A DNA stretch of 64,000 nt from Armatimonadota bacterium (GTDB lineage: Bacteria > Armatimonadota > SYMT01): the NCBI GenBank assembly GCA_041690135.1, contig JAWLHY010000002.1, positions 1,168,342 through 1,232,341 of the forward strand. Reading direction: 5' to 3'. The translations under genes were made by a program, and so were the position numbers. Position 1 is the stretch's first letter. Every line of letters begins with the position of its first letter. This document shows, in pieces, positions 1 to 64,000 of the stretch. The notes under the pieces are model-generated. The model was not told the origin of the DNA. It ran no database searches and was given only the letters and a program-made list of their open reading frames with translations.

Positions 1-62
1 ACGGCGAAACCGAGTGCCACGTAGAGCTTGCCGCGGGGATTCGCAGCCGCGATGCGGTAGGC
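1..62 (-). pseudogene. Fragment paralogous to the C-terminus of the membrane protein at 4322-5065
   Basis: Minus strand reads AYRIAAANPRGKLYVALGFAV vs AYRIAAADPRGKLYIALGFAV at ~4380-4441; DNA is visibly similar; no intact upstream part. Confidence 0.6.
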
Positions 63-229
63 AGAACTACTTGGCGTTCGCCCTGATTGGCTGCATATAG
101 TTGTGGCTTTAGCACGGATTTATCGGACATGCCCTAGGGCGAGCGCGAGCGTTGTGGTGCGGATGCGGGTCGGCATGAGCCACCTCCGGAGGAACAGTCC
201 TCGCCCGCCCGGGATTGGTTCATCTCAGA

Positions 230-367
230 TCAGGACGGCGGACACCGCAACGCCTGATTACGCAGAAAGTCGTCCACGGTGTCAACGGAGCACTGGAACG
301 ACTTCCGATCGTGATCTTCAGTTAGGGGCTCTACCCGCAGGTGTTCCGGGAGGTTCTTCCCTACCAG
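230..367 (-). pseudogene. Truncated GNAT (TacT/AtaT-like) toxin N-terminus
   Basis: Reads LRVEPLTEDHDRKSFQCSVDTVDDFLRNQALR then stops; resembles the EPL..HDR..F.C....D.YL..QA start of GNAT toxins; overlaps the stop of the upstream antitoxin-like ORF. Confidence 0.55.
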
Positions 368-582
368 GTGGGATGCTTACGGCAAAACTCTGCATGCTTG
401 CGAGCGCCCTCCCGCAGCTTCTCGTTCGGTGGTGCGGCGCTATCAGCCAGGCGGCGGAGGTTCGCGAGGCGCTCGTCCGAAACGTGAACGCGCGGGAGTT
501 GGGTTGGATTGTTCGCCTTATACTCGTTAGCCATTTCCTCGCCCTCCTCCAACGCGTCCGGAGTCTCTTCCCGAAGGGACAT
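361..582 (-). CDS. DUF1778/TacA-like antitoxin (C-terminal part only)
   Basis: VHVSDERLANLRRLADSAAPPNEKLREGARKH resembles the DUF1778 C-terminal PP.PNE.LR motif; directly upstream of the GNAT remnant. Confidence 0.45.
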   Translation of the reverse strand: MSLREETPDALEEGEEMANEYKANNPTQLPRVHVSDERLANLRRLADSAAPPNEKLREGARKHAEFCRKHPTW

Positions 583-906
583 CCCGTTGCCCCCACAGTC
601 GACTGGTGAGTACCAGACACTTACTCCGCTCGAACTGGATTCTCCTGCCCTGACGAGTAGGGAAACGTATCCACTGGGATGACACCCCGTGCCCGCAGGG
701 ACCGCAGAGATGGTAGCGTACCACCACGGGCTGCGGCCTTTTCCGCCAACGCTATCTGCTGCTCGGGCGTCCTCGTGGGCTCCTCAACCCCGGCGCATCG
801 GGTCGCAGGAGGAAGTTCACCCTCCGCCCACGGAATGATTCCGTGCAACACCGCCCTCACTCTGCCCCCGTAATAGCGAACCCGTTGACCGAGCCAGATC
901 CCCACC

Positions 907-2868
907 ATGAACCCATTTCCCTTCAAAACCGCCGGAACTTTTCGCCGCGGGCTGCCGGCCCTGGCTCTCGGGGGCCTGGTTATGGCCCTTTCCACGGCGG
1001 CGGCAGTGCCGGCGGAGGAGCAGGACTTCGCGGCGCGGCAGGCGGAGGCGAAGCAGGTCTTCAAGGATCGCGTCGCGCCCTTCTTCAACACCTACTGCAC
1101 GGATTGTCACGGCGTTCGCAGAATGCTGGGCGGTATCAACTTTGCCCCGGCGCTGCGGGCTCCCGGCGCTCCTTCCTCGGTCTTGAAATGGAAGCAGGCG
1201 CTGGCCAACGTGAAGACGCACGCCATGCCGCCGGATTACGTGAAGAAGCAGCCGACCGAGGCGGAGCGGCAGATGTTCGTGGACTGGGTGGGGACGAGCA
1301 AATATCTCAGCTCGAAGGACCCGGGCGCGTTCGTGATCCGCCGGCTGACCAAGGTGGAGTACGGCAACACGCTGCGAGATCTCTTCGGAGTGGACCCGGC
1401 GGTGGCCGCGGAGCTGCCGGATGAGGTCCCGGGCGCGGGGTATCTGAACACGCTGTCGCCGCTGCAATCGGAGATGTATCTCCAGATCGCCAACGAGGTG
1501 TTGAATCGCGTGCTCGCGCCGGGGAATGCGCCCCCGACGCAGGTACAGAAGCGGCTCTTCGGCGAGAAGCCGGCGCCGGGAACGGACCTCCGCGCGGAGG
1601 CGAAGAAGGTCGCGCGCTCGCTGACTCGCCGTGCGTATCGCCGGCCGGCGTCGGAGGCGGAGCTGGAGGTGCTGCTCGGGGTCTACGACCTGGCGACGCG
1701 GAACAAGCTTCCCTACCCGGCCGCCCTGCGCCTGATGTTGAAGGCGGTGCTGGTCTCGCCGCAGTTCCTCTACATCACGCCGGCCGGGGAGCCGCCGCCG
1801 GGGCAGTCGATCGTGCCGCTGGACGACTACCAGCTCGCCTCGCGCCTCTCGTATTTCCTCTGGGCGACGATGCCGGATGCGGAGCTCTCCGCGCTGGCCG
1901 ATGCGGGGAATCTGCACGAGCCCGCGGTGCTGCGGGTGCAGGTGAAACGCATGCTCGCCGATGCGCGGTCGCGGGCGCTGTTTGATGGCTTCGGCGCGCA
2001 GTGGTTGGGACTTGCGGACCTCGGCGCCCAGACCTTCGATACGGCGAAGTTTCCCCAGATGACCGCCGAAATGCGCGCGGCCATGGTTGACGAGGCACGG
2101 CTATTCTTCGACAGCATCGTCCGCGAAAACCGCAGCGTGGTCGATTTCGTGGATAGCGATTACACTTTTCTCAATGGTAGCCTCGCCGTGCTCTATGGAA
2201 TGGAGAAGACGGTCACCGGGCCCGCAATGCGCAAAGTGAAGCTCCCGGACGCGAACCGTGGGGGGATTCTGGCGATGCCCGGAGTCCTGGCGACGACCTC
2301 GTTTCCCAACCGCACCAGCGCCGTCAAGCGCGGCGTGTGGGTGCTCGAGCAGGTGCTCGGCGAACACGTGCCGCCGGCGCCGGCGAATGTTCCCGCCCTG
2401 GAGAAGCAGGACCAGAAGACGGTGGAGAATCTCACCCTGCGCCAGCGCACGGAGCTCCATCGCACGAACCCCGCGTGCGCGAGTTGCCACAAGATTCTCG
2501 ATCCGATCGGCTTTGGTCTGGAGAACTTTGACGCCATCGGCCGCTGGCGGGTTAAGGACGATACGGGCGGAGCGATCGACGCCGCGGGAGAGCTGCCGGG
2601 CGAAAAGCGCTTCTCCTCTCCCCGGGAGTTGAAAGCCATCCTCGCCGCCCGGAAAGAGGATCTGGCACGGAACCTCACGCGGAAGCTCCTGGCCTACGCC
2701 CTGTGCCGTCAGCTCGAAGGCTACGACGAACTCGTGGTCGATCAGATCATGGGGACCCTGGCGAAGGATGATTACCGCATGCAGGCGCTGATTACCGAGA
2801 TCGTCACCAGTTATCCGTTCGTCAATCGCCGCATCCATGAACTGGAGGCATCGTCCAATGGTCGCTAA
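907..2868 (+). CDS. DUF1592/DUF1588-type (PSD) protein with c-type heme motifs
   Basis: CTDCH and CASCH; [25 protein letters not shown] and [13 protein letters not shown] motifs; signal peptide. Confidence 0.9.
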
Positions 2869-4240
2869 TTCCCGCATCGATCGTCGCACCTGTTTGAAAG
2901 GGCTCGGCGTTACCCTCGCGCTGCCGCTTTTCGAAACCATGGGCTGGGCCGACACAGGCAAGGGCAAGACGGTCAAGCCGCCGGTGCGCCTGGGCTTCAT
3001 GTATATGCCGCACGGCGTCATCATGGATCAGTTCTGGCCGGCGACTGCGGAGAGCTTTCTGTCTTCGCCCCCGCCCGCGCTGGAATCGCTGCGGCCCGTG
3101 CTGGACCAGTGCCTGCTCATGAAGGGCATCTCGGGCGTGCCGATCTCACCGTTCAATGGCGCGCCGCACGCGCTGGAGCTCTCCACCTGGCTCACGGCGC
3201 AACTGCCGGATGCGGACAAGCGGGATCAGGTCAACATTTCGATCTCCGCAGACCAGATCGCGGCCAACTACGTGGGCGGTTTCACTTCCCTGCCCTCACT
3301 CGAGCTGGCCACGATGCCGCAGACGCACAAGGAGAACCAGGAAGGGCTGAACGAAGCCTATTATTCGCACTGCAGCTTCCGTTCGCCGACGCAGCCCGTC
3401 CCTGCGGAGACGAACCCTCGCAGCGTGCTCAACCGGCTGTTCGGAAAAACCGACCGATCCGGACAGCTCGCGAATGCGGACCCGCTCGATCGTCAGTTGC
3501 TCGACCTGGTGCTCGGCGGCGCCAAAGACCTGCGCCGGACACTCCCGAGGGACGACCAGCACAAGCTGGATGAATACCTCGACAGCGTGCGTTCCGTGGA
3601 GCGCCGCATCGCCGCTATCGAGTATCGCCAGAAGGAGGCCGCGCTGGAAAAAGCCGGGGTCGCTGCGAGCAAACGCCACGCCTCCGATTCCCCACCCATC
3701 GAAATCAAGATTCCCGAGGGCGACAAGCGCAGCGAATACATGCAGGTGATGTGCGACCTCACCGTGCTCGCCTTCCAGACCGACCTGACGCGCGTCAGCA
3801 CCTACATCGGCTCCACGCCGAACGGCGTTTCCTATCCCGAGCTCGGGTTCAGTGACAAGCATCACTCCCAAACCCATCACAACAACCGGCCCGATCAGGT
3901 CGCGAAAGTCGCCGCGATTACCGCCTTCAACATCGCCCAGTTCGCCTACATGGTGAAGAAGATGGCCGCCCTTCGCGAAGGCAATGGCACGCTGCTCGAC
4001 AACTGCATCATGATGTGGGGCTCCGGCCTCGAAGACGGCAACAAGCACACCCGCGAAAACCTCCCCTTTATCATCGCGGGCAAAGGCGGCGGTTCAATCA
4101 ACACGGGACGCTTCCTGCCGCACACCAAGGGCAATCAAGGCGACTTGCTCACCACGATCCTGGCCTGCGCAGGCATCCCGCTCGATCGGCCCATCGGCAT
4201 TGCGACCAAGCAGATCAAAGAGATGATGCGCACTTCCTAA
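2858..4240 (+). CDS. DUF1552 domain protein (Tat-like signal)
   Basis: [17 protein letters not shown]; [16 protein letters not shown]; TLLDN; NLPFIIAG; canonical partner of DUF1592; GGAGG RBS. Confidence 0.9.
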
Positions 4241-4321
4241 CCCTATGTGTGGACTCTTCACTACCAGGAGCTTCCGCAGACCCTCTTGCCCGAGAGGACG
4301 CCCGCGCTCCGTACGCTCGCC

Positions 4322-5065
4322 TCAACGTTTGAAGTACACTTCCTCCAGGACGCCCCAGATGACGAAGATCAGCACGAAGACAGCGAAGCCGAGAGCTATG
4401 TAAAGCTTGCCGCGGGGATCGGCCGCCGCGATGCGGTAGGCGGTGGCATAGGCCCGGCGCACCCGCTCCGCCTGGGGTTGGGCGCCGGCGGCGATGGGGA
4501 AACGGAAGAGGTGTCGATAGTCCGATCCATTCGGATTGGCGATCACCTGCCGGAACTCCATGTAGGTGGCGTTCACTACCACCGTGGCATTCTTCTCGAT
4601 CGAGTGGAACTCGCCGCCCACGTAGATCGCGTTGTCGGAAACCACCACTTCCACGCCTTTGTCGGGTGGGGCGGTCAGATCGAGACAGTTGGCCCCCCCT
4701 TTCCCTTCGCGGTCCAGGCGCTGGTTGAGCTCCAGGAACCGGTTCCACTCCGTCGCGCTGACGGTCCACGTCGCCAATACCCCCTCGCCGCGCTGCATGC
4801 GGGAGAAACGACGGGCGTCGCCGTGCCACACCAGGGCGCCGACGAGCGCGTAGACCGCCACCGTACCCACGATACCCAGCACCCACGGGAGCGGCCCGTC
4901 ACGCTTCCCATTCAACAGGGCCACGGCCAGGAAGATGGCCACGAGCGCGACCGCCAGCACGGCCAGGGCAAGGTTCCGCCGCCGGGCAGGGTTACTTCCC
5001 GTCAGTTTGGGGAAAGCGCGCACTTCTGTCTCCTCCACGGATCGCCCGCACCACGCCCCGCCCAC
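4322..5065 (-). CDS. Hypothetical membrane protein (3 TM); start uncertain
   Basis: Two N-terminal hydrophobic helices and one C-terminal helix; coding-like composition. Confidence 0.65.
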   Translation of the reverse strand: MGGAWCGRSVEETEVRAFPKLTGSNPARRRNLALAVLAVALVAIFLAVALLNGKRDGPLPWVLGIVGTVAVYALVGALVWHGDARRFSRMQRGEGVLATWTVSATEWNRFLELNQRLDREGKGGANCLDLTAPPDKGVEVVVSDNAIYVGGEFHSIEKNATVVVNATYMEFRQVIANPNGSDYRHLFRFPIAAGAQPQAERVRRAYATAYRIAAADPRGKLYIALGFAVFVLIFVIWGVLEEVYFKR

Positions 5066-5476
5066 CCCAGGGCGGCTCAGTTTTCCTCACAGCGCCGTAC
5101 TCTGCCGCCCCTCCGGGGCTCTTCTATATCGGTACCAGGTCCGGGGGTTTGCACCCCCCTGCCCGCATGCGGGCGCCCGATCTCTGGTCGCCCCTCCGGG
5201 GCTACTGACCGGCTCCTGCCGGAAACTGAACCGCCCTGCTTTCCACCCACCGCCCACCGTAACACTCCTGTCCGGCCCGAGAAGCGTGGGGAACTCCCGG
5301 ATAGCCGGCGGGTCTTACCGGTAAGTGAAGAGGGGACTGGCTCGCTCGGACCCCGACCCTACAAAGGTTGTTCCCGCGAAGGAACGAGCCCACACGCGTC
5401 CAATGGGAGTAGAGGAGACCCCGACAACCGTAAACCTGCAACCCGGCACCCGTTTCGGCCATCGAACTCGTAGTAG

Positions 5477-5629
5477 CTAAGGGATTGGGGCGAGTAACTG
5501 GGCAGGTACCGTTTGCCAGAGGGAGGCCGCGCAAGCGCCGTCACTCCGGCAAGCTACGCTGAGCTGCGTGGAGAAGCAGGATCGTACCGAGTTGGCAAAA
5601 CTGCTCAGATACCTCCTCAAACCCCTTAG
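5477..5629. mobile_element. MITE family A, copy 1
   Basis: Ends CTAAGGGATTGGGG...CAAACCCCTTAG; core GCGCCGTCACTCCGGCAAG shared with the copies at 44703, 46173 and 54896. Confidence 0.75.
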
Positions 5630-5754
5630 AGTAGCAGGGATGAATCTCGCATAGGTGTCCAGATACACTCGCTGGGTAGTTCTGGGGCCGAACAATTGAG
5701 CTCCAAGCAGTGGTCAGCCCGGCAACACGGACGCCGTCAGATCCAAACGGCACC

Positions 5755-5880
5755 CGCAACTGACGACCGGGGTTCCCAACTTTCAACTTCCCGACTTTCA
5801 AACTCTCCAACGCTGATCCTGCAACTGTCAACTCGTACCCTTAACGGCTCCAAGGGTTCCCAACTTTCAACCTTCAACCC
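5755..5880. repeat. Degenerate short tandem repeats (TCAAC-rich) with a duplicated GGGTTCCCAACTTTCAAC
   Basis: Repeated ttcaac/tcaact units in intergenic DNA. Confidence 0.55.
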
Positions 5881-5958
5881 CTGGCCCCCGAGGGGGGCTT
5901 CCAACTTGCCAACCCTGAAGCAACCGTTGCCAATCCGTACCTGCAAAGGACTACCCGA

Positions 5959-7242
5959 ATGAAGCTTGCTATTCTCACCGCCACTTGCGCCGTCAGCCTG
6001 GTGGCCGCTTCCGTGGCCGCGCCGAAGGCCGGTGATTGGCCCGCCTGGCGCGGCCCGGCCGCCAACGGCAGTACCGTGCAGGGCGAATACCCCACGCGCT
6101 GGACCCCGGAAGATGCCGCGTGGAAAGTTGCGCTGCCCGGTAACGGGGTCTCCACGCCGATCGTCTGGCAGGACCGGATCTATCTGACGACCCCATCGGA
6201 GGGGCAGGACGCGGTACTGGCGCTGGACAAGAATGGGAAGCAGCTCTGGCTTACCCAACTGGGGCCGGAGAGCCCCGCCCGGCACCGGACCCTGGGCTCG
6301 AGCTGCAACGCGTCGCCGGTGACGGACGGCAAGGGTCTCTTCGTGCGGTACCGCTCCGGCCGCCTGGCCGCATTGGACCTGAACGGCAAGGTCCGCTGGC
6401 AGATGAACCTGGTCGAGAAGTTCGGACCGGAAGAGCTCTACTGGGACCAGGGCAGCTCGCCGATGGTGGTGGGTAACCTGGTGGTCATCAGCCGGATGCA
6501 CCACGGCGAGTCGTTCGTCGCCGGCTTCGATAAGGAGACCGGCAAGCAGGTGTGGCTGCAGAAGCGCAACTACCAGGTGCCGCCCGAGAACGACAACGGG
6601 TATACCACGCCGGTCGTCTTCCAGCACCAGGGCAAGCCAGCGCTGCTGATCTGGGGCGCCGACCACCTGACCGCGCATTCCGTGGCGGACGGCTCGGTGC
6701 TCTGGACGTGCGGCGGCTTCAATCCCCGGCAGATGAAGAACTGGCCCGCCATCGCGACCCCCGTGATCCGGGGCGGCGTGGCGGTGGTGCCGGTGGGGCG
6801 CGACGACCGGCCGAACCAGGCGGGCCTGCACGGGATCCGCATCGACGGCCAGGGCGACGTGACCACCACCCACCGGGCCTGGCACCGGGACGACGTGGGC
6901 GTGTTCTGTTCCACGCCGGTGGAATACAAGGGGAAGATCTATCTCCAGCGCCATCGCGGCGGCGTGGTCTGCATCGATCCGGCCACCGGGAAGACGCTCT
7001 GGGAGAATGCCTTTCCTCGCGACAGGTCCAGCTTCTACTCCTCGCCCGTGGTGGCGAACGGCGTGCTTTACGCGGCCCGGGAAGACGGTACCGTCTTCGC
7101 CGCGAAGATCGAGAACGGTTTCGAGTTGCTGAGTGAAAACCCCATGGGCGAGCGCACCGTGGCCTCCCCCGTCCCGGCCCAGAACCGCCTCCTCATCCGC
7201 GGTGAGAAGCACCTGTTCTGCATCCCGGCGAAGGCTCGCTAG
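5959..7242 (+). CDS. PQQ-binding-like beta-propeller (BamB-like) secreted protein
   Basis: Signal peptide; DWPAWRGP; repeated SSP.V..G..G.W blades. Confidence 0.88.
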   Translation: MKLAILTATCAVSLVAASVAAPKAGDWPAWRGPAANGSTVQGEYPTRWTPEDAAWKVALPGNGVSTPIVWQDRIYLTTPSEGQDAVLALDKNGKQLWLTQLGPESPARHRTLGSSCNASPVTDGKGLFVRYRSGRLAALDLNGKVRWQMNLVEKFGPEELYWDQGSSPMVVGNLVVISRMHHGESFVAGFDKETGKQVWLQKRNYQVPPENDNGYTTPVVFQHQGKPALLIWGADHLTAHSVADGSVLWTCGGFNPRQMKNWPAIATPVIRGGVAVVPVGRDDRPNQAGLHGIRIDGQGDVTTTHRAWHRDDVGVFCSTPVEYKGKIYLQRHRGGVVCIDPATGKTLWENAFPRDRSSFYSSPVVANGVLYAAREDGTVFAAKIENGFELLSENPMGERTVASPVPAQNRLLIRGEKHLFCIPAKAR

Positions 7243-7276
7243 GGAGTTGTCAAAGAATAACCGCTACGTCGTTCCC

Positions 7277-7327
7277 AGCCCGTACGGGCTTCGCTGTTTG
7301 TAGCCGCGAGTTCACTCGCCTGGCCGT
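7277..7327. repeat. REP-like element
   Basis: GGCTTCGCTGTTTGTAGCCGCGAGTT also occurs at 61829-61855; preceded by a palindrome. Confidence 0.6.
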
Positions 7328-7467
7328 AGCGGTTGTTGCTGGGCACTCCCCATGCGCCTGAAGGAAGGACGCGCGGGTCCTGGCGGCCAAGTTTATGGGA
7401 AACGGCTTATCAGCCTCCGACTTTTCACGTAGTAGTGAATGGTTTCCGATCCAAGGGAAGATGATTG

Positions 7468-8850
7468 ATGAACGCTAACGAGAACAACCCGACTTCGCGA
7501 CGGCAGTTCCTGAAAACCTCCGGCGGTGTGGCCGCGGCCACGGCGCTGGGAGGGGTCGCGATCCCCCACGTGCATGCCGCCGGCAGCGAAGAGGTCCAGG
7601 TCGCCCTGGTCGGCTGCGGCGGGCGCGGCAGCGGCGCCGCCGTCAACGCCCTCTCCACCAAGAGCGGCCCGATCAAGCTGTTCGCCATGGCCGATGCCTT
7701 TCCGGACCGGCTCAACGCCAGCTACGACGGCCTCAGCAAGGCCCACGCCAAGCAGGTAGACGTCACCCCAGAGCGTCGCTTCCTGGGCTGGGATGCCTAC
7801 AAGGGCGCGATGGATGCCCTGAAGCCGGGCGACGTGGTCATCCTCACCACCCCGCCGGCGTTCCGCTGGGTGCACTTCCAATACGCCATTCAGAAGGGCC
7901 TCAACGTCTTCATGGAGAAGCCGGTGACGGTCGACGGTCCCACCAGCAAGCGGATGCTGAAGCTGGCGGAAGACGCTTCGGCCAAGAACCTGAAGGTGGG
8001 GGTCGGGCTTATGTCGCGCCACGCCCGCCCGCTCCAGGAACTGCACAAGCGGGTGCAGAACGGCGAACTCGGCGACATCATCCTGATGCGCGGCTACCGC
8101 ATCCACCCGCCCGCGGGCTTCTTCGAGTCCACCCCCAAGCCGGCCAACATGACTGACCTGGACTACCAGATCCGGCGGTTCCACAGCTTCCTGTGGGCCA
8201 GCGGCGGTTGCTTCAGCGACTTCTACATCCACCTCATCGACCACCTCTCCTGGATGAAGGATGCGTGGCCGGTATCCGCCAAGGGCCAGGGCGGGCGCCA
8301 CTTCAAGACCGCGCCGGACGGCACCCCGTTCGTGGACCAGAACTTCGACAGCTACACCGTGGAGTACACCTTCGCGGACGGCACGAAGTTCTACTTCGAA
8401 GGGCGCCACCAGCGGGGGACGGACGGCCTGTACTCCAGTTATGTCCACGGCACCAAGGGGATTGGCATCGCCTCCCGCGCGAACGACTGCGGCGCGCCGT
8501 CGGCCATCTACAAGGGCCACAACCTGAACCCCACTAACCTGGTATGGCAGTCCAAGGACACCAGCAACCCGTACCAGAACGAGTGGGACGCGCTGATCGA
8601 TGCCATCCGCAAGGACAAGCCGCACAACGAGGTGAAGCGCGGCGTGGAAGCGAGCCTGGTCACCAGCATGGGACGCATGGCGGCGCATACCGGTCGGGAG
8701 ATCACTTTCCAGGACATGCTCAACTGCCCGCACGAGTTCGCTCCGGGCCTGGACAAGCTGACGAAGGATACCCCGTCCCCGCTCATGCCGGACGCCAGCG
8801 GCCGGTACCCCGTGCCGCAGCCGGGCACGAAGCGCGACCGGGAGTACTAG
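7468..8850 (+). CDS. Gfo/Idh/MocA oxidoreductase, Tat-exported
   Basis: SRRQFLK signal; LVGCGGRGSG; FMEKP motif. Confidence 0.9.
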   Translation: MNANENNPTSRRQFLKTSGGVAAATALGGVAIPHVHAAGSEEVQVALVGCGGRGSGAAVNALSTKSGPIKLFAMADAFPDRLNASYDGLSKAHAKQVDVTPERRFLGWDAYKGAMDALKPGDVVILTTPPAFRWVHFQYAIQKGLNVFMEKPVTVDGPTSKRMLKLAEDASAKNLKVGVGLMSRHARPLQELHKRVQNGELGDIILMRGYRIHPPAGFFESTPKPANMTDLDYQIRRFHSFLWASGGCFSDFYIHLIDHLSWMKDAWPVSAKGQGGRHFKTAPDGTPFVDQNFDSYTVEYTFADGTKFYFEGRHQRGTDGLYSSYVHGTKGIGIASRANDCGAPSAIYKGHNLNPTNLVWQSKDTSNPYQNEWDALIDAIRKDKPHNEVKRGVEASLVTSMGRMAAHTGREITFQDMLNCPHEFAPGLDKLTKDTPSPLMPDASGRYPVPQPGTKRDREY

Positions 8851-8935
8851 ACCGGATCCGGTGTGTCCGGCGGGCTCATCACAGAGTCCGCCGGGCACAC
8901 TCCGTAAGCGGTGGGCGAGAAGGAGCGCGCCGAAG

Positions 8936-9457
8936 ATGGCCTCATTTTTCCGGACCTACCGGGAGGAAAACGGCACCCGCATCGACGGCGTGTTCGCAAT
9001 GGTCTTCATCCATAATCTCCGCTATCACCTGACGCATATCAGCATCTATCAGGACGGGATGGTGGATTGCTGGGGCCTCGTGGACTTCGAAAAGTTCAAA
9101 GAAAAGGTCCGCAGCGGATGGGTGGTCACCCAGCCTCCGGAAGGAGCCGAGGTCAGCATCTCCTTCCTGGCTAGCTTCCGAGCCGTCGACGCCTACTACT
9201 GGGTCGATCCGGAAGAGCTCATCAAAGAGGTCGCGGACGAGATCGAGCAGTTAAACGGACGCCCGACCACTTCCGTTCGTTGTCGCGAGGCCTGGGACCG
9301 CTACCGGCGCGATCCGTCCGAGGACAACAAGGAGGCGCTCCGCGAGGCCTACGAAGCCATTCCCCGGCATAACCGGATGTACGTTCTCGGGGATATGGAC
9401 AGTAAGGACTGGCCGATCCGGCGCATCCTGGAGGGAGATCCACCGGAGAACGGCTGA
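8936..9457 (+). CDS. Conserved hypothetical protein resembling the N-terminal accessory region of some NADAR proteins
   Basis: AGGAG RBS; IYQDGMVDCWGLV..EKVRSGWV and YVLGDMDSKDWP motifs recalled from such proteins. Confidence 0.6.
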   Translation: MASFFRTYREENGTRIDGVFAMVFIHNLRYHLTHISIYQDGMVDCWGLVDFEKFKEKVRSGWVVTQPPEGAEVSISFLASFRAVDAYYWVDPEELIKEVADEIEQLNGRPTTSVRCREAWDRYRRDPSEDNKEALREAYEAIPRHNRMYVLGDMDSKDWPIRRILEGDPPENG

Positions 9458-9511
9458 GCCTCATGCGTAAGAGGTTCGTACCCCGTCAGGGGATTGCGTC
9501 TTCCGTGGTCC

Positions 9512-10588
9512 TCAATCCGCGGGCAGGACGCGGACATAGGTCCGGGTGCCTGGATAGGCCTTCAGCAGTGGGGCGGGGCTTGCGTCGCCGAGGACGCTCA
9601 GCGTGGTGGAGAGCGGGTCCGAAGTGAACCCATCCGGAGCCACTACGGTTACCTGGACCCGGTTCGTCAGCGCCTGACCGGTGCGCGGGTCGACCACGTG
9701 CGAGTAGCGGCGGCCGTTGATTACGGTGAACTGGATCGTGTCCCCCGACGTGGAGACGGCGCAGTTTGAGAATTGAAGATCCGCCGGGCCCTGATCCGTT
9801 CCCGCATTCGGAACGCGAACCGTCCATCCTTCCTTTCCCGGAGGCGGGCCGGTCATCACGAGATCGCCGCCCATCTCCACCAGGGCGTGGGAGATCCCGT
9901 GCTTCTTGAGGACCCGCTGCGCTTCGTCGCCCGCGTAGCCTTTCGCGATGCCGCCCAGGTCCAGCTTCATCCCCGGTACCGTGAGGTGAACGGTGCGGGC
10001 CTTAGGGTCCAGGCGCATTTTCTTCCAGCCGACCAGCCGACGCGTGCGGGCGAGCTCCTTTGCGTCCGGCAGAACGGCGCTCTTGCGGGCCTGGCGCCAG
10101 AGCCGGATGAGCGGTCCGGCGGTCACGTCGAAGGCGCCACCGCTCAAGCGGGACACCTCCTGCGCACGCTGAAGAACACGGAACAGTTCCGGCGAAACGC
10201 GCACGGGGGGACCGCCCGCCTTTTCACACAGGCGCGTCAGTTCGCTGTCGCGCCGGTAATCGCTCATAATAGTATCAAGTGCGGCGATGCGTGCGAACGC
10301 CGCCGCGCAGGCGTCTTCGGCGTTAGTCCGGTCCGGCGCATAAACCACGAGACGGGCATCGACCCCCATGTGGTATTGAGTATAGGTATAGCGAGTTAGC
10401 GCGTCGGCATTCGTCTCCGGCGAGGCCGGCGGTGCGGCATTTGACGAGGTGATTATGAGGCTTAACGCCAGAAGACAGCTCCCTACGGTGAATGACGATC
10501 TACAGCAAGAGCGGCGCGGCGTGCTCTCCGGGGCCCGCGGTCCCGCGGGGGCCCTGCTCTCCCTGGGGGTTATCCTCACAGCGTTCAT
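9512..10588 (-). CDS. apbE: FAD:protein FMN transferase (start uncertain, probably nearer 10500)
   Basis: HMG, FDVTAGPL, LDLGGIAKGY, EMGGD, AVSTSG, YSHVVDPRTG. Confidence 0.9.
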   Translation of the reverse strand: MNAVRITPRESRAPAGPRAPESTPRRSCCRSSFTVGSCLLALSLIITSSNAAPPASPETNADALTRYTYTQYHMGVDARLVVYAPDRTNAEDACAAAFARIAALDTIMSDYRRDSELTRLCEKAGGPPVRVSPELFRVLQRAQEVSRLSGGAFDVTAGPLIRLWRQARKSAVLPDAKELARTRRLVGWKKMRLDPKARTVHLTVPGMKLDLGGIAKGYAGDEAQRVLKKHGISHALVEMGGDLVMTGPPPGKEGWTVRVPNAGTDQGPADLQFSNCAVSTSGDTIQFTVINGRRYSHVVDPRTGQALTNRVQVTVVAPDGFTSDPLSTTLSVLGDASPAPLLKAYPGTRTYVRVLPAD

Positions 10589-11360
10589 GCTACCCTCCGC
10601 GGCGCCCACTCCGGCCGCGTCCGACGAAAAGCTCCAACCCTTCACCCAGACCCTACCGAATTCCGTGGTCAAAGTCCAGATGGTGCCCATCCCGGGCGGC
10701 ACGATCAAGATCGGCGGCAAGACGGTCACGGTGAAGCCGTTCTACATGGCCAAGACCGAGACCCCCTGGGAGGCGTACGATGTCTTCCTGGCCAGCGGCG
10801 ACCCGTCTCCTGCTTACGACCAGACGGATTTCCCCCCGGATGCCATTGCCCGTCCGAGCAAGAGCTACATCCTGCCGGACCTGGGCTGGGGTCACAACGG
10901 CTACCCGGCCATCAACGTGAGCTTCATCTCCACGGACATGTATTGCCGCTGGTTGTCCGCCGAGACGAAGAAGAAGTACCGCCTGCCCACCGAGGCGGAG
11001 TGGGAATTCGCCTGCCGCGCCGGCGCCACCGGCGACTGGAAACCGACCAAGGCCGAGCTGGAGAAGATTGCCTGGTGGGCCGGGAACAGCGGCAAGCTGA
11101 CCCATCCCGTCGGCAAGAAGGCACCGAACAAGTACGGGCTGCACGACATGTTCGGCAATCCCGGCGAGTGGGCCACCGACATGGAAGGGAAGCCGGTCCT
11201 TTGCGGCGGCACGTTCCTGGACGGGATGCCGGGCATGATCCCCGGGATGCGCCGCCGCTGGGAGCCCCGGTGGCAGGAGACCGATCCGCAGTTCCCCAAG
11301 AGCCGCTGGTGGTTGGCGGACGGCAAATTCGTTGGCTTCCGCGTGGTCTGCGAGCCGTAA
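10449..11360 (+). CDS. Formylglycine-generating enzyme family (FGE-sulfatase domain) protein; start uncertain
   Basis: YRLPTEAEWEFACRAG, PNKYGLHDMFGN, GFRVV. Confidence 0.9.
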   Translation: MIMRLNARRQLPTVNDDLQQERRGVLSGARGPAGALLSLGVILTAFMLPSAAPTPAASDEKLQPFTQTLPNSVVKVQMVPIPGGTIKIGGKTVTVKPFYMAKTETPWEAYDVFLASGDPSPAYDQTDFPPDAIARPSKSYILPDLGWGHNGYPAINVSFISTDMYCRWLSAETKKKYRLPTEAEWEFACRAGATGDWKPTKAELEKIAWWAGNSGKLTHPVGKKAPNKYGLHDMFGNPGEWATDMEGKPVLCGGTFLDGMPGMIPGMRRRWEPRWQETDPQFPKSRWWLADGKFVGFRVVCEP

Positions 11361-11398
11361 GGGTTCCGCAAAGCAGCAGATTAGTCTGAATACCAGAT

Positions 11399-11441
11399 GC
11401 GGAACAATCCGCCGGCACATGTTGCCGGCGGATTGTTCCGC
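11399..11441. terminator. Perfect 19-bp hairpin between convergent genes
   Basis: GCGGAACAATCCGCCGGCA-catgt-TGCCGGCGGATTGTTCCGC. Confidence 0.65.
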
Positions 11442-11495
11442 ATTTTGACCCGCCGCAACAACTGCGACTATCCGCCGGTTTCTGGATGCGTGTTG

Positions 11496-12152
11496 CTACT
11501 GGCTCCACGATCCGGAGATCGTCAGGGCGAACCCCAGGCTTCCCCTCCGGTTGCCGTCCGCGACCGGGCGGCGAACCGCCGCTACCCACACCCCTTTGCC
11601 CTTGTCGAGCACCTGGATGGCTGGATTTCGTTCCTCGTGGGGCCAGAGGAGCAGCACGGCGGGGTGGCGCCCCTCATTCACCTGGCTGCTGAGCTCAATG
11701 AGTCGTTTGGTTTGGATAGGAGCGGGGGAAGGATCATCCGCGGCCGGGCTGAGGAGAAAGAACTCCCGGTGCGGAGCGGTATCGGTGTGGTCACCCGTAT
11801 CCGGCTGGAGGGCGAAGCGGAGGGTGTAGACCCCACGAGGTAGGCGCTGCCGGCGGTAGTCAGTGAACGTGCCCAAAAGCTCGATTGCCCCGACCAGGGT
11901 GCCCTCCGGAATGTGGCGGTACGTGAGCCCTTTCGGGAACTGCTCAGCGGTCGCCCGGACCGGGATCTCCCGGCGGAACCACACCCGCATCCGGGTGGCG
12001 CTGCCGGACCGCACCACCAGAGCGCGAGAGTCCAGAAGCTTCCGCTGCGAACCGGCGATGGCGGCCGGCGGGGGGAGTTGCTCCAGGCGGGCGGTGAGAG
12101 CGGGCTCCGGAGTACCGGCGAGCAGCGCCAGGGCGAACGGAACAGCGCTCAT
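11496..12152 (-). CDS. Secreted hypothetical protein (Planctomycete-type)
   Basis: MSAVPFALALLAG signal; DYRRQRLPRGVYTLRFALQPDTGDH. Confidence 0.7.
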   Translation of the reverse strand: MSAVPFALALLAGTPEPALTARLEQLPPPAAIAGSQRKLLDSRALVVRSGSATRMRVWFRREIPVRATAEQFPKGLTYRHIPEGTLVGAIELLGTFTDYRRQRLPRGVYTLRFALQPDTGDHTDTAPHREFFLLSPAADDPSPAPIQTKRLIELSSQVNEGRHPAVLLLWPHEERNPAIQVLDKGKGVWVAAVRRPVADGNRRGSLGFALTISGSWSQ

Positions 12153-12196
12153 CACCGTTCGCCTTCCATGTCGCGTTCCATGCGGCGAGCAGCCCG

Positions 12197-13009
12197 TTAT
12201 CCGAACTTCCGATGGCACTCGGCCGACGAGAGTTTCTTCGCCCGGATCAGGCCACCGTTCACCCGCTCCCCTTCCGGGTCCAGGTAGAGCCGGCCCGAGG
12301 AGTCCTGGATGGTGGGGTCGTAGCCGATCACGTGGACGTTGAACACAAAGCCGATGTCCGAGGTTGCCTGGAACCAGTGGACGTTGTCCTTGTGGTCGGA
12401 AATGGTGGACAGCTCGCCCGGATTGAACATCCGGTCGATGGTGGGCTTGATGAGGTAGTGGTCGGACTGGCTCTCCAGGCGGTCGTAGTGACGGCCGTGG
12501 AAGTTCCCCTTGAGCACGATGAACCCGGTGCACATGTTGCTGTGCCCGTGCGGGACGATCGAGCGCCCCTGCTTCAGCCCGAAGATCTGCTTGCCGAACC
12601 GGAGCGTGGCCGGCACGCCTTCGATGTTCCGGAGGTCGAAACCCAGGCTGGCCGCGCCGTTATCCGGCAGGCGGGATCTCCGCTCCAGGTCCTCCAGTTT
12701 GACGGCCCGGACCAGCTCCGCCAGGTCGACGCGCCGGTAGAGGTCTTCCATCCGGGCCTGGAACTCCAGGTCCTTCAACTTGCGGCCGTGCAGGTCGGCG
12801 CTCATCTCCGCCAGCTCGGCGAACCACTTGCCGATGGTCGCGCCGTCCCCGGCGGCCAGCAGACCCCGGCCCCAGAGCGTCTCCACCACCCCGAAGGCGA
12901 TGAGCGACTTAAGCAGCCGCGCGCCAAACTCGCGCCGGGTTTCGCCGGCTCTCTGGCTTGCCGCACCCGGTACCTCGTCCGTGGACACAGTGTTCACCCG
13001 CAGATCCAT
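12197..13009 (-). CDS. Cupin / cysteine-dioxygenase-like protein with a twin-Arg-like leader
   Basis: TRREF leader; PHGHSNM and NVHWF metal-binding His pattern. Confidence 0.6.
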   Translation of the reverse strand: MDLRVNTVSTDEVPGAASQRAGETRREFGARLLKSLIAFGVVETLWGRGLLAAGDGATIGKWFAELAEMSADLHGRKLKDLEFQARMEDLYRRVDLAELVRAVKLEDLERRSRLPDNGAASLGFDLRNIEGVPATLRFGKQIFGLKQGRSIVPHGHSNMCTGFIVLKGNFHGRHYDRLESQSDHYLIKPTIDRMFNPGELSTISDHKDNVHWFQATSDIGFVFNVHVIGYDPTIQDSSGRLYLDPEGERVNGGLIRAKKLSSAECHRKFG

Positions 13010-13186
13010 AGGGGGCCGATCCTTTCCGTGCTCTTTCGTTTAGAGCGGACCATGTGCTCCAGGTTGCGGCTCTTTGGAGATTACCAGTGTACAAGCGACT
13101 CGCCCGCTTTCTGGAACAGAGCGGGCGAGTCGAGTGGGGGACGCTCCAGGGAATGCCGGAGCTGGGTTAAGCGGGGCGGAAAGGCG

Positions 13187-14176
13187 TTAGCGGCCCACCG
13201 CGAACTTGAGCACGCGGCCGAACTTGCTCCACTCGGCGACCACCAGGTTGCCCTTCGCGTCGAAGGCGACCGCGTGGGGCGAGTTGCAGATGCCGTCGGC
13301 CCACTGGGCCGGTTCCAGGCCGAAGTTGGCGCGGTGGCCGGCGGTGGGATTATCGCCGATCTCGGCCGCGATGCTGTTGTCCTTCCCCAGCACCGTTACC
13401 CGGCCCTGGAGCTCGGCGATGGCAATGTAGTCTCCCGCCACGTGGGCCGCCGCCGGCATCCGCAGGCCGCGCGCCAGCACTTTCACCAGGTTGCCGTCCG
13501 TATCCCAGTGCTCCACCCGGCCGCTCTCGCGGTTGCAGACCACGAGGAGCGGCTTCGGACCCCGCGTGTCGACCGCCAGGCCGTGGCAGCGGTGGAACTT
13601 GCCTTCTTCCGCCGGGTTCCCGCCCGGGCCGCCGAACGACTTCACGTACTTGCGGTCGCGGTCGAACTTGTGGATGAAGTTCTTGCCGTAGCCGTCCGCC
13701 ACGAAGATCGTGCCGTCGGCCAGCGCGACGACGTTCGTGGGGTTGAACTCATTGCCGTTGGCGTAGATGTTGGCCATTTCCGGATAGCCCAACTTCCAGG
13801 CCACCGTGCCGTCGGTCTTGATCTTCACCACTTCATGGGCGCTGGGTCGGGCGGCGTAGAGGTACTCTCCGTCGGCCTCCCGCTGCAGGTGCAGCCCGTG
13901 GATGTGCGAGGGCCCAAAGCTGCGCTGGTACTTGCCGTCGGCGCTGAACACCAGGATCCCGCGCGGGGTATCGGTGCTGACGTAGACGTTGCCGTTCCGA
14001 TCGATGGCGGCGCCGCCATGCGTCGGTCCCAGGAGCTGGTTATCCGGCTGGGCGGGGAAGTAGTTGGGCAGGTGGGCGAACTTGACGGCGGCCTGCTGAA
14101 GACTCTGGGCCGGCGAGATCAGGAACGGGGCGAGCAAACTCGCGGCTGCCAGAAGTAGAAAGCGATAGCGGCGCAT
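13187..14176 (-). CDS. NHL-repeat six-bladed beta-propeller protein
   Basis: Signal peptide; FVADGYG, CHGLAVD, PHAVAFD. Confidence 0.85.
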   Translation of the reverse strand: MRRYRFLLLAAASLLAPFLISPAQSLQQAAVKFAHLPNYFPAQPDNQLLGPTHGGAAIDRNGNVYVSTDTPRGILVFSADGKYQRSFGPSHIHGLHLQREADGEYLYAARPSAHEVVKIKTDGTVAWKLGYPEMANIYANGNEFNPTNVVALADGTIFVADGYGKNFIHKFDRDRKYVKSFGGPGGNPAEEGKFHRCHGLAVDTRGPKPLLVVCNRESGRVEHWDTDGNLVKVLARGLRMPAAAHVAGDYIAIAELQGRVTVLGKDNSIAAEIGDNPTAGHRANFGLEPAQWADGICNSPHAVAFDAKGNLVVAEWSKFGRVLKFAVGR

Positions 14177-14364
14177 GGCGGTGTCACCTCGGGGTAGAGA
14201 AGAGAAACTTTCGATTCACTTCACCTCGCGGTGCGGCTTATCCTGCGCCTACGCGTCCGCTTCCGGTGGCGAACGCCCGGGTCATTTCTCGCCCCGGACC
14301 GTTCCCAGGCACGACTTGAGCCGGGGTTGGACAGCGATGGAGAACTCGATTTGCGAGCGTCGGA

Positions 14365-14568
14365 TTAGAAGGCGCCGATCAGTCCCAGCCGGTTGAGAAC
14401 CACCGCTGCCAGTGCCAGGAGCACCAATGAGGCGCCCAGGGCCACGGCGCAGCCCGGAAGGGTGCTCGCCCCCATGAACATGGCGATTCCCTCGGTCACC
14501 TCATCTCGCCGGATGATCACCACGATTCCGAAGGCAAGCAGGAAAAGCACGGATAAAACGAACCACAT
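14365..14568 (-). CDS. Small 2-TM membrane protein
   Basis: MWFVLSVLFLLAFGIVVII... two hydrophobic helices. Confidence 0.5.
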   Translation of the reverse strand: MWFVLSVLFLLAFGIVVIIRRDEVTEGIAMFMGASTLPGCAVALGASLVLLALAAVVLNRLGLIGAF

Positions 14569-14819
14569 AATCTGAGCCGTTCCTTCATCTTTGAGTTGCG
14601 TACTCGTATGCGTGAGAGGCGGTTCCCGTTCCGGCTTCCGCTCCACTGCAGGCTCACATCCAGGCGAGGGGCTTCGGACGTCCTTCCGGGTCCGGCCGGC
14701 GCGAGCCTCCGCCAGGAGTGGCTCGCGCCTTCGTTCCTTATCGTTGTACCCCGATATCGCGGCGCCTCCGGCTCAAAGCCCACGGCCCGGAGCAAGACTT
14801 GCCGGGTGTCCTCATCCTT

Positions 14820-15476
14820 TCAGGTCAGGGACCGGGTCGCGAAATACCAGTCCTTCACATCGGCGTCTGTGGCGTCCACTCGGAGGCGCTCCTCGGCGCT
14901 CTCCTGGGTAAGCGGTGCCGGAAGAATGACGGGGTCGCCGGGCTGCCAGTTGGCGGGAGTGGCGACTTGATATTGTTCGTGCGTCTGCAGGCCGTCCACC
15001 AGGCGGACGATCTCCTGCATATTCCTGCCGTTGGTAAGCGGATAGTAGATCATCGCCCGCACCACGCCCCGGTCGTCGATCAAGAATACGCAGCGCACCG
15101 TGGCGGTGCTCGCGGCTCCGGTGTGGATCATCCCGTAGGCCTGCGCCACCCGGGTGTCGAGATCCGCGATAACGGGGAAGCGGATGGAGACCCCGAAGTT
15201 CTGCTCCATGTTGCGGATCCAGGCGATGTGAGCGTAGACACTGTCCACGGAGAGGCCGATCAACTGGACATTGCGCCGGTCGAACTCCTCTTGCATCCGT
15301 GCGAACTCGACGAGTTCCGTGGTACAGACGGGGGTGAAATCCGCCGGGTGCGAGAAGAGTACGACCCACTTCCCCCGGAATTGGGAGAGGGAGATCTCAC
15401 CCTGGGTGCTCACCGCGGTGAAATCGGGAGCCGGAGCGTTCAGTCGGGGTAGGGCCGGTACCGTGGTTTCGGACAT
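14820..15476 (-). CDS. Peroxiredoxin (Prx6-type)
   Basis: FSHPADFTPVCTTE; YYPLTNGRN; TPANWQPG. Confidence 0.92.
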   Translation of the reverse strand: MSETTVPALPRLNAPAPDFTAVSTQGEISLSQFRGKWVVLFSHPADFTPVCTTELVEFARMQEEFDRRNVQLIGLSVDSVYAHIAWIRNMEQNFGVSIRFPVIADLDTRVAQAYGMIHTGAASTATVRCVFLIDDRGVVRAMIYYPLTNGRNMQEIVRLVDGLQTHEQYQVATPANWQPGDPVILPAPLTQESAEERLRVDATDADVKDWYFATRSLT

Positions 15477-15559
15477 CGTCGCTTCCTTTCGCTCATGGAG
15501 TTCGTGCGCCGGAACAGTCTCCCACACCATCGGTCCGGCGCTCCGTCCCATAGTTTAGG

Positions 15560-15662
15560 GATACAGAGGCTCCCTGCGTAGTTACAGCAGGGGGCTGGTT
15601 TCACTAGAACAGTAGGAAGGAATGAGAAACTGTTCTACCTGGAAGTGGGACAGCTGTATCTT
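15560..15662. promoter_or_regulatory. Divergent promoter with ACAG/CTGT boxes, putative MocR-family sites
   Basis: GATACAG, GTTACAG, GAACAG, CTGTTC and CTGTATC clustered upstream of the MocR gene. Confidence 0.4.
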
Positions 15663-15700
15663 GCCGCCGGGCTCCCGGGAGTTTAGGCTGGGGAGCGACG

Positions 15701-17128
15701 ATGACAGCCACGCAGACCACCGGAGCGGAGAGGCTCTACGAACAACTGGCGCAGCAGATCCTGCGTCTCATCGAGGACGGGACTTATCGGCCGGGGGACC
15801 GTCTCCCGTCCGTGCGGCACCTCAGCCGGCAGCATGGGGTGAGCCTCACGACGGTCCTGGAAGCCTACGGCCTCCTGGAGAGTGAGGGACGGATCGAGGC
15901 GCGGCCGCAGTCCGGCTATTTTGTCAGCGCTTACGTCTCGGGCCGTCCCGCCGAGCCGGAGGTATCCACGCCGCCGCTGGACCCCCGGGGGGTGAGCATC
16001 GGCGAACTGTCGATGCGGGTCCTGCGGGATACCCAGGACCCGGCACTGGTGCAACTCGGCGCGGCGATGCCGAACCTGGCCCTCTTACCGGCCGAACGGC
16101 TCAACCGCCTGCAGCACGGGCTGGCCCGCGATGTGCCGCCCCGGACATTCGCCTACGATCCACCTCCCGGCTGCAAGGAGCTCCGCGTTCAGGTCGCGCG
16201 GCGACTGCTGGACGCGGGATGCGAGCTGAAGCCTGATGAGATCGTCACCACGACCGGCTGCCAGGAGGCGCTCGTGCTCTGCCTGCGGGCGGTCTGCCGG
16301 CCCGGTGACACCGTGGTGATCGAGTCGCCGATTTACTACGGGGTGCTCCAGGCCATCGAGGCGCTGGGGCTGCGCGCCCTGGAGATGCCCACGCACCCGC
16401 GGACCGGGATGAGCCTCGAAACCCTCCGGTACGTGCTGGAACACCACCCCGTCCGGGCCTGCCTCATTTCGAACTTCAACAACCCGCTCGGAAGTTGCAT
16501 GCCCGACGAGGCACGACGGGAACTGGTGGAGCTCCTGGAGGCCCGGGAGATCCCCTTGATCGAGGACGACATCTACTCGGATCTCCACCATGGCCCCCTC
16601 CGGCCGCGGGCGGCGAAAGCCTGGGACCGGAAGGGGTTGGTGCTGCTCTGCTCTTCCGTATCCAAGACCCTGGCGCCGGGATACCGGGTGGGTTGGGTAG
16701 CCCCGGGCCGATTTTTCCGCGAGGTGGAGCACCTGAAGCTCTTCAACACCTTCTCCACGGCGACGCTGCCGCAGCTCACAGTCGCCGAGTTTCTCGGCAG
16801 CGGCGGCTATGACCGGTATCTCCGGCGGGTGCGTCGGATCTACGCACAGCAGGTTGGGCTGATGGCCCAGGCGGTAGGGGAGCATTTCCCGGCGGGCACC
16901 CGTGTGACCGCCCCGGACGGCGGGTTCCTGGTCTGGGTGGAACTGCCGTCGGGAAGCGAGGCGCTGCCGCTTTACCAACGCGCCCTGCAGGCGGGAGTGA
17001 CGTTCGCCCCGGGCCCCATCTTTTCCCCCAGCGTGGGGTACCGCAACTTCCTGCGGCTGAACGCGGCCGTGTGGTCGGAAGCGGTAGAACAGGCGATCCG
17101 GCGTCTCGGGGAATTGGCCAGGGGATGA
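15701..17128 (+). CDS. MocR/GabR-family GntR regulator with PLP aminotransferase domain
   Basis: GDRLPSVR wHTH; IEDDIY; SVSKTLAPGYRVGW. Confidence 0.93.
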   Translation: MTATQTTGAERLYEQLAQQILRLIEDGTYRPGDRLPSVRHLSRQHGVSLTTVLEAYGLLESEGRIEARPQSGYFVSAYVSGRPAEPEVSTPPLDPRGVSIGELSMRVLRDTQDPALVQLGAAMPNLALLPAERLNRLQHGLARDVPPRTFAYDPPPGCKELRVQVARRLLDAGCELKPDEIVTTTGCQEALVLCLRAVCRPGDTVVIESPIYYGVLQAIEALGLRALEMPTHPRTGMSLETLRYVLEHHPVRACLISNFNNPLGSCMPDEARRELVELLEAREIPLIEDDIYSDLHHGPLRPRAAKAWDRKGLVLLCSSVSKTLAPGYRVGWVAPGRFFREVEHLKLFNTFSTATLPQLTVAEFLGSGGYDRYLRRVRRIYAQQVGLMAQAVGEHFPAGTRVTAPDGGFLVWVELPSGSEALPLYQRALQAGVTFAPGPIFSPSVGYRNFLRLNAAVWSEAVEQAIRRLGELARG

Positions 17129-18081
17129 GTACGGAGATATTGACGGCGGGAGTGCCGGGTGGGGGAGCGGCGCTGCGTGTCGCGGTGGCGCAGGCCGCGC
17201 CCGTGCTGTTCGACCGGGAGGCGACGGTCGAAAAGGCCTGCCGGCTGATTGGCGAGGCCGCCTCTTGCGGCGCCGAACTGGTGTTGCTTCCCGAGGCGTT
17301 CATCCCCGCTTACCCGCGCGGTTTGAGCTTCGGCGCGGTGGTGGGCAGCCGCAGCGGGGAAGGGCGTGCCCAGTGGCAGCGCCTGTGGGAACAGTCGGTC
17401 GAGGTGCCGGGCGCGCATACGGCGGTCCTCGGCGCGGCATGCCGGGACGCGGAAATCGTGGCTGCCGTGGGCGTGGTGGAGCGGGAACGGGGAACGCTCT
17501 ACTGCACGCTTCTGTTCTTCGGGCCGGATGGAACCCTGTTGGGGAGTCACCGGAAGCTCAAACCCACGGGAACCGAGCGGTTGATCTGGGGCGAGGGGGA
17601 CGGGACCAGCCTGACGGTCTATCCCACCCGCGCCGGCCGGGTCGGCGGGTTGATCTGCTGGGAAAACTATATGCCGCTCGCCCGGGCAGCGCTCTTTTCA
17701 CAGGGGGTCGAGCTCTACCTGGCGCCGACCGCCGACGCCCGGGATACGTGGCAGGCGACGCTGCGGCATATTGCGTGTGAAGGTCGCTGTTTCGTGCTGG
17801 GCTGCAACCAGTTCGTGACGCGTGAGATGTACCCGGCGGACCTCCGCGCCGCGGAGGAGGTCGCCCGGATGCCGGAAGTGGTCTGCCGGGGCGGCAGCGC
17901 GATCATCTCCCCCTTTGGAGAGGTGCTGGCGGGTCCGGTCTACGATCGCGAGGAGATGCTCTACGCGGACCTGGACCTGGGCGAGGTCGTTCGGGGCAAG
18001 TTCGATTTCGACGTCGCCGGGCACTACGCCCGGCCGGATCTCTTTGAGCTCAGAGTGAGAGGGCATTCGGCCGGGAAATAA
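17125..18081 (+). CDS. Nitrilase / carbon-nitrogen hydrolase
   Basis: PEAF, HRKLKPT and ICWEN catalytic triad; GHYARPD. Confidence 0.93.
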   Translation: MSTEILTAGVPGGGAALRVAVAQAAPVLFDREATVEKACRLIGEAASCGAELVLLPEAFIPAYPRGLSFGAVVGSRSGEGRAQWQRLWEQSVEVPGAHTAVLGAACRDAEIVAAVGVVERERGTLYCTLLFFGPDGTLLGSHRKLKPTGTERLIWGEGDGTSLTVYPTRAGRVGGLICWENYMPLARAALFSQGVELYLAPTADARDTWQATLRHIACEGRCFVLGCNQFVTREMYPADLRAAEEVARMPEVVCRGGSAIISPFGEVLAGPVYDREEMLYADLDLGEVVRGKFDFDVAGHYARPDLFELRVRGHSAGK

Positions 18082-18253
18082 TCCGTCTCCGACCGGGTCG
18101 TCAACACTGCAAACCGTCCGTCTGAATTCCGCCGCTCTCATCAGGGGGACGGCGTAAGTGGTCGGGAGCAGCTCTGCTTCCCGCTCCGGGGGTGGTGAAC
18201 TCAGGCCGGCCCGGCAGTCCGGTAGGGACCGCACCAGGATATGCCAGAAACGT

Positions 18254-18287
18254 AAAAAGCGACCTTGCGCCGTGGCGCAAGGTCGCT
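18254..18287 (-). terminator. Rho-independent terminator
   Basis: AGCGACCTTGCGCC/GGCGCAAGGTCGCT stem with a U-tract on the minus strand. Confidence 0.7.
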
Positions 18288-18321
18288 GACTTCTTACCGA
18301 TGGTTCGGCCCCGGTGCTCTA

Positions 18322-18714
18322 TTACCGGACGAGCGGGTTGGCCGGGCGATCATCCCGCTTGTTTCGGACGCCGTCGCCATCGATGTCCCGGTCATTCCGG
18401 TTGCGGATGCCGTCCCGATCGATATCCTGCTTCGGCGGCAGCGGGCTCGTGCGGTAGCCGTACGGGCTGGCATTGTAGCCGTAGGGTGTGCGCGTGTTCC
18501 AGCCCCACTGGCTGCGCCCGTTCTGGTACGGGGTATAGCGCGAACCGTAAGCAGGACCATACCGGTAATGGTTGCCCTGGTTCCGGTAGCCATACGCCTT
18601 CGCGTGGGCCGGCGGTGCCGCCGCGGCCGGCTGGGTGCCGGCAAAGAGGAGGCCGAAGCCAAAAACGGTTCCCACCGCGAGGGTCATCCCGAGTTTCTTG
18701 CGCTGTATCATCAA
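18322..18714 (-). CDS. Small secreted Gly/Tyr/Asn-rich protein with DxDxDG Ca-binding-like repeats
   Basis: Signal peptide; DIDRDGIRNRNDRDIDGDGVRN. Confidence 0.7.
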   Translation of the reverse strand: MMIQRKKLGMTLAVGTVFGFGLLFAGTQPAAAAPPAHAKAYGYRNQGNHYRYGPAYGSRYTPYQNGRSQWGWNTRTPYGYNASPYGYRTSPLPPKQDIDRDGIRNRNDRDIDGDGVRNKRDDRPANPLVR

Positions 18715-18884
18715 GTCACCTTGTCTTCAACGGTTATCGTCAAGGCCGCTCGTCCGAGTAGCCTAATCTTCAATCTGACTGATAGTCATGGTAGAAGACC
18801 CAGGCGAGAGGACCGGGTTCCCTTGAATTCAGCGATGTGAGATTCTGCAGCCCCGCAAGCTCTACACTGGGAATGGGGAAGAGG

Positions 18885-19475
18885 TTACCGGCGCTTTGCG
18901 TACGGTGCCAGAAAATCGCGCATGGAGTTCTTGGCGGCTTGCTGTACGGCCTTGGTTCGCTGGGACTCGCTTTTGCGCAAGCCGAGCCCCTGGGGTTGTG
19001 CTGTTACCGTTCTTCCCAAATCGTCCTGGAAGAGTCCAGCGGAAACGTCGAATACCTGGAACTGCACCCGTGCGGAAGGGAGCTTGACCACCACACCTCT
19101 TTCGGCGACGTCCTGGAAATCGACCTGATGAACCACACCCGTCAGCAGGTAACGCGCGTTGACTGCCTTCCCGATGCTGACCAGCTGTTCGGGCGAGAGC
19201 ACCTCTTCGTTGTCCACCGACAGGCGCAACTTCTGCATGGCAGCGCTGACCTCCTGGCGTGGCACGGTTTCGATCTTGTGCTTGGTGAGTGATTCCTCGA
19301 CTTCGTCCAGGATCACTTGCCGGTACTCGTTGCCTCCACCTCGTTCCCGGTAGGGAACCACGGCCACGCGCCCGAGTTCCTTCGGGTCCTTCGGTGTGAC
19401 CTTCTCTTTTTTCGCCAGGGTAGACGCACTCGAAGCAACCAGCAGAGCAACCGAACAGACGAGCACACGAAGCAT
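18885..19475 (-). CDS. Secreted hypothetical protein (CsgG/TolB_N-like alpha/beta pattern)
   Basis: Signal peptide; VAVVPY...IGKAVNARYLLTGVV. Confidence 0.6.
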   Translation of the reverse strand: MLRVLVCSVALLVASSASTLAKKEKVTPKDPKELGRVAVVPYRERGGGNEYRQVILDEVEESLTKHKIETVPRQEVSAAMQKLRLSVDNEEVLSPEQLVSIGKAVNARYLLTGVVHQVDFQDVAERGVVVKLPSARVQFQVFDVSAGLFQDDLGRTVTAQPQGLGLRKSESQRTKAVQQAAKNSMRDFLAPYAKRR

Positions 19476-19742
19476 GGAATCAACCTCTCTTTCGCTGTAA
19501 AGCATTCCGCTAGAGGCCCCACAGGGAGTAGTAGAGCGGTGATGGCACTCCTTTGAGGGCAGATGTTCAGTTTCTCACGACGACCTCTTTAGAGGTTGGG
19601 TGTTAAGCAGAGAAGTCCTCCCTAGTCCGGCTGCACGTAAGCGCCGAAGATCCGGCGGCGCTGTCGAAAACCCGCCCTTTCGATCGACTAGCTTACGAGG
19701 CCTTCGAATTGCCGGGGCCGCAATCCTGAAACGGAGGAAAGA

Positions 19743-20129
19743 ATGCATTACTTACTGTTGGCTTACGGGAACGAGGAAAAGTTCAGCCGGTTGACTCCGG
19801 AAGAGTTGGACGACCTGGCGACGAAGTGTACCGCCTATGACGAGGAGTTCCGCGCCACGGGGCGGGTGATCGGCGGAGGCAGCCTTTCGTGGGCTTCCAA
19901 AGCGATGCGCCTGAAAGGGGGCACGCTTACCGTTACGGACGGACCGTACCTCGAGACCAAGGAGGTAGTTGGCGGACTGGTCATCCTGGAGGCGGACGAC
20001 TACGACGAGGCGGTGCGGCTGGCCTCCCTTCATCCCGCCGCCCGGATGGGGGAGGAGCTCGGCTGGGCCATTGAGCTGCGACCGATGGAGCAGTGTATTC
20101 TGCAGCGCAGCGCTGACATGCGGAGGTAG
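19743..20129 (+). CDS. YciI family protein
   Basis: TDGPYLETKEVVGG; IELRP. Confidence 0.88.
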   Translation: MHYLLLAYGNEEKFSRLTPEELDDLATKCTAYDEEFRATGRVIGGGSLSWASKAMRLKGGTLTVTDGPYLETKEVVGGLVILEADDYDEAVRLASLHPAARMGEELGWAIELRPMEQCILQRSADMRR

Positions 20130-20147
20130 GGAAGTAAGACTAACAGC

Positions 20148-21107
20148 GTGACTCGCTTTCCCGATAGCCGCATTCTTGCCGCGCTTGTGACGACAGTGTT
20201 CCTCTGGGCCTCGGCCTTTCCCGCCATGCGGGCCGTGCTGCAGGTCTACTCTCCCGCGCATCTGGCGCTGCTGCGCTTTCTGGTTGCGTCGGCCGTTCTC
20301 GGTCTCTATGCCGCCGTGGTGCGCCTCCGGCTCCCGGAAAAGCGGGACCTGCCGGGGGTTCTTACCTGCGGCGTGTTGGGGGTGACGGTCTACCACCTGG
20401 CCCTGTGTGCTGGGCAGGCGCGGGTGACGGCCGGCAGCGCCAGTATCCTGGTGAACGCCAGTCCGGTGTTCACGGCGTTGCTGGCAACGCTGTTCCTGGG
20501 CGACCGGTTGGGAGCACGGGGCTGGATTGGTATCGGTGTGAGCTTCGGAGGAGTGGCACTGATCGCGCTGGGCGAGGGGAAGGGTCTTCAACTGAACGCA
20601 GGGGCGCTCCTGATTCTCCTGGCCGCGTTCTCGGTAAGCCTTTACACCGTGATTCAAAAACCGTACCTGAAGCGGTACTCCCCGCTGGAGTTCAGCGCCT
20701 ACTCCATCTGGAGTGGCACGCTGTTGATGCTGCCGATTGCGGTGGCGGGCTTTCCGGAGGCGGTCACGAGGGCGCCCCTTTCCCTCACCCTCACCGGGGT
20801 GTACCTGGGCATCTTCCCGGCTGCTCTCGCCTACATCACCTGGACCTATCTCCTCTCACGACTGCCGGCGGCCCGGGCGGCGAGCCTGCTTTACATGGTG
20901 CCCCCGTTGGTGATGTGCATGGCCTGGGTCCTGCTGCGTGAAGTGCCGCCCGCCCTCTCCATCGTGGGCGGCGCGGTGGCACTCATGGGCGTCGCACTGA
21001 CGAGTCTTCAGCGGAATCCTGGCTTCCAGGCGGGGCCGGGGAGATGCCCGACCGTAGCTGCGACCGCGCTACGGGGACCGTGCATCTCCCCGGCGGCCGA
21101 CGACTAA
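20148..21107 (+). CDS. EamA/DMT family transporter
   Basis: About 10 TM helices; LWASAF, LRFLVA, ASILVNASPVF. Confidence 0.88.
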   Translation: MTRFPDSRILAALVTTVFLWASAFPAMRAVLQVYSPAHLALLRFLVASAVLGLYAAVVRLRLPEKRDLPGVLTCGVLGVTVYHLALCAGQARVTAGSASILVNASPVFTALLATLFLGDRLGARGWIGIGVSFGGVALIALGEGKGLQLNAGALLILLAAFSVSLYTVIQKPYLKRYSPLEFSAYSIWSGTLLMLPIAVAGFPEAVTRAPLSLTLTGVYLGIFPAALAYITWTYLLSRLPAARAASLLYMVPPLVMCMAWVLLREVPPALSIVGGAVALMGVALTSLQRNPGFQAGPGRCPTVAATALRGPCISPAADD

Positions 21108-21153
21108 GGGGATGGCGGCAGTGACTGCTCAGTCACTCGCCCTAACCCCTTAG
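21104..21153. mobile_element. MITE family A, 50-bp ends-only copy
   Basis: CTAAGGGGATGG-CGGCAGTGACTG-CT-CAGTCACTCG-CCCTAACCCCTTAG; supplies the TAA stop of the EamA gene. Confidence 0.6.
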
Positions 21154-21575
21154 TCCGGTGCCACTTACGACCACCGTACCCGAATCCCGGACTGGCGTCC
21201 GGACTCCCATCCCGGGCCTGATCTGGTTCGAAACCGCGGGCGACCACCACGTTGCGTGGCGGTCGCCAGTGACTTCCCTCTCGCCCTTAGTGTCGGGGAG
21301 AACGCCATCCACGCCGAACGCTCAACCTGCAGCAGGGGCGAGGGCTTCAGCCGGCTGCCGCCCGGCGGCGAGAAGGATGAGATCCGCTACAAGGGCGTGG
21401 ATCCATCCACTGGGCACCCCCGGCGAGTGTACATTCTGTACTCCCTGCGAGCAGGGAGTACAGTCCAACCTTGCGGTCGGCTGTACCGGGAAAAAGAAGC
21501 GGCATCTGTGTCTAACCCTCCGTTGCGGCAGGCTCTAGAATGGCGGCTATGGACAAGGGTGAGGGGAAGCTACTG

Positions 21576-22904
21576 ATGGTCTCAATCCTGCGTGGAACCC
21601 ACTATGCCTGGGTGGTGGCGGCGGTAACGTTCCTCGCCCTTCTGGCGGCGGCGGGTGTCCGTTCGGCGCCGGGAGTCCTGATCGTGCCGTTCGGAAACGA
21701 GTTCGGCTGGAGCCGCTCCACGCTTTCCGCGGCGGTGTCGGTGAACCTGCTGATGTATGGTCTCGTTGGTCCGTTTGCCGCCGCGATCATGGGCCGGATG
21801 GGGATCCGCAGGACCGTTCTCCTCGCCCTGGTTGCAGTCACCGCGGGCCTGGCACTGACGATGGCGATGGCGGCGCCGTGGCAGATGACCGTCCTGTGGG
21901 GCGTGGTAATCGGCGGGAGCACCGGCATGGTCGCTATGGTGATGGCGGCCACTGTCGTGAACCGCTGGTTTGCCGCACGACGGGGTCTGGTGCTTGGGGT
22001 GCTGGCAGCTAGCACCGCCGCGGGGCAACTGGTCTTCCTGCCGCTTATGGCGGCTATCATTCAGAAGTCCGGTTGGCGACCGGCAGTCTGGCTGCTGGCT
22101 GGTATGGTGGTCCTCGTCATTCCCCTGATCATATGCTTCTTACGGGACTCGCCCGCGGACGTCGGCCAGCGTCCCTACGGTGAAGTGGAGGGAGCCACAA
22201 CGGAAGAAACGGCTGCCCATGCCCCTCTGGCAGCGGAGGCGATGCATTCCCTGGTCGTTGGGCTCCGCTCCCGTGATTTCTGGTTGCTGGCGGGGAGCTT
22301 CTTCGTGTGCGGCGCCAGCACGAACGGGCTGATGGGCACGCACCTGGTCCCGGCGTGTGCGGATTTGGGAATGCCGGAAGTCCAGGCCGCCGGTCTCCTG
22401 GCCCTGATGGGCCTGTTCAATGTGGTGGGGACCACCGGCTCCGGTTGGCTGTCGGACCGCTTCGACAACCGGGTGTTGTTGAGCTGGTATTATGGCCTGC
22501 GAGGCCTGGCGCTGATCTACTTCCCATTTGGCCTGGTGGAAGCGTCGTGGGGTCTTACGCTCGTCTCGATCTTCTTCGGGCTCGACTGGGTTGCCACCGT
22601 GCCGCCGACGGTACGCCTCACGACGGATACGTTCGGCAAGGCACGCTCGGGAATCATGTTCGGCTGGATCATGGCCGCGCACCAAGTCGGCGCGGCCGCG
22701 GCGGCCCTGGGTGCGGGCGCCATCAGCACGTGGAGTGGGAGTTACGAGCGCGCCTTTCTCACCTCCGGCGCGATCTGTCTCTTCACCGCAGCGATGGTTC
22801 TGCAGATTCGCCGGGCCGGATCGACGCCGTCCGGCGATACTCCCGATATGGAGAATACTCAGTCCGGCGTAGAGTCGGGCTGGAAGGTGGAGCCGGCGAG
22901 ATGA
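21576..22904 (+). CDS. MFS transporter
   Basis: About 12 TM helices; NRWFAARRGL, GWLSDRF, LDWVATVPPT. Confidence 0.9.
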   Translation: MVSILRGTHYAWVVAAVTFLALLAAAGVRSAPGVLIVPFGNEFGWSRSTLSAAVSVNLLMYGLVGPFAAAIMGRMGIRRTVLLALVAVTAGLALTMAMAAPWQMTVLWGVVIGGSTGMVAMVMAATVVNRWFAARRGLVLGVLAASTAAGQLVFLPLMAAIIQKSGWRPAVWLLAGMVVLVIPLIICFLRDSPADVGQRPYGEVEGATTEETAAHAPLAAEAMHSLVVGLRSRDFWLLAGSFFVCGASTNGLMGTHLVPACADLGMPEVQAAGLLALMGLFNVVGTTGSGWLSDRFDNRVLLSWYYGLRGLALIYFPFGLVEASWGLTLVSIFFGLDWVATVPPTVRLTTDTFGKARSGIMFGWIMAAHQVGAAAAALGAGAISTWSGSYERAFLTSGAICLFTAAMVLQIRRAGSTPSGDTPDMENTQSGVESGWKVEPAR

Positions 22905-23476
22905 GACGCCTCTGCTCGCGTCTGTTGATCGCGGGGGCCATTGCGGCGCTGGTCGCGGCCGTGCTGGTGCGTCCCCGCTTCGGGCATCCCGTCACCCCCT
23001 TCATGCGCGAGGCCGCCGCGGCCGCGACCGGCCGGGTCGTACCGCGTTTCCACGAGAGAGCCCGCGATCGGCCGCTGGTAGTGGTGTTCATCCGGCCGGA
23101 CTGCCCGTGCAGCGAGGCCTACGAGCCGTACACTCACGAGCTCTTCCGAGCCTACCAGTCCCGGGCGGATTTCCTGGGGGTCGTGGCCGGTGAGGTCCAG
23201 GAGGCGGAAAGCTGGCGGCAGAAGCACGGCACGCCCTTCGGTGTCGTCGCGGATGTCGATCGCTCGCTTGCGCGCGGTTACGCGGCGGAGCGCTCCGCCT
23301 ACACGGCGCTCCTGCTCGACGGGGAGACCGTCCACCACCTCTGGCCCGGCTACTCGGCCGGAATGCTCCAGGATTTAGGGAAGCGGCTGGCGGCCGCCAC
23401 GGGAACACCGGAAGCCTCGCTCCCGCTGGCCGGTGCGCCGGAGACGCTCACGTCGGGCTGCCTGCTGGAGCCGTAG
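22901..23476 (+). CDS. Membrane-anchored redoxin (thioredoxin-like) protein
   Basis: ATGA overlap with the MFS stop; TM helix; CPCS motif. Confidence 0.7.
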   Translation: MRRLCSRLLIAGAIAALVAAVLVRPRFGHPVTPFMREAAAAATGRVVPRFHERARDRPLVVVFIRPDCPCSEAYEPYTHELFRAYQSRADFLGVVAGEVQEAESWRQKHGTPFGVVADVDRSLARGYAAERSAYTALLLDGETVHHLWPGYSAGMLQDLGKRLAAATGTPEASLPLAGAPETLTSGCLLEP

Positions 23477-23503
23477 GCCTCACCGCCCTCCAAGTCTTCT
23501 GGC

Positions 23504-23974
23504 TTACAACCCCAACTCGGAGAGCCCCGGGTGGTCGTCCGGCCGTCGCCCCAGCGGCCAATGGTACTTGCGGTCCGCCTCCCGGATCGGCAGGTCATTG
23601 ATGCTCGCGATCCGGCGGCGCATCAGGCCGTTCTCCGCGAACTCCCAGTTCTCGTTGCCGTAGGAGCGGAACCAGTGTCCGGAATCGTCGTGCCACTCGT
23701 AGGCGAACCGAACGGCAATGCGGTTTTCCTGGCAGGCCCACAGCTCCTTGATGAGCCGGTAGTCCAGCTCCCTGGCCCATTTCCGCCGCAGGAACTCCAC
23801 GATAGCCTCGCGGCCGGTCAGAAACTCCGCCCGGTTGCGCCAGGTGCTGTCCGGCGTGTAGGCGAGGGCAACCCGCTCCGGGTCACGGGTGTTCCAGGCA
23901 TCTTCCGCCATGCGGACCTTCTGCGCGGCGGTTTCCGGGGTGAATGGGGGAAAGGGCGGGCGCTCTTCAGCCAT
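23504..23974 (-). CDS. DUF1348 / NTF2-like protein
   Basis: [14 protein letters not shown]; YRLIKELW; [10 protein letters not shown]. Confidence 0.92.
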
Positions 23975-23980
23975 CGGTCA

Positions 23981-24550
23981 TCACCCTTTCGGGGGGAGGG
24001 TAAACAGATCCGCCACACGGTAGCGGAGGTCGGGGATTAGCCCGGGAGCCGTGAGTTCATCGGTCGGCACGAGGCGCACCACCGAGCGGTCGCTGCGGTA
24101 GATGTGAACGATCCGCGTTTCCGGGTTGACCACCCAGACCAGCGGCACCCCGGCGGCGAGGTATTCCTCGATCTTGGTGTCCACTTCGTAGACCGTGTCG
24201 TTCGGCGAGACGACTTCCACGGCGAGGTCCGGGGGAATCGGAATATGGCCCGCGGGAATCTGTTCATCCGGCAGCCGGCCCCGGCAAATGAAAGAGACAT
24301 CCGGTTTCCGGACTTTCCGGGGGTCATCCGGGAAGCACTGGTAGCCGGTCTCGGAGATCGCCCAGCCGAGCCCGCGGTCTTCACCAAGGTTGCCGAGTAG
24401 CCGGAGAATTCGCCCGCTCACCCAATCGGCGAAGCCGCCCACATGTTTCTCCACCAGATTTCCGCCCACAAGTTCGTAGGCTTTGCCGTCATCGGGCAGC
24501 GACAACAGGTCTTCGGGAGTGTAGGTCGTTTCTGCGGCGATTGCGATCAT
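23981..24550 (-). CDS. Uma2 family endonuclease
   Basis: YELVGG; RKPDVSF; PDLAVEVVSPND; YLAAGV. Confidence 0.9.
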   Translation of the reverse strand: MIAIAAETTYTPEDLLSLPDDGKAYELVGGNLVEKHVGGFADWVSGRILRLLGNLGEDRGLGWAISETGYQCFPDDPRKVRKPDVSFICRGRLPDEQIPAGHIPIPPDLAVEVVSPNDTVYEVDTKIEEYLAAGVPLVWVVNPETRIVHIYRSDRSVVRLVPTDELTAPGLIPDLRYRVADLFTLPPKG

Positions 24551-24935
24551 TCTCAGTCCTTCTCCTGGCGTGAACCCCACTGCCGGGTGCCTGTTCGGCT
24601 CCAGGCAGTGATTATCCTTGTGTTTAGCCCTTCTTCCGCCGGTGGTGATGCGTCTCCGGCAGTAATGAGTTGGCCGTTGGAGAGGGGCCCTGTCTCGGAT
24701 TGTACCCGAGTTGGCGGATAGCGTACCCTCTGCAATGCCGCCCGAGCCCCAGGCCCCGCGCCAGTCACGCCGATACTCCCGCCACCGGCCAGTGGGTCCG
24801 CCGCTCGAACACGCCTTCCAACCGTCCGCCAACCGGAGCGGGCCGCCGCGCATTTGTTAGGAAAGTCCTCCCGGCTTGGGAGGTCCCCAGGCCCAGCAGG
24901 CGCGACCCGCGCCCTGCCGTCGTGGAGAACGTCGC

Positions 24936-26558
24936 ATGCGCATCCTGCTCATCAATCCACCGCATCCCTCCATCGGCAGTCGCATCCCGCGGGAGCAATT
25001 GCCGCCGCTCGGCCTGCTCGCGGTGGGTGGACCGCTCCTGGATGCCGGACACGAGGTGCGACTGCTGGACGCCGAGTTCGGGCCGCTCCCCACGGCGGAG
25101 ATCGTGAGGCAGGCGGTGGAGTTCGCTCCCCAGGCACTGCTGCTGGGACATTCCGGCTCGACCTCTGGCCATCCCGTCGTCTCGGAGTTGACGCGGGAAC
25201 TGCGGAGGGCGCTACCGGACGCCTGCATCGTCTACGGCGGGGTCTTCCCGACCTACCACTGGCGCGAGGTCCTGGAGCAGGAGCCGCAGGTGGACGTGAT
25301 CGTTCGAGGCGAAGGCGAGGCGACGGCCACGCGGTTGATGGCGGCGCTCCAGGCGGGCGCGCCACTGGGACGTATCCCGGGGCTTGCATTTCGCCGGGAC
25401 GGTCGACCCGTCGCCACGCCTTCGGCGCCGGTGATCCGGGATCTGGACGCCTACCGCATCGGCTGGGAGCTGATCGACCACTCCCGCTACAGCTATTGGG
25501 GCGGTCTCCGGGCGGTGGTGGTGCAGTTCTCGCGCGGATGCCCGCACCCGTGCAATTACTGCGGCCAGCGCGGCTTCTGGACCCGCTGGCGGCACCGGGA
25601 TCCGGTGAAGTTCGCCGCGGAGATCGCCCGGCTGTACCGGGAGCACGGCGTGGTGGTGTTCAACTTCGCGGACGAAAACCCGACGGCTTCCCCGCGAGCC
25701 TGGAAGGCTTTCCTGGAGGCGCTCATCGCCGAGAACGTGACGGTGAAGCTCGTCGGCTCGACCCGCGCCGACGACATCGTCCGCGACGCGGAGATCCTGC
25801 CGCTCTACAAGCAGGCCGGGGTGGAGCGCTGGCTGCTAGGGATGGAAAACTACGACGAGGCGACCCTCCAGAAGATCCGGAAGGGCGGCTCCCCGACCAA
25901 GGATCGACAGGCGATCCAACTCCTGCGCCGGCACGGCATCCTTTCGATGGCCACGTGGGTGGTCGGTTTCGAGGAAGAGACGGACCGCGACTATCGGCAC
26001 GGCCTGCGGCAACTCTTGGCTTACGATCCCGACCAGATCCAGCTCCTCTATGCGACTCCGCACCGCTGGACCCCCTTTTACCGGCTGGAGACGGAACGCC
26101 GGGTGATCCAGACCGATACCCGGTGCTGGGACTACAAGCACCAGGTGCTCGCCAGTCATCACATGCCGCCCTGGCGGGTGCTGCTGTGGGTGAAAACGAT
26201 CGAGGTGATCATGCAGCTCCGCCCGCGCGCCCTGGCCCGTGTGCTTTTCATGCGGGACCCGGTGATCCGGCGTGCCCACCGGTGGTACTACCGGATGGGC
26301 CGGCGCGTGTGGCCGCACGAGATCCTGGGCTTCCTTTTCCGGGAGCGGCGCACCGCAGAGGGTCCCACCCTGGCGGAGTTCTGGGGGCCGCCTCAGGATG
26401 CCGAAGAGGAGTCCATGCTTCCGCGTCCGACGGCCACCGCGGGCCTGTGTACCCTCGATCCACTCCCTCCCGTGCCAACGGGGGGCTTCGCAGCTCCACC
26501 AAGCCGTGGAGACGTCCGGGAACAAGTGCTCTCCAGGCAACTCCGAGAGGTGGCGTAG
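24936..26558 (+). CDS. B12-binding radical SAM enzyme (BchE-like)
   Basis: RILLINPP cobalamin-binding N-terminus; GGVFPT; RGCPHPCNYC; FADENP; WDYKHQV. Confidence 0.88.
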   Translation: MRILLINPPHPSIGSRIPREQLPPLGLLAVGGPLLDAGHEVRLLDAEFGPLPTAEIVRQAVEFAPQALLLGHSGSTSGHPVVSELTRELRRALPDACIVYGGVFPTYHWREVLEQEPQVDVIVRGEGEATATRLMAALQAGAPLGRIPGLAFRRDGRPVATPSAPVIRDLDAYRIGWELIDHSRYSYWGGLRAVVVQFSRGCPHPCNYCGQRGFWTRWRHRDPVKFAAEIARLYREHGVVVFNFADENPTASPRAWKAFLEALIAENVTVKLVGSTRADDIVRDAEILPLYKQAGVERWLLGMENYDEATLQKIRKGGSPTKDRQAIQLLRRHGILSMATWVVGFEEETDRDYRHGLRQLLAYDPDQIQLLYATPHRWTPFYRLETERRVIQTDTRCWDYKHQVLASHHMPPWRVLLWVKTIEVIMQLRPRALARVLFMRDPVIRRAHRWYYRMGRRVWPHEILGFLFRERRTAEGPTLAEFWGPPQDAEEESMLPRPTATAGLCTLDPLPPVPTGGFAAPPSRGDVREQVLSRQLREVA

Positions 26559-27294
26559 GACGCTGCAAAGGCTTCACACGACTGGATTATTGCCAACTCT
26601 ACCGGATCAAAGGCAGCGACAACTTCGAAGTCTTTCCTTGAGGCAACAGTCTCTTGAAAAGAGATTTGCCCCGCGTTACCGGCGCGCTCTCTCGTAGCGG
26701 ATAGGGCGCCGGGTCTCCTACAGCACGCCATATTATGCACCGGGCGCATCCATTGCATAGCGTGCTTCCTGTGCTGAATCCCCCGAATGTGGTTCCGCTT
26801 GCGGAGTACTGCCTCATGGGGGACTGCCCGTGCCTATCCACGGACCTTTGCGTCATCTGTGGTCCAGATCCTCCGGGGTGAAGTGATATCTCGGAAAGCC
26901 ACGATGTGACTCGGGAATCAGCTTCTTTCCGGGTGTGGGTGCTTACCACTTTGAGACAATCCCGTCAACATTCAGTGACTGTATTATCGCATACTTCCAG
27001 GGGGCCTCAGGATACGATTCCGCGGCGGCAGGTGTGTACTACCGATGCGGAGTACGGCTGAAAATATATGTTAATCTCCTTCAATGGTTGTAGTAGGAGG
27101 AATTCCATTTCGGCCCGTTAAAGCTCTCCATTGAGGATTTACTGCGTGATAGTAATCGAATCGCAGTATTCGCATTCTTCCATTCCGAGCGGGTGTTGGT
27201 CGGTTGGAGTTAAACGAAGCGAACCACGATTTATGGGTGCTGCAGTGCGGCAGTATCCGCGAAAACTTCTGCCACTGAAGCTGGGAGGATTGAA

Positions 27295-27903
27295 ATGGAG
27301 AGCAGCCGTCTCTGCGACCTGGAGAGTGTCATTCCGTCGATATATCCGCCCTCTCCAGAGCTTTGTCTCAGTATTCTGCTCATCGCCCGCCGATCGGGAC
27401 GGAGCGTTGGCCTGGGAGCCGATGCGGTGGAAGACTGCGCGATGGAGTTTCTGGTGCATCTCCTGGAAGACGACGGACGCCGGCTGAAGCAGGCGCCTTC
27501 CCATCCCGCACTGTTTCCCTGGCTGCGCCGGTGTGCTCGGAATTTCGCTTGTAATGTTCTTCGCTCGCAGGTTGCCGTGGCTCGCCGTCAGGAGCCAATG
27601 GTTCCGGAAACACTGGACCGTGGCATCGGGGAGACGGTTCTCAGGGCCGTGGACCGCGATAGCCTGCGGGTAGAATTCTGGTCCCTGATGTTTAGCTCGA
27701 TTCGGGGCCTTTCGCGCACGCACCAGGAGATCCTCATCCGGTTCTATGTCTCCGGGCAGTCGGTAGAAGAACTAGCGTTGGAGATGGATCGCACGCCGCA
27801 TGCCGTGGAGCAGGCACTATTCCGCGCACGAAAGCGTCTGCGTGAAGAACTGGTTCGCCACGGCATTGATGAAACGGATCTGCTTGCTTACTTGCGGGAG
27901 TAA
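27295..27903 (+). CDS. ECF-type sigma-70 factor
   Basis: GGAGG RBS; region 2 FPWLRRCARN; region 4 SVEELALEMDRTPHAVEQALFRARKRLR. Confidence 0.85.
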   Translation: MESSRLCDLESVIPSIYPPSPELCLSILLIARRSGRSVGLGADAVEDCAMEFLVHLLEDDGRRLKQAPSHPALFPWLRRCARNFACNVLRSQVAVARRQEPMVPETLDRGIGETVLRAVDRDSLRVEFWSLMFSSIRGLSRTHQEILIRFYVSGQSVEELALEMDRTPHAVEQALFRARKRLREELVRHGIDETDLLAYLRE

Positions 27904-28093
27904 GCAGATCCGGAGCGAGTGAGCCGAAAGATTCTCTTGAGAAACAGCGTGAGGTTTGGTGCGTCATAGGTGTTCTTTCTATTGAGACGCAACACAGCGC
28001 CAACTTCGTTCTGAATTTCGAGTAACTCGTTCCAACCCGTATTTAAATCGCGGTTGGGTACGCGTGTTCTCTGATTAATTCCAGGAGAACGGC

Positions 28094-28729
28094 ATGCCGA
28101 TGCATCCACTCCTTCCCCTCATGGCCCGGTTTATTCTGGGATTCATGTGGATACTTGCCGCACTCGGCAAACTCGCCCGGCGTGGCAGTGGCGGAAACGA
28201 ACTCGTGCAGTCACTGGGGGTGCGGCCGGAGTGGCTGAGTTCCCTGGCGACAACGGTGCTTCCGTTGGTGGAGCTGGGTTTGGGGGTCGCGCTACTGCTT
28301 GGGATCGGAGGGGATTGGGCTGCTTACGGAAGCCTGGGATTGCTTCTGGTATTCACCACGGTCATCCTCGCGGTTCTTGTCCAGGGCCGGCGTGTCGTGT
28401 GCAACTGTTTCGGTTCGTTGGGGCGAGCGCCGCTTTCAGTTTGGTCCGTGGTTCGAAACGGAGCCTTCGTCCTGCTTACGTTGCTCGCGCTCCATCCGGG
28501 AGCGGACTTCCTTACCGTGGATGGCCTCCTTTCCGGCAGCACGAGGCCGCTGGGGGCGCCGCTCTCGGACTTGATTCCCATGCTGGCGTTGTTCTCGGTG
28601 GTCGGCATTCTGGCGGCGCTGGGGGCCGCTGCGTGGGAGGTGGGCTTGCTGGTGGCGCGAGCGAAGGAGGGTCCGGCACTGCTGGCTCCGGATCGCGACC
28701 GTTTCCGGCGGTGGTTCCGCGTGGTGTGA
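28094..28729 (+). CDS. mauE: MauE/DoxX family membrane protein
   Basis: AALGKL, LPLVELGLG, CNCFG, VVRN; AGGAG RBS. Confidence 0.88.
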   Translation: MPMHPLLPLMARFILGFMWILAALGKLARRGSGGNELVQSLGVRPEWLSSLATTVLPLVELGLGVALLLGIGGDWAAYGSLGLLLVFTTVILAVLVQGRRVVCNCFGSLGRAPLSVWSVVRNGAFVLLTLLALHPGADFLTVDGLLSGSTRPLGAPLSDLIPMLALFSVVGILAALGAAAWEVGLLVARAKEGPALLAPDRDRFRRWFRVV

Positions 28730-28781
28730 AGTAGCATGCGCCTGTTGTGAGGCGCCAAATGGGAAGCAGGAGGGATATCGC

Positions 28782-29447
28782 GTGCCACAAGGTCTCTGGC
28801 TCTATTCGTACCTGGGTCTCTGGGCTCTCTTGATCCTCACCAGTCTGCTGCTCTTTGCGGTGGTCCGGCAGTTACGCGCTCTGCACAGTTTTTGGGTGCA
28901 GAACGACCCGGAATGGGGGTTGCCGCTGGGGGCGCTGGCGCCCGCGGTAGCCGGAGGAGATGTCTTCGGCAATCCGGCCTCGTTGGCAGCTACCCGGGGT
29001 AAGAAGACGCTCATCCTGTTCCTCTCGCGCGGGTGCAAGGCGTGCCGTCAGGTGGTGTTGATGGTCCCCACGCTGGCCCGCTGGGAACAGATGGAGATCC
29101 TGCTGGTGGTGGGCGGCAGCGCCCTCGATGCCCGGCTCTACATGGCGGAACATCACAGGGAGGAGCGGTTTCCGACGGTGCCGGTGCTGTGCGATCGGGA
29201 CTATGGCCTGTTGGAGAAGTACAAGGTTTCCGCCGTGCCCTACGCAGTGGTGGTGGACGAGGATGGCCGCGTGGGGGCCAAGGGCTCCCCGCTGGCGAGT
29301 GCGGAGATCGCGATGCTGCTGCGCCAGGCGGATGAGCTCCGCCGCAAGCGCCAGGAAGCGGCGCCCCGGCCGGGCGTTGGCTTCATCCCCGCGGAGCGGC
29401 TCGTACCGCGCGACGTGGAGAGCGAAGTGGCGGTGTCCGCGCGTTGA
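28782..29447 (+). CDS. mauD: MauD-like membrane-anchored thioredoxin #1
   Basis: N-terminal TM then VRQL..LH; CKAC; VPYAVVVDEDGRVGAKG. Confidence 0.82.
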   Translation: MPQGLWLYSYLGLWALLILTSLLLFAVVRQLRALHSFWVQNDPEWGLPLGALAPAVAGGDVFGNPASLAATRGKKTLILFLSRGCKACRQVVLMVPTLARWEQMEILLVVGGSALDARLYMAEHHREERFPTVPVLCDRDYGLLEKYKVSAVPYAVVVDEDGRVGAKGSPLASAEIAMLLRQADELRRKRQEAAPRPGVGFIPAERLVPRDVESEVAVSAR

Positions 29448-29461
29448 AGCAGGGGGTCGTG

Positions 29462-30070
29462 ATGGAGCGATTTTGGATCGTGACGCATGTTCTGGGCTGG
29501 GGCCTGGGCCTGCTCCAACTGGCGGTGCTGATCGCCCTACTCTGGGCCGTCGGGCGCATTCATCTGAAAGACACGCGGGCCTTTCACGCGTTGATCACCG
29601 ATGAGGGCCCCGACATTCACGAGCCGCTTCCGCCGTTTGCGGGACGCGACGCCACCGGGCGTTCCGTGCGAAGCCTCGACTATGCGGGGAGATCGTTCGT
29701 GCTGCTCCTGGTCAGCCCGGAGTGCGCGCCCTGCGAGCAGTTGCTGGCCGCGGTAAACCCGGCCGTACAGGCCATCCCCGGCTTTCCCGAGCCGGTGGTG
29801 GTGATGGAAGGAGACAGCAGCAATGCCGAGCTCGTTGCGCGCCGCGACCGGTTGAACTGTCCGGTCATCGTCGATCCGGATGGGGCGATCCGCGAAGGGC
29901 TGGGAGTCCAGCGCACCCCGTACGCCTTCCTGGTGGACGAGGCCGGGGTCGTGCGGATGAAGGGCATCGTCAACAGTGGCGGGCAGTTGGAAGGACTGGT
30001 GCGTCGCCGCGGCCGCCACATCGGAAATCTGGAATGGCAGACTGTCGATACGGGTCTATCGACCGCTTGA
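29462..30070 (+). CDS. mauD: MauD-like membrane-anchored thioredoxin #2
   Basis: TM; EGPDI; SPECAPC; TPYAFLVDEAGVVRMKGIVNS..QLEGL. Confidence 0.85.
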   Translation: MERFWIVTHVLGWGLGLLQLAVLIALLWAVGRIHLKDTRAFHALITDEGPDIHEPLPPFAGRDATGRSVRSLDYAGRSFVLLLVSPECAPCEQLLAAVNPAVQAIPGFPEPVVVMEGDSSNAELVARRDRLNCPVIVDPDGAIREGLGVQRTPYAFLVDEAGVVRMKGIVNSGGQLEGLVRRRGRHIGNLEWQTVDTGLSTA

Positions 30071-30193
30071 GCCGGGCCGGCTCGGGCGCTTCACCGCCGA
30101 GACGCTCCGGTGGGACGGATCGCTGGGGTCCGTCGACCGAGGCTCTCATGACCGGGGCCGCCCCGGGTGGGCGACCCAGTAGGAGTTCCCTCC

Positions 30194-30625
30194 ATGGATG
30201 AATTGATCCGCAAATTCTCACTCTCCCTGGCCCGAAGTACGGGCCGGCGCGGCTTCCTGGCGGGTGTTGCCCGCGGCACCGTGGGCCTGGGCCTGCTCCT
30301 GGGCGGGGTGTTCGGTGCGCCGCCCCAGGCCTTTGCCGACTCGAACTGCAAGAACTACGACAAGACGGGTTACCCGGACAGCTGCGGCAACTCCTCCGCT
30401 AATTACTGCAACAGTGGGGATGCCAGCGGGTGCTACGACGGCGACAACAACGTGACCTACTGTTCGAACTGCCCCTCCAACGATGCGAGCGGCTGCCCGA
30501 GCGGGCACACCAAGGGAGGCCAGTGGTCCTGTTGCTGCAGCAATAAGATCAGTACCTGCCAGGACTGCTACGACAGCAGCAGCAATCTCTGTATCTGCAA
30601 GACGACCGACCGCGGCAAGTGCTAA
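30194..30625 (+). CDS. Tat-exported Cys-rich protein, MauA (amine dehydrogenase light chain)-like but shortened
   Basis: AGGAG RBS at 30181; GRRGFL Tat motif; AFA cleavage site after residue 48; 95-aa mature part with 15 Cys and one Trp; CPSG...W...DC...CIC pattern. Confidence 0.8.
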   Translation: MDELIRKFSLSLARSTGRRGFLAGVARGTVGLGLLLGGVFGAPPQAFADSNCKNYDKTGYPDSCGNSSANYCNSGDASGCYDGDNNVTYCSNCPSNDASGCPSGHTKGGQWSCCCSNKISTCQDCYDSSSNLCICKTTDRGKC

Positions 30626-30875
30626 AGTCGGCGCCTGAGTGAGAACCGTCCTTTCGTTCGCCGGCACGGAGCGGCGCGATCGGACAAGACCCGGGAATCC
30701 CACCGCGAGCCGGCCGGCTGCTCCGGAGCGACCTACCCGAATGGGGAGCGTTCCGGGGCGCCGGTGGGCGCGGAGGGGATCCGAGAACACCCAGTTGCCG
30801 GTGATGGGCTCAGCCTGGGAACGGTCAGTCCGGCAATCGGTTAAGAAGGTTTCTCAACGGATGTGAGGGGAAGGT

Positions 30876-31679
30876 ATGACGGGGGAACGGCTCCAGAAGG
30901 CACCACAGCAACTGGCGCTTGGCGTGGGCGGAATTCTGGTGGGCGCCGCGCTGGCGATGGCGGGAGACGCGGGCCGGATGCTTTCACCGACGGCCGTCCT
31001 GTTGCTCCTGGCGGTGATGACCGGCGTGGCGAAGAGCGGCTCGACGTGAGGGCTCTCCATGCTGGGCCAGTTCGGCCCCATTGCCCAGCGCTCGGCCGGC
31101 ACCGGGTTGCGCGCGGCGGTGATGTATACCGTCGGGATGGCCCTCGGTGGCGGGACCGTCGGGCTCTTACTCGGTACTTTGGGATTGGGTTTGCGGTGGC
31201 TCTTCGACCTGGGGTACCAGGCCGAGGCCCGGTGGGTGCTCCTGGCGGTATCCGTGCTGGGGTTTGTAGGCGGGCTGCGAGATCTGGAGTTCATCCGCTT
31301 CGCTCTCCCGCAGCCGGCCCGGCAGGTGCCCCGTCACTACCTGGCCGTGTTCGGACCGGTGTGGACGGCTCTCTTCTGGGGCCTCGGCATCGGCCTGGCC
31401 TACAGCACGATGATCCAGTTTTCCCTGTACTGGGTGCTGGCGGTTTGGGTCACCCTGGCGGGTAGCCCGGTACTGGGCCTCGTGGCCCTGGGGCTGTATG
31501 GCCTGGTCAACGGGCTGCTGCTGATCGTCGATATCGCGGCGGTGGCGCGGGGCCGCTGGGAAAGCGGCGGGGTGCTCGGCTGGGGCCGTACCGCTCTATT
31601 CTTCAACGTGGGAGGAGTCGTGCTGCTGGCGTGCGGAGTTTTCCTGGCACTGCGGGCAGCACTACCGGTAGTTTTGTGA
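30876..31679 (+). CDS. mauF: MauF-like membrane protein, probable selenoprotein (in-frame TGA at 31047-31049)
   Basis: ATG 30876 is in frame with ORF 31059; reads GVAKSGST*GLSML (MauF STWSPCG motif); PQPARQVP and WGLGIGLAYSTMIQ match MauF motifs; hairpin just after the TGA. Confidence 0.75.
31059..31089 (+). promoter_or_regulatory. Putative bacterial SECIS element
   Basis: AUG-(CU bulge)-GGGCC-AGUUC-GGCCC-CAU stem-loop with a GU-containing apical loop starting 19 nt after the UGA; alternative 7-bp stem GCUGGGC/GCCCAGC. Confidence 0.6.
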
Positions 31680-31728
31680 TCGCCATGCAAGTCGGCCAGA
31701 GTGCGCGGCTGGGGGAAAGGACCGCCCG

Positions 31729-33465
31729 ATGAGATGGCAAACAGCGTTCCGTCATTGGCTCTTGGGGATGGGGATAAGCCTTGCGACGGTCGGAGGGGTG
31801 GCTGCTCAAGAGTTCCCGGCTCCTCCGGGTGACCAGAACCCGCGCGCGCTCCCGGTATCCCTTCGTGCCCACGGCATCCCGGCCGGCGAGGTGGTGCAAG
31901 AGTTGCAGGAGCAGATGCGGGTGCCGTTGAAGGCCGAGGCCGGGCTGGCCGCGGACCGGCTGGTGGTCTTTTGCCGGAACCGGCCCGCGGGACAGGTGAT
32001 GAGCAGCCTGGCAAAGTTGCTGAATGGGCGCTGGGAACTGCCCCCGGGGAGCGAGCTTCGCAACGCCACCCTCTCTGCTGTGCCCTCGGCGCAGCGCGAA
32101 GAGATCGAGTTGCTGCGCAAGGGGTTCAACGCGGCCTGCGCTCCCTGGCTGAACGTGGCTGCCCGAGCCCGCACGCAGGCGCTGGCCGAACTGAAGTCGC
32201 GCACCTCCGCGGGGCGGGGCGCGGCGGCGGAGATTGACCACCTGCTGCGACGAACCGGCAAAGTGCCGGATCCCGGTCTGCAGATGTTATCCAGCCTCAG
32301 CCAGGGGCAGCGCGAGCAGCTCTTGCTGAGCGGATTTCTCTACCTGCCCTTCGCCAGTATGGATGCGCGCCAGCAAGCGTTGATGCGTCTCTTCCTCCAG
32401 GAGAAGGGGATGAAAGAGGCGGAGGCGCTGGCCCACCTGCAGAATGCCGGCCCCCTCTTCTATGCCGAGACGGACCCCTCTACCCTGACGCAGGCCCACT
32501 TCGTGATGTGGTTCGACGGCAGCTTCCGCACGTTGACGGAACAGCCGCCCGTGACCCTTTACTCCCGCTCCGGGGGACCGGAGCGTTCGGTGCGTGCTTA
32601 TCCCTACCCCGTAGCCGGCGGAGCAAGGCTGGACTACACCGCGGTGGAACGGCACCCACTGCCGCGAGAATTCCGATTCGATCCGGAAGAGGAGTATACC
32701 TGGCCCACGATCCTGGAGGCCCTCTCCCGCACCACGCAGTTTGCCCTGGTTTCCGATTGCTTCCAGGCCTCGGAGGATGTGAAGCCGGTAGCCGGGCGCA
32801 CTCTGCCCCAGGCCAACTTGCCGGGGGGACGGACCCTGGCGGGGGTGCTGGACGCGCTCTGCCAGCAGTACCGCCGCGTCTGGTGGGTGGAAGACGGCGC
32901 GATCTTCCTGCGAGATCGGGAATGGTTCTTTCGCCGGCTGTACGAAGTGCCACCCGCGGTGGAGCAGTCGCTGGAACAGCACCTGAGCCAGCACGGAACA
33001 CTCCCGCCCGCCGGCCTGGCCCTGTTGGGACGCCTCACCAGCCGGCAGATCGAGGGCTGGAGCGTTGCCAGTGCCATGAAGGCCGGCAGCCCCATGGGAG
33101 CGCGCGGGAGCTTCTGGGGTCGGAAGGCGCAGCCTTACCTCGAGCTCTTTGCCAAATTGCCGCTGGTCAGCCAGGGGGAGGCGCACTCGGAAGGCGGTCT
33201 TCGCTTCGACCGGATGCCTCCCGCCGCGAAAACCGCGTTCATGCGGAACCTCCTCATCACCGAAGGCAACGAGGTGATGGAGAAGTTCCCGGAGGTCTAT
33301 TTGCGCATCCACCAGAGCGCTACCCCCGTTCCCGCGGGGAAACGGCAGTTGGGTCGCCTCACCCTGATGTTCACCTATGCACCGGAAGCGCGCTTCCTGG
33401 CCCGGTTCCAGATCCTTTTTCCACTTCCGGGAGGGACCCCGCAGGCCGGAGCCCCTCCCGGGTAG
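31729..33465 (+). CDS. Large secreted hypothetical protein with two STN/secretin-N-like segments
   Basis: Signal peptide (VAA|Q); VSLRAHGIPAGEVV..RLVVF..QVMSSLAKLL and TLAGVLDALCQQY..WWVEDGAIFLR. Confidence 0.65.
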   Translation: MRWQTAFRHWLLGMGISLATVGGVAAQEFPAPPGDQNPRALPVSLRAHGIPAGEVVQELQEQMRVPLKAEAGLAADRLVVFCRNRPAGQVMSSLAKLLNGRWELPPGSELRNATLSAVPSAQREEIELLRKGFNAACAPWLNVAARARTQALAELKSRTSAGRGAAAEIDHLLRRTGKVPDPGLQMLSSLSQGQREQLLLSGFLYLPFASMDARQQALMRLFLQEKGMKEAEALAHLQNAGPLFYAETDPSTLTQAHFVMWFDGSFRTLTEQPPVTLYSRSGGPERSVRAYPYPVAGGARLDYTAVERHPLPREFRFDPEEEYTWPTILEALSRTTQFALVSDCFQASEDVKPVAGRTLPQANLPGGRTLAGVLDALCQQYRRVWWVEDGAIFLRDREWFFRRLYEVPPAVEQSLEQHLSQHGTLPPAGLALLGRLTSRQIEGWSVASAMKAGSPMGARGSFWGRKAQPYLELFAKLPLVSQGEAHSEGGLRFDRMPPAAKTAFMRNLLITEGNEVMEKFPEVYLRIHQSATPVPAGKRQLGRLTLMFTYAPEARFLARFQILFPLPGGTPQAGAPPG

Positions 33466-33583
33466 GCATCGGCCGGTAGCGCCTGCGCAGGGGGTAATGC
33501 CGCTTTCCGGAGGCTGCAGTTGGCGCTTTCTCTCGCTGCGGTGAACGAATGGTTTGCGATCTCGTCGGCCTGGAACCCAACCC

Positions 33584-34150
33584 ATGGAAAGCACACCTGT
33601 CCTTTTTGCGCTTGTTACCGGGCTGCAACTGCTGCTCGGCGGCAGTTGGCTGATGACGGCAGCCCGGAGTCGCTCCCAGGCCGGGGGCAACCGTCCGGAG
33701 ACGGCGCTGGCTCCCTGGGGCTTCCGGGAGAAACTGCGCTGCGCCGCCGAAGCCGCCACGGGGGTGTTGCTGGTGTTCGGGTTCCTCCCCGCAACGGCGG
33801 CGGGGTTGGGGTTGATCCTGGCCGGGCCGCGGTTGCTGTCCGAGGTGCGGCGCATGCGGCAGCGAGACCCGCTTCGCCACGCTCCATCCGGCGGGGCGGC
33901 TCCGGACGGTTGGGGCGTGGCATGGGCGGGCCTCTTCCTGGGCGCTCATCTCGTACTGATAGGGACACACGCCTGGGGAAACGGAGGGGGCGCATGGCTC
34001 GGCAGGCCCCACTGCCCCACCTGGCCGGAGGCGGCGCTGGCGTTGGCGCTGGTTGCGGGCGCCACGCTCTGCCTTCGGGCGCTGGAGTTCCTGGTGCGGG
34101 CTCGCGCGATCGCCCGCGGGCGGGTGGCGGGGCAGTACATGGGAATTTGA
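33584..34150 (+). CDS. Degenerate MauE-like membrane protein (no CxCFG)
   Basis: TM pattern and AEAATGVLLVFG align loosely with ELGLGVALLLG of mauE; sits at the head of a second triplet. Confidence 0.5.
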   Translation: MESTPVLFALVTGLQLLLGGSWLMTAARSRSQAGGNRPETALAPWGFREKLRCAAEAATGVLLVFGFLPATAAGLGLILAGPRLLSEVRRMRQRDPLRHAPSGGAAPDGWGVAWAGLFLGAHLVLIGTHAWGNGGGAWLGRPHCPTWPEAALALALVAGATLCLRALEFLVRARAIARGRVAGQYMGI

Positions 34151-34168
34151 CCGGAAGGAGAAGGCCCG

Positions 34169-34693
34169 ATGGATGGAAACGCGGGACCGCTGCTGCTGTT
34201 GCTCTGGCCGGTCGTGCTGCTGGAGGGGCTGGTGCTGCTCGTGTTGGGTCGCATCCTCTTCGGGTTGGATGCCGCGCGCCGTTCGTTTCTCCCGGCAGCC
34301 GGACCGGACCTGGGCAGCCGGCAGCCGCAGCCCCCGGCGAGCGGGGGTAACGCTGCTGCGGAACTGCGCGCCGTGTTGCTGCTCCCACGCGGCTACGGGC
34401 CCGGCGATGCTCCCGTCCGCTGGCTGGAGACCATCGGCGGGCGCTGGGGAGTGGCGCGGCTTGTTGTGCTCGCCGCGAAAGTGGCGGGCAACGGGGGGTA
34501 CCCCGGTGTAATCGGAGATCCGCAGCAGCGCTGGGCGCGGGCGTGGCATGCACCCTCCGTACCGTATGTGGTGCTTCTCGACCAGGAAGGTCGAGTCTGC
34601 GCCAAGGGGGTGGTCACTACCCCCTGGGATCTCGATCACGCCTGCCGAATGGCCGCGATGCGGTTGGATATGGCCCTCGGACGGGTGGAATAG
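34169..34693 (+). CDS. MauD-like protein lacking CxxC
   Basis: GGAG RBS; TM; GPDLG; SVPYVVLLDQEGRVCAKGVV; CxxC position reads PRGYGPG. Confidence 0.7.
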   Translation: MDGNAGPLLLLLWPVVLLEGLVLLVLGRILFGLDAARRSFLPAAGPDLGSRQPQPPASGGNAAAELRAVLLLPRGYGPGDAPVRWLETIGGRWGVARLVVLAAKVAGNGGYPGVIGDPQQRWARAWHAPSVPYVVLLDQEGRVCAKGVVTTPWDLDHACRMAAMRLDMALGRVE

Positions 34694-34724
34694 GGCGGCC
34701 CATGCCGCCGGGGAGACAGGCGCA

Positions 34725-35387
34725 GTGTTTATTATCACCTACACCGTGGCATGGCTGGCTAGCGTAGCGGTGGCCGCTTTGATCCTGGCGTTCCTGTGGG
34801 CGCTCGGACGCCTTCAGCAGCAAGGTGCTCCGGCCGTAGAGGACCCGGCCGGTTCCGGAGTCCAACTCGGCGCTTCCATGGTCGATCTCGGCATTCCGTG
34901 CCTTGCGGAACTGGCATGCCCCGCGGGTGGCCCCCCCGACTCCCGCACCGTGCTGCTGTTGCTCTTCCCCGGAACCCCGGAAGCGGCCGATCCGATTCTG
35001 CGCTGGACGTTGCCGCGCCTCCGGGAGAACGCCCTGCCGCTCCGGCTGCGGGTTTTCTTTTGCGAGGATGGCGAACTCACCCCGGAACTGCGCCGCGTGC
35101 TACGGGAGGGGGAGTGGTCCGCCGGTCATCCAGAACTGTCAGCGCTCACACCGCAGGGGCAGCCGGTAGTATTCGTGTTGGACCCGCAGGGCCTCTTATG
35201 CGCGCGGGGGATCCTTCGCTCCATTCGCACCCTGGATGCCCTTCTCTCCTTCCCCTCGGTGCCCTGGACCGCCAATCCAGTTCCCTCCCACTCTCCTTTG
35301 AGCTCGGTACCCCGCCCATCAGCCGGGCGTCAAGTCGAGCGGTCGCCGGCTCCCGCCCGACCGGTGAGGTCCTCCCATGCTGTTTGA
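34725..35387 (+). CDS. Second MauD-like protein lacking CxxC
   Basis: GTG start after GGAGA; TM ending WALGRL (cf. WAVGRI in mauD#2); QPVVFVLDPQGLLCARGIL. Confidence 0.6.
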   Translation: MFIITYTVAWLASVAVAALILAFLWALGRLQQQGAPAVEDPAGSGVQLGASMVDLGIPCLAELACPAGGPPDSRTVLLLLFPGTPEAADPILRWTLPRLRENALPLRLRVFFCEDGELTPELRRVLREGEWSAGHPELSALTPQGQPVVFVLDPQGLLCARGILRSIRTLDALLSFPSVPWTANPVPSHSPLSSVPRPSAGRQVERSPAPARPVRSSHAV

Positions 35388-37245
35388 TCTGCAAAGCGAC
35401 TCGTTGAATACCTTCCTTCCCGGGGCGTCGTACGGGATGTTGTGGCTGGTCCTGCTGTTCAACGTGGCCATGGCCGCGGCGCTCGCTCGGCTACTGCTGC
35501 GGGTACGGAACCGCTGGGATGAAGCCGCGCCCGTTCCCGCCGACCCGGCGAAACCTTCCGCGGTGCCCGTGCCGCCCCCGGTGAGTGCTCCGCCACCAGC
35601 GGACACCGCCCTCCGGGCCGCAGGTAAGGCTCGTTCCAATGGAGCGCGGCACGAGGGGGAGAGCAATATCCGGACGGTTCGGACGCCCCCGGAGTCACCC
35701 CGCTCGCGGAATGGGTCGGGGCATCAAATGGCGCTCCGGTATCCGGCGTTGCCGCGCAGCCGCCGCCTCGACACCGTTTCCGTGATCATTCCCACGGCCG
35801 ATTCTCCGGACCTGTTGCTCACCTGCCTCAGCACGCTCCGCCAGGCGCAGGGCTACCTGGGACTGGAGATTCTCTGCGTGTTCTCCGAGCCGGCGCGGCA
35901 GTCGCAGCCGATCTGCAGCCGGTACGACGCCCGGATGCTCCAGGCGAAGGGGCCGTTCTGCTTCTCCAAGAGCACCAACCTGGGCCTGCGCCATGCGACC
36001 GCTCCGGCCTGCCTGCTCCTGAACAACGACGTGACATGGCACCGGCACGGGGACCTGGAGCGGTTGGTCCGGAGGCTGGAGCAGCACCCGGAACTGGCGG
36101 CCCTGGGGCCGGTGAGCGACAACATCGGGAGCGAGCACCAGAAGCGGGACGGTCCGGACCCGGCAGGCGGCCTCATCGACCCGCGCTACGCCCTGATCGG
36201 GCACTGCGTGCTCTTCCGGCGCGAGTTGCTGGAAGGCGTCGGTAATTTCGACGAAGCGTTCCAGAACTACGGTTACGATGAGGTCGACTGGTTCTGGCGC
36301 CTGCGCCGGCAGGGTTACCGGTGGGCGGTCGATGAGACGGTATGGGTCCACCACGCCGGCACCGCCTCCTTCTCTTCCTCGGACGTGCGCGACGGGATCG
36401 GTCAGAGCCGCGCGTTGTTTACCCGCAAATGGGATGTGGACCCCATTGCTCCCGGCGTTTGGGACTGGCCCGCTCCGCTCGTCTCGATCGTGATGTCTTC
36501 CCACAACTGCGGACCGTGGCTGGACCGGTGCATGCAGAGCATCCGCGCGTGCGGCCTCACCGACTACGAGGTGGTGGTGGCCGACGACGGCAGTACCGAT
36601 GAGACCGTCTCCATTCTGCGGCGCTGGAGCTCGCTGTTGCCGCTGAAGTTCGCGGCTTTCAGCAAAGCGGAGAACGTGGCGCGGGCGAAGAACCGGGCGC
36701 TGCGGATGGCGTCGGGAAGGTACATCGCGCTGATGGATGCGGACGACGAGATCCACCCGGACCGGATTCCGCTGCTGTTTGCCGCATTACGGGACACGGG
36801 AGCGGATTTCGCCTACGGTGGTTTTGAGATCCGCCGCACCTTCGGAGAGGAGCAGCACGCCGTGATCAGCGCCGCGCGGTGGGACGCGGAGCAGTACGCC
36901 ACCACGGAGACGAACTGGGTGTGCCCCTGCGCCACGCTGTACCGGCGCAGCGTCCTGGAGGCGGGCCTCTTGTTCGACGAGTCGCTTCCGGCGTTCGAGG
37001 ACTACGAGTGGGTGCTGGCCACCAGCCGCGCCGGCTTCCGGATTACGGCGGTCCCCGGTCCCCCCTGCCACATCTACCACCAGCGAGGGAACACCACGCT
37101 CAACAGCTACGAGTGGCTTGCCTTGCGGGACGGAATTCGCGCCAAGCACGCCCTCCCGCAGCCGCCCGCAACCCTGGCCGACAACGGTCGGTTCGCCCAT
37201 GAGGAGAAAAACGGTGCGTCGACTTTTCGTCATCCCGGTCAATGA
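35377..37245 (+). CDS. Tandem GT2-GT2 glycosyltransferase with N-terminal TM and Pro-rich linker
   Basis: VSVIIPT..LLNNDV..FDEAFQNYGYDEVD; then VSIVMSSHN..DDGSTD..LMDADD..FEDYE. Confidence 0.88.
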   Translation: MLFDLQSDSLNTFLPGASYGMLWLVLLFNVAMAAALARLLLRVRNRWDEAAPVPADPAKPSAVPVPPPVSAPPPADTALRAAGKARSNGARHEGESNIRTVRTPPESPRSRNGSGHQMALRYPALPRSRRLDTVSVIIPTADSPDLLLTCLSTLRQAQGYLGLEILCVFSEPARQSQPICSRYDARMLQAKGPFCFSKSTNLGLRHATAPACLLLNNDVTWHRHGDLERLVRRLEQHPELAALGPVSDNIGSEHQKRDGPDPAGGLIDPRYALIGHCVLFRRELLEGVGNFDEAFQNYGYDEVDWFWRLRRQGYRWAVDETVWVHHAGTASFSSSDVRDGIGQSRALFTRKWDVDPIAPGVWDWPAPLVSIVMSSHNCGPWLDRCMQSIRACGLTDYEVVVADDGSTDETVSILRRWSSLLPLKFAAFSKAENVARAKNRALRMASGRYIALMDADDEIHPDRIPLLFAALRDTGADFAYGGFEIRRTFGEEQHAVISAARWDAEQYATTETNWVCPCATLYRRSVLEAGLLFDESLPAFEDYEWVLATSRAGFRITAVPGPPCHIYHQRGNTTLNSYEWLALRDGIRAKHALPQPPATLADNGRFAHEEKNGASTFRHPGQ

Positions 37246-38104
37246 GTGCGCTTTCCAGGCTCGACGTCGCGAAGAGGTCCAAACAACACGACTGGCACTC
37301 TTGCAGCTGGCACTGGCGGCGATCCGCGCGCATGTGCCGCCCGGCCCTCTCCACCTGATGGTGGTCGCCTCCCAGACCTGCCCCGAAACCACCGAGTTCT
37401 TGCAGCAGGCTTATCGCGACGGCCGTATTCAAGACCTGGTGCTCTCCACGGCGAACATCGAGCACGGGATCGCCATGGATATTGCGACGCATCACGGCGT
37501 GAGCCGCTGGCACGACGTCTTCTACTGCCAGGATATGGACGTGGAGCTCCTCTCCGGCGACCTGATCGAGGGGGTGGAGACCCGCATCCTCCGGAAGCAG
37601 GCGGACGTGTTGTTCGACAGCCTCACCCCCATCACCCACTACGGGCACCAGGTCGTGCCTGCCCGCCCGCTCTGCTGCATGCTGGCCGGATCCTGCGCTC
37701 GTCGGGTGCGGTATCCCGTCACCTTCGAACACATCCAGGGAGAGATCGAGGGCCGCGACCGCTCGCCGCTCCGGCTGGACCGGATGTGGGGAGAGTGCGC
37801 GCGCGCCATCCGTCGGAACGACCCCGGCTGGGCCGGTGGGAAGGGGGCTCGAGAGTTTCATACCGACACCGGCTACGCCTTCATGCGCCTGGCGCCGCTG
37901 TGGGGGATGAAGGTGCTGCCGCTGCCCGAAGAGCTGCGCGATTGCTATGTCCACCGCGGCTATCTCTCCCCCCGATACGGGCTCTCGGATATCACTTACG
38001 GCGGTCGGTCGGTCGCGGAGCACCTGGACGAGGCCTGCACCCGGCTACGGGAGGTGTACGGGGAAGAGCCGGCATCCGGTTTGCGCGTGGCGTGCGTTCG
38101 GTGA
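37214..38104 (+). CDS. Divergent GT-A fold glycosyltransferase
   Basis: GAGGAG RBS and GTG start; FVIPV; NIEHGIAMD; QDMDV (DxD); HTDTG. Confidence 0.6.
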   Translation: MRRLFVIPVNECAFQARRREEVQTTRLALLQLALAAIRAHVPPGPLHLMVVASQTCPETTEFLQQAYRDGRIQDLVLSTANIEHGIAMDIATHHGVSRWHDVFYCQDMDVELLSGDLIEGVETRILRKQADVLFDSLTPITHYGHQVVPARPLCCMLAGSCARRVRYPVTFEHIQGEIEGRDRSPLRLDRMWGECARAIRRNDPGWAGGKGAREFHTDTGYAFMRLAPLWGMKVLPLPEELRDCYVHRGYLSPRYGLSDITYGGRSVAEHLDEACTRLREVYGEEPASGLRVACVR

Positions 38105-38125
38105 GGGGAGGAGAACCCGATTACC

Positions 38126-39169
38126 ATGCGAGTGGGTCACTTCATTTGCGGGCTGAACCCGTTCGGCACGGAACGCGTGCTGGAGACGCTGCTGCGCCAT
38201 CGCGGTCCCGCCTTCTCCGACCAGTTCGTGGTGAGCTACTGGGACGGCCCGATGCGCGCCGCGTACGAAGCGCTGGGAGTGCCGGTGCGGGTCTCGCGTG
38301 AGGAAGAGGACCTCCGCCGGTGGCTGGCGGAGGCAGACCTTGTCAACGTGCACCTGCTCTTCGCGTCGCAATTGCCCCCGGCGCTCGCCGGTGATTTCTG
38401 CCGGCCGCGGATCATCACCATCCATTGGGCGGCGCCGTTCCCGCCGGACTGTGCCGATCACTTCATCCCTACTTCCGCCGCCGCCCATGTGTTGCAGTCC
38501 GATCCGACCCGGTGCACCCTGATCGAGAATGGCGTGGACCTGGACCGGTTCGACGGCCGGCGAAAGTGGGCTTGGCGCTGCGCCATCACGCGGGTTTCGC
38601 GGCCGGAGAAGTGCGCGGAGTTCTTCTGGGAGGGACTAACGCCGGTGCTGGAGCGCCACCGCCGGGTCGAGCTCTGGCTCGTGGGTACGGAAGAATCGGA
38701 GGGGCCGGCACACGGGCGGGTTCGGCCTCTCGGCGTCGTCAGCGACGTAGCCGAGGTGCTCGCCCGCAGCCGCCTCTTCGTGCACACGCCCCGCCCTGGC
38801 GAGGGGGCCAAGGATCTCTCGGTGATGGAAGCGATGGCTATGGGTCTTCCTTGCGTGGGGAGCGACGTGCCGTGCGTCCGGGAGTCCGCGGGTGAGGGGA
38901 GTGGGGTATTGCTGGTTCCCTACAACGACGGTGCTGCGCTGGGGGCGGCCGTGGATCGGCTGCTGCGGGACTGGATGGAGGCGTCCCAGCGAGGCAAGGC
39001 GGCCCGGCGTTACGCCGTGGAGCACTTCGACATGCGCCCGCGGGTGCGTATGTACGAGCGGGTGTATGAAAAGGTCGCGCTGGCATCCGGGCGGATCACG
39101 GGCGGCGCCGCGTCGGAGGTGGGTCATCTAGCCGGCCCATCGGAAGCAGTGCTCACTGCATCCGGATAG
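38126..39169 (+). CDS. GT4 (GT-B) glycosyltransferase
   Basis: GTERV; IENGVDLDRF; EGAKDLSVMEAMAMGLPCVGSDV. Confidence 0.88.
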   Translation: MRVGHFICGLNPFGTERVLETLLRHRGPAFSDQFVVSYWDGPMRAAYEALGVPVRVSREEEDLRRWLAEADLVNVHLLFASQLPPALAGDFCRPRIITIHWAAPFPPDCADHFIPTSAAAHVLQSDPTRCTLIENGVDLDRFDGRRKWAWRCAITRVSRPEKCAEFFWEGLTPVLERHRRVELWLVGTEESEGPAHGRVRPLGVVSDVAEVLARSRLFVHTPRPGEGAKDLSVMEAMAMGLPCVGSDVPCVRESAGEGSGVLLVPYNDGAALGAAVDRLLRDWMEASQRGKAARRYAVEHFDMRPRVRMYERVYEKVALASGRITGGAASEVGHLAGPSEAVLTASG

Positions 39170-39213
39170 GGCAGGCTATGACACAAACAGTCCAGCCGTA
39201 ACGCAACAGGCGT

Positions 39214-40020
39214 TTACCCGGCGAACAGTCGCGGATACTCCGCGGCCATCTGGAGCAGTTCGTCGTTCGAATAGGTCCTTCGCACCACCGGCCGCCACTC
39301 GTTGGAAGAGAGCGAGAGATCCCAGGGGCAGATAGAGCGCACCCAGTCCAGGTGATCGCTCAACTGGCCGGTCTCCGGATCTCGGCGGGTGTAGTGGATG
39401 ATCTGGCAGTTATGGATGCGATCGTGCGGATCTTCGGACCCCAGGAGGCGGTCCATGTCGCGGATCAACAGCCGCTCGATCAGGTGCCGCGCCTCCCACA
39501 GCACGCCTTCGTGGCTCACCACCAGCGCCCGCTGCATCGCGTACTTGCGGTGCAGGATCTGCTGAATGCGGTCCCACTTCAGGGAGATATCCTCGAAGCC
39601 CTCACCTTGCGCCGCCCTCCACAGGTACGGGTAGCGCTTCCGCATTTCCAACGAGGCCCCGAAGCGCTCCACCTTCTCCTTATGAGGCAGCACCTCAAGC
39701 TCGCCGAGGCTACGCTCGCGGAGGTAGAGGTACGGATGCCACTGGGCGCCCGGAATTTCCAGGTAGGCCGCCGTCTCCATGGCGCGCACCCACTCCGAGG
39801 TGAGGTGGACATCGAAGGGTAGCTTCGCCTCCCGGCGCAGGAACTCTCCCGCCGCTTTAGCCTGCTCGATGCCCCGGTCCGTGAGGTGCCACTCCGAGCT
39901 GTGCCGGCTCAGGTGTTCGGGGGTGAACAGGCTATCATCCCCGGCGCGCGACCGCCGGTTGACCAGGTTTCCTTCGGATTCGCCGTGACGGACCAGGTAG
40001 AGATCTTCCGGCATGGGCAT
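39214..40020 (-). CDS. Histidine phosphatase (phosphoglycerate mutase) family
   Basis: LVRHGESEGN; LTDRGIEQA; VVSHE. Confidence 0.88.
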   Translation of the reverse strand: MPMPEDLYLVRHGESEGNLVNRRSRAGDDSLFTPEHLSRHSSEWHLTDRGIEQAKAAGEFLRREAKLPFDVHLTSEWVRAMETAAYLEIPGAQWHPYLYLRERSLGELEVLPHKEKVERFGASLEMRKRYPYLWRAAQGEGFEDISLKWDRIQQILHRKYAMQRALVVSHEGVLWEARHLIERLLIRDMDRLLGSEDPHDRIHNCQIIHYTRRDPETGQLSDHLDWVRSICPWDLSLSSNEWRPVVRRTYSNDELLQMAAEYPRLFAG

Positions 40021-40201
40021 GATTGCACTCCTTTTCCAACAAGCCTTCAGTTCTCTAACGAGCAAAGGACAGCTTCGGTTCGCATTTGCCGGCAGTTATA
40101 TTTAGGTATTGACCTAAGTATCTGGCGGTGTTAGAGTGCGGATGGCGGTACTTGCCGGGTGAACGGCAAGTCGCCGGCCGTGCGAGGGGAGGAGGGTTTC
40201 G

Positions 40202-40540
40202 ATGACCGAAGTGATGGAGCCGATCGATCAGGTGTTTCGGGCGCTGTCCGACCCGACGCGCCGGCAGGTGCTGGCGCGGCTGAGCCGCAGCCCGGCCTCC
40301 GTAAGCGAGCTGGCGCAGCCGTTCGACATGGCCCTTCCTTCGTTCGTCCAGCACCTCCGCGTTCTGGAAGAGAGTGGTCTCGTGCGCTCCGCGAAGCGGG
40401 GCCGGGTTCGCACCTACCGGATCGCCCCGCAGCGCATGAAACTCGCGGAAGACTGGCTCGCCGAGCAGCGCCAGTTGTGGGAGCGCCGCCTCGACCAGCT
40501 CGACGCCTACCTGCTCGAACTCAAGGAGAAGAGTGAATGA
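40202..40540 (+). CDS. ArsR/SmtB regulator
   Basis: [10 protein letters not shown]; [12 protein letters not shown]. Confidence 0.92.
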
Positions 40541-41049
40541 AACAGACCCCTCTGTCGGTACCGGACCCGGCCCTCGACCTGGTTCTGGAGCGTGTGATCG
40601 ACGTCCCGCGTGAGCTGGTGTGGGCCGCCTGGACCCAGCCCGAGCATGTCCGCGAATGGTTTACCCCGCGGCCCTGGACGGTCTCGGAGTGCGAGATCGA
40701 TCTCCGTCCCGGCGGGATCTTCCGCACGGTGATGTGCGGACCGGAAGGGGAAAGGTTTACGAACGTCGGCTGCTACCTGGAGGTGGTCCCGAACGAGCGG
40801 CTGGTCTGGACCGACGCCCTGCATCCGGGCTACCGCCCCGCGCCGGCCCAATCCGAGGGCTGCGGACTGTGCGGCTTCTTCACGGCGATTGTGGAGCTGC
40901 GGCCGGAAGGCGCCGGCACCCGGTACATCGCCACGGCACTGCACGCGGACGAGGCCGGCCGCCAGCAGCATGAGGAGATGGGCTTCTACGACGGGTGGGG
41001 TGCCGCCCTCGACCAACTCGTGGAGCTAGTCAAGCGCATGCAGCAGTAA
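40537..41049 (+). CDS. SRPBCC (AHSA1-like) protein
   Basis: [17 protein letters not shown]; [11 protein letters not shown]; ATGA overlap with the ArsR gene. Confidence 0.92.
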
Positions 41050-41061
41050 CTTCTGGCTTGT

Positions 41062-41092
41062 CCCCGGCACCGGACGCTCTCCGGTGCCGGGG
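41062..41092. terminator. GC-rich hairpin after the SRPBCC gene
   Basis: CCCCGGCACCGGA/TCCGGTGCCGGGG stem; no U-tail. Confidence 0.45.
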
Positions 41093-41534
41093 CAGCCCTG
41101 GGGTGCCGCACGAATTATTCAGATATTCACCAGTCCCCTCGCGATCCTAGCTGGCCCTGCCGTTTGCCTTGCCCACCCGTACCTACCTTCTGCCCCAGGC
41201 GGGAGTCCCGACGACAGTCGGGTGCTTGCGACCTCCGCCCGCTGCTCCTGTCCTGCCAGCCGCAGTCAGACTCTGCCCCCTCACGGAGTCCCGGCTTCAG
41301 CCGGTTAGCTTGCGACCTTTGCCCCAGTTGCCCGTCCTGAGCCTCCGCAGCCATCTCGCTCCCGGCCCGCCACCTCGTACACGATGTCCCCTGCGTCCGG
41401 TCCTGCCTTCCCAGGATACGGCGCTCAGCCTATCTGGAGGCAGGTGCCGTGCGTCCTTTCCTCGAACTGCGCTCAGAGGGTGCCGCTCCTCCTCCGGAGC
41501 CGCACCTGGAGATCTCGAGAAAGCAGGTACCAGG

Positions 41535-42431
41535 ATGAAGCCGGAACGACCCTCCGTTTCCCCGGAAGCGATCGAGGCCTACAACCTCTACATCCACGGC
41601 AAGATCGACCGCCGCACCTTTATGGACCGGGTGGCGAGCCTTGCGACAACCGCCTTCGCCACTGCCGCCATCCTCGACCAGTTGATGCCGAACTACGCAG
41701 CGGCGCAGCAGGTGGCGCCGGAAGATCCGCGTCTCAAGACGGAGCGGGTGACCATCCCTTCTCCGCAGGGGAACGGCAGCATCCAAGGTTACCTGGTGCG
41801 ACCGGCCGCCGCGGCCGGAAAGAAGTTGCCGGCGATCATGGTGGTCCACGAGAACCGGGGTCTCAACCCGCACATCGAGGACGTTACCCGGCGGATCGCC
41901 CTGGAGAACTTCATGGCCCTGGCGCCCGACGGCCTCACTTCCGTGGGCGGTTACCCGGGTGACGACGATAAGGGCGGCCAGTTGTTCCGCCAGGTGGACC
42001 GGGCGAAGATGGCGGAAGACATGCACGCCGCGGCGGTGTGGCTGAAAAACCGGCCGGACAGCACCGGGAAGCTGGGCGTTACCGGCTTCTGCTTCGGCGG
42101 CGGTATTTCGAACCAGCTCGCAGTGCGGATGGGGACGGGCCTGGCCGCGGCCGTGCCGTTCTACGGCTCGGCGCCCCCGCTGGAGGACGTGCCGAAGATC
42201 AAAGCCGCGGTGCTGGTGCACCACGGTGAGGAAGACCGCCGCCTGGTGCAGGCGTGGCCCGCCCACGAGTCCGCGCTGAAGGCGGCCGGGGTTACCTACG
42301 AGGGCCACATCTATCCCGGCGCCGGCCACGGCTTCAACAACGACGCCACCGCCGCGCGCTACAAGAAGGATGCGGCCGACCTGGCGTTCAAGCGCACTAT
42401 CGCCTGGTTCAACAAATACGTCCGCGGCTAA
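41535..42431 (+). CDS. Dienelactone hydrolase family (YghX-like)
   Basis: VHENRGLNPHIED; GFCFGG; GHGFNND. Confidence 0.92.
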   Translation: MKPERPSVSPEAIEAYNLYIHGKIDRRTFMDRVASLATTAFATAAILDQLMPNYAAAQQVAPEDPRLKTERVTIPSPQGNGSIQGYLVRPAAAAGKKLPAIMVVHENRGLNPHIEDVTRRIALENFMALAPDGLTSVGGYPGDDDKGGQLFRQVDRAKMAEDMHAAAVWLKNRPDSTGKLGVTGFCFGGGISNQLAVRMGTGLAAAVPFYGSAPPLEDVPKIKAAVLVHHGEEDRRLVQAWPAHESALKAAGVTYEGHIYPGAGHGFNNDATAARYKKDAADLAFKRTIAWFNKYVRG

Positions 42432-42466
42432 CGGGTCGCAGCTAGCAAAGAAGGATCGAGAATCGC

Positions 42467-44569
42467 ATGCGGAGTTGGGGTTTGGCTCTGGTCGGCGCGC
42501 TGGTGGTGCCGTCGTACCTGGTCGTGGCGGGAGCGAGCGCGGAGCGGAAGGCGGAGAAGGGGACCGAGTGGGCCAGCTACGGCGGCGGACCCGAAGGCAT
42601 CCGCTATTCGCCGCTCGCCCAGATCAATCGCTCCAACGTCCAGCAGTTGCAGGTGGCCTGGACCTACGATACCGGCGAGGGCCCCGGCGGCACCCAGGCC
42701 CAGCCGCTGGTGGCCGGGGGCGTGCTGTACACCACCACTCCCCGTCACAACCTGTTAGCGCTGGACGCCGCCACCGGAAAGCAGCTCTGGAAGTTCGAGC
42801 CGGGCGTTACCGGGCGCGGGGCGAACCGCGGTGTTGCTTGCTGGGAGAAGAAGGGCGAGCGGCGCATCTTCACCTCGGTCCAGCACTGGCTCTACGCCGT
42901 GGACGGCGCCACCGGCAAGCCGATCCCCAGCTTCGGCAACCAGGGGCGGATCGATCTTCGCGAGGGATTGGGTCGCGACCCGGCGAAGCAGTCGATCCTC
43001 CTCACCACCCCGGGAGTGGTCTACAAAGACCTGCTGATCGTCGGTGGCCGCACCTCCGAGGGTCTGCCCGCCACCCCCGGCGACATTCGTGCCTACGACG
43101 TTCGCACCGGCAAGTTGAAGTGGTCGTTCCACACGATCCCCCGGCCTGGCGAGTTCGGCTACGAGACCTGGCCCCGGTACGCCTACAAGGTGGCCGGGTC
43201 CGCCAACAACTGGGCCGGGATGGTGGTAGACGTGAAACGGGGGATCGTGTTCGCCCCGACCGGCTCCTCGGCCATGGACTTCTACGGGGCGAACCGGGTG
43301 GGGGACAACCTCTTCGCCAACTCGCTCGTGGCGCTCGATGCGAATACCGGCAAGCGCAAGTGGCACTTCCAGGCCGTGAAACACGACATCTGGGACCGCG
43401 ACTTTCCCTCGCCGCCCGCCCTGGTGCGCGTGAAGCGCGGCCGGAAGTGGATCGACGCCGTGGCGCAGACCGCCAAGACCGGGCACGTCTACGTCTTCGA
43501 GCGGACCACCGGGAAGCCTCTCTTCCCAATCGAGTACCAGGAATACCCGGCGAGCGACACCCCGGGCGAGGTGACCTCAAAGACCCAGCCCCTGCCCACG
43601 AAGCCGGCGCCGTTCTCGCGGCAGTCCGTCACCGAGGCGATGCTGACGAACCGCACGCCGGAAGCGCGCAAGTGGGCCGTCGAGAAGTTCCGCACCTTCC
43701 ACGGCGGCACCCCCTTCGTGCCGTTCCGGGTGGTCCAGGAGACGATCATCTTCCCCGGCTTCGATGGCGGCGCGGAGTGGGGCGGCCCAGCGTACGATCC
43801 CGAGTCGAACCTCCTCTACGTCAACGCCAACGACCTGGTCTGGACCGCCAGCCTGGCCAAGAACGCCATCGCCAAGTCCGGCCGCCAGCTTTACCTGCAG
43901 CACTGCGCCAACTGCCACGGCGACACTCTGGCCGGATCCCCGCCGCAGATGCCGTCGCTGCTGAATCTGGAGCCGAAGTGGGACGTGCCCGCGATTGAGA
44001 AGATCACCCGCGAGGGGGCCGGACGCATGCCCGGCTTCCCGAACCTGACGGCGCAGGAGGTGCGGTCGGTCTCCGAGTACGTGAAGAGCGGCGAAAGCAA
44101 GGAAATCCAGCCGGACGAAGCCGCCGTGACGCAGCTCGACTACCGCTTCACCGGCTACAAGAAGTTCTACGATCCGGACGGCTACCCGGCGGTCGCGCCG
44201 CCCTGGGGCACCCTGAACGCCATCAACCTCAGCACCGGGGAGTACGCCTGGAAGATCCCGTTCGGCGAGTACCCGGAACTGGCTGCGAAGGGTATGAAGA
44301 ACACCGGCAGCGAGAACTACGGCGGCCCCGTGGTCACCGCGGGTGGCCTCCTCTTCATCGCCGCCACCAACTACGACCGCAAGTTCCGCGCCTTCGACAA
44401 AGCGACCGGCCAGCTTCTCTGGGAGACCACCCTGCCGTTTTCCGCCAACGCCACGCCGGCGGTCTACTCCGTCGGCGGCAAGCAGTACGTGGTGATCACC
44501 TCGGAAGGGTCCAAGAGCCGCCCCACCGATCCGAAGGGGAGCAAGGTCATCGCGTTTGCGTTGCCTTGA
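42467..44569 (+). CDS. PQQ-dependent dehydrogenase with an inserted cytochrome c domain
   Basis: RYSPLAQIN; HDIWDRD; CANCH; PPWGTLNAI. Confidence 0.9.
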   Translation: MRSWGLALVGALVVPSYLVVAGASAERKAEKGTEWASYGGGPEGIRYSPLAQINRSNVQQLQVAWTYDTGEGPGGTQAQPLVAGGVLYTTTPRHNLLALDAATGKQLWKFEPGVTGRGANRGVACWEKKGERRIFTSVQHWLYAVDGATGKPIPSFGNQGRIDLREGLGRDPAKQSILLTTPGVVYKDLLIVGGRTSEGLPATPGDIRAYDVRTGKLKWSFHTIPRPGEFGYETWPRYAYKVAGSANNWAGMVVDVKRGIVFAPTGSSAMDFYGANRVGDNLFANSLVALDANTGKRKWHFQAVKHDIWDRDFPSPPALVRVKRGRKWIDAVAQTAKTGHVYVFERTTGKPLFPIEYQEYPASDTPGEVTSKTQPLPTKPAPFSRQSVTEAMLTNRTPEARKWAVEKFRTFHGGTPFVPFRVVQETIIFPGFDGGAEWGGPAYDPESNLLYVNANDLVWTASLAKNAIAKSGRQLYLQHCANCHGDTLAGSPPQMPSLLNLEPKWDVPAIEKITREGAGRMPGFPNLTAQEVRSVSEYVKSGESKEIQPDEAAVTQLDYRFTGYKKFYDPDGYPAVAPPWGTLNAINLSTGEYAWKIPFGEYPELAAKGMKNTGSENYGGPVVTAGGLLFIAATNYDRKFRAFDKATGQLLWETTLPFSANATPAVYSVGGKQYVVITSEGSKSRPTDPKGSKVIAFALP

Positions 44570-44702
44570 TCCTGACCTCTGGATGGGGCTCGTATTTACG
44601 ACCTGACGGCCGTGTTTGACGAGGAAGTCAATCTTTGTGTTGTCTAATGACGAAGGTCGGCATCCTCGTTTTATGACAGCCATCAGATAGTCCCCCCGCG
44701 CC

Positions 44703-44855
44703 GTAAGGGTAAGGGGGAACTATCTGAACAGTCTTGACTACGCGGCACAAACCTGTTTTTCAATGCAGGTCAGCGAGCCTTGCCGGAGTGACGGCGCTTG
44801 CGCGGCCCCCCTCTGGGAATCCGTACCTGCTCAGTTACCTGCACAGACCCGTTAG
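44703..44855. mobile_element. MITE family A, inverted copy
   Basis: Reverse complement of 46173-46325 (CTTGCCGGAGTGACGGCGCTTGCGCGGCC core). Confidence 0.75.
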
Positions 44856-45895
44856 TTTTCGCTGGGGAAGTAGCCGGGTGTTATCTCAACTGAGCCGGCA
44901 CTATCGCCTTCCACGCTCACTTTTAGACCATCGTGCCCGAACATCATTAGGCAGCGAATTCGTAGTTTCACGTCATCAGTGTCCTCCTGACATGGCCCGG
45001 AGGAGATAGTGCGAGAATCGCGGTCGTACTGGATCACTGAAACAAAGCGTCGAGAAATCCACTCACCCCGAACTTGGAACTGAAGTGAACCAGCCAGCCA
45101 GAAATCCGCTGCGCGTTCAACTTCATCTTCCATCCGAAACTGATCGAAGCAGGTGGTAGGGGCAACGATGCTTCGGAACTTGATTGCCAATTGCGCCTTC
45201 GGAGGAAGGGCTTCCAAACCAAGACGAACTGTTGAGAAGCCTGGTGCCGCCAGTCCGGTTCCTCTTGCAGTGCCACCTCCTGTGGCATTCACTTGGAGAG
45301 GAAACACTTGTGGTTTCCACGCAAGAACCAGACCGGGCGGCCCATCGACCCTACCGCCAGGCTTGATAAGTTCGGGGAACTGGAGATCCGCAACCAACTG
45401 CCGGAATGGACGGTTCGCTTGGTTCTGGATGACGAGCACGTGTTCCCGGAGCGTCTCGCAGTCCACGCCCGACACGCCGTCTGTTCCTGGCCAGTCCAGC
45501 GAAAGGCCAGCCCTCGTCTGTATCCGGATGAGTGGCAAGGGAGGGTTCCATCCCTCGCCATCGATCCATTGCTCGTGTAGACGCTTCCAATTCCGCAACA
45601 GCGTAGCGGGGTAGCGCGCTTCATCATCGTCCACTTTGTCGGCGTGGTCCGCGCATAGCCAGATCCCGTTCTCGGCACTCTTGCGTTGTTCGTCAGTTTG
45701 ATTGGGATCGAAACGGGGGCCATTCGGCGAGGCAGCATGGATGTGTGATGCTCTCCCGGTTCTCACCGCTCTTCCCGGATCTGTATGGGGGCCGGCTGTC
45801 AATCGACGACAGTCTGGGTTCGAGCAGATGTAGCAAGCCCTTTCCGCTAGGACGCGGCGAACCCTATCGCTGAAGTCACTTTCACGCCTAGCCAC
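44852..45895 (-). CDS. HNH endonuclease-domain protein with unknown C-terminal domain (ORF open to 45961)
   Basis: CSNPDC..ASHIHAASPNGPRF..NGIWLCADH..VD; AT-richer codon usage. Confidence 0.75.
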   Translation of the reverse strand: MARRESDFSDRVRRVLAERACYICSNPDCRRLTAGPHTDPGRAVRTGRASHIHAASPNGPRFDPNQTDEQRKSAENGIWLCADHADKVDDDEARYPATLLRNWKRLHEQWIDGEGWNPPLPLIRIQTRAGLSLDWPGTDGVSGVDCETLREHVLVIQNQANRPFRQLVADLQFPELIKPGGRVDGPPGLVLAWKPQVFPLQVNATGGGTARGTGLAAPGFSTVRLGLEALPPKAQLAIKFRSIVAPTTCFDQFRMEDEVERAADFWLAGSLQFQVRGEWISRRFVSVIQYDRDSRTISSGPCQEDTDDVKLRIRCLMMFGHDGLKVSVEGDSAGSVEITPGYFPSEN

Positions 45896-46172
45896 GGGGG
45901 TCCCCTTCCAGATCACTCCAAGAACTCGAACTGTTGCTTGATTATATAGTCGTTTCAACATCGACGCAGATTTCGTCGCTTCAGCTTACTCTGCGACGTG
46001 TGGAAAGACTCTGTCCAATTCGCACGGTCCAGATCCTTACGCCCAGGGGTGAGAGGGTCCCAACCGTGGGAACGGGTGCGCAAGAAGAAGAGGTCACCAT
46101 TTGGGAATAAGCAATCCCCAAGGTCGCCATCATCCTCGTTCTACGATACCTAACGTGTGGTCCCTTCGTGCG

Positions 46173-46325
46173 CAAAGGGTTTGTGCAAGTAACTGGGCAG
46201 GTACGGATCCCCACAGGGGGGCCGCGCAAGCGCCGGCACTCCGGCAAGAATCGCTGACCTGCATTGAGAAACAGACTCGTAGCAAGAGGTCAGGGCCTGT
46301 TCAGTTACTCCCACCAACCTCTTAG
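46173..46325. mobile_element. MITE family A copy
   Basis: AGTAACTGGGCAGGTAC...GCGCAAGCGCCGGCACTCCGGCAAG...CCAACCTCTTAG. Confidence 0.75.
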
Positions 46326-46368
46326 TCACTCTCAAGCCCCCTCTCCATAGGGATAAGCTTGCGCCTTT

Positions 46369-46980
46369 GGCCCTGTGCTCGGCCTTTGATGCTCGTCCCT
46401 CGCTAGCGGCCGGCTGCGGGCGTGCGAGCTTCCGCCGTCTTCCCGCGCCAAAACCTGCGGATGGATTCAAGACGGCGATTCACGGGAGCCTGCAAGTGCC
46501 GTCGAGCGACCTCCCCCCTTCGGGGAGGTCACAATTGGGGGCGTCCGACACGCCCCCAGAGGTGGTGATTGCTGTTTGGAGCACGAGTAGATACCTAGGC
46601 CGTTGCCATCCTGTCCGATCCTTGGTGTCACAACGGATGCTAACCCGAGCCGGCCGGGGCCGGCACTTGTGGTCTCCCGGGGTACCCGCGTGCGGGTCGT
46701 GGGGGGACAGCTTGAAGGCACCGGTTCGCCACCCGTACACGCCCGGCAGAAGGCAAAGAGCCAGGCTGTCTCGCGGGAAGCTAGTCTTGCCAAGCACGCC
46801 CGGAGCCGGCCGCTAGCGAGGGACGAGCGTGAAAGGCCGAGCGCAGGGCCCATTGACGCGGGAGGGTGGCGAGCCGGTGGCAAGGGCTGGGGGGGAACCA
46901 CGGGAGTCGCATTGGGAGAGGAGAAACATCAACGTTGCTGCTGAACCCAAAGGCTTTGCGGCAACACCACCTCCTGCGGA
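46369..46980. repeat. Repeat family B, copy 1 (long inverted arms, internal hairpins)
   Basis: ~50-bp inverted arms (CGCTAGCGAGGGACGAGCGTGAAAGGCCGAGCG); internal GGGGCGTCCGACACGCCCC shared with 53490-54258. Confidence 0.7.
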
Positions 46981-47133
46981 ACGGAAAAGGTCCACGCCAC
47001 TCCAGCACGGCACTGCGTTTTGGGAGAGGTAAGGAGCCAGGACGCAACGAGGACTTCCCTTCCGCATGCCACAAATAATAGAGGAAACGGCAGGCGGGCA
47101 GATTCTCCGTCAGCCTGTGAAGTGGGAATGGGA

Positions 47134-49563
47134 ATGAGCCAAACCGCGAAAACGCTGGGGATCCTGGGGGCCCTCCTGGCGGGTGCGGCCCTGCATGCCG
47201 CGGAAACGCCCCAAGGACGCGTTCCGGCCAAGCCGCAAGCGCCCACGCCTGCGAAGGCGGCAGCCGCGGACCTGGCCACCGTGGCCCGGCCATTTCTGCA
47301 GGCGCACTGCCTCCGCTGCCACGGCGCTGAGCAGGCAAAGGCAGGACTGCGGCTCGACCGGATGGGGGCCGATCTTTCCCAGGCGGCCACGCTCCGACAG
47401 TGGCAGAAGATCGCCGCCCGGGTCCATGCCGGTGAGATGCCGCCGCCGGGACAGCCGCGACCGAAGCCCGAGTTGGTAACCGCCTTCCTCAAGCACCTCA
47501 CGCCCCGGCTGGACGAGGCCGCCGCAAAGCAGCGGGCGGAGGGGCGGGTGGTGCTGCGGCGCCTGAACCGGGTGGAGTACGAGAACACCGTCCGCGACTT
47601 GTTCGCGGTCCGCGTCTCCGTGAAGGAGATGCTGCCGGAGGACGCCGTTTCCCACGGGTTCGATAACGTCGGCGCCGCGCTCAACGTCTCGCCCGCCCAG
47701 ATCGAGCAGTACCTCGAGGCTGCTGACGCGGTCCTCGACGCGGCCCTGGAGCCGGTCCACCGCCTGGAGAGCACCACGCAGCGTTTCGAGCTCTACGACT
47801 CGCTCCCCTCGTGGTTCCAGCCGCGTGTCTGGAAACAGGAAGACGGCGTGGTGCTCTTCTCCCCGCAGCACGAGTCCGCCACCTGGCTCGGCAAGTTCCG
47901 CGCTCCGGCGCCCGGCCGCTACCGGTTCCGGGTCTCCGCCTCCACGCACAACTCGCAGGTGCCATTGCCCCTCGCCGTGCTCCTCGGCTACTTCAATGTG
48001 AAGGGCCGGCCGATCCAGCACCAGGGTTACTACGACGTGCCGCCCGGCCCACCGACCACCCTCCAGTTCGAGCGGCGCTTCCTGGCGAAGAACGACACGA
48101 TCAAGGTGGGTCCGGTGGACATGCCGTTCGTCTACCTCAACCAGCAGAAGATGCCGGGGTACCCCGGTCCGGGGCTGAAGATCCACTGGATCGAGATCGA
48201 GGGGCCCCTCCCGGAAACATGGCCCTCTGAGAGTTACCGGCGGGTGTTCGGAGACATGGACCCGAAGACCGGTACCCTGGCCGACGCGGAGCGGCTGCTG
48301 CGCGACCTCCTGCCCCGGGCGTTCCGGCGACCGGTGGCGGAGAACGAGGTCCGGCCGTACCTGGCGCTGGTCGAGGCGTCTCTCCAGTCGGGGCAGGGCT
48401 TCGCGGAGTCGCTGCGGGCGGGCATCAAGGGGGTGCTGGTCTCACCGAAGTTCCTCTACCTGCGCGAGCCCGCGGGCGTGCTGGACGACCACGCGCTGGC
48501 GACCCGGCTCTCCTACTTCCTCTGGAGCACGATGCCGGACGAGACTCTCATCGCGCTGGCCCGTAAAGGGGAGCTACGCCGCCCGGAAGTGCTTCGTGCC
48601 CAGGTGGAGCGGATGCTGGGAGACCCCCGGTCGTCGGCCTTCACAGAGAACTTCACCGGCCAGTGGCTCGGCCTGCGCAACATCGAGGCCACCACGCCCG
48701 ACAAGCAGCTATACCCGGAGTATGAAGAGCTGCTCCAGTGGTCCTCCGTGCGGGAGACGCAGCTCTTCTTCGACAAGCTGCTCCGCGAGAACCTGGGCGT
48801 GCGGAACTTCGTCGACTCGGACTTCGCGATGTTGAATGGCCGGCTGGCGAAGCATTACGGCATCCCCGGCGTCGAGGGGGTGAAGTTCCGGGAAGTTCCC
48901 TTGAAGCCGGAATACCACCGCGGCGGCGTGCTCACCCACGCCAGCGTCCTCAAGGTCACCGCGAACGGGACGAACACCTCGCCCGTGCTGCGTGGCGCCT
49001 GGGTGCTGGACCGGATCCTGGGCCAGCCGGCGCCCCCGCCGCCCGCGAACGTGCCCGCCATCGAGCCGGACATCCGCGGCGCGTCCACCATCCGCGAGCA
49101 GCTCGCGAAGCACCGGGAAGACCCATCCTGCGCCGACTGTCATGCCCGGATCGATCCGCCCGGCTTCGCGCTGGAGAGCTACGATGTGATTGGTGGGTGG
49201 CGCGACCGGTACCGGGTGGTCGCGGACCGGAAGGACTGGGTCAAGAACCGGGTGGGACCCCTCGCGCCGTACCTCGCCGCCTGGCAATACGGCCTGGGCA
49301 AGCCGGTGGAGGCGGGCGGCGCCCTGGCGGACGGCCGCGGGTTTACGGACCTGGCGGAGTTCAAAAAGCTGCTGCTGGCCCAGCCGGACCAGATCGCCCG
49401 AAACGTGACGGAGAAGCTGGCCACCTACGCCACGGGCCAGCCGGTGGGTCCCGGCGACCGAGCGGCGGTGGACGCGATCCTGGCGCAGACCCGGTCCTCG
49501 GGCTACGGCCTCCGTTCGCTCGTCCACGCGGTGGTCGCCAGTGACCTTTTCAGAAGGAAGTGA
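47134..49563 (+). CDS. DUF1592 family protein with c-type heme motifs
   Basis: CLRCH, CADCH; RRLNRVEYENTVRDL; TSPVLRGAWVL. Confidence 0.9.
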   Translation: MSQTAKTLGILGALLAGAALHAAETPQGRVPAKPQAPTPAKAAAADLATVARPFLQAHCLRCHGAEQAKAGLRLDRMGADLSQAATLRQWQKIAARVHAGEMPPPGQPRPKPELVTAFLKHLTPRLDEAAAKQRAEGRVVLRRLNRVEYENTVRDLFAVRVSVKEMLPEDAVSHGFDNVGAALNVSPAQIEQYLEAADAVLDAALEPVHRLESTTQRFELYDSLPSWFQPRVWKQEDGVVLFSPQHESATWLGKFRAPAPGRYRFRVSASTHNSQVPLPLAVLLGYFNVKGRPIQHQGYYDVPPGPPTTLQFERRFLAKNDTIKVGPVDMPFVYLNQQKMPGYPGPGLKIHWIEIEGPLPETWPSESYRRVFGDMDPKTGTLADAERLLRDLLPRAFRRPVAENEVRPYLALVEASLQSGQGFAESLRAGIKGVLVSPKFLYLREPAGVLDDHALATRLSYFLWSTMPDETLIALARKGELRRPEVLRAQVERMLGDPRSSAFTENFTGQWLGLRNIEATTPDKQLYPEYEELLQWSSVRETQLFFDKLLRENLGVRNFVDSDFAMLNGRLAKHYGIPGVEGVKFREVPLKPEYHRGGVLTHASVLKVTANGTNTSPVLRGAWVLDRILGQPAPPPPANVPAIEPDIRGASTIREQLAKHREDPSCADCHARIDPPGFALESYDVIGGWRDRYRVVADRKDWVKNRVGPLAPYLAAWQYGLGKPVEAGGALADGRGFTDLAEFKKLLLAQPDQIARNVTEKLATYATGQPVGPGDRAAVDAILAQTRSSGYGLRSLVHAVVASDLFRRK

Positions 49564-49567
49564 TCCG

Positions 49568-50845
49568 ATGAGCGTGAGAATTCCCCGACGCACCTTCCTC
49601 CGCGGGGCCGGAGTCACCCTGGCACTGCCGCTGCTGGAAGCGATGACCCCGTCCCGAGTGCGGGCCGCGGGCGCCGCTCCCATGGGGCCGCCCCGGCGGA
49701 TGATCTGCATCAACACCACGCTGGGCCTCCACACGCCCAACCTGTTCCCGGCGAAAGCGGGTCCGGACTACGAGCTGACGCCGTATTTGGAGCCGATTAA
49801 GGAGTTCCGCGGCGACTTCACGGTCTTCTCCGGTCTCTCGCACCCGCAGGTGGACGGCGGTCACACTTCGGAGCTCTGCTACCTCACCGCGGCGCCGCAT
49901 CCCACCGGGGACAGCTTCAAGAACACGATCTCCCTGGACCAGTACGCGGTGGAGAAGCTGGTTCCGGATACGCGGTTCGGCTCGCTGGTCCTGGCCTCGT
50001 CGCACAACGGGATCTCCATCACCCGCAGCGGGGTGCAGATTCCCGCGGAGCGAAGCCCGTCGCGCCTGTTCAAGAGCCTGTTCGTGGACGGGACCCCCGC
50101 GGAGGTGAACACCCGCGTGCAGCGGCTCAAACAGGGGCAGAGTATTATGGACGCCGTGCTGGAGGAAGCGCGGGACTTCCAGAAGGGCCTGGGCGCGCAG
50201 GACCGCACCAAGCTGGAAGAGTACTTCACCTCGGTCCGCGAGGTCGAGAAGCGGATGGTCAAGGCCCAGGAGTGGGCCCGTCGTCCCAAGCCGAAGGTCG
50301 GGGCGAAACCGCCCGTCGACATCAACAGCTCCGTGGAGGTGGTCGCGCGGGTCCGGCTGATGCTGGACATCATGCACCTGGCGCTCCAGACCGACTCCAC
50401 CCGCTTCATCACCTTCGCGCTGAACGGCCTCAACGCCGTGCCGGTGATCCAGGGCGTGACGCAGGACTGGCACAACCTCTCCCACCACGGCCAGGACCCT
50501 ACCAAGCTCGCGGAGTTGAAGGTGATCGAGATCCAGCAGATGGCGCTCTTCGGCGAGCTGCTCGCGAAGCTCAAGGGCACCCGCGAGGACGGGGGCACGC
50601 TGCTGGACCGCACCATCGTGCTGTTCGGCAGCAACCTGGGGAACGCCAGCAGTCACGATACCCGCAACCTGCCGATCCTGGTGGCGGGCGGCGGCTTCCG
50701 GCACGGACGGCACCTCGCCTTCGATCCGCGGAAGCACCCGCCGCTGTGCAACCTGTACGTGCAGTTCCTCCAGCGACTCGGGGCGGAGGTGGACGCTTTC
50801 GGCTCCAGCACCGGCACGCTGCCGGGCTTCGAGCTGTTGGCGTGA
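49568..50845 (+). CDS. DUF1552 domain protein
   Basis: PRRTFLRGAGVTLALP; WHNLSHHG; NLPILVAGG. Confidence 0.9.
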   Translation: MSVRIPRRTFLRGAGVTLALPLLEAMTPSRVRAAGAAPMGPPRRMICINTTLGLHTPNLFPAKAGPDYELTPYLEPIKEFRGDFTVFSGLSHPQVDGGHTSELCYLTAAPHPTGDSFKNTISLDQYAVEKLVPDTRFGSLVLASSHNGISITRSGVQIPAERSPSRLFKSLFVDGTPAEVNTRVQRLKQGQSIMDAVLEEARDFQKGLGAQDRTKLEEYFTSVREVEKRMVKAQEWARRPKPKVGAKPPVDINSSVEVVARVRLMLDIMHLALQTDSTRFITFALNGLNAVPVIQGVTQDWHNLSHHGQDPTKLAELKVIEIQQMALFGELLAKLKGTREDGGTLLDRTIVLFGSNLGNASSHDTRNLPILVAGGGFRHGRHLAFDPRKHPPLCNLYVQFLQRLGAEVDAFGSSTGTLPGFELLA

Positions 50846-50963
50846 TTCATTGGGTATATAAGGCAGATTGCCGTGAGTGGAGCTTCCTGGTGGTGTCATT
50901 CGAGAGTAGCCGCCCCATCGGCTTGAAGGGCAGCCGGTCCTTCGCCTTCGTGCTCCCATAACC

Positions 50964-51890
50964 ATGACGTACCGGCAACTCCTGCGAGACCAGTTCAGCT
51001 TCGGCCGCGAAACGTATGGGGCAGACTCCTATCCGATGCGCAAAGGCCTGCCCGAACTGGTGGCAGAGCTCGAAGAGGGTACACGGACGGACGCGAACTC
51101 GGACCTGCATTTCATCCTGTGTTTGCTCGCGTTCGCCCATCTCGGCTACCCTTGCAGCTTCGATACGCGGCAGATACTGCATCTGGGCGTGGATATCATC
51201 TTGCACTTCATCCGGGGAGAGTGGATCAAATATCGCCCGGACCTGAGCCCGACTATCGACAAACGCGCGGACAATCCGGAACTGGAGTGGTTCGGCGCCT
51301 TTCGCCAGGGCTTGTTGGTCTCCCTGCTGTCGGACCGGGAAGCCGGGCTGCGCGAGCTTGCCGATTGGCCCGAGCCCTGGATGGAGACCGATCACACGAT
51401 TCTGCCCGGGCTGCGCCTGGATCCGCTCTATGCCACGCTCTACCTGGTGATCGCCCACGAGTTCCGGTCTGTGCCGTTTGCCGATGTCGAACAACTGCGG
51501 AGTAAGCTCCAGGTCGCTCGCAAGAAGCCGCTCCAGCTCCTCCACGGCACCTGGGAAGCCGTGCTCGCACGGGACCAGGAAAGCTTCGCACAGGGGATTG
51601 TGAAATCGGTCCAGGAGTGGGAGCGCTCTTACGACGGACACTGCGCCCACCCCAAGAACTGCATCGCCGAAGACGCATCCGTGCTCCTCGCCGCCGGCCG
51701 CCGGTTAGGAATGGAGCTTCCCGAGTTCGAACCCGTGATTGCCGCGCGACTGCTGACGCGGGAGTCGATCCGGCTGGGAACCTGTCATGTGGACCTCCGG
51801 GCCGGCGACCGCTCCGGCGGGCCATCGGCGCCGCCGGACCCCTTTCGCAAACTGCTGACTGATTTCGGGATTGGTAGGCGGGACGACTGA
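50964..51890 (+). CDS. Hypothetical helical protein, possibly Imm49-like immunity protein
   Basis: Helical pattern; C-terminal IAEDASVLLAAGRRLGM is loosely Imm49-like. Confidence 0.4.
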   Translation: MTYRQLLRDQFSFGRETYGADSYPMRKGLPELVAELEEGTRTDANSDLHFILCLLAFAHLGYPCSFDTRQILHLGVDIILHFIRGEWIKYRPDLSPTIDKRADNPELEWFGAFRQGLLVSLLSDREAGLRELADWPEPWMETDHTILPGLRLDPLYATLYLVIAHEFRSVPFADVEQLRSKLQVARKKPLQLLHGTWEAVLARDQESFAQGIVKSVQEWERSYDGHCAHPKNCIAEDASVLLAAGRRLGMELPEFEPVIAARLLTRESIRLGTCHVDLRAGDRSGGPSAPPDPFRKLLTDFGIGRRDD

Positions 51891-52176
51891 AAGCCGTCGG
51901 TCCGAACCTGGGGGTCATCCGATGTCGCTGCAACCCCACGTCTTTCCTATCGCCCGCCCCGACGAGGCGACATGGCAGAACCGGGGCAAGGCCTTCCGCA
52001 TGTCTCCTCTGGCGGGAGCCGATCGTCTTCTCCTGTTCGGAAGGCAACGCCTGGCCGCAAGGAGCAACGGAGCCTCGTGCAGAACTCTAAGGGAGTTTTC
52101 CGGTACCGGTCTTCGCAACCACTTCCAAGATCCCTTCCGCGTGCCGTAACGCGCGAGGTCCCGTTTAGAGGTCAAG

Positions 52177-53142
52177 ATGCCATCCACTCGACGTGAGATA
52201 TTGAAGCGTGCCGCCGCCGCGGGCACAGTTTCCCTGGCGGCGCTGGAGCCGCTGACTTCCGCTGCCGCGGCCTCCTCCATCCCGATGATCGACACCCACC
52301 AGCACCTGTGGGACGGCGAGTCCCTGCGCATCGCCTGGCTCAAGGACCCGGGCGCGGCCAAGGTGGCGGGCCGTCACAACATGGCGGACTACCTGCGCGA
52401 GGCGAAGGGGCTGGGGATCGTCAAGACCATCTACATGGAAGTGGATGCGGACGAGGACCAGCAGATGCGGGAAGCCCAGTTCGTCATCTCCACCTGCAAG
52501 GGCGGCAAGACCCCGATGCGGAAGGGGGTCGTCTCCGGTCGTCCCAACTCTCCCGGGTTCCTCAAGTACGCCGCCGCGCTGAAGGACTCCGAGTACATCA
52601 AGGGCTTCCGGCAGATCCTCCATCCCCCCAATCGCCCGCGCGGCCTCTGCCTGCAGCCGCAGTTCGTCAAGAGCATCCAGCAACTCGGAGAATGGGGCAA
52701 GAGCTACGATATTTGCATCCGCCCCGGCGAACTGGCGGACGGCTACAAGCTGGCGGACCTCTGCCCCAACACCAGCTTCATCCTGGACCACTGCGGAAAC
52801 GGTGAAGCGAACTGGGGCGGCAAGGGACCGGAATTCCAGGCCTGGAAGGACGGGATTTCCGAATTCGCCCTCCGGATGAATGTGAGCTGCAAGCTTTCCG
52901 GTGTGATCAAGACCTGCAAGGACACGCCGAACAAGGCCGCGCAACTCCGACCTCTCGTCGACCACGTGATCGACGCCTTCGGGCCGGACCGGGTGATCTG
53001 GGCCAGCGACTGGCCGGTCTGCGAGTTCACCGCCTCCCTGAAGGAGTGGGTGGATGTGGCGCACGCCCTCACCAGCGACCTGCCCAGCGCGGATCGGAAG
53101 AAGATCTTCCACGATAACGCGGTGAAGTTCTACCGCGTGTAG
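52177..53142 (+). CDS. Amidohydrolase_2 family protein, Tat-like signal
   Basis: TRREILK; IDTHQHLW; ILDHCG; WASDWPV. Confidence 0.9.
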   Translation: MPSTRREILKRAAAAGTVSLAALEPLTSAAAASSIPMIDTHQHLWDGESLRIAWLKDPGAAKVAGRHNMADYLREAKGLGIVKTIYMEVDADEDQQMREAQFVISTCKGGKTPMRKGVVSGRPNSPGFLKYAAALKDSEYIKGFRQILHPPNRPRGLCLQPQFVKSIQQLGEWGKSYDICIRPGELADGYKLADLCPNTSFILDHCGNGEANWGGKGPEFQAWKDGISEFALRMNVSCKLSGVIKTCKDTPNKAAQLRPLVDHVIDAFGPDRVIWASDWPVCEFTASLKEWVDVAHALTSDLPSADRKKIFHDNAVKFYRV

Positions 53143-53489
53143 GTGGCCTTTGCATGGAGGGGGCCCGTTCAAGCCGGGGCCCCTCCAACTGCGGCCTCTC
53201 CGACTAGAGTTCCCGCGCCATTGCTGATGCTTGGAACCAGGGTTACTTGTCACCCCAGTTCTGATCGCCCTCGCTCGCTCTGCGCCGCGGCAGTACCGGT
53301 TCTTGGTGAACGGTATGGTCTTTGTTATTGCACCGATGTAGGGCAGGTTTTCCGATGCCTGCCTGGCACTGGGTTCGCACCTGTCTTGCCGTGTGGGGCT
53401 CCGATTACCCTGGCCTATGCGAGGCCTTCCCGTCCGGTGTCGAGCATTGTGCTACGCTGGCTGCCCGGGTTTTTGTTCGCCTTGCTGAC

Positions 53490-54258
53490 CAGCTACCGTG
53501 TAGTCCCCCCGCGCCCTAGTCACCCGCAGGCTCCCTCACGCGACAATCGGCCCTGCGCTCGGCCTTTCACGCTCGTCCCTCGCTAGCGGCCGGCTCCGGG
53601 CGCAAAATACGCAATTGGCTCCCCGCGTGAAGACTGGCGGCGTGGCCCAGATTGGCGGTTAACGGGAGCCTGCGGGCGCCGTCGAGCGACCTCCCCCTCT
53701 GGGGAGGTCACAAGAGGGGGCGTCCGACACGCCCCCAGTGATTCCGGTAGCCGCTCAACTGATGTCAACGATCCGCACTTCTGCCGAACCTGTGGCCGAC
53801 CTATCGGCTCGATGTGTTGCCCCGTTGGGTAACTCACTCGCGGGGGTCCGACACCCCAGGGGTCAGACGGCAGTCTGCTTTTCGTTCTGAACTCCATACC
53901 CTTGTATGTCCATCCGTCACCATAGGTTAGAACCGCCATCGAACCTCAGGCCGACGGGTCGGCCAGGATGTGGCTCCCCCTGGGGGGAGCGGCTTAAGCT
54001 GGAGAGGGGACGACCGTTCACGCCTGGCGGAAGGCACAGTGCCAGGCCGTTGCGCGGGAAGTTGATTTGCCAGGCACGTCCGGAGCCGGCCGCTAGCGAG
54101 GGACGAGCGTGAAAGGCCGAGCGGAGGACCAGACTCGCGGGAGGGCGTCCCCTCGGAGGTGAGGGCCGGGGGGACTTACCGGTAGCCGCAAAGCGAGAGA
54201 TGAAACACCACCGTTGTTGATGAGCTCAATGGTTCGCGGCACACCGCCCCCTGTGAAA
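53490..54258. repeat. Repeat family B, copy 2
   Basis: Same inverted arms (53549-53602 and ~54075-54130), internal hairpins and right flank as copy 1. Confidence 0.7.
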
Positions 54259-54259
54259 G

Positions 54260-54847
54260 CTATCGCTCCGGCCGCTCCGGCAACTCCACCCGCGCATAGA
54301 TCTCTGCCAGCGAGAGCGTTATCTCCGCCACCGCATCCAGGGGCACGGCGGCATCGGGACCCTCGAATTCCTGAAATACCCATTCCTCTGCGCGTCGCTC
54401 GAACCGCTCGACGCGCATCCGATCTGAGGAGACCACCCAGTACTCTCGCAGCGAAGTTATGCGACGGTAGTGCCCAAACTTCGCGCCGCGGTCGTAGGCT
54501 TCGGTGGACGGAGAGAGGACCTCGATCAGCACGGCAGGATTGACCAGCGTGTTCGGGTCTTCGGGATCGAACTCTTCCGGGGCGCAGGCGATCGAGAGAT
54601 CGGGGTAGGTATAGAAGCCCAGGGTGGGGATACCGACCCTCTGATCGCTTCCAATGGGCTGACAGGGAGATGTGCGAAGTGCGGCCCAGAGTAGCCCGGT
54701 CAGGTTGGCAGTGATCTGGTTGTGCGCCCGTGACGCTCCGGCCATCGCGTAGAGCCGGCCGTTCACCAGTTCATGACGGATGGGAGAGTCTCGCTCGAAC
54801 GCCAGATACTCAGCGGGCGAAATGGATCGGTCTTCAGCGGCGGACAT
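54260..54847 (-). CDS. Uma2 family endonuclease
   Basis: HELVNG; MAGAS..H; YPD; EVLSPSTEAYDRGAKF. Confidence 0.92.
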   Translation of the reverse strand: MSAAEDRSISPAEYLAFERDSPIRHELVNGRLYAMAGASRAHNQITANLTGLLWAALRTSPCQPIGSDQRVGIPTLGFYTYPDLSIACAPEEFDPEDPNTLVNPAVLIEVLSPSTEAYDRGAKFGHYRRITSLREYWVVSSDRMRVERFERRAEEWVFQEFEGPDAAVPLDAVAEITLSLAEIYARVELPERPER

Positions 54848-54895
54848 GGAGGCGAATCTCTTGGTGTTAGGTGTGGGGGCCAGGTCTTGTGGGAG

Positions 54896-55065
54896 CTAAG
54901 GGGTTGGGGCGAGTAACTGGGAAGGTACGGTTTCCCTGAGGGAGGCCGACACCCGCGCGCGGGTACCCGGCGCCGTCACTCCGGCAAGCCTCGCGGACCT
55001 GCGTGGAGAAACAGGCTTGTACCGAACGGTCAAAAACTGGCCAGATTCTTCCCCCAACCCCTTAG
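54896..55065. mobile_element. MITE family A copy with perfect 14-bp TIRs
   Basis: CTAAGGGGTTGGGG ... CCCCAACCCCTTAG. Confidence 0.8.
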
Positions 55066-55150
55066 TGCCGGCGAGTAAGGGTATGTCCCACCCCTCAATT
55101 GTAACAGTCCCTTTCGCTCTGGTCGGCACCAACGTACCGGATGTCTCGGA

Positions 55151-56836
55151 TCACTTCACCGCTTCGCCATCGTAAAGCGGCAGCATCACCCGGGACGGGT
55201 GCTTTGCGGAGAGGTGTATCGTATTCGTGGCCACGCGGCCCTTGCCGGGCGTAAAGTGCGGTTCGCCGGTGTTCGGGTTCGGCTCGAAGCGAGGGGCATT
55301 GGACGAGGAGACGGCGATCCGGATGCGGTGGCCCTTGTTGAACACCTGCGACGTGCTCCAGAGGTCCACGTTCAGCTCGTAGACCCTGCCGGGCTCCAGC
55401 AGCTCGCGCTTCGAGAAGCTCTTGCGGAGCGAGGCGCGTCGGATGCCGTCGGTCACTAGCAGGGAACGGCCGTCGGGGTAGACGTCCGTAAGCTTCACCG
55501 TAAAGTCGGTGTCCGGTCCGTCCGTGGAAACGTAAAGCTTTGCGGAGACGCGGCCGGTTACCTCCGCCGCCTGCATCAGCGGCTCGCTGGTGAAGACGAG
55601 GACGTCCGGACGGGACTCCACCGGGCGTTGGTCCATCGGCCCTTTGGCTATCCCCAGGTTCTGGCCGCCGGTCGTGGGCACCGGTTTCTCGGGGTCGTAC
55701 TTGTAGGTAAGGTCGCGCTCGCCGTCTGGCTTTTTCAACGAGAGCTTGCCGTCCGCGCGAAGATACAGCGGCGTCGGCGTGGAGGGGGGCGGCCACGTGT
55801 CCGCCGAGCGCCACGCGTTGCCCGGCGAGTCGGCCTCTCCCACCGCGCCCATCACATAGTAGTGGACCGGCTTCAGCTTTTCCACGGCCGGGTCCGGCTT
55901 CTGCGCCCAGTGCCCGATGACGTTCATCGGTGCGATGAGGTTGAGCGGTGCCTCGCTGGCTCCCGGGTACTCGACCTTCTCGGCATACGCGCCGTGGGCC
56001 TGCGGTCCGATCACCAGGAAGCACTTCCCCCGGGCGCCGGGCCCGCCCCGCTTCTGGATATTCACAAACGAGTTGATCGTCCCCTGGACGAAGATGTCGT
56101 GCCAGCCGCCGATGAACACGCCCGGAGCATTCACCTGCTCGGCATGGGCGTCGGCGCTGAGCCCCTGCCAGAATTCGTCGTAAGTGGGATGCGCGAGGAA
56201 CGTCTTCAGGTTGACGTCCTCCATCCGGGTAGCCTTGAGCCAGCCTTCCAGCAACTCCTTCCGCCACACGCCGCCCTGGTAAGCCGCCTGGTGGTAGTAG
56301 TCCGAAAAGGCCATAAGCACGACCTGGCCCTTTAGCGCTTCCGGGGCATTCGGCGCGGCCATGTTCTGCGTGATGCCCAGCGCGGAGGCGCCCCAGGTCA
56401 CCACCTTCCCATTCGACCACGGCTGCTTCGCGATCCAGCGGAGGGTATCGTGACCGTCCTGATGCTTGCCGCCCAGGCCGTCGTTCGCGAAGATGATGGC
56501 ATGATTCCCCTCCGAGGCGAACCGGCCGCGCATGTCCTGTGAGACCACGGCGTAACCCATGCGCCCCAGTGCTTCGAGCTGGGCTTTACCCACTCCCTTT
56601 CCGTAAGGGGTGCGGGCCAGGATCGTGGGGAACGGCGGCTGTTTGCCGGGTGGCACATACACGTCGGTCGCGAGCCGGATCCCGTCCGCCATCGGCACCA
56701 TCACGGTCTGCAGCCCGGCCTGACCCTTCCCTTGCGCCGCCGCGCGCACGCCCCGTCCGGCCGCACACCCTCCCAGCGCGGCCGCCGCCAGAAGGAGACC
56801 GATGCCGGTGACCCGAACGCCGAATGGGAGAGTCAT
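55151..56836 (-). CDS. CocE/NonD family hydrolase (likely lipoprotein)
   Basis: RTPYGK; QDMRGRFASEG; WGASALG; GGWHDIF; LGGC lipobox-like motif. Confidence 0.9.
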   Translation of the reverse strand: MTLPFGVRVTGIGLLLAAAALGGCAAGRGVRAAAQGKGQAGLQTVMVPMADGIRLATDVYVPPGKQPPFPTILARTPYGKGVGKAQLEALGRMGYAVVSQDMRGRFASEGNHAIIFANDGLGGKHQDGHDTLRWIAKQPWSNGKVVTWGASALGITQNMAAPNAPEALKGQVVLMAFSDYYHQAAYQGGVWRKELLEGWLKATRMEDVNLKTFLAHPTYDEFWQGLSADAHAEQVNAPGVFIGGWHDIFVQGTINSFVNIQKRGGPGARGKCFLVIGPQAHGAYAEKVEYPGASEAPLNLIAPMNVIGHWAQKPDPAVEKLKPVHYYVMGAVGEADSPGNAWRSADTWPPPSTPTPLYLRADGKLSLKKPDGERDLTYKYDPEKPVPTTGGQNLGIAKGPMDQRPVESRPDVLVFTSEPLMQAAEVTGRVSAKLYVSTDGPDTDFTVKLTDVYPDGRSLLVTDGIRRASLRKSFSKRELLEPGRVYELNVDLWSTSQVFNKGHRIRIAVSSSNAPRFEPNPNTGEPHFTPGKGRVATNTIHLSAKHPSRVMLPLYDGEAVK

Positions 56837-57061
56837 GACCGCTGTTCCTCCACCTACCGCCTCCAACAGGAGCCTTGCTTCGGCAGTTGGCTGGCTGAGG
56901 TCCCGATCCCTGCCGGAACCCATCTAGCGTACTCCAAAGGCGGCAGATTCTGGGTGGGAATACTCCATTCGGTTTACTTTCTGGCGGGCAAGGAGGAAGC
57001 AGGTTGCCCGGATAAGAAAAGGACGGGTGTGCTACGATCCAACTGGCGTAAGGGGGAGCGA

Positions 57062-57766
57062 ATGAAACGGTGGTTCGCAGTTAGCGGGTTAGGGTTGTTG
57101 GCGACGTTACTGGGAGGCGCGCAGCCGGCCATGGCGCAGACGGTGCTGGCGGCAAGCCACTTTGACGCTGATCGCGAAGGCTGGGTGGCGCAGGATCTCG
57201 GCAGCCCGAACCCCGGTGCACCACCGGTTCATCTTGCCACCTACATTCCTACATACCAGAGCACCGGAGGTAATCCGGGCGGGCACCTGCAGTTGGGAGA
57301 CCCCACTGGGAACGCCTGGTACTGGTACGCCCCCGGCGCCTTCTTGGGCAATAAATCGAGTGCCTATGGGGGCACGCTCTCCTACCAGCTCAAGGTGACG
57401 GGTGGCACGGAACCATTCACGCAACCGGATGTGATTCTTGTGGGGGGCGGGCTGACGCTCGTCCGCGGGAACCTGGCGCCTCCCGGGTCGGTGAGTTTCA
57501 ACTCCTACCAGTTGAACCTCTCGGAGACGGGTTGGACCCGGAACGCCCTGGGAGGGGTGGCCGCTACAGACGAGGATATGAAGACGGTGCTGGGTAATCT
57601 CTCGCACCTCTATATTCGGGGGGAATACCGGGCCGGAACGGACACCGGCTATCTGGACAACGTGGTGCTGACCAGCGCGGCGCCGACCGCGGTCCCGGAG
57701 CCGGGCTCGCTGTTGCTCTTCCTGCCGGCCCTGGCGGCGGTAGTGGCGCTGCGGCGCAAGCAGTAA
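57062..57766 (+). CDS. PEP-CTERM protein with laminin-B-like domain
   Basis: Signal peptide; FLGNKSSAYGGTLSY; VPEPGSLLLFLPALAAVVALRRKQ. Confidence 0.85.
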   Translation: MKRWFAVSGLGLLATLLGGAQPAMAQTVLAASHFDADREGWVAQDLGSPNPGAPPVHLATYIPTYQSTGGNPGGHLQLGDPTGNAWYWYAPGAFLGNKSSAYGGTLSYQLKVTGGTEPFTQPDVILVGGGLTLVRGNLAPPGSVSFNSYQLNLSETGWTRNALGGVAATDEDMKTVLGNLSHLYIRGEYRAGTDTGYLDNVVLTSAAPTAVPEPGSLLLFLPALAAVVALRRKQ

Positions 57767-57850
57767 TTGACCTCCCGTATACCCAAGCCGCTTCAACCAC
57801 CTACCGAACGTTTACTCTCCAAAGGGGGCCTGAACGCCGACTGCCGGCCG

Positions 57851-57892
57851 CCTGACCACCCGACCACCTGAACACCTGAACACCCGACCACC
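57851..57892. repeat. 8-bp tandem repeat (CCTGAACA/CCCGACCA variants)
   Basis: cctgacca cccgacca cctgaaca cctgaaca cccgacca. Confidence 0.7.
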
Positions 57893-59490
57893 TACTCCCC
57901 ATACACCACCGCCCCTAACAAGTAGCACTCGGTTCCGGATGAGCGCGAGTCCTTACCGGCGGTGGTGACCAGGCGGAGGGTATGTCTTCCCGGCTTCAGG
58001 CCGTAGATGTGCCACAGGCTGTCGTCGACGGTGTTCGGGGGGATGTAGAAGTCGACGGTCCCCGCCTTCTTTCCATCCAGGAACACATCGGCCCGGCCGC
58101 CGCTGGGGGAATGGGGTCCCACCAGCGCCACGCCGGTCCCCTCGAAGGAGAGGGTCCCCTCCTGGCCCGTTGAAGTGGTCAACTTGCCCCCGAGCGGCGT
58201 ACGATACTCGATTTTTCCGGACCGGTCACTCCACTCGCCGCGCCAGTTCCAGTCGGGGCCCGTGGCGGGGATAATCCGCAAGGGCCGGCCCATGCTCCAC
58301 TGCTCCAGCTTCGGCGGGCGCGGGGCCTGGTGGGGGACTGTGATTTCCGTATCACTCCAGCTTCCGCCCGCACGGGTCACCACCTGGCGGGCCCGGTTTA
58401 GTGTGGAGCGGATGATGTCGTTGAAGGAATAATTGGTGTAATCGAACTTCCGGCCGGCGAGCGCGGGCAGGCCGGACTTCCACTTCTCCGGAATGCGGTC
58501 ATACCCCAGCATCACCCCCAGCACCCCGGCAGCGCTGGCAGGGTTGCAATCCGAATCCTGGCCGCAGCGAGTGGAAATCTCCAGGGTCCGGCCGAAGTCG
58601 CCGTCGCCATAAAGCATCCCGATGGCGATGTAGGCGCCGTTCAGACGGGCGTCGATATTGAAGGGCTGGAGCGCACCGCCCGAGCAGGAATCGTCGCGGT
58701 CCCACCGTTCCTGGACCTTCTGCCAGGTCAAGCGCCATTGCTTCGGTTCGTCGCGGTGCCAGGCCAGCACGTCCCGGATGATCCGGGCGTACCCGCTCCG
58801 CGGCGGGAGCGAGGCGAGGCCCAGTTCCACGATGCGGCGGGGATCTTTTTCAAAGAAGGCGGCGGAATACATGGCGGTGACGAAGGTGCCGCCGTAGAGG
58901 CCGTCCCCATGGTTCATCACCCGGCCCACCCGCTCGCAGAAGCGGCTGGCCTCCCGCGGCAGACCCGGCGTCATCAGGCCGATGAAGTCCGCCTCGATCT
59001 GGAAGTCGATGTCGTTGGCGTGGAGGTTGTACTTCGGGTGTCCGGACCACGGCGCGGGCACGCCGGCATTCAACAACCGGCGTGCGGCCGCGTTGGCGTG
59101 CCAGAGCTGGTACTTCGAGTCGCGGAAGGCTTCACCGTACTGCTGCGTGGTGGCGTCCAGCCCCACGCGGTCCATCACCTCCGCGAAGGTCATCTCCACG
59201 TAGAGGTCGTCCTGGTGGAGCGTGTTCTCGATCTGCTCCGGCTTCCAGGGGATCTCCCCGTCGATCGTACGGCCCAGGTAGCGGAACTCGGTGGGGGCGC
59301 CGTACGCCACACCGATCATCTGCCCGGCCCAGCCACCGCGCACGCGGTCCTCCATCTCCGCCGGCCGCATCCGTCGGAGCGGTTCGGTCGGTCCAGCCGT
59401 GGATGCAGCGGTGAATAGCAGTCCCGCGGCAGCAAGGAGCGCGCTGGAAGCGGTGGCCGTCGTGGAGCGACGGAAGGATCTGTTACTCAT
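57892..59490 (-). CDS. Secreted ADP-ribosylglycohydrolase family protein
   Basis: GQMIGVAYGAPTE; QDDLYVE; GQDSDCN; C-terminal beta-sandwich. Confidence 0.85.
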   Translation of the reverse strand: MSNRSFRRSTTATASSALLAAAGLLFTAASTAGPTEPLRRMRPAEMEDRVRGGWAGQMIGVAYGAPTEFRYLGRTIDGEIPWKPEQIENTLHQDDLYVEMTFAEVMDRVGLDATTQQYGEAFRDSKYQLWHANAAARRLLNAGVPAPWSGHPKYNLHANDIDFQIEADFIGLMTPGLPREASRFCERVGRVMNHGDGLYGGTFVTAMYSAAFFEKDPRRIVELGLASLPPRSGYARIIRDVLAWHRDEPKQWRLTWQKVQERWDRDDSCSGGALQPFNIDARLNGAYIAIGMLYGDGDFGRTLEISTRCGQDSDCNPASAAGVLGVMLGYDRIPEKWKSGLPALAGRKFDYTNYSFNDIIRSTLNRARQVVTRAGGSWSDTEITVPHQAPRPPKLEQWSMGRPLRIIPATGPDWNWRGEWSDRSGKIEYRTPLGGKLTTSTGQEGTLSFEGTGVALVGPHSPSGGRADVFLDGKKAGTVDFYIPPNTVDDSLWHIYGLKPGRHTLRLVTTAGKDSRSSGTECYLLGAVVYGE

Positions 59491-59502
59491 TGACTCTAGT
59501 CC

Positions 59503-60159
59503 TCACACTGCGGATGGGTTCCGGAGGAAGCTCAGCGTCCTCTCCCAGGCCAGGCCGGCAGCGGCGCGGTCGTAGGCGTCCGTGCGGTCCGGCTCGCAGA
59601 ACCAGTGGCCCGTGCCGGGGTAGCGATGGAAGGTCACCGGGCGGCCAGCCCGGCGAAGGGCCTCTTCCAGATGGTCGACGTTGCCGGCCGGTTCGAACGG
59701 ATCGTCCTCCGCAAATTGGCCCAGGTACGCGGCCCGGGAGTTGCGGCAATCGTCGTCGCCGGTGCCATAGTAAAGGACCACGGACTGGATGAAGTCAGCC
59801 TGGGTGGCGGCGAGTTCGAGCGCATAAAAGGCGCCCAGGGAGAAGCCCACGACGGCCAGACCATCCTTCCTGCATCCGGTCCGCTCGTGGAGATTCCGGG
59901 CTGCCTCGGCGATCTCCGCCCGGGCGCGAAGCGAGTCGGCTTCGAGGGTCTCGGCGAGTGCCTCCGCCTCCGGGACGGTCGTCGCGACCTTGCCATGGTA
60001 GAGGTCCGGCGCAAAGGCGACGTACCCGGCGTCGGCAAGTTGCGTGCAGACCGACCTGATCGTGTCGTTCAACCCCCACCAGGCGTGAAGGACCAGCACC
60101 CCCGGTCCGCTGCCGGTGGGTGGGATGGCGAGGAAGCCATCAGGTTGAGACGTGGACAT
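59503..60159 (-). CDS. Dienelactone hydrolase family
   Basis: LHAWWGLN; GFSLGA; GTGHWF. Confidence 0.9.
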   Translation of the reverse strand: MSTSQPDGFLAIPPTGSGPGVLVLHAWWGLNDTIRSVCTQLADAGYVAFAPDLYHGKVATTVPEAEALAETLEADSLRARAEIAEAARNLHERTGCRKDGLAVVGFSLGAFYALELAATQADFIQSVVLYYGTGDDDCRNSRAAYLGQFAEDDPFEPAGNVDHLEEALRRAGRPVTFHRYPGTGHWFCEPDRTDAYDRAAAGLAWERTLSFLRNPSAV

Positions 60160-60178
60160 TAACTCCTCCCGGTCTGGA

Positions 60179-61405
60179 TCAGCGAGTGTTGGTCAGGATG
60201 CTGGCTATCAGGCGTTCGACGGCGTCCCGGGCGCCATGGGTGCTCACCGCCGAGGCCAGGATGTGGGCGCGTTCGGTCACTCCAGGTTGAAGAGCTTGCC
60301 CGAGTGCGTCGGTCAGCGATTCGGGTGTTGGCGTGCCCGGTGCGTGCGCGGCGCCGATACCGAGGCGCTGGACTCGCTCGGCCCAGTAGGGCTGGTCATA
60401 GACCTGGGGCAGGACGAATTGCGGCACACCGGCCAGCGCAGCGAGGGTGGTCGTTCCCGCGCCGCCGTGGTGGACGACCGCGGCCAAGCGTGGGAAGAGC
60501 GCCCGCAGGTTGGCCTCCCCGATCGCCAGGCAGTCGGGTGCATCGTCGATGAGCGACAATTCGGCCCATCCCTGCGACACGATCGCCCGGCACCCGAGGG
60601 CGCGCGCCGCCTGGATCATCACCTGGCTGAGGTCCTGCGAGGCGTGCGTGCTGCCGAAGCCGAAGTAAACGGGCGGCTCACCCGCGCTGAGGAACGCCTC
60701 CAACTCGGGGGAGAGGGGTCGTTCGTCCGGCAAGACCCAGGCGCCGGTCTGCACTACGGAGAGTTCCGTGGGCTCGGGCCAGGGCGCCAGGGTTGGGTCG
60801 GCGGCCAGCCATGGCCGGTCAGTGAAGATGTGGTGGCGCACGTTGTCGACCGGCGGCAGCCCGGCGGAAACGCGGTGGGAATTGAGCGCGGCGCTCCACA
60901 TGCCGTTCCAGCGCTGGGCATCATGCGCCCAGAGTTCGCGGTTGTCGACATCGGATGCGGTCGTCGTTCCCTGGCCGGGCCACGGAATGGGGGCGTGGTG
61001 GGGCGAGGGGAGCACGGTCGGGCAATAGGCGGCGAAGACGTAGGGGATCCCCAGCCTCTCCGCCACGGAACGTGCGGCGAGTTGTAGGGCGGTGGCTCCC
61101 ACGATGAGGTCGCACCCCTGCGCCGCCGCCGTGACGGTTTGGAACTGGGTGGCGATCGTGGCTTCCGCTATCTGGCGCAGCATCTCGGGCGTGGGCGGAG
61201 TTGCCGCGGCAGGGGGACGCGCGGCCGCTTGGCGCAACTCGGGACCGATGGGCGTAACGGAGAAGCCGAAGCTTTCGATCCACTCCCGGAAGTCGGGCGG
61301 CACGCAAAAATGCACGTCCTGACCGAGAGCCCGCAATTCCATTCCGAGCGCCACCAACGGCTGGACATCCCCCCGCGAGCCAATGGTCGAAAGCAATATA
61401 CGCAT
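60179..61405 (-). CDS. GT1 glycosyltransferase (GtfA / sterol GT-like)
   Basis: STIGSRGDVQP; HHGGAGTT; DQPYWA. Confidence 0.9.
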   Translation of the reverse strand: MRILLSTIGSRGDVQPLVALGMELRALGQDVHFCVPPDFREWIESFGFSVTPIGPELRQAAARPPAAATPPTPEMLRQIAEATIATQFQTVTAAAQGCDLIVGATALQLAARSVAERLGIPYVFAAYCPTVLPSPHHAPIPWPGQGTTTASDVDNRELWAHDAQRWNGMWSAALNSHRVSAGLPPVDNVRHHIFTDRPWLAADPTLAPWPEPTELSVVQTGAWVLPDERPLSPELEAFLSAGEPPVYFGFGSTHASQDLSQVMIQAARALGCRAIVSQGWAELSLIDDAPDCLAIGEANLRALFPRLAAVVHHGGAGTTTLAALAGVPQFVLPQVYDQPYWAERVQRLGIGAAHAPGTPTPESLTDALGQALQPGVTERAHILASAVSTHGARDAVERLIASILTNTR

Positions 61406-61499
61406 GAAAGACCTCCCAACTTTCCCAGACGAGCTAGGTTTACGGCCCGAGGGGCGCGGGCGCCGGATACCCGCGGAGTGGGTGTGGGCAGTCGCCGTC

Positions 61500-61910
61500 C
61501 GTAGCCGGAGCACCCACTTGTGGGTCGTCACTCGTCCAGCCGTAAACCCCGCCTAATCCGTGTGGGTCTGGTGCAAAGCCCAACGGCGCCGGCCCTACCC
61601 AAGAGGCCCTATGCTTCGCCGCGTGTACTCAAGCCCCGGCTACAAACGGCCGCTGTCCAACGGCGCCTGCGGTACCCAAGCGGCTCAAGCCGCGGCTACA
61701 CAAGACGAAGCCGACCTCCGTCGGCTAGAAACCTTGAAACGCTGGTGTTTCTCGGGTTGGCAAGCATTTGGATTGTGACGGATCCTTCTTCTCCAATTAC
61801 TAACCCTGCGCACGGAGCCGACGGAGGTCGGCTTCGCTGTTTGTAGCCGCGAGTTTAGTCGCCCAGCCGAGGTGTAGCCGGGGCTCCCACTTGTGGGTCG
61901 TCACTCGCCC
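61500..61910. repeat. REP/BIME-like mosaic
   Basis: Direct repeat GTAGCCGG..CCCACTTGTGGGTCGTCACTCG at 61501 and 61874; inverted pair at ~61690-61726 and 61816-61852. Confidence 0.65.
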
Positions 61911-61940
61911 AATATACTCGGCTTACCGATGCGCTACCGG

Positions 61941-63446
61941 TTACCGTGCCGCCCCCGGCCGCCGGGCGGCGCGGCCACTCGGTTTCGCGGGGTCATAGCG
62001 CGGGTTGGGGGTGGTGAACTTCGCTCCCACTTCTTGCTGCCACTGCTTCAGTTCTGCCTGCAACTGCCGCACGCGGTCGGGGTGCTCCCGGCTCAGGTCG
62101 CGCTGTTCCCCGGGGTCGGAGCGGAGGTTGTAGAGCTCCACGGTCGGGCCCTCGTCCCAGGCGACCAGTTTCCAGTCGCCCCGCACCACGGCTGATCCGG
62201 GAGCGCCGCCCTGGTTGCCGTAGTGGGGATAATGCCAGAACAGCGACCGCTCCGGCAACGGGCTCGTGCCGCGCAGCAGCGGAACCAGACTGCGGCCATC
62301 CAGCTTCACGCTGGCCGGCGCTGGGGCCTTCGCGCCTTCCAGCAGGGTGGGGAAGAAGTCGGGGCTGGATACCGGCGTGTCGATCTGCTTTCCGGGAGCG
62401 GCCACCCCCGGCCAGCGGATCAGGAGCGGCTCCCGGATGCCTCCCTCGTACAGCCAGCCCTTCCCGCCTCGCAGCGGGCTGTTGGAGGTGGGCCAACCTT
62501 CGCTGGTGGAAAGCCCCCCGTTATCGGAGGTGAAGACCACAATCGTGTTCTCGCGCAGCCCCAGCTCGTCTACCTTGCGCAGCACCTTGCCCACCGCCTG
62601 GTCCATCGCCTCCACCATCCCGGCGTAAACAGCGTGTTCCTGCACCAGCCGGACGTCCCGCTCGCCCTCACGGCCCCACTTCGCGGTCAGTCCCAGCCGC
62701 TGCCGTTTGGCCTCGTATTTCTCCTTCAGGTCCGGTCGCGCCATCAGCGGCGTGTGCACGTCGTAGAAGGAGAAGTAAGCCAGGAACGGCTCCTTGCGGT
62801 GGGCCTCCATGAAGCGGTTGGTCTCGGTCGCCAGCCGGTCCGGCAGGTGCTCGCCGGGAGGGCCGTCCTCCAGGCGGGGGTTCCCGTAGGGGGAGAAGTA
62901 CTTCCCGCCCCCGTAGGGACCGCCGCGCTCGTGGCCGCCCCGGTTCACGTCGAACCCCTGCTTCTCCGGATAGAACGGCTCGTTGCCCAGGTGCCACTTC
63001 CCGGCGAAGAAGGTGGCATACCCGGCGCCCTTGAGCGCCTCCGCCAGCGTCACCTCTTCCAGGCCCAACTCCAGACGATAGGGAGCGGGGAGAAGACGGG
63101 TGTTGCGGTTCCAGCGGTCCGGCTGCGCCGCCCCGATGTAATCCGTAACGCCCGTGCGCTGGGGATAGCGGCCGGTCAGGATCGAGGCCCGGGTGGGGGA
63201 GCAGACCGGGCAGGCGGCGTAGGCGCGGGTGAACCGGGCGCTTTCCTGGGCCAGGCGGTCGAGGTTGGGGGTCTCGTAGAAGCTGCTGCCGCTGAAGCCG
63301 AGGTCACGAGCCCCCAGATCGTCCACGAGGAAGAAGAGGATGTTGGGTGGGCGGTCGGCGGTGGCCCGGCGGGCTGCCAGCAGCGGCATGGCGAGCGAGG
63401 CGAGCAGCACCCCGGCGCCCGCGAGCAAGCGATGGAACCTCTTCAT
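61941..63446 (-). CDS. Sulfatase (Cys-type)
   Basis: DDLG; CSPTRASILTGRYP; GKWHLG; SDNGG. Confidence 0.95.
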   Translation of the reverse strand: MKRFHRLLAGAGVLLASLAMPLLAARRATADRPPNILFFLVDDLGARDLGFSGSSFYETPNLDRLAQESARFTRAYAACPVCSPTRASILTGRYPQRTGVTDYIGAAQPDRWNRNTRLLPAPYRLELGLEEVTLAEALKGAGYATFFAGKWHLGNEPFYPEKQGFDVNRGGHERGGPYGGGKYFSPYGNPRLEDGPPGEHLPDRLATETNRFMEAHRKEPFLAYFSFYDVHTPLMARPDLKEKYEAKRQRLGLTAKWGREGERDVRLVQEHAVYAGMVEAMDQAVGKVLRKVDELGLRENTIVVFTSDNGGLSTSEGWPTSNSPLRGGKGWLYEGGIREPLLIRWPGVAAPGKQIDTPVSSPDFFPTLLEGAKAPAPASVKLDGRSLVPLLRGTSPLPERSLFWHYPHYGNQGGAPGSAVVRGDWKLVAWDEGPTVELYNLRSDPGEQRDLSREHPDRVRQLQAELKQWQQEVGAKFTTPNPRYDPAKPSGRAARRPGAAR

Positions 63447-63578
63447 CCGATCCTCCCCACCCGCCGCTGTTTCCTCGGCGCACCCGCGGGATCTCCAATG
63501 TCCCGCGCGCCAGTTCGGCGTCACCAGGAGAGTTTCGCGTAGTGAGACTCAGATTCATTCCCGCCTTGTACCCCAGGA

Positions 63579-63992
63579 TCAAGGCTTTTGGGGTTTCCAG
63601 AACTCACCAAGACGGAACTGGTACGTCACGCCCTCGCCGACCTGGCCATTTCCCCAGAGGGTGAAGACGGTATCCGCCACCTTCTCTTCTGGAACCGTGA
63701 AACGGAAAGTCCAGAGCTTGCCGTCTTCCTCCAGTTTCACCGGCGTCCCCAGGCTCTTCCGCTCTGTCTCCGAGTTTGTGAGAAAGGCTCGCCGCCCGGG
63801 CAGGGAGATGTTGCGGACATCCCGCTGGATCACGAACTCCACGCTGTCGTTCCGCGCCTCGCGGGCCTTCAGCCGGAACGTGCCCTTCTCGATGTTCTGG
63901 GGGGTCACCTTCGCCAGTGAGGTGAGCGCCCACGCTGCCGAGCTTCCCGCCAGGAGCCCCGCCGCCGCGAGCCCCGCGAATAATCTTTTCAC
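63579..63992 (-). CDS. Secreted hypothetical protein
   Basis: GTG start; signal peptide ending AWA|L. Confidence 0.6.
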   Translation of the reverse strand: MKRLFAGLAAAGLLAGSSAAWALTSLAKVTPQNIEKGTFRLKAREARNDSVEFVIQRDVRNISLPGRRAFLTNSETERKSLGTPVKLEEDGKLWTFRFTVPEEKVADTVFTLWGNGQVGEGVTYQFRLGEFWKPQKP

Positions 63993-64000
63993 TCTTTGCC

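Follow-up and report, generated by a model that had tools for sequence, protein, structure and literature searches.

The region at 30876-31679 of the window, i.e., the 64,000-nucleotide stretch of DNA analysed here, very probably corresponds to one gene encoding a genuine and unannotated selenoprotein, namely, a selenocysteine (Sec) variant of the known MauF family that is found in a mau-like maturation cassette. This verdict is based on homology, on the column occupied by either Cys or Sec, on conservation of the TGA codon, on the presence of the Sec machinery and on covarying RNA structure in relatives. The features of the gene, all on the + strand, are as follows:

30865-30874, + strand: Shine-Dalgarno-like purine-rich stretch, read in the sequence just 5' of ATG 30876
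30876-31679, + strand: coding sequence of the MauF-family selenoprotein, 267 residues plus the terminal TGA; gene callers give 31059-31679 only
31047-31049, + strand: in-frame TGA read as Sec (residue 58), aligned with the conserved cysteine of MauF
31059-31081, + strand: SECIS-like hairpin of 3 bp, a CU bulge and 5 bp, with the loop AGUUC (31069-31073)

Examination of the sequence revealed a hydrophobic frame that opens with ATG 30876, extends for 57 codons and ends in ...SGST, immediately before TGA 31047-31049. Past this TGA, the same frame continues via GLSM into the ORF beginning at ATG 31059 and closes at a terminal TGA (31677-31679). As such, the 267-residue frame running from ATG 30876 across the TGA that was proposed in the initial annotation is indeed found in the sequence. 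The truncation by standard gene callers likewise proposed there is reflected in the public protein sets, which contain a 206-residue form (P0003) only and no 267-residue product. The assignment of ATG 30876 as start is backed by P0018, a protein of 57 residues that begins with the same first Met, presents 74% identity over all 57 residues and stops at the same residue as does the 57-codon segment of the window. P0004, in turn, comprises 206 residues, is 84% identical and begins at the same Met as does the truncated window product; in a word-indexed protein search, P0004 and the window's own P0003 were the only matches. P0004 and P0018 are encoded on different contigs, with both sharing the places at which the window sequence stops and restarts.

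No match to the read-through product was found in Pfam or NCBIfam. An exhaustive phmmer search returned 406 proteins at E <= 0.001, of which the best 150 are listed, and the 21 hits reaching the N-terminal region (188-313 residues) served for a full-length alignment. A profile generated from the window protein and its homologues (A2) matches the annotated mauF of Paracoccus denitrificans PD1222 plasmid 1 (E 1.2e-31), while comparison with P. denitrificans MauF using hhalign yielded a probability of 99.1 (E 1.1e-18, 178 columns), in support of the MauF homology claimed earlier. As direct BLASTP between the two proteins gave an E value of 0.003 over 96 residues, the window protein is a distant member of the MauF family. 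The STWSPCG motif, cited in the initial annotation, is present in the P. denitrificans mauF product, and hhalign places the Cys of this motif opposite residue 58. Hence, the TGA aligns with the cysteine of MauF WSPCG, in agreement with the earlier proposal that Sec stands in place of the conserved Cys.

Across the 21 full-length homologues, the residue 58 column contains Cys in 20 cases and Trp in one (P0101). The neighboring Gly59 is almost invariant in this set, where the motif reads WSPCGLSM or xxCGxSH. Cys/Sec is conserved at residue 58 only; indeed, some Sec forms (e.g., L043) contain no Cys whatsoever after Met62. The Trp of P0101, a full-length protein of 252 residues, is a single base away from TGA, and this protein could either be a Sec form that has decayed or stem from an incorrectly translated record. 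Single-protein searches of the genomes of 60 relatives, of genome contigs and, with A1, of metagenome contigs returned nothing, and tblastn searches of plasmids with P0112 and with the MauE protein of the window gave no match.

The distribution of the TGA was considered in related sequences. Of the 136 rows of alignment A6, 91 are database homologues that start with Met at precisely residue 62 and open with a conserved M-[VI]-G-x-I-x-P-x-V. Judging from these sequences, the Met62 start seen in 91 of 136 rows is a signature of systematic truncation, the 'Sec-type' label of the 91 proteins being assigned on the basis of their start position. All database entries of the family that were seen are about 200 residues long and are either unnamed or termed 'hypothetical protein'. 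Related loci were sought with the nine-row alignment A4, rather than the 79-row A3, and with a pattern that starts at the Met. The 34 loci fetched comprise nine species genomes and 25 metagenome contigs, include five that duplicate others, and represent one subfamily (MVGTI) only. In all 34, an in-frame TGA is found at the same codon, exactly four codons before the Met, in the motif (L)WSP-TGA-G-x-S/A/N-M and with an open hydrophobic frame upstream. TGA and ATG are separated by 9 nt, in frame, in each of the 34 loci and in the window, with no indel across phyla. Because these loci were chosen by a Met-start pattern, some upstream break is partly built into the sample; what is not built in is that every break is a TGA, located without exception at this codon, in frame and after WSP.

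The nine genome loci are labelled Blastocatellia, Terriglobia, Acidobacteriaceae, Acidiferrales, Anaerolinea, Chloroflexota, Isosphaeraceae, Planctomycetota and Actinomycetota, with the MAG labels of the TGA loci pointing to the phyla Acidobacteriota, Chloroflexota, Planctomycetota and Actinomycetota. In one carrier (G401), an independent HMM match runs across the TGA. Among 401 genomes of the phylum of G401, only G401 itself matched profile A2 at E <= 1e-8, although here, as in the sample of the window's own phylum considered below, only six first-look candidates per genome were scored, such that genes can be missed. In a quick FastTree tree of 111 rows (25 of the 136 having been left out because of a different start, a residue other than Cys or a short tail), Sec-type rows, mostly labelled as such on the basis of truncation, and Cys-type rows are interleaved, corresponding to at least five switches, or three when only starred branches are counted (shuffled mean 17.7). 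Two near-identical metagenome contigs (L063 and L064) contain WSP-TGA-G, with the frame breaking about 25 codons downstream and the remainder lying in another frame; this frameshift reflects either a pseudogene or an assembly error.

In bacteria, the SECIS element is a hairpin directly 3' of the UGA, and its loop presents a conserved G or GU. RNA structure in the related subfamily was addressed in an alignment of 26 distinct 48-nt sequences, each beginning at the TGA. This revealed two adjacent conserved hairpins, one in which columns 12-17 pair with columns 22-27 and a second in which columns 29-35 pair with columns 41-47. Pairing was seen in 95.3% of cells, as compared to 36-63% when the partners were slid, and in five pairs, changes had occurred on both sides (23 cells). 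The observed covariation score was reached by none of 500 shuffles. In hairpin 1, the Met codon AUG is paired with a downstream CAU. Position 62 is Met in the fetched TGA forms and mostly His in the Cys forms, and the AUG-CAU pairing may explain why Met is fixed in the former. The loop of hairpin 2 contains GU in every sequence.

In the window, the stem-loop described in the initial annotation is present, with bulge and loop as given there. When numbering starts from the U of UGA, nucleotides 13-15 pair with 33-35, CU (16-17) is bulged, 18-22 pair with 28-32, and AGUUC at 23-27 forms the loop. The hairpin itself starts 10 nt after the TGA, its loop opens 19 nt past the UGA, and the minimum-energy fold of 66 nt includes exactly the 31059-31081 hairpin. 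By contrast, its energy is no better than that of shuffled sequences (z = +0.98; 170 of 200 shuffles fold equally well or better). As this energy is within chance in G+C-rich DNA, the window hairpin alone is not evidence, and what lies beyond chance stems instead from the comparative evidence on the TGA. Similarly, folding energies did not distinguish between the TGA forms, the P. denitrificans Cys form and the window, while a search of 30950-31200 against Rfam revealed no SECIS element and no other family. The window hairpin contains GU within its loop, and its start register is that of covarying hairpin 1 in the related subfamily. The two differ in sequence and length yet share the same starting nucleotide and the AUG-CAU pairing, with the base of the window stem being formed by the Met codon AUG (13-15) and the downstream CAU (33-35).

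The genome from which the window was taken (G000; 9.1 Mb, 25 contigs) contains selA, selB, selD and tRNA-Sec, all scoring above curated cut-offs. Of these, selB is found on contig C8, while selA, selD and tRNA-Sec are found together at C1:1149453-1152359 (loci L009, L012 and L014). The selD gene includes one in-frame TGA of its own (motif CGG-U-ASK), and about 29 nt downstream of this TGA, a hairpin of 8 bp with the loop GUG is found. As for the TGA-carrier genomes, selB scored above the cut-off in seven of nine. In one (G408), tRNA-Sec, selA and a selB-like gene are adjacent, and in another, the MAG G407, a tRNA-Sec match was obtained and neither selB nor selA was found.

Other explanations for the interrupted frame were weighed against this evidence. 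Were TGA 31047 a true stop, the region would encode a 57-residue, one-helix peptide and a 206-residue protein, the latter generated by coupled re-initiation at ATG 31059 with GAGG serving as ribosome-binding site. The sequence UGAGG is indeed invariant in all 26 distinct sequences, with AUG 7 nt further on at a spacing ideal for a Shine-Dalgarno element; the layout in the window is the same, and ATG 31059 is the start that gene callers choose. Because UGAGG, 7 nt and AUG together resemble a stop, a ribosome-binding site and a restart, the invariant GG followed by a varying third base offers no proof that Gly59 is translated, and the use of all four Gly codons at this position does not discriminate between one gene and two. 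Nonetheless, we consider two separate genes to be very improbable. The in-frame 9-nt spacing is exact in the 34 loci and the window, the AUG is hidden by pairing within a conserved hairpin that covaries, and the codon preceding this AUG specifies S, A or N, like in the Cys forms. The resulting product would, moreover, lose the one residue that is almost invariant in the Cys forms. Finally, P0081 starts two residues earlier and contains Thr instead of Met at residue 62, and the carrier genomes possess Sec genes.

Even less probable is that the TGA is read through without selenium, whether by near-cognate insertion of Trp or Cys or by leaky termination. While the Trp of P0101, one base from TGA, fits such a scenario, Trp would be no functional substitute for the conserved Cys. 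TGA is used as an ordinary stop in the genome at large, including at the end of this same gene, a complete Sec machinery is present, and the conserved hairpins directly 3' of the TGA correspond to the layout of a bacterial SECIS element. The lowest probability is assigned to a nonsense change in a Cys codon, be it in a pseudogene or due to a sequencing or assembly error, even if TGA is one base from both TGC and TGT and two loci (L063 and L064) are frameshifted further downstream. A 202-nt contig from run X2 is identical over 30916-31117, TGA included, whereas a roughly 95%-alike contig from run X1, with 10 differences over 31004-31195, comes from a diverged strain that also keeps the TGA. In the X1 contig, four of the five listed differences upstream of the TGA affect third codon positions of the read-through frame, no listed difference falls within 31044-31081 (a range that covers the TGA and the hairpin) and eight are in the flanks. 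Being of low depth, these two contigs offer weak support, yet they exclude a private assembly error. Run X3 contributed only short pieces that end short of the TGA and X4 contributed none, such that neither counts as evidence; nor is any meaning attached to stretches of the gene that lack contig cover in these runs. The break is, furthermore, found as TGA at the same codon in all 34 loci and is shared by P0004 and P0018. The three checks named in the initial annotation as able to overturn its proposal, concerning sel genes, an assembly error and homologues with Cys or TGA at this position, all left that proposal standing. As X1 and X2 are RNA libraries kept as contigs, transcription of the gene is also hinted at.

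A single gene encoding Sec-containing MauF, as preferred here, is found downstream of other mau-like genes, all on the + strand:

28094-28729, + strand: MauE-family membrane protein (Pfam PF07291, E 1.4e-22)
28782-29447, + strand: MauD-like membrane-anchored thioredoxin-fold protein with CxxC (TIGR02661, E 1.5e-14, below cut-off; Redoxin/AhpC-TSA)
29444-30070, + strand: second MauD-like thioredoxin-fold protein with CxxC (TIGR02661, E 9.4e-16, below cut-off; AhpC-TSA, E 5e-9)
30167-30625, + strand: Cys-rich MauA-like protein with a twin-arginine signal, a distant relative of MauA, the methylamine dehydrogenase (MADH) small subunit

Alone, the MauA-like protein has no Pfam match. When combined with four syntenic homologues and compared to P. 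denitrificans MauA using hhalign, a probability of 98.8 (E 5.8e-17) was obtained. This protein is probably the client of the cassette, and its translation may in fact begin at a Met located ten residues after the start of the ORF as listed. It is shorter than its relatives. Its mature portion contains one Trp, and the C-terminal region that in P. denitrificans MauA holds the second cofactor tryptophan is missing. Given the absence of this region, a TTQ cofactor seems unlikely in the MauA-like protein. The order MauE, MauD, MauA-like protein and MauF(TGA) recurs in four related loci (L042, L044, L045 and L046). In these four acidobacterial loci, a beta-propeller gene follows MauF(TGA), with the copy in L042 matching the MADH heavy chain (PF06433, E 4.2e-13). 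In the window, the ORF directly after MauF(Sec), encoding 578 residues (31729-33465), gave no Pfam or NCBIfam match.

The hydrophobic sequence and the nine helices of an AlphaFold2 model describe a polytopic membrane protein, with the read-through product predicted to fold as one unit (pLDDT 91, pTM 0.87). In this model, residue 58 lies at the break between helices 38-54 and 57-72. A Foldseek search of the PDB revealed no solved structure that matches the model at E <= 0.001, so that the fold offers no functional lead. Likewise, the window protein did not match PF02683 or PF13386 (DsbD/CcdA) at E <= 0.01. Still, two of 23 family members match Pfam DsbD_2 (best E 2.8e-8), weakly suggesting a link between the family and membrane thiol-disulfide transporters. 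As only one Cys/Sec is conserved, the MauF family contains no CxxC pair.

According to the mau literature of the 1990s, the amine dehydrogenase or its small subunit cannot be produced unless mauF is present. To our knowledge, MauF has since then been known only as a membrane protein needed for methylamine dehydrogenase, with its chemistry and function unknown. Sec almost always marks a catalytic redox residue. As such, the recurrent exchange of Cys and Sec at a single position provides strong comparative evidence for redox chemistry involving residue 58, which is likely to be the active site of MauF. In the mechanism that we propose, codon 58 (TGA 31047-31049) would be read as Sec by SelA, SelB, SelD and tRNA-Sec, with the hairpin at 31059-31081 helping in this process. 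Sec would replace the only conserved cysteine of the family (that of WSP-C-G) at the break between two membrane helices, where residue 58 could become linked to MauD, MauE or the client through short-lived selenenylsulfide bonds. Together with the MauE and MauD-like proteins encoded upstream, MauF(Sec) would take part in thiol/disulfide (selenenylsulfide) chemistry, the outcome of which would be maturation of the exported, Cys-rich and disulfide-rich MauA-like protein. For this putative function, i.e., a redox-active Sec/Cys58 acting with MauE- and MauD-like proteins in maturation of the MauA-like protein, we put the chances at about even.

Comparison with known systems supports the assignment while revealing differences. 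Like MauF of P. denitrificans PD1222 plasmid 1 (NC_008688, 216737-217570), to which it is homologous, the window protein is polytopic, with WSP-C-G-x-S in the former corresponding to ST-U-G-L-S in the latter, and like P. denitrificans mauF, its gene is encoded beside mauE, mauD and a mauA relative. At the same time, the window protein contains Sec rather than Cys and pairwise identity is low. Unlike in the P. denitrificans mau cluster, no mauB, mauG or amicyanin was observed beside the window gene, and mauF is the last rather than the first in the order. The client in the window also differs from P. denitrificans MauA in lacking the second TTQ tryptophan region. As in known prokaryotic selenoproteins with Cys homologues, the UGA occupies the position of a conserved Cys, a hairpin follows immediately 3' and selABCD would be needed. 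By contrast, the window MauF contains a single Sec with no UxxC/CxxU partner. DsbD and CcdA contain two conserved membrane cysteines, one per half. The window protein resembles these proteins (PF02683, PF13386) in presenting a Pro-Cys type motif at a helix break and in being encoded alongside membrane-anchored TlpA/ResA-like thioredoxins, yet differs from them in that one Cys/Sec rather than two is conserved in the MauF family and in that it has no Pfam match.

Efforts at identifying literature that links MauF with selenocysteine, or a selenoprotein with methylamine utilization or mau partners, yielded nothing relevant. Table 1 of a 2026 review (PMC13188914) presents 119 families and subfamilies of prokaryotic selenoproteins, with the Sec form of YeeE/YedE and the SaoP permease being membrane examples. 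MauF does not appear in that table, although additional candidate families could be found in the supplements. The text of the review does not contain the terms Mau, methylamine, DoxX or transmembrane, nor does that of the deep-Sep paper (PMC12013277).

A broader reading can be offered, the chances of which we put at about even. According to this reading, Sec-MauF would constitute a selenoprotein family that is widespread among soil bacteria and absent from the inventory as tabulated in PMC13188914, and among relatives of the window protein, the Sec form would outnumber the Cys form. The family would possess its own conserved SECIS element, with the Met codon found four residues after Sec forming the base of the stem. 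As Sec is almost always a catalytic redox residue, its presence would identify the active site of MauF. Finally, MauE and MauD would work with a membrane relay based on a single selenol in the folding of disulfide-rich exported proteins well beyond methylamine dehydrogenase. Recognition of Sec-MauF brings in another family of membrane selenoproteins, one systematically cut short by annotation pipelines, while the well-supported SECIS alignment can be used to find and correctly annotate such genes in soil metagenomes. Likewise, the exchange of Cys and Sec renders the question of MauF chemistry testable. The presence of the cassette in several phyla, together with the beta-propeller genes, hints at undescribed quinoprotein-like or disulfide-rich exported proteins.

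Two further observations concern sequences beyond the gene itself. At 33554-35387, after the 578-residue ORF, a second and degenerate set is found, consisting of a hydrophobic 198-residue ORF and two weak MauD-like ORFs (TIGR02661, E 0.0011 and 0.0049) that seemingly lack CxxC at the usual place. As these two ORFs overlap by about 146 nt as listed, their starts are uncertain. In the window's phylum, profile A2 matched 19 of 401 genomes at E <= 1e-5, with no internal stop being found in the matches outside the window's own genome. Most of these matches sit in open frames of about 600-820 residues. Those at L026-L041, matching the MauF profile weakly (E 1e-6 to 1e-9) in frames of this length, may represent fused forms of a MauF/DsbD-like membrane domain, with such long-frame matches being seen in 13 of 18 genomes of one family (f15).
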